64,000 nt of DNA from Lytechinus pictus (lineage: Eukaryota): NCBI RefSeq assembly GCF_037042905.1, contig NC_087251.1:11472001-11536000 (forward strand), read 5' to 3'. Below, piece after piece: positions 1-64,000 of this stretch. Made by a program: the position numbers and the translations under genes. Below the pieces are notes generated by a model. That model was not told the DNA's origin. It did no database searches and saw only the letters and a list, made by a program, of their open reading frames with translations. Within the stretch, counting starts at the first letter, position 1; each line of letters begins with the position of its first letter.

Positions 1-1340
1 AAGGAAAGCAATAGATATAACTCAAATATTAAGTAAGTATCCCAAATTGCATCCCATTGTGTGATTTATTCCTCTGAAAAAAAAATGACAACTACAAAAT
101 ACATTCTTTAATAAACAAAATATTCCCCTTGAGTATAATTAAACTTTGCATGTAATACATCAGAATTTACATTTGCAGGCATTAGGAATCAAAAGTTTGG
201 TTATAGTTAGTTCAATAAAATACAAATCTTAATGAATCCTTTTGGTTCCTGGTAATTAAACACAAATGGAACATCTGAAATTGATTGGAAAAACTTCAGA
301 AAGACTTTTTCTCTCCTTTTTGTTTTACATACATCAATAAAGGTTTAGCTGAAAGAAAACCAAATTTTGAATTTACATATGTGAGAATAGCTCCATAATT
401 TATTTCTACATATTATTCCTCTTTAAGAAGAAATTTTTTGGCAGCAATCATGCATTCTTTATACCAAATGATTGCAACCACATAATAGCTTTAATTGGCT
501 TACTGCATATGTCAGTTAGTTTAATGGAAGCCTCTTTTCTGGACAGTGTTTGTGTCATTTATGACAATTATGACATCTAATCAGTGATTTTCCACTGACA
601 AATTTGCTCTCTGTCAATCAGATGCACAGATTTCATTCGCTTCTACCAAATGTCAGTAACATCTACTGCCAAAAAACATTTTCATTAATTACTCCAATGG
701 TGAATGTAATGACACCATGATATTTTCAATAGACTCCTTTATATGTAGATTTAAAGGGGAAGTCTACCCTGGCATCAGGTTGGCTTAATTGAGAGCAAGA
801 ACATGAGAGAAACATATCAATGAGGGTTTGGTTAGAATGTAAAAATTATTTTATCTTCAAATGTTTGATGTCTTAAATGACCAGTTTCCACATGTTTCAT
901 GAAAAATAAATTCTGTAAATTACCATTTTAAGGGTGTTTTATAATGACTGATTGCATGTATATATTTTCATTCTGATAAAAATGCACAGGTAAAACAATT
1001 CCATTTTCTTGAGTAAAAGGCACTCTTAATGGAATTCACGTTACATGACATATGGGGGAGATGTTGATATGTAAATTGCAAATTTCAAATTAAAAAAATG
1101 TGTAATTCCGTTAATCTGTGATGGATTTTCACCAAACTTAGTTTCTCCATACGTTCTGCTTTCATTAACATCAACTTGCCAACGGGAAGGATTTATATAG
1201 CTTGGTTATTTCCATTTCATTTATATGATATTTAGCAGTTGTTAATATGCAGCACACACAATCTTTTTATGTTACTTCAAATACATGTTAATGATCTTTG
1301 CTTCATTATAATCATCAGAGCAAACAATATAACAAGTTAC

Positions 1341-1376
1341 CTTTCTGGCCAGTTTGATTAACAGACTGAAATGAGT
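1341..1376 (-). CDS. CFAP70: Probable 36-nt CFAP70 microexon (DSFQSVNQTGQK)
   Basis: Long T-rich tract ending tttag, donor AAG|GTAACT, symmetric phase 1-1, open in frame. Confidence 0.5.
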
Positions 1377-2097
1377 CTAAACAAGTAAATGAAATCAAAC
1401 AAAATTAACAGAAATACACACGCAAAACATTAAAAAGAGAGTCATCTATTAAGCAAAATATGAATTAAAAGCAAAATGCCAATGCCCAAGTCTCAAAGAA
1501 AAAACATCGCCACCTGAAAAGGCAAGAGAACATTATACAGCAATGGAAAAGAAAAGATAAAAAATAAAAAAATCTGTGTGAAGTATTTAACTGAAGCGAT
1601 GTTGAAAATGATTTTCTGAATCAGATTTTAAAGATTCCTAATTTTAAACTCAAGAGCACAATGAACTTTTTCAAAATCACTGAGTCAATATGAATATAAT
1701 TAGTGGGATATTTTAAGAGCTTAAACATGCCAACAGAAAAAAAAAATTGACAGGAAGAAAAAAAAATCTGGCAGTTGTGAGTTTTATGTAAAAGATCATC
1801 GAATCATTGTTGATTGCCTAACAACTCCTATACCAATGCATCATTGGTATTCATATGTGTTTGATTGTAATATTCTTTTCATTTTCATTTCCCTGTTAAA
1901 CCGTTATCCAGGTGATGCAATAGTAAAACATATTGCAAAAAGCGAGCCTGTACAATACACAGTTCAAATAATGCAACTGAGATATTTGAAACTCATATAG
2001 GTCAAAGGAAAGTAAACTTCATATACATGTATTTGAAAAATCAATCCACTCAAGTAAGACTGGTATTTTTCTAGCATTTTCAGAGAAGAGGATTTAC

Positions 2098-2235
2098 CTT
2101 TTGATGAAATGGACATCCTCTTCTTGACCTGGGCAGCGGCCGGAGGAGCAGGCTTGACCGCTGGTGATTTGGCCTGACTCTTAGAAAGTTCAGTTGGGGT
2201 AGCAGGGATTTTATTGAATGTTGGGACACTGCTTC
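2098..2235 (-). CDS. CFAP70: CFAP70 coding exon 20 (P/S/K/A-rich linker)
   Basis: cacag/GTAAAT, 138 nt, phase 1-1, GC-rich island in AT-rich intron. Confidence 0.75.
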
Positions 2236-5200
2236 CTGTGTTCACAAACATCAATGTGCAATATAACAATAAACAGCAAGCACAAATATTAACATCACCA
2301 CTACTACAAGTCAACCACTAACACATCATACAATGAAACAAACACTATCACTGGTGCAACCACCACCAACAAAATATGACTACCACCAGCAACTCCACTG
2401 CTACAACTAGAAGAAAAGACAACACTACCATTGTTTCAACCATCAATCACCTAAAATCAACTACAAAATCTTCTACACCAAAATAGCACACAACAAATGG
2501 CACCATCAGTGTTACCATCCAAGAAGAATAAAACCAGTGCTATCATAAACATACCACCATCATCCCCAGTAAATTCACCACTAATAAACACCACAGATGT
2601 CATCAAGTACAATTGTAACAGAACCATCACCATCATCACCGCCACCAGTACCACTTCCACAACAAGCAGCAATAAAAACAAATACCACTATCCAAGCTAC
2701 CTTAAGGCAATGAGGGCATTCAAAGAATAAGTTCCTACCTTTTTCACTGGACATATCTTCTCCATTCTTGGATCCATCACCTTCCCCATTCTCTTGGCCC
2801 ATCACACCTGACTGCTGGTCCTCTCCCACCCCAGGGGGTGCGGCTACCTCCTCCTCTTCTTCCTCTATAACATTGTCTGGTGCAGAAGCGGCAGCAGCAG
2901 CAGCGGCGGCAGCAGCAACAGCCTTGCACTCCTTCTGCTTGGCAGCGGCATGAGCCACATTGAGACGTCGAGCCTCCATCAAGGCATACTCTGCCTGGAT
3001 ATCACAGTCAGTACCATCATAGTAGAGACCTGGGAGGAGTGAGGATACAGAGTGATGTTTCAGAGAGCTACTTATTAATAATACTGGAACATGATCTTGT
3101 GTTTAATCAGATATCATACCCAAATTTCCCGTGTTCCAACAGAGTATGCCTGAATTTTCTATAACCCTCGTCAAATTTTACAAATAAAATCTACAAAAAT
3201 CATATTCCAACTTGAAAAGATTAGAATATTGCTAATTGCTAATCTGACTTAACCCCAAGGAACAGAACAATGCAAATAGGGCTGTAAAACATAACATACT
3301 TGGGTATGTGATTATCACTAACTTATCATGCTAATGCAATACACTGTTTCTCATGATTCATTCAGTATATACCAAACACTATAAAAAACATTTATGCAGA
3401 ACATTGACAAGGGCCCTGTTAAACTAAGCTTGACAATTGATCATACAGTCCATTTGTATAACTGATTGTAAATGATTATCAATACAATCAATATTAAATA
3501 CTAAACCTGCAATGAGTCTCTAAGCTTTGTGTCCCATTGCCCCAAAATGACTTCATATCTCACCTAACATAGTCCAAGCTAAGATGCTTGAGGGATCAAC
3601 ACAGGTAGCAGCTTCAAAGAATGTCTCAGCTGCTTCATTACCTTCCTCCATAGCACACACTACCCCATAGAGCAAAAGACCATACAGATGTTGCTGGTTA
3701 ATAGAGATGGTCTCCTTAAAGCACTCCTCCGCCTAGAAGATTGATCAGAAATTTTACAAAAATAAAACAAAACAAGAGTTTGGGGCAATGTTCCATCAGC
3801 ATTTGTTGTCAGAACTGACAACTTTCCTTGCTTTTGAATTGGCTGAGAAGTACAGGTGTCTGTTGCTATGGTAACTGTAGAATAATATCAACTTATAATA
3901 CAATTGAAGAACAACAGACCACTATTCACTTTACACACCAGCTCAAGATGAAAGCTATTCATATAGTTCCTGTATCCTTACTCAGGTTCAAAAGGCTGTG
4001 GCTTTTGTCAACAATATCTTTCTGATAGTTTCATGAAAGAGGTATAAATTTACGTATCCAGACTATCATAATAGCAAGAGATTCACTGTGAGGATTATTG
4101 AATTCTTTACTCCAGATAAGAATTTTTGGGTGGTGCACTCTTGCAATGAAGTGGCCTCTATGTAAGAAGTTAATGATAAGCATACCTTTGCTATGTCATT
4201 GATGTACAGACAGAAGCAGCCATAGTCAAACCAATGATCAGCATCATTTCTATTCCTTGCAATGCGCTGAAAAATAAAGTGGGGAAGAAAATAAAATTAT
4301 TGAATTTATGAAGAATGAATTGTGCAACCTGCTTTCGTTTCATGCTTAAACATCTTCAGTAGATATGAAGCTATTTGAAAATAATAGGATATTAATCTGA
4401 TTTCCTAACATTATTTTTTGTAATACTTAACTTGAATTCTCCTAAATTTCCTTGTCTTCAGGTTTGAAACAAGTGACCTTTGATCTCCTCTCATGAGTTC
4501 TTGCATTTCACCCCCAAAATGGCCAAGTAATAATACACATCCATTAAGATATCTAATGCCTTTTTTCTTCTTACTATTGTTAAAGGAGCTAACAGAGTAT
4601 CATGTGATTGACAAAACTTATAACCAAATCTATTTTTTTTTTCAAACACTTTCAAATTTATTGCATTCAATTCCCAATACGATATCAAACCGTATACCTC
4701 CTGGTAGTATTTTGATGCCAGTTCGAAGTTCTCATTGACCTCGGCCTCTCTGGCAAAGTGCTTGAGCTGGGCGGAGTCTGTGAGAGGGGCGGGTACAGGG
4801 GTCTCATCTTCCAACGAGAGCACCTTACCAATCCCAACATGCATCTGGTCGACCAAGAAGACGTATAACTCACTAAGGAATGCCTGAATAGCATTTAATA
4901 AAGAAAGAGAGAATGGTTAGATAAACAAATATTTCAGTCACTATAGACTAGATCTGTCACTCTCATGGTTTTAACATGGGTCATTCAAGCAAGAATATCC
5001 AAAGTCAATTTTTTTCTACACAAAATTTATTGCAATTCGTAAATCATATTTTGCAGATTTCAAATAATCCCCCTGTCAATAATTAATATCCACACAATTC
5101 AAAACCACTCAGACAGAAGGCTAGATTCCATCCCAAGATGTTTCTTGTCACATTCATGTCACATATTTGCAGCATACAACTAGAAATTTGACGTGTCTAA

Positions 5201-8200
5201 AGGACACAGATGCCCCCGCTCAATGCGATCAGAAATTCATTCAATATGATTGAACTTAATATTGTGCAGAAACCAATATGCATATATATAAGAACAAATT
5301 TAGACCTTTGAACCAACTCGCATATATAATGAGCTGTGACCTTTGACCTGTGGACTCTGAATTCGAACTTAGCCTGTATTTTGGTGTCATCTACCAACAC
5401 ACCCCAATCTTTTTTAATCTGTTGAACATTTCATAAGTTATCATGCGGAAACCAACTCACATATTTAATGAGCTGTGACCTTTGACCTGTGGACTCTGAA
5501 TTCAAACTTAGCCTGTATTTTGGTGTCATCTACCTACACACCAAAATTTTTTGAGTTATTGCGCGGGAACCAAGAGGGGGGACGAACGGATGGACGGGGG
5601 CAACGCTTAATGCCCCTTCCGGCTTCATCTACGGGGGGCATAAAAGGTGCCCCCCCTCCATACAGCACAGCCACAGTAAAACGACACTTTCTTTGTAAAG
5701 TATCTCAGATTATATATGTAATTCAATTTTTCCCAAAATGCCCTTATAAACTAGTAGTACCTACAAATGATTTATAAAGTAGAAAAAGATCCTGTGCCCC
5801 CCCCCCCTCCCCACAAAAAAAAAATGTTAATAAAGTAGGAATACCAATTTTAGCCTATTAAATGACATCCCTCCATTATTTGATTTCTGGAATATATGAA
5901 ATCAAAAATAATGCAGTCCACAAAAAGTAATAAATACATATATAATTTCAGGTATTTTGATACTCGCCTGTAATTCTTCTTTGTCATCAAATGTGCTTGT
6001 CTTCAGGTACTTTTCTCTTACTATCTTTACAACAGAATGCTGAAATGAAATATAATACCAAATAAAATAAAATATCATGTTAAATTGTAACATACCATGC
6101 ATAATTATAAGCTCATTTTCATCAAACTACATACAAAGTGCACATCATTATTAAAAGAACTGTCCTTATGAAATGCTCCTAAGGAAAAAATAATCCATGA
6201 AGATATGTTGAGCATTTCTTGGCAGTAATGTTATACAATAAATAGTACCTGCGAAATTTCCAGAGTAAATTTATTTGTTTTGTTTTTTTCAATAAATATA
6301 CCAAAAAATGATGCAAAAATCAATGGTAACTACAGTGTTAACAGTACTCAATGGCCAGTCATAATCAACATTTTTGTTTTTGAGTTGTATTCGAAGGGGC
6401 ACTGATAAGCTCACCTTCAGTTGTTCCTTGAAGGCAAAGTATTTTCCAGTAGTATTGAGCTCATAGATTAGTTTTCTTCTTCTTTCCTCCTGTGCTGCAC
6501 CACTGCTCTTACTCAAATCACCAAGATCTCCAAACAATCCCCTACAAAATTAAACAGAATTAAAAATCCGTAATTGGGTTGTAAAATCAATGCGGTAAAC
6601 TATAACCAACAATCAAACAGCAAGAATATCACAATATGATATGAATTGAGACAGTGAATCAGCACATAAAGTACACTTTTATAAATAAATAAAAAATCAC
6701 ATACAAAGAGGCCATTTGTTAAATATTATGTTTTTCTAAAAAAGGAATATAATCATTTTATTGGCTGCAGTAGAAAATGATCCATCAATCATCAATATTT
6801 GCATTCAAAATTTGCAATTGATTTCAATCTAGTTTCCTGCAACATTTTAGTGCACTTTTCACACAAAACATCCTCCAAAATCAACTACGATAATAATAAT
6901 AGATATTTATACAGCACCATCTAACTACATACCATCTATTCCTCGGTACACTGCAGCAAGAGAAATGGGTATTATATTGCAGACATGTAACTCTGGACAA
7001 TAATATAGACCTTTGTGTCTGATAAACTACAAATATATGAGCGCTCAGACACACACATACACACACCTGTGCATCAACCTCTAAACATACCTGAATTCTT
7101 CCAGGACAAGTTTGCTGATGCTTGCTACCTGATGATGGAAGTCTTCTACTGCTTTCTGTGCTCCGTTGGTCCTCCTTGGAAAGAGAGGTCTGGGTGGAAC
7201 AAGCTCAGCAACTCTGTGGGAATGAGGACAATTATACAAAGAAGTGTTTCATAAAGGTGTTCCCATAGTTAGTAATGTCTTTACTAATGACTTGGAATGA
7301 AGTGCCAAAATATGAGCTTAGAGTTCTTTTGGGTTTAAAATAAGAAAATACAATGTAAACAGAAAGTCCTTGGATGGCACCACACATCAGCATCCTGATC
7401 ACAGAATAGGGGAGCTATAGCTGGCCATTTCATTAAACAAGTGGAGCGCCTCTGGCAGTCTCACCTGCATTACGCGATTCAACATAGCAGCAGTGTTGCC
7501 TTTGAAAACAACTACAGAATAATTATTCACAAAAAAACACCATTCATATGATAATAAAATGCTACGTTCATTGACCCTAAATGACATTTGACCTTGATCA
7601 TTTGACCTAAGACTTGTGCAAGATGATCAGTGATACTTAATTACCCCTATGTCCGCATTTCATGAGCTATATCCATAAACTTTCAAATTATGATGGCCAA
7701 AGTTCATTGAACTTAAATGACCTTTGACCTTAGTCATAAGACCCAAAACTCATGAGGGATATTCACCGATACTTGATTACACTTATGTACAAGTTTCATG
7801 AACTAGATCCATGGAAAGTTTTAACATTTCAAAAAAAAATTAACCTCAGTTAAGATTTTGTTTTGATTCCCCCAACATAATCTAAGCTCATTGACTCTGA
7901 CCTTGGTCATGTGACCTGAAACTCGCATGGGATGTTTAGTGATACTTGATTACCATTATGTACAAGTTTCATGAGTTAGATCCATAAACTATCAAAGTTA
8001 TGATGACATTTCAAAAAAGTAACCTTAGGTTAAGATTTCAATGCTGATTACGCCAAAACATGTGTGCATATGATGATGATGCACAGCATTTGTATAGCGC
8101 CATGTATCTGTCAAAGACATTCAAAGGCGCATTTGGGTCGCCCAATCTGGGTCGCCTAGAAGGGCACGCACACAGAACTGTGACCCGCAGGTCTCTCCTC

Positions 8201-11200
8201 CCGATGTAACCAATTGGGGGAATGCAGGTGGACCACTACACCGGGTTTCCCCATACTCTTAATCGAATAGTGCAGTGGGTTCTTAACGTGCAAAGGTGGT
8301 GACTCTCCTCTAAATGGGGCCTCCATTTAACGTCCTATCTGAGGAACGGAGTGTTTTCCACTGTAACATAGCCTGCATCTATTAAACAGGGGAGAGACGT
8401 TTACACACAACGCATTGGCTTCAGTCATCCGCCCGGGGTGGACTCAAACCCACGATCTTTGGTTCGATGGGCAGACACTTAACCGACTAAGCCAACTTCG
8501 CTCACTGAGTTATATTTACCTCTTTGCTAACTCTTCCGGGGCCCTCTTTGGTACGATAGGCGACTCCAGCTCAAATTCTATAATGATGTAGCTCCGTGCC
8601 TCATCATATTGCATGCCCTCTAAGTTCTGTGGGGGTGGGGCATCTGGGTCTACCGCCCCGTCCGTCCCAGGGGCACCAAGCTTCATCATCTGGGAGGGTT
8701 GCTGAAAAAGGTCCATAGAATGTGTAATACAGGTCAATTGCTAAGCACCAGAAAGAGTGACAACAGAAACATATAACTACTTATAGTATATCACCCTGAA
8801 GATTGTCCTTAGGTTCTTTACGCCTAAATAACCTAATACTCATCTCATGTTTAGACAATTTCATTTTTGTCTGTTCAACATCTTTTACTCAACAACTCAA
8901 TTTCAGTTCTTCAATTCAACATGAATTACATATTTTTAGAAAGTATAGTAACTATAACATAGGAAGAAGAAAGGCATTGACCCTCTAAGACAAAAATTGC
9001 CTGTGATAGGTACTATATTGTACAGAAATACATAAATAAAATGTACAAAACACTTCCTATTCACATTTATCTATGTAAAAAATAAACATAAAGAATTTTG
9101 TCTCTTCTTTTACAGAACAAAAATGTTACTGGTAGTTCCTTGAAATAAATAAAGGATTTATGCCAAATCATGTAGATGCAGTTCATTTTTATTTTAAAAA
9201 AATGAATACAAGCATTTTTTATTTATTTCAAAGTTGTATTCATACCTTTTTGGTAGCTGCATCCTTTTCTTTTTCCTTGTCTTTACCCCCTTTCTCTTCT
9301 TTTCCTCCTTTCCCTCCTCTGGTAAAGGGAGATGCATTCCGCAGCATGTTGGCTGCCATGCGTGCAGCCTCATCAGCTAAGCCACCTTTTCTCTTGCACT
9401 ACAGATGAAAACAAACAATTATCGTGCATATATACATTTCTTTTCATATATTAGATTATGGAAATGATAAAAACAATTTCTGATCATGCATTATTATACT
9501 TTAAAACAATATAGTTTTGCCATGGCACCAATTTTCCCCATCTCTCTTTGGCCAACAGAATATAACTTCCTATCACAAGTGTAATGTGAAAAGATAACAT
9601 CAGTGAAATAGTTAAAGCCAAAAATGATGATAACTTTTGCTTCTTTTTTTTTCTTTAGACAAACTAAACAAAAATCTAGAAATGAGAGAATTGGCACCAA
9701 CAATTCTGACAGAGTCAAATAACCACAACAGATTGTATTATCACCAAGGGACAATTTCATAATACTATGCAATAACAGTTTAAAGATACCCAAATCATTT
9801 GATTGGCTGATAGTAAACTCATTATAGAAACTGTACATCTGTTATTATAGCAAGTCTTAATGAAACAGGTCCCAGATAAATATATTGTAAATGACACATT
9901 CCTTCTTGTTTACAAATTTTGACATCACTTGGTGGTAGATTTCATCCTTCCTGTAATCTACATTACATTACTGTTGTTCCACATCCTGTATGTAAATTTC
10001 ACATCAGTGGTATGCAAGCGTAATGTACAACCTGTCAATCAAAGCCAGCTGTTGAACTTGTGACCCAATTCTGTTCTCTGAAACTGGTTTAAACCAGTTC
10101 CAAGACAAACATGATCAGAGTATGAAACAATACATGAATGAAACAAATCTCGAGGGAAGCCAAAATATATTCACATGGCATCTCCAACAGAAAAAGAAAG
10201 TCATGAAGTACTGGTATAAAGTCCATACACCATATCGACGATGTGGTCCTCATCTGGCACCAAGTTATTGAGTAAAATTTGTACAATTTTCAATGATATA
10301 ATGTGTTTCTACATCAGTAACATACATATTATCAAGTGCCTAATACCAATCTAGTTAAACACCATTTAACCAGATAGAACAAAATATGAAATTCAGATGG
10401 TAAATGAAGGCAACAAAAATTTACTAAAAATTATGAAGTATTACTAAAAATTATGAAGTTACATTATTTCAATTTTTTTATCTCCACTTACATCATAAAG
10501 CAGAAAGATTTGAAGTAGATGAGAAATGATATACAAGGCATCTTTTGCAATTTTGCAATGTCAAAGCATGTCATAGACTAAACTGGCTTAATCAGGCTAA
10601 AATGTTTCATTTTGATTAATGTTATATCATATTGCATTTTGCAAGACAGTATTGCAATAGTAATTATTATTCATTGCAAAAATGTATTTCTCATGCAATT
10701 TCAAGTAATTTGGGGACTCTATGTATTTCCATGTCTTATGGATTGAAATTTCTGTCTCCTGATATGCAATAAAACTCACCTTTTCCATGACTTCTTGCTC
10801 AGTAAAAGCATGAACTCTGTATGCTCCACGAATCTTTTTGACTGTTGATGAAATCAAATTATTACAAACAGACAAACAAGAGAAAGTGGATGCGAAAGAA
10901 CAAAAAAAAAATGTTTCAGTGGGTAGGAATAGGAAGTGGCTTTAATATTGTAAATTGGTTATACTTGTTCAACACACACAAAAAGTATTCTGAAGCGCCT
11001 ACAGGATAGATGGTCTATAAACTAAATAAGCTAATTAAGAAACAAAAATACTTTTATAATAAAACGGTTTAGGAAGTTTCCAATGTGCCAAAAACAATAT
11101 GGCAAAGAGCCTTTTGCTACCATTTCATAGTAGATCTGGATCTATTAAGTCCTAACATAGTATGCTAAATGTTGCGAAAAGATAAAATTTAGGCTGAACA

Positions 11201-14200
11201 TAAAAATGCTGAAGATCAATGATAGAGATAAGCATATATGTATCATTGTTGCTTGGATGAAGACTAATATACCTGCAGAATGCCCTTCTAATTTTGATTG
11301 TTACTGATTTTGAATCTAACTCATTTTCTATCAGAATCATTTGACACTAACTAATTTGTGATTATTATGCAAGCTGGAATTTATGATAAGATAAATGTGT
11401 TCAATTATTGCAGCAATAGACATTCATGTGTGCCATCTGCATTCTGATCTCTTTCACTCTTAAAACTTTCCCTAAGCACTGTCAAGAAGACCATCCATGG
11501 CAAACAAGAAAATTAGTCTTCGTAAGCATGTGATCTTCAAAATTAAGTTCCTTTAATACATGTTTCAATGGGGGGAAACTATTCAAGGGAAACCAAATTT
11601 GTGGTCTATATAGACAGGTGGAGCTTAAATCAAGTTTGGCTGTACTACAATTACCAAACAAAGTAAGATATTTCTCTTACCTCCAGGATAAAGCAGTGGA
11701 GCCATGTTAATGAAAGCCACTCCATGAAAAAATATAGGATTTTCTTCCTCCTAGCAAACACAAAGAAGAAATAATATCTGACAAATAGCATTCAAATAAA
11801 AAGATGGTGAAAAATTACATTTCTTATTTGGAACTGTGTTTATCACAAAATAAAGTTCATGGGTGAGGTATCTTATTTTGGTTATGACTGTACAATTGTA
11901 AAACTCATCTGTAATGAGTCAGATCTATATGATGATGACACACCACTTGAAATTCTCTCAAATCATATATATCAAGGCCTGTTTCGCTTCCAACCATGTT
12001 ATTGATTTATGGATTGATTGACTAATTAATTTTATTTCTTATAGTAAAAAACCAAAAATAAATACATTCAAACAAAAACTATACAAACTTAAAGTAATGA
12101 CATACCACGAAAGTATATGTATGTGGAATTAAGAGAAATAGGGGAAAACCAAAAAGCTGCAAATTATCTGATAACCATTTTGTCTATTTGGCACTCAGTT
12201 CACTTAAAATATGTTCAATTTCATGACATTCATGAAATACTATAAATCCCTTCCTAAAGGAAATCAATGACTGGAGTAGGATTCAAAACCACAAGCCTCT
12301 GTTAACAGACAAGAGACAGAAACATTACACCATGATGACTTTACTCAATGCCTTTTGCTGATTTTCAGTTACTCTGACGTATTTTATGTTTTGATTGACT
12401 TAATACTTACTTTTCCTTTTGTTTTAGCAGCTGAAGGCATAGGCATTCTCATGATCTCCACCGGCCAGTATCTTGTCTTGGCTATCTTTGTCTGCAAGCT
12501 GTGATGGATGAAAGTATGATGATAGCGAGACTACATGACAATACTATCCTCCTCATCATATCATACCAATACTGCAATATTATGGTAATAAGTGCACTTT
12601 GGCAAGCATTTTCCAAAACTAACATTTATGTACACCTCAGAATATTCCAATACTGCAGCAATATTGTGGTATTTGACTTTGGAGTATATGGACAATATAA
12701 GCCTACAGAGTGATTCTTATAAAGAATATTGATTTTCTAAACTTTTAAGAATATTGCTTGTCGCAGATCTTGGGGCGACTTTAGAAAAGAGGGTCGCCAC
12801 AAAGCATTCAATTGATTGAACGGATTCATCCATTAATTCATTATATATATATGTATTTTATAATTCTGTTCATGCTCATTTTATGAAATGTTCACTTGAT
12901 TTTCACTGTTGTTATATTATTCAGTGAATATCTTTTTGTAACAAGAATTGACAAATGTATACATGCATCTGTTTTAATGGATTATAAATAAATGAATAAA
13001 ATAATTGAAATAATGAATTTTTGAAATTTTATGGGTGATTGGGGCTATGATGAGGGTCAAATTGCCCATTGCTTTCATATATTTCCTACAATGATTGTAA
13101 ACAAACTGTAGGCAAAATATTGAATCAACAGCTCAAATTCTGACCTCTGTACAGCTGATGGATCCATAAAAGCTCTTCTTTCACAGTTCCAATATACTCT
13201 GTTCTTCTCATTCTCTGCTTCCATTCTGAAATCTCGATCCTATCACAGGAAAAAAATAATACTTTTACTGGAAAATCCAAGTGTCATCATTGTTCACAAG
13301 AGTTATGCTATCTATACACATAAAAAAGAAATATGACTACTGGTACAATGTTCTTTTAAGTCTTTAAATCACTTTAGTTCTGTTTATTCTTTATCAAACT
13401 AAAAGTATGGCATAATTTATCCACAAATGACTGAAAAGCAGGACCCAGTAACATAAAGGCTTGTCATCAATTACAGAAAAATGCACAACAATAATCATCA
13501 TAGGCTTTTTTAATTCATAAAAAATTAAATATTTTTATGCAATGTTGAGAAAGTATTGCTAAAAATTTGCATATTGTTAAAAACTTCAGAAATGTATGGT
13601 CATAAAAAACGCATTCAATCAAAGTGTATTTGGTATGCTGATTAATGTGGTTTTTGATGATATAAGTTAGATCATCTTTCATCATAACTTTCTTGTAAAG
13701 ATATTGAATTGGGTTTTCTTTCTTTTTTTAAACACATGGTTTCTCTGATATCAAAATTGTTATTGTTAGGTGTTTGAAATTAATAATAAAGAAAACTAAT
13801 TTTACTAAAAAAATGAAAGATCTTACCTCTTTGCTTGTCAGTTCCCCATCTTCTTGTTCTTCACAACTTGGTTGCACAAATCTATAAAAAAAAAATGTCA
13901 TGAAGCATTTGCTATTAAAGGTAAACTACATTCCGGAAGGGGCTCTGCGTTCATTCCACAAGCTTCAAATAATAAAAAGAAACATTGCAAAAGTCAAAAG
14001 GCAATGAGGCACAAACTAGTCAAAGCAACTGTACACATACTTCGAAATGGGGATTCGCACAGAACCAAACTAATGCTAGGTTCAATGTGAGCTCCTAAAC
14101 ATGACCATTGTCATTAAATATGCTATTTTCCATTTTTGTATTTTACCTTGATGTTCCCAAACTCGTAACTTATAGAATGTCAGATACATTTTTTGACGTA

Positions 14201-17200
14201 ATTTCATTAATTTTGGAGCATATAAATAATTTGTTAAGTGGTGACTACACTTTTATAGTAAAATCAGGAGAGTGTTTCATGACAGGACTTGTAAAATGTT
14301 TAATTCATCAATTCCTATTTTATCTGACAGTTACCATAGCAACACTGCTTTTTAGCCATTCAAAATTTATGAAACTAGTCAGATCTGAATTGTCGGATGA
14401 AAAAATGTTGATGTAATGGCCCCTGTTTTCACAAGTAACTAAGAGTAAATAATAACCTACTTGTCTGGAATGTAGATAGCATTACCCTGGGCTCCACCTG
14501 GGACAGGCCATTTCTTTTGTTTGGATGGTATTTCTTTATCGTTTGCTGCTTTAAGGACACCATTGGACATTACCACCACAGACTCTCGCTGTCAGGAACA
14601 ATAAATCACAAATGAACAAAATATCATTATCATTATGATTATCATTTCAATCATAATTAGTATGGTACTTTCTCTACATAGTATAGTGCTTAAAATAGAT
14701 TAAAATTTGAATATAAAATAATAATATTTGCCTAACTAAAGTGGTATAAAGTGTTGTTTTCTTTTAAATTACATTTGTTATATCAATGATCTGAACAAAA
14801 CAAGATTCAACTGTGACCATTCTAAATCATATTACATCAAAATATTCTTGATGGTAGTTTGAAGACATTTACTTATGCAAAGCTGAACATATTTGCTTAC
14901 CATACAAAGCATTTACATACCTATAAAAAAGTATAATTATGGCACTATTCCATATTTATTTTCTAATTCTTTTTCTAAAAAAAAAAAGGAATTGTCTTTA
15001 CAAAAGGTACTCTATCTTGAACCTTCATGGGGAGTGAATTATAATTTGCTATCAACCAATTCTGTGAAAGGCAATGGAGATACTTGGGATATAGCTGCAT
15101 CTTTAGAGATCAGCTAAACAAACTCTCCCACAAAAGATATTCTTTTGCCTGGTTTGGATATTGCTGGGCCAGGGAAGTGTGATGAGGCAATTGGTGAAAT
15201 CAATATAGCAAGGTTACATACATATCAGGGGAAGTCCACCCTGAAAAAAAAAATTGTTGTAAGAATAGCAAAAAAAAAAAAAAGTTATTAGGATTTTAAG
15301 TTTTGGATTTGTGAGATCATAAATGAATAGTTCCTGATGACTTAGATTTGTTTTATTTCTAGGAACAGATGTAAAATAATTTGTCTATTGATATACTAAA
15401 GGTACAATAAAATCTATTTTCAATTTTCTGAGAAAATGACATTTCATTGATTATTTACCATATGATATGTAGGAAAGCTGCTCGCATAAGATGTCACAAA
15501 TAATTAAAATTCTAATAACCTTTTTAGTCTTTGATGGATTTTTCTCAAGCTTTCAGCAATACTCCTTACTATTTTTTCTGCTATTTTTACAACAATCTTT
15601 TGTCAGGGTGAACTTCCCCTTTAAAATTTTTTATTCCACTCTTGGTGATGAACAACCACTGTTACTAGGTAAACGGACCTATTTTAAGCTAACACTTCAA
15701 AATTTATAAAATTGGGAAATTTGATATTAAATAACAAAGTAGTAATGATCATAAACATTACTGATATGAGTAATTAACATGAAAATGAGATCAATAGGTC
15801 CATTACTTACCTCTTCTGTAAGTGGGAAAGGTAGAGTGACATTGTACATATATTGTGTTCCAGTTGGATTCCATGCTTCAGGTACCGAGTATAGAGTCTC
15901 TGCTGTGATGGTGATTAGATTACCACTCTTCAATTGGTCTTCGGTCAGCAGCGGATCATTCACATACACAACTACATCCATCTCAGGCTAAATAATGAAA
16001 GGATAAGGGGGGTGGGATAATTTATGTCATAGCCCAATTCAATTCATATTAATTGATTTTCAATCCACTTATTTATTTGACCATCAAAAAGAAATACAAA
16101 ACAAGATAAAGATATACATTGAGAGATACAATAATATACATAAACAAAATAAAAGAGGTGGAGTGTAAAGGAGATGGTGATTAGCAGGGATGGAATCGAA
16201 GCTGACTTTGAAGCCAGATTTTGCTGCACTTAACACCAGGTCACATGACCTGAAAAGTCTACGAGAGAGTGTTTTTCTCCATTGGCTTTGTGACTTGAAT
16301 CTCCTGTCCCTGAATCTATCCACGTTGATAAGACATACACAGATCACATTAATGGTAAAGAAGGCCAAGAGAAACTTCTTTTGGTTGGAGAAGTGACGTC
16401 AAGAATTGTGAAACAGCATGAACACCAATGTCAAAGTTGGAAAGAGATTTGATCTTGGCTTGCAAAACACTTCAACAAAAAAATTCATGGTGCGAAAAAA
16501 AAATCTTACTAGCTATTATACATTTAACATATATTTCAAGATGTGAAATCCATCCTAAAATTTTAGATCAGTAAAAGTGAATTTCGGAGTGGTTTTCACG
16601 AATCCATTCATTAATATGAATCAATTACAAATTATAGATTTCTATAATGAACAATGTGTTATTCATTATGGAAAAATCAAACTCCCTCTCAATGTAGGCA
16701 ATCTACTATCTTGGGCATGATTTGGCGCCAAGGGCATTGGGGGTGAGTGACTTACCCTTGGGGCATCAGGTGGTATTCCCTCCAGGGGAGAGCCTTGCAG
16801 GGGATGGATCTGTAGGGTGCTCTTATATCTTGTTTCTCCCTTAACAAGTGGTAGCAAGTCTATAGTGCATTGACCCAGAAGTACAGTCTTCTCTTCTTTC
16901 TGTTTCTTCTCCTTAGGAAGCACTTCCACAAAGGTCACTGTGCAGAGTCAAATTAGGATTTGAAATTTATACACACTGATTCTTTGAAAAATAAAGAAGT
17001 AACAAATGCACTTTTTACAAGAAAGTGAACTGAACAACAGTGCTCAAATCAATCCAAATTTGACAAATTTTAATTTTCCAATAAACTTTTCCAATAAACT
17101 TTATGAGCAAAATAAGCACAGAATTCCATCAAATATCAGGTATTTTTCAAGCAATTTCAATACACTGTCCAACACAAGCGTTTCTGTTTTAGTGATCATC

Positions 17201-20200
17201 AGAAATATTGGTTTTCAAGATTTCGTGATTTCACAAAGATAAGTTGACATTAATGTACCATTTCTAGATCTATGATAATAAAGTGACAATTAACCCTGAT
17301 TCAAAAGATTTTTTCATGAAATAATTGTTTGCTGCAACTACTTTCTTTTAACTTTGCCAATATTCTTGTGATTAAATGCCTAATTCCTATTTCAACTGAC
17401 ATGCAAATGTAGTCCCGGTTTATGATATCAACTGTATATGATAATAAGTTCATACTTGCGTCATGGGATAAAACGAATAATAGGAACAGGAGTTTGAGGC
17501 AACTTACGAGATTCAAAGACATTTCAAAATTTCAAAATCTTTAAATGAAACTCACCTAGAACTGGTTTGTAAGCGATTTCATCTATGATGGCCGGGTCAT
17601 CGAAACCGCAGTCAAACTTGGCATTGAAGTTATACTCGGTGGTCAGGTCTGGTCCAGCATCCACCTTGGCGGATTCACCCAAGACGTTAGAACCATACTC
17701 CACACGGACCAGAGAGTTCAGAGTCTCACCTTTGCTTCCTTTCTATTAAATAATTGAAAAGAATGAAGATAGAAATTACTTCTCATTATCCAAATGTTCA
17801 AAGGTTAGGAGGGAGACTTTTTGCATTAACAATGGATTAATCCTCCAAACCTTTGATCAAAACATTTCAGCACCAGTAATGACTCCATTTCTGGTCCTGC
17901 TGTTGCATCACTGTTCTTGGACAGGGGACAGGATATAAATCTACATTCACAACTCTCCATCCAGCGACTATTCCAGAAGGAGTCTGTGTTTAAGGACGTT
18001 CCACAGTTATGTTTGTGCGCATCATGATCTGCACATATGTTACATTCTGCGCGCTGACGTCACAATGGATGAACTGGTTATTAATCAGCTATAGGTAATG
18101 TGAGCTGAATTTTCTCCTTATCTGCACTAACTGCAGATCCTATGTGTTATTTTATGAAGCTAATAAACTGGAATTATTCCACGGACCATTTTTTTATTTC
18201 TCTACAATTTCAAAATAGTTTCTTTGTAGTGCTGCAAAGTATGATGAATATGGCCCCGAGTTTGAATAAATGGAAAAGTGGTTCGGATTTTTTCCTCACA
18301 TAGATACAAAGCTTTTGGCGCGTTTTTGCGGGTGTTTTAAGAAGCAAATTTGCTCTAATAAGAGTGCTGGTAGTTTGAAAACAAGCACATGAACCCATAT
18401 TTTGTAATGTTTGCACCTCTTAGGTATATCTCCCTCTACAACTTTGCAAAGTTTTGTGAAAATGACATGGGTTTTGAATAAAGTGCAGCATTTTTTTTAC
18501 TTCTCAAGTTTGTTATTGAAATTTGACATTTTTGAGGTTGAGTATCTTTCCCACAATTTCTAAGAACTGAGAGTGTTGTTAGACTTATTCCATGGACCAT
18601 TTGAGTATCTTTCCCGCAATTTCTAAGAACTGAGAGTGTTGTTAGACTTAAATGAGCAAACAATTGACAACAATATAAATAGATTATCCATCTGACGGAT
18701 ACAAGTATTAATCATATTGCAAAATTTGATGAAATTTTCATGGATTTTGACTGAGTAATAGAGCTTTAAACTCATTGTTGTGATCTCGTGAGGTCTAAAA
18801 ATGCCAAATTATTTTGGATGCGCAATTCTTAAGAACATCATCCATTTTGGGTTAACTTTGAAGCTCTATAGCAAACAAGTGGAACGCCTCTGGCAGTCTC
18901 GCCTGCATTACGCGATTTAATATAGCAGCAGTGCTAACTTTGAAAACTACTATAAAATAATCATTCACAAAAACACCATTCATATAATGACATCATACCA
19001 CATTCATTGACCATAGATGACATTTGAACGGTGACTTAAGACTTGTCAACTACACCCATGTCCACATTTCATTCACTCTATCCATAAACTTTCAAAGTTA
19101 TGATGGCAATTCAACCCCAACATGCAAGCCTTGAAATAAGCGGGCGCTGAGCGCAAATTCGCGCTCATAAAGCCATCAATTGCGCCCATCAAGCCCCAAA
19201 ATCATCAAAATTTTGACGACCGGGCGCAAATATTTTCCAGGTAATTGCGCCCGCCGTGAGTGAGCAGTGAAGCCATATCATATGTAATTTAAATATCTGA
19301 AAAGCCCAAATCAAGTAACTTTCAATTTACGATTAAACTCAGTTTAAAATTGCCAAGTGCGTCTTTTTTTCTGTACCGTAAAAAGTGAGCTACGTCCGTC
19401 TTTTTTTTTTCTGTAATACATGTGCGCGCGTGCTTCCGGTAGCGGTTTTTCCATACTTCACCATGTGCAATTTCTAATGCACACATTTCCAGTTGGGATA
19501 TCACAAGTCTGCGATATAGTAATTCGAATTGCACAGGAGATAAATCCCTATTCACAGCGCATACGATGTGCGAGTCTTTTATCCTCACATTCGCCGACTT
19601 TGCTTGTCAAAACGGAGCCTTAATAATCCAAAATCACTTAGCTTATAGTGAATTGTAGCTTTTTAATTTCTTTCTTGGAGAGGGGTAAATATCAGACAAT
19701 AAATCATCAAACAAGGCTCCATCTAAAAACAAAAAATAGGAAGACGCCGTACACTTGAGTGTGGTGTTCGGCTAGCCAGTTTGAGCTCATGTTCTCTGCC
19801 AGAGCTCTGGGTGAGAATTCTATCAGTAATGGCCTAAGTGACGGTGATTTTCCGATTCAGATAGAGTTTAGATTTCATGTTAATTTTTGAAAACTGTCAC
19901 AAAACTTTATGATTTCTTCATTGTGATGAATATTTAAGTTATTAATGAATACATTTTCACCGTATTTAGACTCTCCCAGAATGAAAGGCATTTTCTGTGG
20001 AGATCTGCGTTTTCAAATAACTTGTGAAAAAGTTAATTTTATACATGGACCTACAATACATGTACATAGCCTGTGGCTATGTGCTGGAATTTGAATAGAC
20101 TGAGTTAGATATTGATTTAATTTCTTCATTTCTGTAACATAATTTATATGCAATCCAAGTGCACCTCACAGTCACAATCACACACAAACACTCACCCACA

Positions 20201-21377
20201 CCTGTGATTCTAACCATGAAAAAAAACCTTGAATTTTTTTTTTTTCCTAAATTTATTTTTATTTGATCTGAATTCTCTCTTTCTCCATCTCTCTCTCTTT
20301 TTTTATATTTTTATTTTATTCATTTATTTAGATTTTTTTTTTTTTTGGGGGGTTCATTGATCGTGGTTCATTAAAGATGAAAAATAAATAAGCCCATATG
20401 TGTGTGGTTGTAAAGGGGATGTGGAGTGAGGGTGTCAAAACACACTTAAACATTTAAATCTGATTTCTTAAATGTTTGAATAAGCCTAATATTTAGCATG
20501 CTATTCATGTACTAATTAAAAAATTGTAGGAGCTGCGCTTACTATAAACAAATTTGCGGTGTGGTTCACCGTTATACATATTTTTTTTTAATTGCCCCCG
20601 GTTCCTGTAAAAAGCCAGTGAGCCGGGGGCAATTTAAAAAAAAATTGCCCCCGGCTCACAGGTGCTTATTTCAAGGCTTGCCAACATGGCCTAAGTTTAT
20701 TGACCTTAACTGACCTTTGACCTTGGTTTTGTGACCTGAAACTCACAGGGGATGTTCAGTGATACTTGATTACTTTTATATCCCAAGTTTTATGAAATAG
20801 ATCTGTGATTGATTTTTCATCAATAATCCAGTGATGTTAAATTCTTTTGCTTATTTTAAAACCTAATCAGAAGCTGGATGATCCTCCCCTTCAAGAAATG
20901 TGACTTTTTCATGCAAATGTAAAGGATTTAGTCTTTACCAGGGACACCCCCATAATGCTCAGAGCCCTGTACTGACTGCACAGAAACGTAGTTAGCGCTA
21001 ACAATGCGCTAACAGAGGACCTGTTACAACTGGTAATGTGGCAGCGATGCCTAGTGTTATAACAATGCATTACTTACAAATTGAAATAAATGTTTTGACT
21101 TAATTCACAATCCGAAAGATGTGACTGGGCTTACTGTTAGCACTCAGTTAGGCTAACAACGTTTCTGTGCGGCCCGCACAGGAAAATAGGGAAAAAAAGC
21201 CCAAGAAAATCCCCATTCACTGCAAAATTAAGGATTATTCAATGATGAAGATTTAGGCAGTAGGAAGACAAACTGTAAGAATGTAAGACAAGTACTCACC
21301 AAATTTCTTGATCTCAAGATTGTGATATTCACTGGCTCCGGAGGGCGCTGCTTCTGTTGGTCCTCTTCAGTCGCCAT
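2098..21377 (-). CDS. CFAP70: Cilia- and flagella-associated protein 70 (TTC18), multi-exon, 3' part outside window
   Basis: 20 exons assembled by hand with consistent phases. Peptides such as [59 protein letters not shown] and [15 protein letters not shown] resemble vertebrate CFAP70 as recalled. Confidence 0.93.
2290..2700. repeat. Low-complexity (CAC/CAA/TAC) tract in a CFAP70 intron
   Basis: Degenerate ACC/ACA/ACT triplets (GU-rich on the transcribed strand). Confidence 0.7.
2739..3029 (-). CDS. CFAP70: CFAP70 coding exon 19 ([17 protein letters not shown]..., poly-Ala, acidic tract)
   Basis: AG/GTAGGA, 291 nt, phase 1-1. Confidence 0.85.
3564..3732 (-). CDS. CFAP70: CFAP70 coding exon 18, TPR ([15 protein letters not shown]...AWTML)
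   Basis: AG/GTGAGA, 169 nt, phase 0-1. Confidence 0.9.
4186..4266 (-). CDS. CFAP70: CFAP70 coding exon 17, TPR ([20 protein letters not shown]...)
   Basis: AG/GTATGC, 81 nt; TPR-like W-x-D-Y-G. Confidence 0.9.
4698..4883 (-). CDS. CFAP70: CFAP70 coding exon 16 ([15 protein letters not shown]...ASKYYQE)
   Basis: AG/GTATAC, 186 nt, phase 0-0. Confidence 0.92.
5176..5645 (+). mobile_element. HINE/pearl-like non-autonomous Helentron-type element
   Basis: Subterminal IR ATGCCCCC/GGGGGCAT, two ~140-bp core repeats with TGACCTTTGACC, (GGAC)n-like microsatellite, 3' hairpin followed by AAAA. Confidence 0.65.
5968..6039 (-). CDS. CFAP70: CFAP70 coding exon 15 ([24 protein letters not shown]), GC donor
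   Basis: AG acceptor; donor CAG|GCGAGT; joins in frame to AFLSELY. Confidence 0.88.
6415..6541 (-). CDS. CFAP70: CFAP70 coding exon 14 (...[19 protein letters not shown])
   Basis: AG/GTGAGC, 127 nt, phase 2-0. Confidence 0.92.
7091..7213 (-). CDS. CFAP70: CFAP70 coding exon 13 ([26 protein letters not shown]...)
   Basis: AG/GTATGT, 123 nt, phase 2-2. Confidence 0.9.
7436..8058 (+). mobile_element. HINE-like element with ~170-bp TGACCTT core repeats, copy 1
   Basis: Begins AACAAGTGGAGCGCCTCTGGCAGTCTC; homologous to 18874-20800. Confidence 0.7.
8070..8502 (-). mobile_element. tRNA-derived SINE with Deu/Nin-like central domain
   Basis: A/B boxes at 8430-8500, core GGGTTCTTAACGTGCA...TTTAACGTCCTATCTGAGGA, (CAT)n tail. 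Confidence 0.75.
8520..8701 (-). CDS. CFAP70: CFAP70 coding exon 12 (QPSQMMKLG...[12 protein letters not shown])
   Basis: AG/GTAAAT, 182 nt, phase 0-2. Confidence 0.88.
9246..9398 (-). CDS. CFAP70: CFAP70 coding exon 11 ([14 protein letters not shown]...DAATKK)
   Basis: AG/GTATGA, 153 nt, phase 0-0, K/G/E-rich linker. Confidence 0.85.
10780..10841 (-). CDS. CFAP70: CFAP70 coding exon 10 ([21 protein letters not shown])
   Basis: AG/GTGAGT, 62 nt, phase 1-0. Confidence 0.9.
11681..11750 (-). CDS. CFAP70: CFAP70 coding exon 9 ([23 protein letters not shown])
   Basis: AG/GTAAGA, 70 nt, phase 0-1. Confidence 0.9.
12411..12498 (-). CDS. CFAP70: CFAP70 coding exon 8 ([17 protein letters not shown]...KGK)
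   Basis: AG/GTAAGT, 88 nt, phase 2-0. Confidence 0.88.
13145..13239 (-). CDS. CFAP70: CFAP70 coding exon 7 ([27 protein letters not shown])
   Basis: AG/GTCAGA, 95 nt, phase 0-2. Confidence 0.88.
13827..13881 (-). CDS. CFAP70: CFAP70 coding exon 6 ([18 protein letters not shown])
   Basis: AG/GTAAGA, 55 nt, phase 2-0. Confidence 0.85.
14461..14588 (-). CDS. CFAP70: CFAP70 coding exon 5 ([13 protein letters not shown]...AIYIPD)
   Basis: AG/GTAGGT, 128 nt, phase 0-2. Confidence 0.88.
15228..15624. mobile_element. Degenerate Kolobok-like MITE (related older copy ~750-1200)
   Basis: AGGGGAAGTCCACCCTGA...TCAGGGTGAACTTCCCCT-TTAA. Confidence 0.6.
15811..15987 (-). CDS. CFAP70: CFAP70 coding exon 4 ([14 protein letters not shown]...PLTEE)
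   Basis: AG/GTAAGT, 177 nt, phase 0-0. Confidence 0.9.
16756..16937 (-). CDS. CFAP70: CFAP70 coding exon 3 ([17 protein letters not shown]...DAPR)
   Basis: AG/GTAAGT, 182 nt; within ORF 16666..16938. Confidence 0.92.
17556..17742 (-). CDS. CFAP70: CFAP70 coding exon 2 ([17 protein letters not shown]...EIAYKPVL)
   Basis: AG/GTGAGT, 187 nt, phase 0-1. Confidence 0.9.
17994..18873 (-). mobile_element. Kolobok-like MITE family 1, truncated copy
   Basis: TTAA-GGACGTTCCACAGTTA end; reverse-complement homologue of 55872-56805; internal ~50-bp duplication at 18540-18650. Confidence 0.8.
18874..20800 (+). mobile_element. HINE-like element copy 2, interrupted by hAT insertion
   Basis: AACAAGTGGAACGCCTCTGGCAGTCTC start; resumes at 20681. 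Confidence 0.7.
19125..20680. mobile_element. Non-autonomous hAT-like transposon, 1556 bp
   Basis: Perfect 17-bp TIR CAAGCCTTGAAATAAGC; perfect 8-bp TSD CCAACATG; subterminal TTGCGCCC/TTGCCCCCGG repeats. Confidence 0.9.
20965..21182. mobile_element. Short palindromic MITE
   Basis: CCTGTACTGACTGCACAGAAACG...CGTTTCTGTGCGGCCCGCACAGG. Confidence 0.65.
21300..21377 (-). CDS. CFAP70: CFAP70 first coding exon ([26 protein letters not shown])
   Basis: ATG at 21377, donor GTGAGT 21299-21294. Acceptor ttcag just upstream (exon begins 21401) implies further 5'UTR exon(s). Confidence 0.85.
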
Positions 21378-24046
21378 GATGAAGACGCTTCTTTTTTAAC
21401 ACTGAATTTTGAAAACAAAATGTAGGCCTATACTTTCTTAGAAAAATCATAAGTCTGTTTGGGGGAGTTTCAACATCAAACAATGTTCTCCTCATACACA
21501 GATGTATGTAACACAGCTGAGTATACAAACGCGCCAGCCAATCTCGTTTGTACGCTCAGGCTATAGCTCAGCTGTATTACAAACATTACGGTGAACGATC
21601 AAAGAACCTGATCCTCAATGTATTCCTATAGATCTAGATCGAGATCTGATAAATCAATATGCAAATAAATGAAACGATCCTGATCTTTAGGAATACGTAA
21701 GAATAATCATGATCTTGAGCTGCGATTCCTGCGAATGCCTAATTTGCATTAGTGATGTTTTGAAATCGGCAGTGAATCAATACGTGTGATGAAATTGTTA
21801 CTGGCTTTATATCACCAAATTTGAGACTGATAGAAGGACAAGGTCGTGAGACGTGTAATTAGAAATGTAATTAGTTTTTGATAGTTTGTAAGGTCATGTT
21901 GCTGCATGAGTTTTATGATTTCTCCACAAAAAGTGACACTTTTGTCACACGGAGCGTCAGAACAAGTTACCCGACTGGATGGTTCGGGTAGGTGTAGCGG
22001 TGGTGAAGTGTAGTGGAGCCTACACCAACCATCACTTGAACTTAGCTTAGCCTTATGTACATAGAGTAAAGTGCCCAAATATCGGACACTTAATTAAGTA
22101 TAACTGGACTAACTAAAACAAAAATACAATCATTGAATCAAATAAAAATCATGTGTATTTCTGTGATAAAAATGTTGAATATTAATGTCATAAAAAAACA
22201 GAATTGAAAAAAATTATGATTAACGGAAATTTACTTACTACCAGAAGCTGTTTTTTGCCAATTATCAGACGCGTATAAAGTTGTGCGCCAGGATCAATTT
22301 TGGCGATCTAAATCGCGCTCTTTGTTAGACCCCAAAATAATTGCTTAATTGTTGAGAAAATAACTTATTTTAGCTGTGCAAATGCCGCTTTTAATTATTG
22401 TATTCAATAATTTTGATTTGATTTTGATTCAGAAATTGGTAAATAATTAGTATTTACCTACCAAACGGACCTCTTTCGGCTCTAAACATCAGACGTCTTA
22501 GCTCAGCTACGCACAACTTTGTTCTGAAATTGAGCGTGAGCGGTTCAACAGTTCGCATTTCCAATTCAATCGGCCGATATGTCCGATGTTTGGATGAGTG
22601 CCATATTTGGAAGGGCATCAAATTTCCTGCCATGGGGAAACCCCGCAGCAACCACTGCAGATTTTTATTGCGATCGATCGGAAATGTGCGATCTCGGCGG
22701 AAATCACTTCCTCCTTACGAGTCTTCTTTTGGTCATCGATCTTTTGGAGTCCAAATTGATAATTGATTATCTCCGTGAAATCTTCACTAAAGATCAAGAA
22801 AATATACATATTTTTTAAAAGAATCTTCAAGGAGAAGTCACGGAAGGATTCTAAATGATTCGGTGTCATAGCAGAATCACTCTAGGCGACACCCCAATAC
22901 TTACCCGTGCTAATAAACTGGGACTCCACTCACGCGCATTTGGGCCGCCCTAGCTTAGAACTAAGCTTTGTTTTACTAAAAAATAAATCTTGTAATGATT
23001 CAATAAATGTTACTTAATAAATTAGTACTGTTAAATCGGTACTCACCGGTTCTTTTCTTGAATTTTCTGGCAATTTCCCACGCTTCTGGCTTCAATTCTG
23101 CGGCTGTTCCTGTCGCGGTAGACAGCTACATATGCAACTTTATTTATAAATAGAGCGCCCCTTACGATAGTTGTTAAGAACGCGGCCAAATTGTTAGGTT
23201 TTTTGCACTGTGTCCAAGGCGTTTTTATTTTGTTTGATTTTTATTTTTTAATAAATATTTTGTTAAATAGCGATTTTTACGTCAAATATTAAATTCATAT
23301 CACAAAATATTTTTAATTGTAGAAATATATATAATATCATGCAATTATTTATTCTATATAGGCCTATATTTTATAATAAAATTTATAATTGTTGCGGTCT
23401 TTAAAAAAGGATAGTCAATCGATCAGGTGATGACTACTCGTATCACGTGATCTGAAAATCAGCTTCGTACCGCTTTGATCGCACTCGACGGGACCGGACT
23501 GACTGCCAAGAAAAGATCGAAAAAGGACTCAAATGTAAGTTTCCCTTTATTTTATAACATTTAAAATATGAGTAGGATTATAGTTAATGGGTAATTTTTT
23601 AATAAATGCTAAACAAATGAGGACAAAGCTTGCATTTTTCGAGTAATAATCACTAATATCATAAAAATACTTGGGTGCAGGACTTCTAACCTGTTTTTAA
23701 CGCATTGTCGCCTATGAGGTCCATACATGTTAATGTTTGGACCTCATTGGTACTAGGAGTGAGCAGAATGTGAAATACCAAATTATGTGTGATATTTTAT
23801 GTGGCCAAAAGCACTCTGGGGCTACACCGCTATTCCAACGCGTGTTGGAAAAGTCGACGCCAGACGGGTACGTTTTGGCCTTGAATTTCCAGCAAATTAA
23901 TCAAAATTACGACCTAAATTTAGGTCTATGTTATCAATTATATACTAATTTCATAATTATAATGTAAAACGGGTACTCACGGGTTCTTTTCTTTCCAAAT
24001 TTTGTGTTTTCATCGCCTCTTCTGGCCAACTCTTGCGATGGATTTT

Positions 24047-24060
24047 GTCGCCATAGGATC
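24047..24060 (-). promoter_or_regulatory. X-box-like element
   Basis: GATCCTATGGCGAC on the minus strand vs consensus GTTNCYATGGCAAC, ~70 nt upstream of a GTGAGT donor. Confidence 0.4.
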
Positions 24061-24281
24061 CTGTACGTGCAAATCCAGGGCGAGTTGTCACATGACGCTC
24101 GCGAGTTTCTAGGGGTAATGGCCTTTAATCAAGGCGTTCTTTTTGCTATAATTTTATAATGACGCTTAAATATCGAAATCAATGTAGACGAGTCTGTGCA
24201 GGGGCATAACAGGGGTATATAAGAGGGGGCATAGTACATGTCGCATGTGGAAGATAAAAGTTACGTAATGTAAGTCCCGAG

Positions 24282-24591
24282 CACTAGCGTACCTAGGGGG
24301 GGGCAGTCTGCCCCCCCCCCCCCCCCGATGAGTCACAAACCCATGCAAATTACATATCTCTGCCCCCCGGCCCCCCTGACGAGCTTGAAAACCTATTTTG
24401 CCCCCCCCCCCCGACGAGCTTGAATACCTATTTTGCCCCCCCTGGCGAGCTTGAAGACTTTTTTTTTGCTTGTCAAATTTTTTCTGGTACGATTGAAGAC
24501 CTTTTTCATTGAAGAGCCTTTTTTTCCTTGTCAAATTTTTTGGCGGCCGATTTTGCCCCCCTGTGGAAAATCCTAGGTACGCCATGCACTG
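24282..24591. mobile_element. hAT-like MITE with three ~40-bp internal repeats
   Basis: GCGTACCTAGG...CCTAGGTACGC; (GACGAGCTTGAA..CCTATTTTGCCCC) x3. Confidence 0.65.
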
Positions 24592-24919
24592 CCCGCGCTA
24601 CATGTATGTTGGTAGCCCTGGGACCTCTGGATATTAACTAATCCAATTTAATTACAGATGGCAGATTTTTTTATTATCTGAGTAGCCCCCCCCCCCCCCC
24701 CCGGATTATTTGTTCTCACATTACTTTCCTTTTTAAATTTCCTTTCGTTCTTTCTTTCATTTTTCTTTCTTTCTTCCTTCCGTTGCTCCTATGTTTTTTT
24801 TTCAGGTGAAATCCACTCGGGGGATGGCCAGCCATGCCCCCATCTGTTTATGCCTCTGAGATGTAGGCTATACTCATGATCTTAATCTTCGATTTTCCAA
24901 AGTAGGGGGGTGCAATTTC

Positions 24920-25830
24920 TCAAGTAAAATTTGACAACCCCCCCAAAAAGGTTATCACAGAAAAATTGTCATTTTGTCTCGCGTAAGATTTGACAAGTAA
25001 AAAGAAAAGATGGTTACTAAAAATAAAAGACTCATTTTGTCCGTGTAATATTTGGCAAGCCTCCCCCCCCCCCCCAGTTTAACATATCGGAGGCGCGATG
25101 GCTCAGTCGGTAGAGCAGGGGTTTCGGATTCCGGTGACCCGGGTTCGATTCCCAAGTGGTGCGCTAGTGCCCTTAAGGCTTATCCTCATTACCAGGTCCC
25201 TCGGAGAGGACCTTAAGCCGTTGGTCCCCTGGTTGCTTGCTCACAGGCATTCGTGCTTTTTTAGCAGTCAGGTAAAAAATCTCGATATAACATAACATTA
25301 AAAAAAAGTGAAGGTCATTTTGTCCTGCGTGAAATTTTAAAAGTAATAAAAAGATGGTCACTAAAATTGAAGTTCATTTTGTTTGTGAAATATTTGGCAA
25401 GCCCCCCTCCCAAAAAAAGGTTTTAACTAAAAATGATTGAAGGCCATTTTGTTCCTCTTAAAATTTGTCAAGTATAAAAAAAAAAATCACTAAAAAATGA
25501 AGGTCATTTGTCCCACGTAAAATTTGACAAGCCCCCCCCCCTAAAAAAAAATGAAAGGTAGCTGATAATGATTGAAGATCATTTTTTCTTGCATAACATT
25601 TTACAAAAAAAAGTGTGTCACTATTTGGCGAGCCCCCTACCCTCCAAAAAAAAGGTTTAATTAATAATGATCGAAGGTCATTTTGTCTCTCGTAAAATTT
25701 GACAAATAAAAAAAAAGTTGTCACTAAAAAAAGAAGGTCATCTTGTCGCGCGTTATATTTGGCAAGCCCCCACCCCCCTAAAAAAGTTTGTCATTAAATA
25801 TAGAAAGTCATATGTTCAAAGTAAAATAAA
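24920..25830. repeat. Degenerate ~60-bp tandem array (GAAGGTCATTTTGTC..CGTAAAATTTGACAAG), probably TE-internal
   Basis: Roughly ten diverged units, interrupted by a SINE. Confidence 0.7.
25089..25285 (+). mobile_element. tRNA-derived SINE
   Basis: TGGCTCAGTCGGTAGAGC A box and GGTTCGATTCC B box followed by a non-tRNA body. Confidence 0.75.
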
Positions 25831-26645
25831 TTTGGGAAGCAAAAAAGAAAAGGACAAAAAAGAGCAAAGAATATGAACAAAATATCCCCATTACAAATAT
25901 TGCTGTGATTCTCATAAGGAGGTGGGGGGGGGGGGGGACTTAACTTTGTACGAACGACATTTTTTTTTTACATCCAAAATATTGACTATGAATCTCAAAA
26001 GGTGGAACGGGCCAGAAATGCTCAACCCCCCCCCCCCCCCCGATCTGCCATTGATTCCAATCGATAATGACTTTTCCCTGCAATACTGATGCTTGAAATC
26101 AAGATACTGAAGATTGATATATTGTAATATAAATTATGAACGTCTGACAAAAAGATAACCAACCGATCACCTGACCGATCAGCTGACCAGTACGTGAATC
26201 ACATCGTAGTTGATCAGTCCCCACAGCGTTTGGAACGCTCACCAAGAATTCAAGAAAAAAGACTGAAAATGTAAGTTTAACCTCAATCCATTAAATTTCA
26301 AATGTCGTAGAAGTTTCCTTATCATGTTTAAAACTAATTAATACCTAAATTGTTACCATCCACTATGTATTAAGGCGTACATTTGCCAAAGTTCTTGGGT
26401 GCAAATAGAAACGGCAATGTCTAACCGGTTTTATCACTGATGTCGCCTATGAGGTCCATACATGTAATGTTTGGACCTCATTGGTACTAGGAGTGGCCAA
26501 AAGCCCAGTATATTTTGGATGTGTCGTGTGTATCGCGTGCATATGACTGATATTCCTTCGCACGCAAGATGATATGAACCCATGGGTGGCCTATGTCAGG
26601 ATTTTAAAACATTATTTAATGAAATTAAAGACTAGTCATCATCAT

Positions 26646-27055
26646 CAGTAGAGGCGCTGGTCAGAAAATTGGGATCGTCCCAGAATACAGGGACTGTCTC
26701 AGTTTATAAGGATTTCTTCACACTAGAAATCTAGGAAAGTTCATTCACCTGTCAAGTGCCGACACCAATCAAGTGTGCTAGTCAATGTAAACATATCAGG
26801 TTTCATAACAAGATTATTGGAAGACGGTAAGTCATGAAAAATAGACGGCGAACTGGGGGGAATTGAGGTCACTGAATCTATTTTTAGCACTCTCAATTTC
26901 CGTAATTGCTGTCTTTGTCCCGTAGGGAGAAGTGAAAAAAAAACGTCCCCATAAACAAGGACAGTCTCAATTTATCAAGACATGATTTGTCTTGGTTTAT
27001 GAGGATATCCTTGTTTTCTGGGACAATCCCAGTTTTTGGACCAGCGCCTCTACTG
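26646..27055. mobile_element. MITE with ~55-bp TIRs
   Basis: CAGTAGAGGCGCTGGTC...GACCAGCGCCTCTACTG, flanked by AT on both sides (possible 2-bp TSD). Confidence 0.85.
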
Positions 27056-27507
27056 ATCATTGCGTCCTCAAGTCAAGACTAGTGAGTAGTGTGCATATCA
27101 TTATCAATGGCAATAAATGGCAGGTATGTTCATGTATCTTTTGCAAGTCCCCTGCCAGTGCGGGTCCCTGTAACTTAGTTGTGGGGAGGGAGTTGAAGTC
27201 ATTTTCGTCCGATATTTGGGGACATTTTTTGGTAGGATACCGGTATGTTAACATGCAACAGTTCGACACAAGCACAAAATCAAACGAATGGGACCACAAG
27301 ATATTCATTTCCAAAATCACTCAAGGAAAAGCGGACCAAAATTTCATCAACATAATATTCATTTACATTCCATATACACTTTGAAATAATTAATCACAAA
27401 ATTCAATTCTTAGCTACCTCAGTGTATACTGTTTTGACAGTCTACTTGCAGAAAATGTAAAGTTTATGAGCCTTACCACAGCTCTTCAGATTCGGTAGCT
27501 TCGCCAA

Positions 27508-27541
27508 GTTTCCATAGTAATGTCGGAAGTGCGCATGCGCA
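27508..27541. promoter_or_regulatory. Compact promoter: RFX X-box + ETS + NRF1 sites (probable CFAP70 promoter)
   Basis: GTTTCCATAGTAAT (27508-21), CGGAAGTG (27524-31) and perfect TGCGCATGCGCA (27530-41); minus-strand donor GTAAGG at 27476-27471. Confidence 0.7.
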
Positions 27542-27725
27542 GATAAATTAGGCAATATCGAAGACAATCTTTGGCAATATATTTACCTTTTCATATTTGG
27601 TTATCTTTAATTTCTTTATCCTTGAATCAAAATGATAATGTATTTGATATCAGACAGGCTAAGTTACCATTCCTTTTAAGCCATCTTGATGAACCGGCAG
27701 ACAACATTTTAGCTAAAACTACAGT

Positions 27726-29994
27726 CATGGGCGGAAATCTGTCCCGAAAGGTAGGGGGGACACAACAGGGGCTGATCCAGCCTTCGCCAATAGGGGGGGG
27801 GGGGGGGGGGGGCGAAAACATTTTCAGTCATATGTTAATCCCCGATCGGCAGCTCGAAGGTAATTTTTGTCTGTTTCATTGAAGGAGTAGTCCTCATGGT
27901 CACTTTTAAGCTTTATCCTTATAAATCAACATAAATATATGATATCATTGTCCTTATTCATATAATGCAAGCGCGAAGCGCGAGCAAATTTTTTTGGAAA
28001 ATTTATGTATTTTTTCCCTAAAATTTGAACATTCTGGGCAATGTTTGTTATCCTGAAAAAGATGTATATACAACTAAATATTTACTACGACCGCGAAGTG
28101 CGAGCAGAGGTTAACTGATGGAAAAGGTACCTGTTAAAGACTGCTTGCAATTAGCCATGAAGACGTTACATATTTCAACAATCAAATAATGCGAGCGCGA
28201 AGCGCGAGCTGAAATTTTTACCTAAAGACTGGAAATTCTAAGCACTTTTTGTAACTTAAACATATAATAGGTATATAACTAAATAATTGATGCGAACGCG
28301 AAGCACGAGCGGAAGGTTTTGAGATTTAGACCTAAGAACGAGACACTCTGTTCATGTTTTGTAAATCATGAAAAGGATGAGTAATTGGGGTCTTTTTTAC
28401 ACTCGGTCCTTACATTAATAAAGCGAGTACAAAATGCAGCCAGAAAATGTTCATATACGTTTAATTTGAATTGATTGAAAGGGTACTTGTTAAGGACTGC
28501 TTGCACTTAGCCATGAAGACGTTACATATTTCAACAATCAATGCTAGCGCGAATCGCGAGCTGAAAATTTTTGACATTTTTTCAAAAAGAATCGAAAATT
28601 TTAATCAATTTTTGTAATCGTGAACAGGGTAGCTATATAACTAAACAATTGATGTAAGCGAAGCTTGAGCAGAAAAATTCGAGATTTAGACCTAAAAACG
28701 GGACACTCTACTCATGTTTTGTAAATCATGAAAAGGATGAGTAATAGGGGATCTTTCTACATTAATAATGCGAGCACAAAGCGCGAGCAGAAAATTTTTG
28801 ATATTGTGATCTGAAACTGGATAATGATTTAAATAGAGAACAAAATGAATATCTGAATAAACATGAGCGTGTTTCAGATTTAGACCTAGAATCTCGGCAT
28901 TTTACACATCTATCAGCGAGCGCGAGCTTAAACTATTTGATATTCCGATCTGAAAAAAGAGTCAATTTCAGCTTTATATTTCAAGCACTTTGTAGGAAAA
29001 TTGTGAGGTGGATATGGATCACACTTAATAAAGAGCTGATATTTTTCATTATTATTTGAGTTTTAACATAGGACCGGGACATCCTTAGGACAAGTCATAT
29101 GAAAATGATGACTATCTTCCTATTCCTCTCACTAAGAGCAAGATGAAACAAAAGGGACAATTTAATAATTAAATTGATATCTTATTTATTAATGCATAAT
29201 GCGGGCGAGAAATCTGATGATATTATGGCCTGAAAACTGGAAATTTCAAGCACTTTTGTAATTAGGAATAGAATGCATCAGTTCAAACATTTTAACCATC
29301 AATGCGAGCGCAAATCGCCAGCCAAAATCTTTGATAAACTGTCATGAAAATCAATATTGAGACATACATAAATCGCCAATCAAAATACGAGTAGCACTAT
29401 CTGCTACGTTTGACTATCAGACTTGAAAAGGGATATTTTCAAACTAAATGGAATACACAAAAATAATAGGTACTGAATAAATCGAATTTTGCGAGCGCTC
29501 AGTGCGAGTAGAAAATGTCAATATTCAGACCATAAAAGCTGTAACTTTTACAGATCACTTTTTTTAAAATCCGTTTGTAAATCACACAAAATAATGAAAG
29601 TTTGATTTCCGAGGTGAAATGTATAATGTATATTGACTTCCAAACATGATATTTAAGCTCCATATTGAAAAATCACCTAACAGGCAATGCGAGCGCGAAG
29701 CGCGAGCGAAAATTTTATATAGTGACATGAAAGATTCTTTTTATTTTCCAAGTTTTCCCCTCATCTTATTTTATTCACTCTGGAAAATTTGACAAGCAAA
29801 AAAAACCAAGGTTTTCGCCAAAAATGTAAGGTCATTTAGTCCAAAATACACGTATTATTTCGAATGTGAATGATGCATTTTTCTCCATCATAAAAGACCA
29901 AAATAGTAGGGGGGACATTTGATATTGTGTCCCCCCTACTATTTTTGGTAGGGGGGACACGTCCCCCCTGTCCCCCCTGGGATTTCCGCCCATG
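27726..29994. mobile_element. Non-autonomous hAT-like element, 2269 bp, rich in GCGAGCGCGAAGCGCGAGC repeats
   Basis: Perfect 14-bp TIR CATGGGCGGAAATC; perfect 8-bp TSD ACTACAGT. Confidence 0.9.
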
Positions 29995-31352
29995 ACTACA
30001 GTCATTTTCTCCCAGCAAAGCCAAAGCCAAAGGCAAGGTTCCTATATTGTTGGAAAACAACCAAGAAATAAATAAATAGAGAAGAAAAAAAAAATCAGTC
30101 GATCCATTCCCCTGTTCAATCTGACTGATATTTTCCCCCTTTTCATATTATTCCTTATAAGTTACCTCTTTGCTAGAAAGAAATCAGGCGAAACACATTT
30201 AGACCCGACAAGAGAGTATAGCCCCCGGCCCTGGTCCATACCGTCCATTTTGCCCAAAAGTTCTCACTCCCAAAATGGACTCGATAGCTCAAAATCACAC
30301 CCCACCTAAAATCCAGTATCATGAATTTAATAGTATTCCGAGAGCAAATATTATAGTCAAGGCGTTATTTTTCACCAATCACACCCCCTACATTTAAATG
30401 GTTCCTTTTTTAATTATTTTTTTTACTGAGGTCCATTTCACTATTTCTCGCCTTCTCACAATTGTCACTTTCATGATTCAATTTGAATTGTTTATTGAAA
30501 TTTTATCGATGGAAAGGCTAACAGTAATTTTTTTTTCTTCTATTTTTGTTCTTATAAATATATAAAGGGCTTACTTCTGGACCTCTGACTATGCAGCTCG
30601 ATATCCCCTCAGATTTCTGAAAAGTCTACTATCAGACACTCTGAAAGGGTGAAGATATCAAAATAATTGGAAATAAAATATATTTTCAATTGGTGATTGT
30701 GAAATCGTGAAATAAATAGGCCTATACTGGGCAAATCAGTGATAACGAAATGTCCATGTTTTTTTTTTTTTTGCTTCTTGAAAAAAATAGTACCCCCTTC
30801 ATTTTAATTGGACCCCCCCCCCCCCCATTTTAACAAACATAAAGTCTCCAATTGAATCGTTTACTCGGACTATATTTATTTAGAGCTGGTAATCAAGTGC
30901 TCAATTTCAGTTTAATCAGTGCATGGACCTCACTTTCCATAATAACTGCACATTTTCAGCATAAGTGTTTAACAAGTATTCTTAATCTCAGTATACTATT
31001 TTATTTCCTTTTAACGGCCTCTCTAATTTTTCCGCTTGCGACCACTTGGATACATTTTGCTAAGGATTGCAACGGTTACAAAATACGTGAAGGCTTCTTA
31101 ACGGCAAGTGCCCCTTTTAAGCTAAGAATTAAACAAAAAACAAACAAAAACACTGTATTAACACAAGTGCGCTTGTGTTCCGGCCATTCTAAATGTTAAT
31201 TTTCCCAAGCCAACTTACTTCATGATGTTCCTTTGTATTTTGTGATATCTATTTTGTCTTTTTACGATCATTTCCCTAATGAATATTCCCGTGTAAATGT
31301 TACCCTACTAGTAAGATGGCGATCTTAAAATAAAATTGATTATATCAAAGAG

Positions 31353-32958
31353 CACGGGCGGATTCTGATTCTGCTTTCGCCAATAGTGAGAGGCGAAAAA
31401 TATATTCATCCACATTTTCCCTGATCGGCCGCTCACAAAGGTGAGTTTTGTTGGTTAATTTCAAGGGTTAGTCTTCTTGGCTTTATTCTTATAAAATTGA
31501 TAATTTCATCTCATAAGCCCTAATTAAATAATGCGAGCGCGAAGCCAGAGCTGATTTTTTTTTGTAATTTCATGTTGTTTGTCCTGAAAATTGAACATTC
31601 TTTGCAACATGATTGATCAAGAACAATTTTATGAAAGGAAAAATAAAGGAGAGATTTAGACCTAAAAACTGGACACTCTTTTTATATTTTGTAATCATGT
31701 AAAAGATGGGTATCTTCCTACATGAATCCCATGAATAAAACGAGCGCGAAGCGCGTGCAGAGCTTTTTAAGTATTCTAATCTGAAAATGGAAAATAAGTA
31801 AGCACGTTTTAAACAAAGAGCTAGCCATGCGTGCGCGAAGCGCGAGCTCTGTTTCTTTTCACTTTTTTTCACAAAACATATTTTATCATTGTGAAAAGGA
31901 AGAGTACTTCCTAAATCAATAATGCGAGCACATAGCTCAACTTAAATTCTTGATTATCCTATCTGACAAGGGGAAAATTTAAGCACTATGTAGAAAAAAT
32001 TGTGAAGAGGATATGGATATGGATTGCACTTAATAAATGATGCGAACGCCAAATACGAGCTGATTTTTTTCAATATAATTATTTTGATATATAGGAACGG
32101 GATATATATTCAAAGCGCATTTTTGTATCATATTCCTCCTAGTAAGTGCGAGCTCAAAATTGTTGATATTCGGATCTAAAAGGGACAATTTGAGGATTAG
32201 GAATTCATGAAAAGGATATAATTATCTCATTTAATATTATAATAGGCGTAATGAGAGCGCAAAGTTTGCCGATATTAATTACAACATGTAAGCACTTTTG
32301 TAATGATGAATATGATGGGTTTATAATTTAATGCAAGCGCAAAGCGCAAGCCGAAAGTTTTGATAAACTCTCATTAAAAGGCCGGGATAGAATTCATATA
32401 GAAGTACATAACTCACTAACAAAAATACGAGCGCGCAGCGCTGGCTGATAATTTTGGACAATCAGACCTGAAAACAAATATTCTAAAATGAAGTACACAA
32501 GAGAATAGGTAGGCCTATTTCACAAATCAAAATTTCGAGCTTGCAGCGCAAGCTAAAAAAATGACATTCTAACCATAACACAAAATATTTTAAGTGCACT
32601 TTTTTTTCTAAAATAAATGGGTAAATCAAAGAAAATAATGAGAGCTCGATGTCCGAGCTGAAATATGTTTAAATGTAGGCCCACAGTGACTTCTCTGAAC
32701 CAGATACTAATATTTGAAGCTCCGTATCAGCCTATTGAGCAAGATATGTCCGAGTCATCGAACAGGTATAAGCGATCATAATTTTTTTTCTTCTAATTTT
32801 CTAAGTCTTCCAATCGTCATCATCTTATTCACTTGTCTTCCTCCTCTTATTTTTTTCTCTTCTTTTCATCTTATCTCTTTCCCTTCTATTTCTCTCCCTT
32901 TTTTGCACCGCCAATATAGGGGGGGGGGGTTCTTTCGTCCCCCATGGATCCGCCTATG
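31353..32958. mobile_element. hAT-like element related to the interior of 27726-29994
   Basis: CACGGGCGGATTC...GATCCGCCTATG; degenerate TSD TCAAAGAG/AGAAAGAG; collinear interior. Confidence 0.75.
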
Positions 32959-33609
32959 AGAAAGAGGTTTAAAATTGAGATTCCCAGCATAAATCAGTGT
33001 CATGGCAGCTCTATAATAGGGCAGTTCCTAGCTACACGGTGGGCATAATCCGCCTCCCCGCCCCCCACATGGTGACGTGTTAAGGCGGCAATCATTTGAA
33101 TTAGGACGAGTGGAGGGGGGGGGGGGGTACCGACAGTAAAAAGGGCATTACTATGAACTACCAATACAACCTTGTTTACAGGGAAACTAGTGACTGCTAA
33201 ATGAGGACGGGGGGGGGGGGGCTTGGCGACTTCACATTTTTCCAAAGGCAAGTAACAAAAAACGTTTGAAATACCCCCCACACACACTTTCAGAACGGTG
33301 CACGAACCGCGGCCGGCCGCCCCTGCAAAAGAAATCGATTATTCTTAAAAGCCCATCTCTGATCTCGACTAGAAATTAATAATATTTATAAGATAATAAT
33401 AATAATATCTATAAAATATAGGGCTATATGTTCAATTCATCGGCATAATTTGATGCTCAAGTGAAGTCATTCATAACTATAATGGTAATTCAGTAGCCCA
33501 TTTGTTTGTGAAATTTGATTGCCTTTTACTCCCGATTTGAAACGTCTAATTTCAGAAATTGAGGGCTGTGTGTGATCAAATTCCTTTATCACCACATTAT
33601 GCATCTATA

Positions 33610-34498
33610 CAGAGGCGTCAATCCTTGGGGGGGGGGGGGGGGGGCGGCAGGGGGGGGGGGCGATCGCCCCACCAATGAAAATATGGGGGGGACAAACATA
33701 TCGTTTTGCCCCCCCCCCCCAATAATTCCGCATGTGCAATAATAAAGTAAGATTGTAATGTTACACAGAAATCAGCAAGCGATACACAACTCGTTCTTTA
33801 TTTAAAATCGTGCTCAAAATGTCCGCTTTTTAGATTGGAATATAAAAATTTTCAGCTCGCACTTCGCGCTCGCATCATTTCTGTAGCAAAAACCCATACT
33901 GCTTTTCATGATTAAATAGGTGAATAGAATGTCTCGTTTTCAGTTCTAAACCTCAAAAGAACTCCCGCTCCGATTTGCAATAGCAATAATCTTTTGTTGA
34001 ATATATGTCTTGTTCTTTATTAAAAAAACTCCATTAAACACAAATTTTTTCAGATCGAAATATCAAAATTTTCAGCTCGCGCTTCACGCTTGCATCTGTT
34101 GTTCTTTTAGATACCCATCTTAATCATTAGTACCAAAAATGCTTAGAAAATCAAGCTTTCAGGTCAGAATATAAAGACATTTCAGCTCGCTCTCGGCACT
34201 CGCATTATCTGTGTAGTGAAATATGTATCCTCCACATGAGTTACTACAAACAGGTATCTTTTTCCTGCTTTCAGGTCAGTATACTAAAAAATTTCAGCTC
34301 GCGCTTTGCGCTCGCAATAATTTGTTGGTGAGATATGTGTCTCTTTCTCATGAGTCATATATATATATATATATATAGGCCTATGTGGGTGTGTGTGTGG
34401 GGGGTGAGTTTGTTTGTTTTGATCGAGTGCCTTTGGAACGTTGATTCATGACTTTGCCCCCCCCCCCCCCCAATCTGAAAAATGGATCGACGCCCCTG
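33610..34498. mobile_element. hAT-like MITE, 889 bp
   Basis: TIR CAGAGGCGTCAATCC/GGATCGACGCCCCTG; perfect 8-bp TSD CATCTATA. Confidence 0.88.
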
Positions 34499-35052
34499 CA
34501 TCTATAGGCCTACAGCAAATATCTCTATAAAAAAAAAGGAACTTGGAAAAAAAAGAATCGATTCCGTTTGTTACGGGACGGCAGCCGGGGTTATACATTT
34601 TTGTGGTAAATTAGACCTTCATTCAGGGATCGGATGAAAATTAATGTAAACAAAATTACATGTAATCTTCAGAAGACGAGCAAAATAATTGAAAACCGAA
34701 GATCACTTAAAAATTGCACAAAGTCGCTAGCCATGACATTATTCCCATCATGGACCTACTCGCATAACTTGGCCGAAGTGTAGCAATCAAAATTTAGGGA
34801 AAACCCCCTCTTGAGTAGGTTAAGCGGGCCCATAAGCGGACCGGAACAATACAAGGAAGTACTAAAGGGATGCATGCCCTGGTTTTTATCTCGACTAGGC
34901 TTATGAGACATATTCTTATTAAAGAATGTCATTTCATTGAAATTGTCTCTATTTTTCACTCAATAAATTGATAAAACGTATGTCCTGAAATTTGTGACCC
35001 TGTACTATGAAGGATGGGGCTCATTTTCCAAATAAGGAAATTCCCGTCCCTA

Positions 35053-35060
35053 TGACGTCA
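35053..35060. promoter_or_regulatory. Palindromic CRE site upstream of PP1
   Basis: TGACGTCA ~310 bp upstream of ATG in CpG-rich region. Confidence 0.35.
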
Positions 35061-35367
35061 TGGTCCTGAAAGTGTATTGCAGGGCAAGTTTGATTTTGTA
35101 GAGAATTATTCTGAAAATAATTGGAATTAGATTATATGAAACTATTGTTTAGGTACATAAAATCTTTTTCTGTTGGAATCTATATTTTTCCTTAATTTTA
35201 GACTCTCGGCTTTTCTCACAGAACAGCTCGAATCTCCGAGCCGAAACAGAATTCCTCGCTCATCACGTCCGATCATTATAACGTACCGGTACACGGCCTA
35301 CTAGAACGGTTGGCCTGCCTGGGTTAAAAATCGCCGATCAATAGTTTCTCACCGGCACTTTCTAATC

Positions 35368-57552
<22,185 letters not shown>

Positions 57553-58985
57553 GGTCCTTGGCAAAGACCCCCTGAATCTACATAACCTTTCTTAAAACAG
57601 CCCATGAGGGCGTGCTCTCACATTGTACCCAATGGGCACTGTCATACGGATGCAAGTAACCTCGTTTGTCCAAGATGGGTGGAGATGATGGCAGCAAATA
57701 AAGTAAATAGTAGAATGACTCATCTGTCTACAATTAATCTAAAATATTTTAATAAAAAACAAAAGGGACTCATGTAACAAGGAACATTTGTGCACTGTTA
57801 AATGATTGCTGTTTATGACAAAAACTATGTGAGTTGCTGAAGTTTGCATTGTTGAGTGAATTTGCAATTAAAAAACTTGCAAACTAATGTAGGCCCATAA
57901 GGAATGCATTTCATGCAGGTTTAATGCCTTGATTTTGTGGTATTATGGTCTGCATTTGAGTGCATATTTTCAAGTTAATAGGTCACAAATCTTTCATGTT
58001 TATAAAATAAGTAGCAATTATAAACTTGACTGCCATGGAAATATAAGGGAAAAAAAGCAATCCAAATTAAAATAAAATGGTAACGCATCTCATTTATTCT
58101 TCGGCATCAAACTAAATCAGGAAGCTACTATGAGATATGCAAAGTAGCTTGCATTTTCTAGCCAGACGTTTCCTAATGTGAACAGTTACCTATGAATGGG
58201 ATGTAAATGGGAACAGAGCTGGTTGCTGTATAATAAATAGTAGGAAGGCCATTGTTGTGATATGTATGATCATATTTACATAGAATAGGTATGTGAGCGG
58301 AGGGACATGTTCACATTTGAGTTTTGGACTGTGCATATAAACTGACTGCAGTTGACTTGATTATGAATTGATTCTTAATATATTAATTACCATTTTAACA
58401 GATTAACAAATGCAGTCTTGGAAAGGGAGTTTTTTTCATGCAGTGTTTATACATAGACAAACATGAAAATGTGATTTATTACTTTGTACATAAGACATAG
58501 AGAAAGTGTGAACACTGGTATATTTCTGTAGCAGTGTGTTTTTACTGGACTGCAGCAAAATAGGGTTTATTAAGATATTTAAATGTGATATATTTATTAT
58601 TAGCTGTGTATATTGATTTGATGTTATCTCTACTTATTTAGCATAATGATGATGTAAATGTTTAGTTATCCATCTTATGTCAAGAAATGCAAAGACCATA
58701 AAAATGAATTTAGGGCTTTCTTATAACTTCAATTTGCCAACTGATTGCGAAGCAATGGGATTCGATAATTTCGTTGAGGCTTGGTATGTAGAAAGTTGTT
58801 GAATCTTGATACCTGTGTTTTGTAAATGATACTCAGTTTTAGGACTAATACAAAAATATAAACTTTTGGTGATTTTAAGTTCAGGTTTCATTTTGGTGTT
58901 AATGTTGATGTTAGCAGTGTACATACTAACAGTTTAGGTGTTGGTGTTCATGAATGAGATTGCCTAATCTGGCTCCTATACTGAG

Positions 58986-59121
58986 CAGGGGCCGCGGAAC
59001 GGTTTTCTAAGTGGGGGGGCTGACCATGCAAAAAATCACAATCATATGGTCACTTTGTACACGGTTTTGGAAAAAAGTGGGGGGCTGAAGCCCCCCAGCT
59101 CCCCTGCTTCCGCGGCCCCTG
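58986..59121. mobile_element. 136-bp hAT-like MITE with 5-bp TSD
   Basis: Perfect 14-bp TIR CAGGGGCCGCGGAA; flanking CTGAG direct repeat. Confidence 0.85.
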
Positions 59122-62100
59122 CTGAGCATGAATTTACATACAAAATACACCACTCACATCATTGATAGCTGGACACCTACCTTCAATGAGATCAGTCCAA
59201 GCACCAGTTTCATTTTTTGTTCAGTGCTAGACTGGTGTAAATCACAGACACTGGAAGTCAACACCGAACTTGAAATCGCCATCATTGAGATATTTTACAA
59301 CACACTACCACCTGTATGACCAGTAGTGAATATTATGATAATGCTTTCATTGAGCATTTTAATTGTTTCAGTTTCAGATTATGTTATAGATGCCGATGGC
59401 AGGTGGAGCCTTGCAGCTCATTCATTGTTGAAAATTACGGAATCCCATTTTTAACCCATTGCCTACTGGATCTAAGTGGCCTATTTTCAAAGCCTTTGTG
59501 AATTACAAAATCCAGTAGTCAACTGGTTAGTTAAGCCAAAATCAGTCAGGTACGAAGGATAATTATCTGACTTTCAATAAAGAGTGTTAGATGTAACCGT
59601 GTAGTAGTTGGCACCTCACACTTATGGTTTCAAATACCAAAATAAAATAAAAGGAAATTGTAAGTTCACAAGCATCTATGTAGTCACAGTTTGGCAATAG
59701 ATTGTTAAGAAGGATAATATTGCATGCTGTTATATTTGGATTTGGAAAATTTTCAAAAAAGGGGGCTGGTTTTTGTGAACTTTATGGCCAGAATTCATGA
59801 ATGTGTTTTTAATTTGTGATCTTGTACCATGGTTTATGCAGATTTAATTGCTCTTATTAGTGCATATATTGAGGAAGAGTTTAATAATCAGTGCGTGCTT
59901 CTGCCGAAGTGTTCTAAATCCAAGCTTGTAATTACCAAGGTTAGAGCATTAGTGAGCCTACTGTTTTGAGCCAGTGATCTCATTGTTCATACCAATTGTT
60001 TTACATCAACAATAGACTCATTAATGCTGTAACCTTTGTAAGGGTAAATGAGTGTGGTGTGAGAAAAGCTTGCATACATTCTTGGACACTTCTTAAACTG
60101 AATAAAGTGTACCAGTAATCAACACCTGGAATCTGCATAAACCCAAGTTTTCAAAACACCCTTTTTTAATTCGAACCTAAGTGAGGTACAGATATGCATT
60201 AGATTTTCAATAAAAACAAAGTATTCATTCACCTAAAGAGAGTTGGTGGTGGTATCGGTATCAAACAAATTAGTTCTAAGAGATATATAATGTATTTATA
60301 TATGTGAATTTAAAATCTTTCATGGCCACATATCATCAAGTAATATATTGTTTTTGTAGTAGTTTCATTTGATTTTTTCACTCTGAGAGTGGAAAAATAA
60401 TGTGCCTTGTGTATGTTTGTACGTATTGTGATATATTATTATCAGTTTTTTTATCAGCTCGTGGCTTGCAGTTCTTGAGTAGTCATTTAGCAAGACATTG
60501 ATTTCACCCTGATCGTATCAATAGGTTTATTTTTAAGGTTTTTCTTCCTCAATTCATGTTTTGATGGGGAAAATATCATGATGAGTTTCTTTCCAGATCA
60601 TTCTGTAACCATTTTCTTTAATTGTTGGGTACATATTTTCCTTCCGCCATTCAGTCCCTCAGTAAAGTGATCCATGCTTTCCACTTAAACATGAAGCAAA
60701 GCTGTCATTGTTTGTTATTGACTTCTCATTCACATTTTGAAATGGGGAATCAGCACATGCTAATAGAAAATGTGCCTTGTTTAGGAAATAAGTGACCACC
60801 CCACCCGTAATGTCATATTATGTCGACCCCAGTGACTGTGCAGTTTTCTTAATGAAAGTGTAGCCTCTTGGAAAACTGAGTTCATGGTATTTTGCTAGTT
60901 CCTCTTTGAAGCCTCCTAACTCCTAGTTGGCTGAGCATAATTGTATTTTATAGAATATCTTGCAAACAATAGGCAGACAGCAAGTTTTGTTTTATTTGAA
61001 TGTTTGTCAGAAAGCATTTGTGTACTTTGGCCATAATACTGTAAAGTGTCCTTGACATTTTTGTTATTTGTAATATCTCTCAATGCTTTGCTGTGCTCAT
61101 GTATCTTTTTTTTCTTCTTCATAATAAGCAGTTTTCTTGTATATGTTCACAAATGTCTCTCGATGCTGTAGGGGTAGCCAGCAAACACTCTCTTGGCACA
61201 ATCTTTAGAGACTTGCATCACCTTGATGTTTTCTGACAAGGTGCCCCTTGCAGAAAGAGTTGTGATCAAACCCAACTCCTAAAATCAAACACAACTTGAT
61301 TTTCAACTAATCAGAAGCATGCAGTCTACACTTGATTTTTTAAGTTGCATTTGAACACAATTCTTCTGCAACAGGCCCAAGGAGTAGCAAGTGAAATAAT
61401 GAACTATGGTGGAATTTTAAAGAAAGTTTGCATACTAAAACTTTGATTTGAGACTTTTGGATATAGATAAATACCTAGTAAATGAGAGGGAAAAAAAGTG
61501 AAATAGGACGGAGATTGTCTTCTTTGGTCATGAAAATAGCAGCTTCATTGCAGCTATATCTGAAAAGTTCAGCTATATCTGAAAATATTATGGTGGCTCA
61601 TCAAGAAGAATATACCAAATGAAAATCTGATTTTCTTATGTTTTGTTTATAGCTTTCTTTTGATTACCTTCAGAATGTGCTTTCCCTGTCAAATCCCCAT
61701 ATCATTTCTAACAAATTTATTTCAACCTTATTTCAAAACGTCTTGCTTTGATTTGTTGCTACACACACTATCTAGTATCCCTGCTCTTTTTTTAAAATCA
61801 ATGATGAATTGTTTTTAATTGTTTTAACTTTGAACTGGGATACCTATTTGAGTTGTTTTCTACTCTCACGATGGTGCTGGTTTTAAGACTATTAAAAGAT
61901 TAATGAAAGAGTAAATTGGGTAAAAAGAATAACAGCTCCCAGGAAAATGCAATTTTAAAGTCATTATTTATGTTTGTTTTTTATGTTCTTGGTGATAAAC
62001 TCTCATTTTGACCTGGAATGGTGATACGTCAATGGCAAATGATTTCAATGGAATATTAAGGGTTTGTTAATTAATGATACATAATAAATCAGAAAAAGTT

Positions 62101-62768
62101 TTCATTTTATGTGTATGTCATGTGTCCATAGTTTTCTATACTGTGCTATCATGTATCACCATGAAGAGACATGCACAGAGAGAGAGAGAGAGAGAGAAGG
62201 GGGGGGGGGGCAAATTAAATGTCCAATAAGAGAATTGCAAAGAACAAAAGGAAATGGCGGAGGGGACAAAGAGATGAACGGAAATTACGGAAGAGAGAAG
62301 GATGCAAATATAAAATCCTGCTCATTGCAAATTATGCCTAAAACAAAGCACCCCTTTCCCCTTAATATTTACAATAAGTCCCCATTTAATCCCACCCCTT
62401 GCTTTGGGTGCACCTTTTCTAAATTAAAAAATCTACCCTCTCAAATCATTATACACTTGCCAATTATGGCAGATATGGTGATCTATATTTGGAGACTGCC
62501 CTGCGGCAATAATCTTTATTCAATGTTTAGAGGTGCCTCTTAACCTGACAAGTGACTCCCACTATGTTTTTATTTTCTCAAATATTTGAAGATGTTATTT
62601 TTCTTTAATACTCGAATCATTCTTTTTGAACGAGAGACCATTGTTACTCGTGACATTCATTTGATTAAAAAATGAAATAAATCGCTTGCCTCAATTTAAT
62701 TTTCAATCAATCAGAAAGAACTCATGGTGTCAACATTTTCAAATGAAATTCATAAAAACGTTCTTTTG

Positions 62769-62850
62769 CGACGAGGGTGGGATTCGAACCCACGCGTGCA
62801 GAGCACAATGGATTAGCAAACCATCGCCATAACCACTCGGCCACCTCGTC
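62769..62850 (-). tRNA. tRNA-Ser(GCT), variant (possibly impaired)
   Basis: 82 nt GACGAGGTGGCCGAGTGG...GGTTCGAATCCCACCCTCGTCG with long variable arm, anticodon GCT and a T5 Pol III terminator ~11 nt downstream; T-T mismatch at the loop-closing pair of the anticodon stem. Confidence 0.85.
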
Positions 62851-63919
62851 ATATAATTGTTATTAAGACAATTATACTCTTTAACTGGTTTTGCATCAAA
62901 TTTCACGTCAGTTTCATCATAAATTTCGACTGGACCACACAACACACAGGTATTGCGCAATATTCAGGCAATTCCCACGCAGGTGCAGATTAACCATAAT
63001 TAAAAGCGGTTGAGTACCATTGATCTTCAGTCTTCACGCAATAGTTCTTACCACTGCTGGCGTTCAGATGGGGGGGGGGGGCTTAAATGTGCCATATCCC
63101 ATCCCCTAAGAAGTGAAAAAGGGAGAAAATGAATGCACATGCCGGGAAAGAGTGAAATATACTATTTTCTGAATATTACATAAAAATATACCAAAATACT
63201 TGATCTCAAAATATGCCAAAAGACTTGATCTTTTGATGAGAAAAGGTCAAAATTTTGCTCGTTCGCATTAACTTAAAACTTTCGCTCCTCCCACCATATC
63301 TGGTCCTATCATAATTATTATTATTGCTTATTACGCCACCGATTCGCACGAAGAGGGGAGCCTTACCACCGAATTTATGCAGTTCACAGTTTTATAAATT
63401 ATCTATATGGCACTCGCCGTCTTGACAATTATTTTGAATCCAGTCTCGGGCTGCAATCAATATTTTTTATTATAAAAGACCATCATTGAAATTTGATATC
63501 TTACCACAAGTTGCCTTTTTGTCGCCTGCAATGAACCCCTCCCAATTTCCTTCTTTTTGATTAGGGTACATTCACATACCAATACATTGCCTTTATATAC
63601 TCTGACTGATAAAAGTTCCCCTTGACTCCTTCCCCTCCCCATTCTCACCTTGGCTCATTTATATTTGCTCTGGCAGCATCCCTATCGACGATTTCTATAG
63701 TGCATTTTCTTTTCTTTTTTCCTAAGTATGGCACTTTTTAATGAATTCAGGTGTCACGTACTCGCTCATTTTATGAAAAAAAAACTCATCTCCTTTTCCC
63801 TTTCATTTTTATGTTTCTCGCCTCTTTGCAGTGACAGTTTTCATATGAGGAAAAAATAAGATTTCAACTGACGAGTGATTTCGAAACGGATGGAATTGTA
63901 AACTGTTATTCTATAACTG

Positions 63920-63990
63920 CGTTGAGGGTGGGATTCGAATCCACGCGTGCAAATAGCAATTCATCGCCATAACCACTCGGCCACCTCGTC
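63920..63990 (-). pseudogene. tRNA-Ser(GCT) pseudogene
   Basis: Same 5' half and T-arm as 62769-62850, but ~11 nt of anticodon 3' strand/variable arm deleted, with acceptor-stem and B-box substitutions. Confidence 0.85.
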
Positions 63991-64000
63991 ATATGCATCA

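What the first reader, a model, noticed from the sequence alone, without database searches (positions are those of the whole stretch)
23030..26505. Tandemly duplicated putative bidirectional promoter unit between CFAP70 and PP1
Seen: two collinear diverged copies. Each has (i) a minus-strand segment ending in a GTGAGT donor (23046-41; 23980-75), (ii) a plus-strand E-box/GATC-rich segment ending in AAAT|GTAAGT (23535; 26271), and (iii) a near-identical hairpin block. Copy B is split by ~2 kb of TE insertions. Similarity peaks at the two oppositely oriented donors and the hairpin, which looks like selection rather than neutral decay. Inference: each unit fires short non-coding first exons in both directions, leftwards into CFAP70 (acceptor at 21402-03) and rightwards into PP1 or a lncRNA.
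Basis: partly seen in the sequence, partly recalled or inferred. Interest (0 to 1): 0.7.

Follow-up and report, generated by a model that had tools for sequence, protein, structure and literature searches.

The report
Duplicated promoter carrying candidate microRNA hairpin
In a sea urchin, a promoter region beside a cilia gene was copied in tandem long ago, and both copies have kept an identical RNA hairpin shaped like a microRNA precursor, which points to an undescribed small-RNA gene rather than to extra start sites for the neighbouring phosphatase gene.

Summary
The duplication is real and larger than reported: A = 22870-23805, B = 23806-26505, with about 1.9 kb of repeats inside B. The copies are 65-71% identical overall. 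The hairpin block has 55 of 55 aligned bases identical, plus one loop indel.

Stranded RNA reads cover the units on both strands. The link to PP1 is not supported: one RNA assembly starts PP1 at 35233, downstream of both proposed acceptors, and runs unspliced through both copy-B donors. The predicted junctions were not directly testable (233 of 248 joints hidden by poly-G noise). Copy A as CFAP70's first exon remains inferred.

The hairpin has pri-miRNA geometry in both copies: about 35-bp stem, identity starting at the predicted Drosha cut, apical UGU, and a 3' end on an AG preceded by a branch-point-like motif. It matches no miRNA list checked. A related species carries a third, chimeric copy type at high depth.

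Best reading (0.45): a duplicated divergent promoter whose plus-strand non-coding RNA hosts an undescribed miRNA-type precursor. No small-RNA data were available.

The parts
21300..21401 (-). CFAP70 first coding exon (ATG at 21377), preceded by a strong acceptor at 21402-21403
   Evidence: 26/26 aa identical to P0001; acceptor context; minus-strand RNA in this bin
22640..22864 (+). Third plus-strand transcribed segment outside the duplication. Run X5 has a GTAAGT donor at its end; the window lacks 4 nt there
   Evidence: plus RNA rises from 0.7/0.4 to 7.4/6.8 between bins and is 6 and 10 reads at 22824; X5 loose end at 22864; no homology to the A/B exons; left boundary inferred
22870..23805 (.). 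Duplication unit A
23047..23125 (-). Candidate non-coding first exon of CFAP70 (copy A), donor 23046-23041, TATA-like box at 23148
   Evidence: donor; TATA; use is inferred only from X1 bin depths; junction not seen
23415..23534 (+). Candidate plus-strand first exon A (E-boxes at 23424, 23444), donor 23535
   Evidence: plus RNA 5.7/10.4 in bin 23108-23584; start inferred
23685..23691 (+). Branch-point-like TCTAACC motif, kept in A, B and the related species' third copy type
23691..23766 (+). Hairpin A with pri-miRNA-like long stem; identical block 23706-23761; predicted precursor 23706-23756 ending on AG
   Evidence: z -4.26, 0/200 shuffles
23801..23880 (-). Second long hairpin, only in this copy
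   Evidence: z -3.07, 1/200; paralog 22860-22960 does not fold (z 0.27)
23806..26505 (.). Duplication unit B
23981..24070 (-). Paralog of the minus exon (copy B), donor 23980-23975; A's TATA segment is deleted here
   Evidence: X1 contig 23810-24303 unbroken across the donor
24165..26075 (.). Repeat insertions splitting unit B, including a tRNA-like head at 25093-25164
26160..26270 (+). Candidate plus-strand first exon B (TATAAA at 26128), donor 26271
   Evidence: X1 contig 26165-26465, 0 differences, depth 32, unspliced
26427..26505 (+). Hairpin B; identical block 26441-26495; predicted precursor 26441-26490 ending on AG
   Evidence: z -3.93, 0/200
35233..35419 (+). PP1 catalytic subunit first exon, with its own start near 35233 (ATG 35368)
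   Evidence: X1 contig depth 247.6; bin arithmetic; PP1 identity from the exon at 47570-47800, E 1e-48

Best explanation
An ancestral ~0.93-kb unit was duplicated head-to-tail before the window's species and its close relative split. It held a divergent promoter, a minus-strand non-coding exon leading towards CFAP70, and a plus-strand exon with donor followed by a hairpin. Shown: the duplication, RNA on both strands, a largely unspliced plus-strand RNA over about 22.7-26.6 kb that does not supply PP1, and strong selective retention of the hairpin. Inferred: copy A supplies CFAP70's first exon; copy B's donors are now little used; the plus-strand RNA is a pri-miRNA host; and both hairpins release the same ~50-nt precursor (23706-23756; 26441-26490). 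Release would be by Microprocessor, possibly competing with a 3' splice site at the same AG, giving an undescribed, probably lineage-restricted miRNA kept in two doses.
For: 55/55 aligned bases are identical against 65-71% background, p about 1e-7 to 6e-10, and the only change is in the loop. Both copies extend to a 76-79-nt unbranched hairpin (about 35 bp) using the same 5' strand but different 3' partners. Identity begins at 23706, and A has UG 14/13 nt upstream of it. UGU lies at +23 to +25 in both copies. These fit the ~35-bp stem, 13-nt lower stem, basal UG and apical UGU in PMC7174388 (passages). The predicted precursor starts with U and leaves a 2-nt AG overhang. Donor-to-block spacing is 171 and 170 nt despite indels. 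The plus strand folds better than the minus strand. Plus RNA is present at 24107 and 26532. A related species carries the block with different 5' flank letters but the same TCTAACC (loose end at 26429).
Against: There are no small-RNA reads, so processing is not shown. There is no CNNC 16-18 nt downstream, B lacks the basal UG, and the loop is only 7-8 nt in this register. Hairpins of this strength are not rare here: 29 of 15,980 80-nt windows passed my filter, about 19 loci by eye, so the case rests on conservation. Minus-strand RNA is also present near the hairpins, which the model does not explain. The high depth inferred for the block in X5 (roughly 1,000 by bin arithmetic against 18-66 for PP1) is unusual for a pri-miRNA. 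A sea cucumber transcript shares 15 nt of the block's 3' end but has a different middle; if homologous, that fits a non-miRNA element better.
Confidence: 0.45

Rival explanations
1. The block is a structured 3' splice site. TCTAACC is the branch point, the hairpin hides the first AG (23718; 26453) and brings the TAG at 23756/26490 close, defining a 220-222-nt first intron of the plus RNA. Any small RNA would be a 5'-tailed mirtron or a by-product. Splicing would also create an ATG across the junction.
For: The first AG is fully paired (probability 1.0) while the TAG and the branch A are mostly unpaired. The motif is kept in three copy types. The precursor end coincides with the AG, as in 5'-tailed mirtrons (PMC4556696 passages) and splice-site-overlapping miRNAs (PMC3794580 abstract). 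The exon-side frame is open for 69 codons in A and 26 in B.
Against: The X1 contig runs unspliced through donor B. The pyrimidine tract is weak, 10/17 against 13/17 at the PP1-side AGs. A stem that only hides an AG need not keep every base. The A frame has no homologue.
Confidence: 0.2
2. The block is DNA-level: either a short gene-conversion tract or protein-binding palindrome, or the conserved end of a mobile element (hairpin followed by CTAG, as in Helitron ends, recalled). The both-strand RNA is then promoter noise.
For: Run X5 shows a B-left/A-right chimeric exon (joint 26175 to 23439, depth 230) beside a plain A ortholog (depth 6.6), so the array recombines. Depth over these parts is high in X5. 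Other notes on this genome describe transposon-end hairpins (unchecked).
Against: Conserved pieces alternate with diverged spacers, unlike one conversion tract. Shared sequence continues 5 nt past CTAG. There is no third copy in 64 kb. X1 depth over the units is 19-38 against 320-7,632 at repeats, and a 301-nt contig has 0 differences.
Confidence: 0.2
3. The block is another kind of structured non-coding RNA element, older than sea urchins, with fixed ends and a variable upper stem.
For: Sea cucumber contig isogroup06252 holds an exact 15-nt match to the block's 3' end, with ATGTCG 35 nt upstream (41-42 nt here). Chance is about 0.14 for any such 15-mer and 0.004 for the hexamer nearby.
Against: It is one accidental hit. 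The upper stem is invariant between A and B. No shared H/ACA, C/D or Sm boxes and no Rfam family.
Confidence: 0.1
4. One reading: both units act as alternative distal promoters of PP1, splicing to 35202 or 35222.
For: Both AGs have good pyrimidine tracts (13/17); the donors are retained; plus RNA is present.
Against: The PP1 contig starts at 35233 and fills its bin; depth is zero at 34556-35032 in 4 of 4 runs; donor B is unspliced in X1. Caveats: intron signal is low even in the CFAP70 intron, and a minor or tissue-specific isoform is not excluded.
Confidence: 0.05

Closest known systems
Canonical pri-miRNA hairpins (Microprocessor substrates; PMC7174388 passages, PMC6943042 passages)
   Same: About 35-bp stem, basal UG in copy A, apical UGU about 22 nt from the predicted cut, arms conserved with the change confined to the loop, located in a non-coding transcript
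   Different: No reads tested; no CNNC; short loop; no match to the sea urchin, sea star or hemichordate mature lists of PMC3247247 (supplements), the 20 novel miRNAs of PMC6039759, or Rfam 15
5'-tailed mirtrons (PMC4556696 passages) and splice-site-overlapping miRNAs such as miR-34b (PMC3794580 abstract)
   Same: Hairpin 3' end falls on a YAG with a 2-nt overhang; short candidate intron; 5' U on both predicted arms
   Different: The branch-point-like motif lies upstream of the hairpin, not inside it as in miR-34b; splicing is not shown, and copy B is unspliced in X1
Zebrafish miR-430 cluster (10.1101/2021.08.09.455629, abstract only)
   Same: A tandem repeat of a unit containing its own promoter plus miRNA; TATA-type promoter
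   Different: Two copies 30-35% diverged here, not over 300; the unit also carries a divergent exon facing a protein-coding gene; stage of expression unknown
Divergent (bidirectional) mRNA/lncRNA promoters (general knowledge, recalled)
   Same: Opposite first exons about 0.3 kb apart in copy A; RNA on both strands
   Different: The whole pair is duplicated; the two halves of copy B are pushed 2 kb apart; start sites not mapped

Membership tests
Canonical miRNA gene | Unbranched stem of about 35 bp | tested here: met
   76-nt and 79-nt hairpins, z -4.26 and -3.93; criterion from PMC7174388
Canonical miRNA gene | Basal UG at -14/-13 and apical UGU about 22 nt from the cut | tested here: inconclusive
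   UG in A only; UGU in both; read from window sequence; the cut site is itself predicted
Canonical miRNA gene | CNNC 16-18 nt downstream (optional motif) | tested here: not met
Canonical miRNA gene | Phased mature and star reads with 2-nt overhangs | not testable with these tools
   no small-RNA run listed
Known miRNA families | Mature or seed identity with a described family | tested here: not met
   Rfam; PMC3247247 lists; PMC6039759 table. MirGeneDB Spu-NOVEL entries carry no sequence in the file seen, so they were not compared
5'-tailed mirtron / splice-site-overlapping miRNA | Hairpin 3' end at a splice acceptor AG | tested here: met
   (sequence and fold only)
5'-tailed mirtron / splice-site-overlapping miRNA | The host intron is spliced at that AG | tested here: inconclusive
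   B unspliced in X1; A not visible; 233 of 248 joints hidden
Box H/ACA snoRNA | H box and terminal ACA after the hairpins, in both copies | tested here: not met
   A has ANANNA at 23775 and ACA at 23824; B has no ANANNA between 26406 and 26540 and no ACA after the hairpin
Box C/D snoRNA | RUGAUGA and CUGA boxes | tested here: not met
   no C box in either copy, no D box in A
Spliced-leader RNA | Sm site downstream of the donor | tested here: not met
   no match in 23640-23830 or 26365-26560; nearer intron read by eye
Bidirectional promoter | RNA on both strands over the unit | tested here: met
   bins 22631-24061, 2 of 2 raw runs
Bidirectional promoter | Mapped divergent start sites and spliced first exons | not testable with these tools
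   no 5'-end data; joints table saturated
Dispersed high-copy repeat | Many genomic copies | tested here: inconclusive
   no genome held; none in window; low depth in X1 but high in X5

The most novel reading that the evidence does not exclude
The unit is a self-contained promoter-plus-miRNA gene that shares its promoter back-to-back with a motile-cilia gene. It is still expanding and recombining in the genus (a third, chimeric copy type in the related species) and is very highly expressed in some stage or tissue. Its precursor end is set where Microprocessor and the spliceosome compete. It would be a sea urchin counterpart of the miR-430-type repeated promoter-miRNA design, or a rare splice-defined miRNA held invariant through 30-35% divergence of its flanks.
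Probability: 0.12. Interest if true: 0.72.

Novelty: new member of a known kind. Interest (0 to 1): 0.42.

Why it matters
Duplicated promoters and divergent lncRNAs are ordinary. What stands out is a 55-base block frozen between copies that differ by a third elsewhere. If it is a miRNA, it is missing from the sea urchin lists checked, in a genus used as a developmental model. It would be co-regulated with a motile-cilia gene, and the coordinates make it directly testable by small-RNA sequencing or knockdown. The work also removes the proposed cilia-promoter-to-PP1 link as a main route.

Tried and rejected
No whole genome is held, so genome copy number was not counted. Isoform N-termini of the CFAP70 cluster could not be listed.

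No RNA holder was listed among indexed runs; this is no evidence either way.

The single read lay used a 14.3-kb stretch at 90% likeness. Poly-G/C noise filled the joint and loose-end tables (15 of 248 and 24 of 1,632 rows shown), so the four predicted junctions were not tested directly. Bin 25970-26446 of X14/X16 was not used because it holds a poly-C run.

No metagenome match for two hairpin patterns. No look-alikes among earlier scan notes.

Full-text searches for four arm motifs gave 1 unrelated paper; four 3'-end motifs gave 12 papers unrelated by title; only the listings were seen. Supplements with no match: PMC11076791, PMC11701709, PMC5638244 (12 of 27 files searched and the control term also absent). 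The novel-miRNA read stacks of PMC4526669 gave only let-7 variants. Supplements of PMC3048847 and PMC6039759 could not be read and may bear on 'undescribed'.

Rejected ideas:
- The left half is an inverted copy of the right half: z 1.4-3.5 in 4 whole-half comparisons, -0.6 to 2.2 in 6 of exons or hairpins.
- A degenerate third unit at 22450-22870: z under 1.
- The units derive from CFAP70 exon 2: E 0.7.
- A peptide encoded through the hairpin: the loop indel shifts the frame with no other change.
- A full RFX X-box: none found.
- miR-2012 kinship: only 6 nt shared, on the minus strand.
Full report
Setting. The minus-strand gene is CFAP70. An exon matches a Lytechinus pictus protein at 100%, and that protein maps to 18 exon blocks of the window, starting at 21377. 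The plus-strand gene is a PP1 catalytic subunit; its first coding exon is 35368-35419. No genome is held.

The observation. BLAST finds the hairpin pair at 91% over 78 columns (E 1e-22) and the minus-donor pair at E 8e-6; the plus-donor pair alone is E 0.19. In segment tests, 7 of 10 pairs beat all 500 shuffles; the plus upstream region, the plus intron and the region after the hairpin did not. Homology runs further left than reported, 22872-23244 against 23806-24158, z 20.4. So A is about 22870-23805 and B follows directly, split by about 1.9 kb of repeats. Background identity is 226/346 and 284/401. The longest identical runs are 31 and 24 nt, joined by a 1-nt loop indel; at background identity 55 unchanged bases have probability 1e-7 to 6e-10. 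Two of the five other runs of 9 nt or more contain a donor core, against 2-3% per run by chance.

RNA evidence, strands. I laid 4 of 16 listed runs once. The raw runs X14 and X16 are stranded: the PP1 bin reads 0 against 7.4, and the CFAP70 exon bin 3.5 against 0.2 and 0.9 against 0.1. Over the three bins 22631-24061, plus RNA is 3.9-10.4 and minus RNA 3.6-8.6, against 0-0.7 in the bin to the left. At single positions plus/minus reads are 6/3 and 10/1 at 22824, 2/0 and 2/4 at 24107, and 10/5 and 8/4 at 26532. Both strands are transcribed, and plus RNA already exists left of unit A. Bins may be somewhat inflated by partial matches at 90% likeness. Minus RNA in X16 exceeds what the CFAP70 exon would explain; this is unexplained.

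RNA evidence, splicing. The joint table shows 15 of 248 rows, all poly-G/C or repeat artefacts, so no predicted junction was seen or excluded. Contigs (16 of 3,211 pieces shown) are more useful. X1 behaves as RNA: its PP1 contig lies on 35233-35419, ending exactly at the exon's last base, with 297 letters elsewhere. That contig accounts for 46,301 of 47,174 letter-depth units in its bin, so the bulk of PP1 RNA in X1 starts near 35233, after both proposed acceptors. If the 297 letters lay on the left instead, no AG precedes 35233. Bin 34556-35032 is empty in 4 of 4 runs, which is weaker evidence because intron signal is low generally. X1 contigs 23810-24303 (depth 26.7) and 26165-26465 (32.2, no differences) cross both B donors without a break; contigs drop rare forms, so this means little use, not none. 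With 24555-25130 and 25254-25937 (21-25) they outline a mostly unspliced RNA falling to 6.8 by 26817. X1 bins over copy A (28 and 38) leave room for a spliced minus exon A, while the bin over minus exon B is mostly explained by one contig (6,728 of 8,872). That A is CFAP70's first exon is inference.

The related species. Run X5 holds a direct A ortholog (23380-23529, 8 differences, depth 6.6). It also holds a contig that is B-like to 26175 and A-like from 23439 (depth 230), and a contig matching from 26429 whose 5' flank differs but keeps TCTAACC. At 22818-22849 depth is 474-1,007 in 2-3 contigs, and the loose end at 22864 supplies a GTAAGT donor that the window lacks by 4 nt. Bin arithmetic suggests roughly 1,000-fold depth on the hairpin block against 18-66 on PP1; this is rough. 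X5's library type is not on record, so high expression, open chromatin and local amplification all remain open.

The hairpin. Both copies fold on the plus strand at z -4.8 and -4.4 for the core. They extend to 76- and 79-nt unbranched stems whose basal helices use the same 5' strand with different 3' partners. PMC7174388 (passages) gives a ~35-bp stem, a cut 13 nt from the base, UG at -14/-13, UGU about 22 nt above the cut, and CNNC at 16-18 nt. The identical block starts at 23706; A has UG at -14/-13 (B has GG); UGU is at +23 to +25 in both; CNNC is absent. The predicted 50-51-nt precursor ends in a 2-nt AG overhang. That AG is also a possible acceptor: a branch-point-like motif lies upstream, the intervening AG is fully paired, and donor-to-block spacing is 171 and 170 nt. 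This resembles 5'-tailed mirtrons (PMC4556696, passages) and splice-site-overlapping miRNAs (PMC3794580, abstract), but B is unspliced in X1. Folding alone is not special: 29 of 15,980 windows passed a similar filter. snoRNA and Sm boxes are not shared, and Rfam gives nothing at the gathering threshold; the only sub-threshold hit on the block is E 3.3.

Known or not. Neither arm matches the mature lists in two supplements of PMC3247247 (read whole) or the 20 novel miRNAs of PMC6039759 (table). Searches found no relevant paper. MirGeneDB's sea urchin 'NOVEL' entries could not be compared, so 'undescribed' holds only for these sources. One accidental lead cuts across the miRNA reading: a sea cucumber contig in a supplement of PMC4526669 (passages) has 15 nt identical to the block's 3' end and ATGTCG 35 nt upstream, with a different middle. 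Chance is about 0.14 for the 15-mer and 0.004 for the hexamer. It was not folded or aligned, so its homology is open.

Verdict. The feature is real. It works like a duplicated divergent promoter with a miRNA-type precursor in its non-coding arm (0.45). A structured 3' splice site (0.2), a DNA-level or mobile-element explanation (0.2), another structured RNA (0.1) and distal PP1 promoters (0.05) are the rivals. Membership of the miRNA class is not shown, because the defining read pattern could not be tested. The likeness to miR-430 rests on the abstract of 10.1101/2021.08.09.455629. Helitron end features and general properties of bidirectional promoters are recalled, not from a call.

Noticed in passing
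window 22640-22864: Plus-strand RNA starts inside the presumed CFAP70 first intron, left of the duplication. The related species has a GTAAGT donor here and 474-1,007 depth in X5; the window lacks 4 nt of that donor.
   Followed up: partly
window 23801-23880: Second long hairpin, favoured on the minus strand, 100-180 nt downstream of minus donor B; not conserved in the paralogous stretch.
   Followed up: partly
window 23747-23762; PMC4526669 supplement file 4, isogroup06252: 15-nt exact match to a sea cucumber transcript, upstream of a branch-point and acceptor-like stretch and a membrane-anchored ORF read by eye.
   Followed up: partly
window 23534/23757 and 26270/26491: Splicing to the AG after the hairpin would create an ATG; exon-side frames are 69 and 26 codons and share S..GQK across an in-frame 42-nt indel; no homologue for A.
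   Followed up: partly
window 23670-23679 and 26394-26403: 10-nt identical motif upstream of both hairpins at different spacing; on the minus strand it matches the metal-response consensus TGCRCNC (recalled).
   Followed up: no
window 26465: The X1 contig ends at the hairpin loop, as expected if the loop indel is polymorphic within copy B.
   Followed up: no
window 36880-37480: CpG-rich stretch (observed/expected 1.92 at 37000-37399) inside PP1 intron 1; possible alternative promoter.
   Followed up: no
window 35053-35060: Perfect TGACGTCA palindrome about 180 nt upstream of the PP1 start; no TATA found.
   Followed up: no
window 62768-62850 and 63920-63990 (minus): tRNA-Ser(GCT) gene and a shortened copy 1.15 kb away with an internal deletion.
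   Followed up: no
window 25093-25164: ARAGORN tRNA-Arg call is probably a SINE head: Rfam 18.5 bits and contig depth in the thousands.
   Followed up: partly
window 38057-38669 and 45799-46390; 17990-18878 and 55987-56809: Two pairs of dispersed repeats: a 615-nt palindromic element at 88.6% and an 894-nt inverted pair at 78%.
   Followed up: no
   Followed up: no
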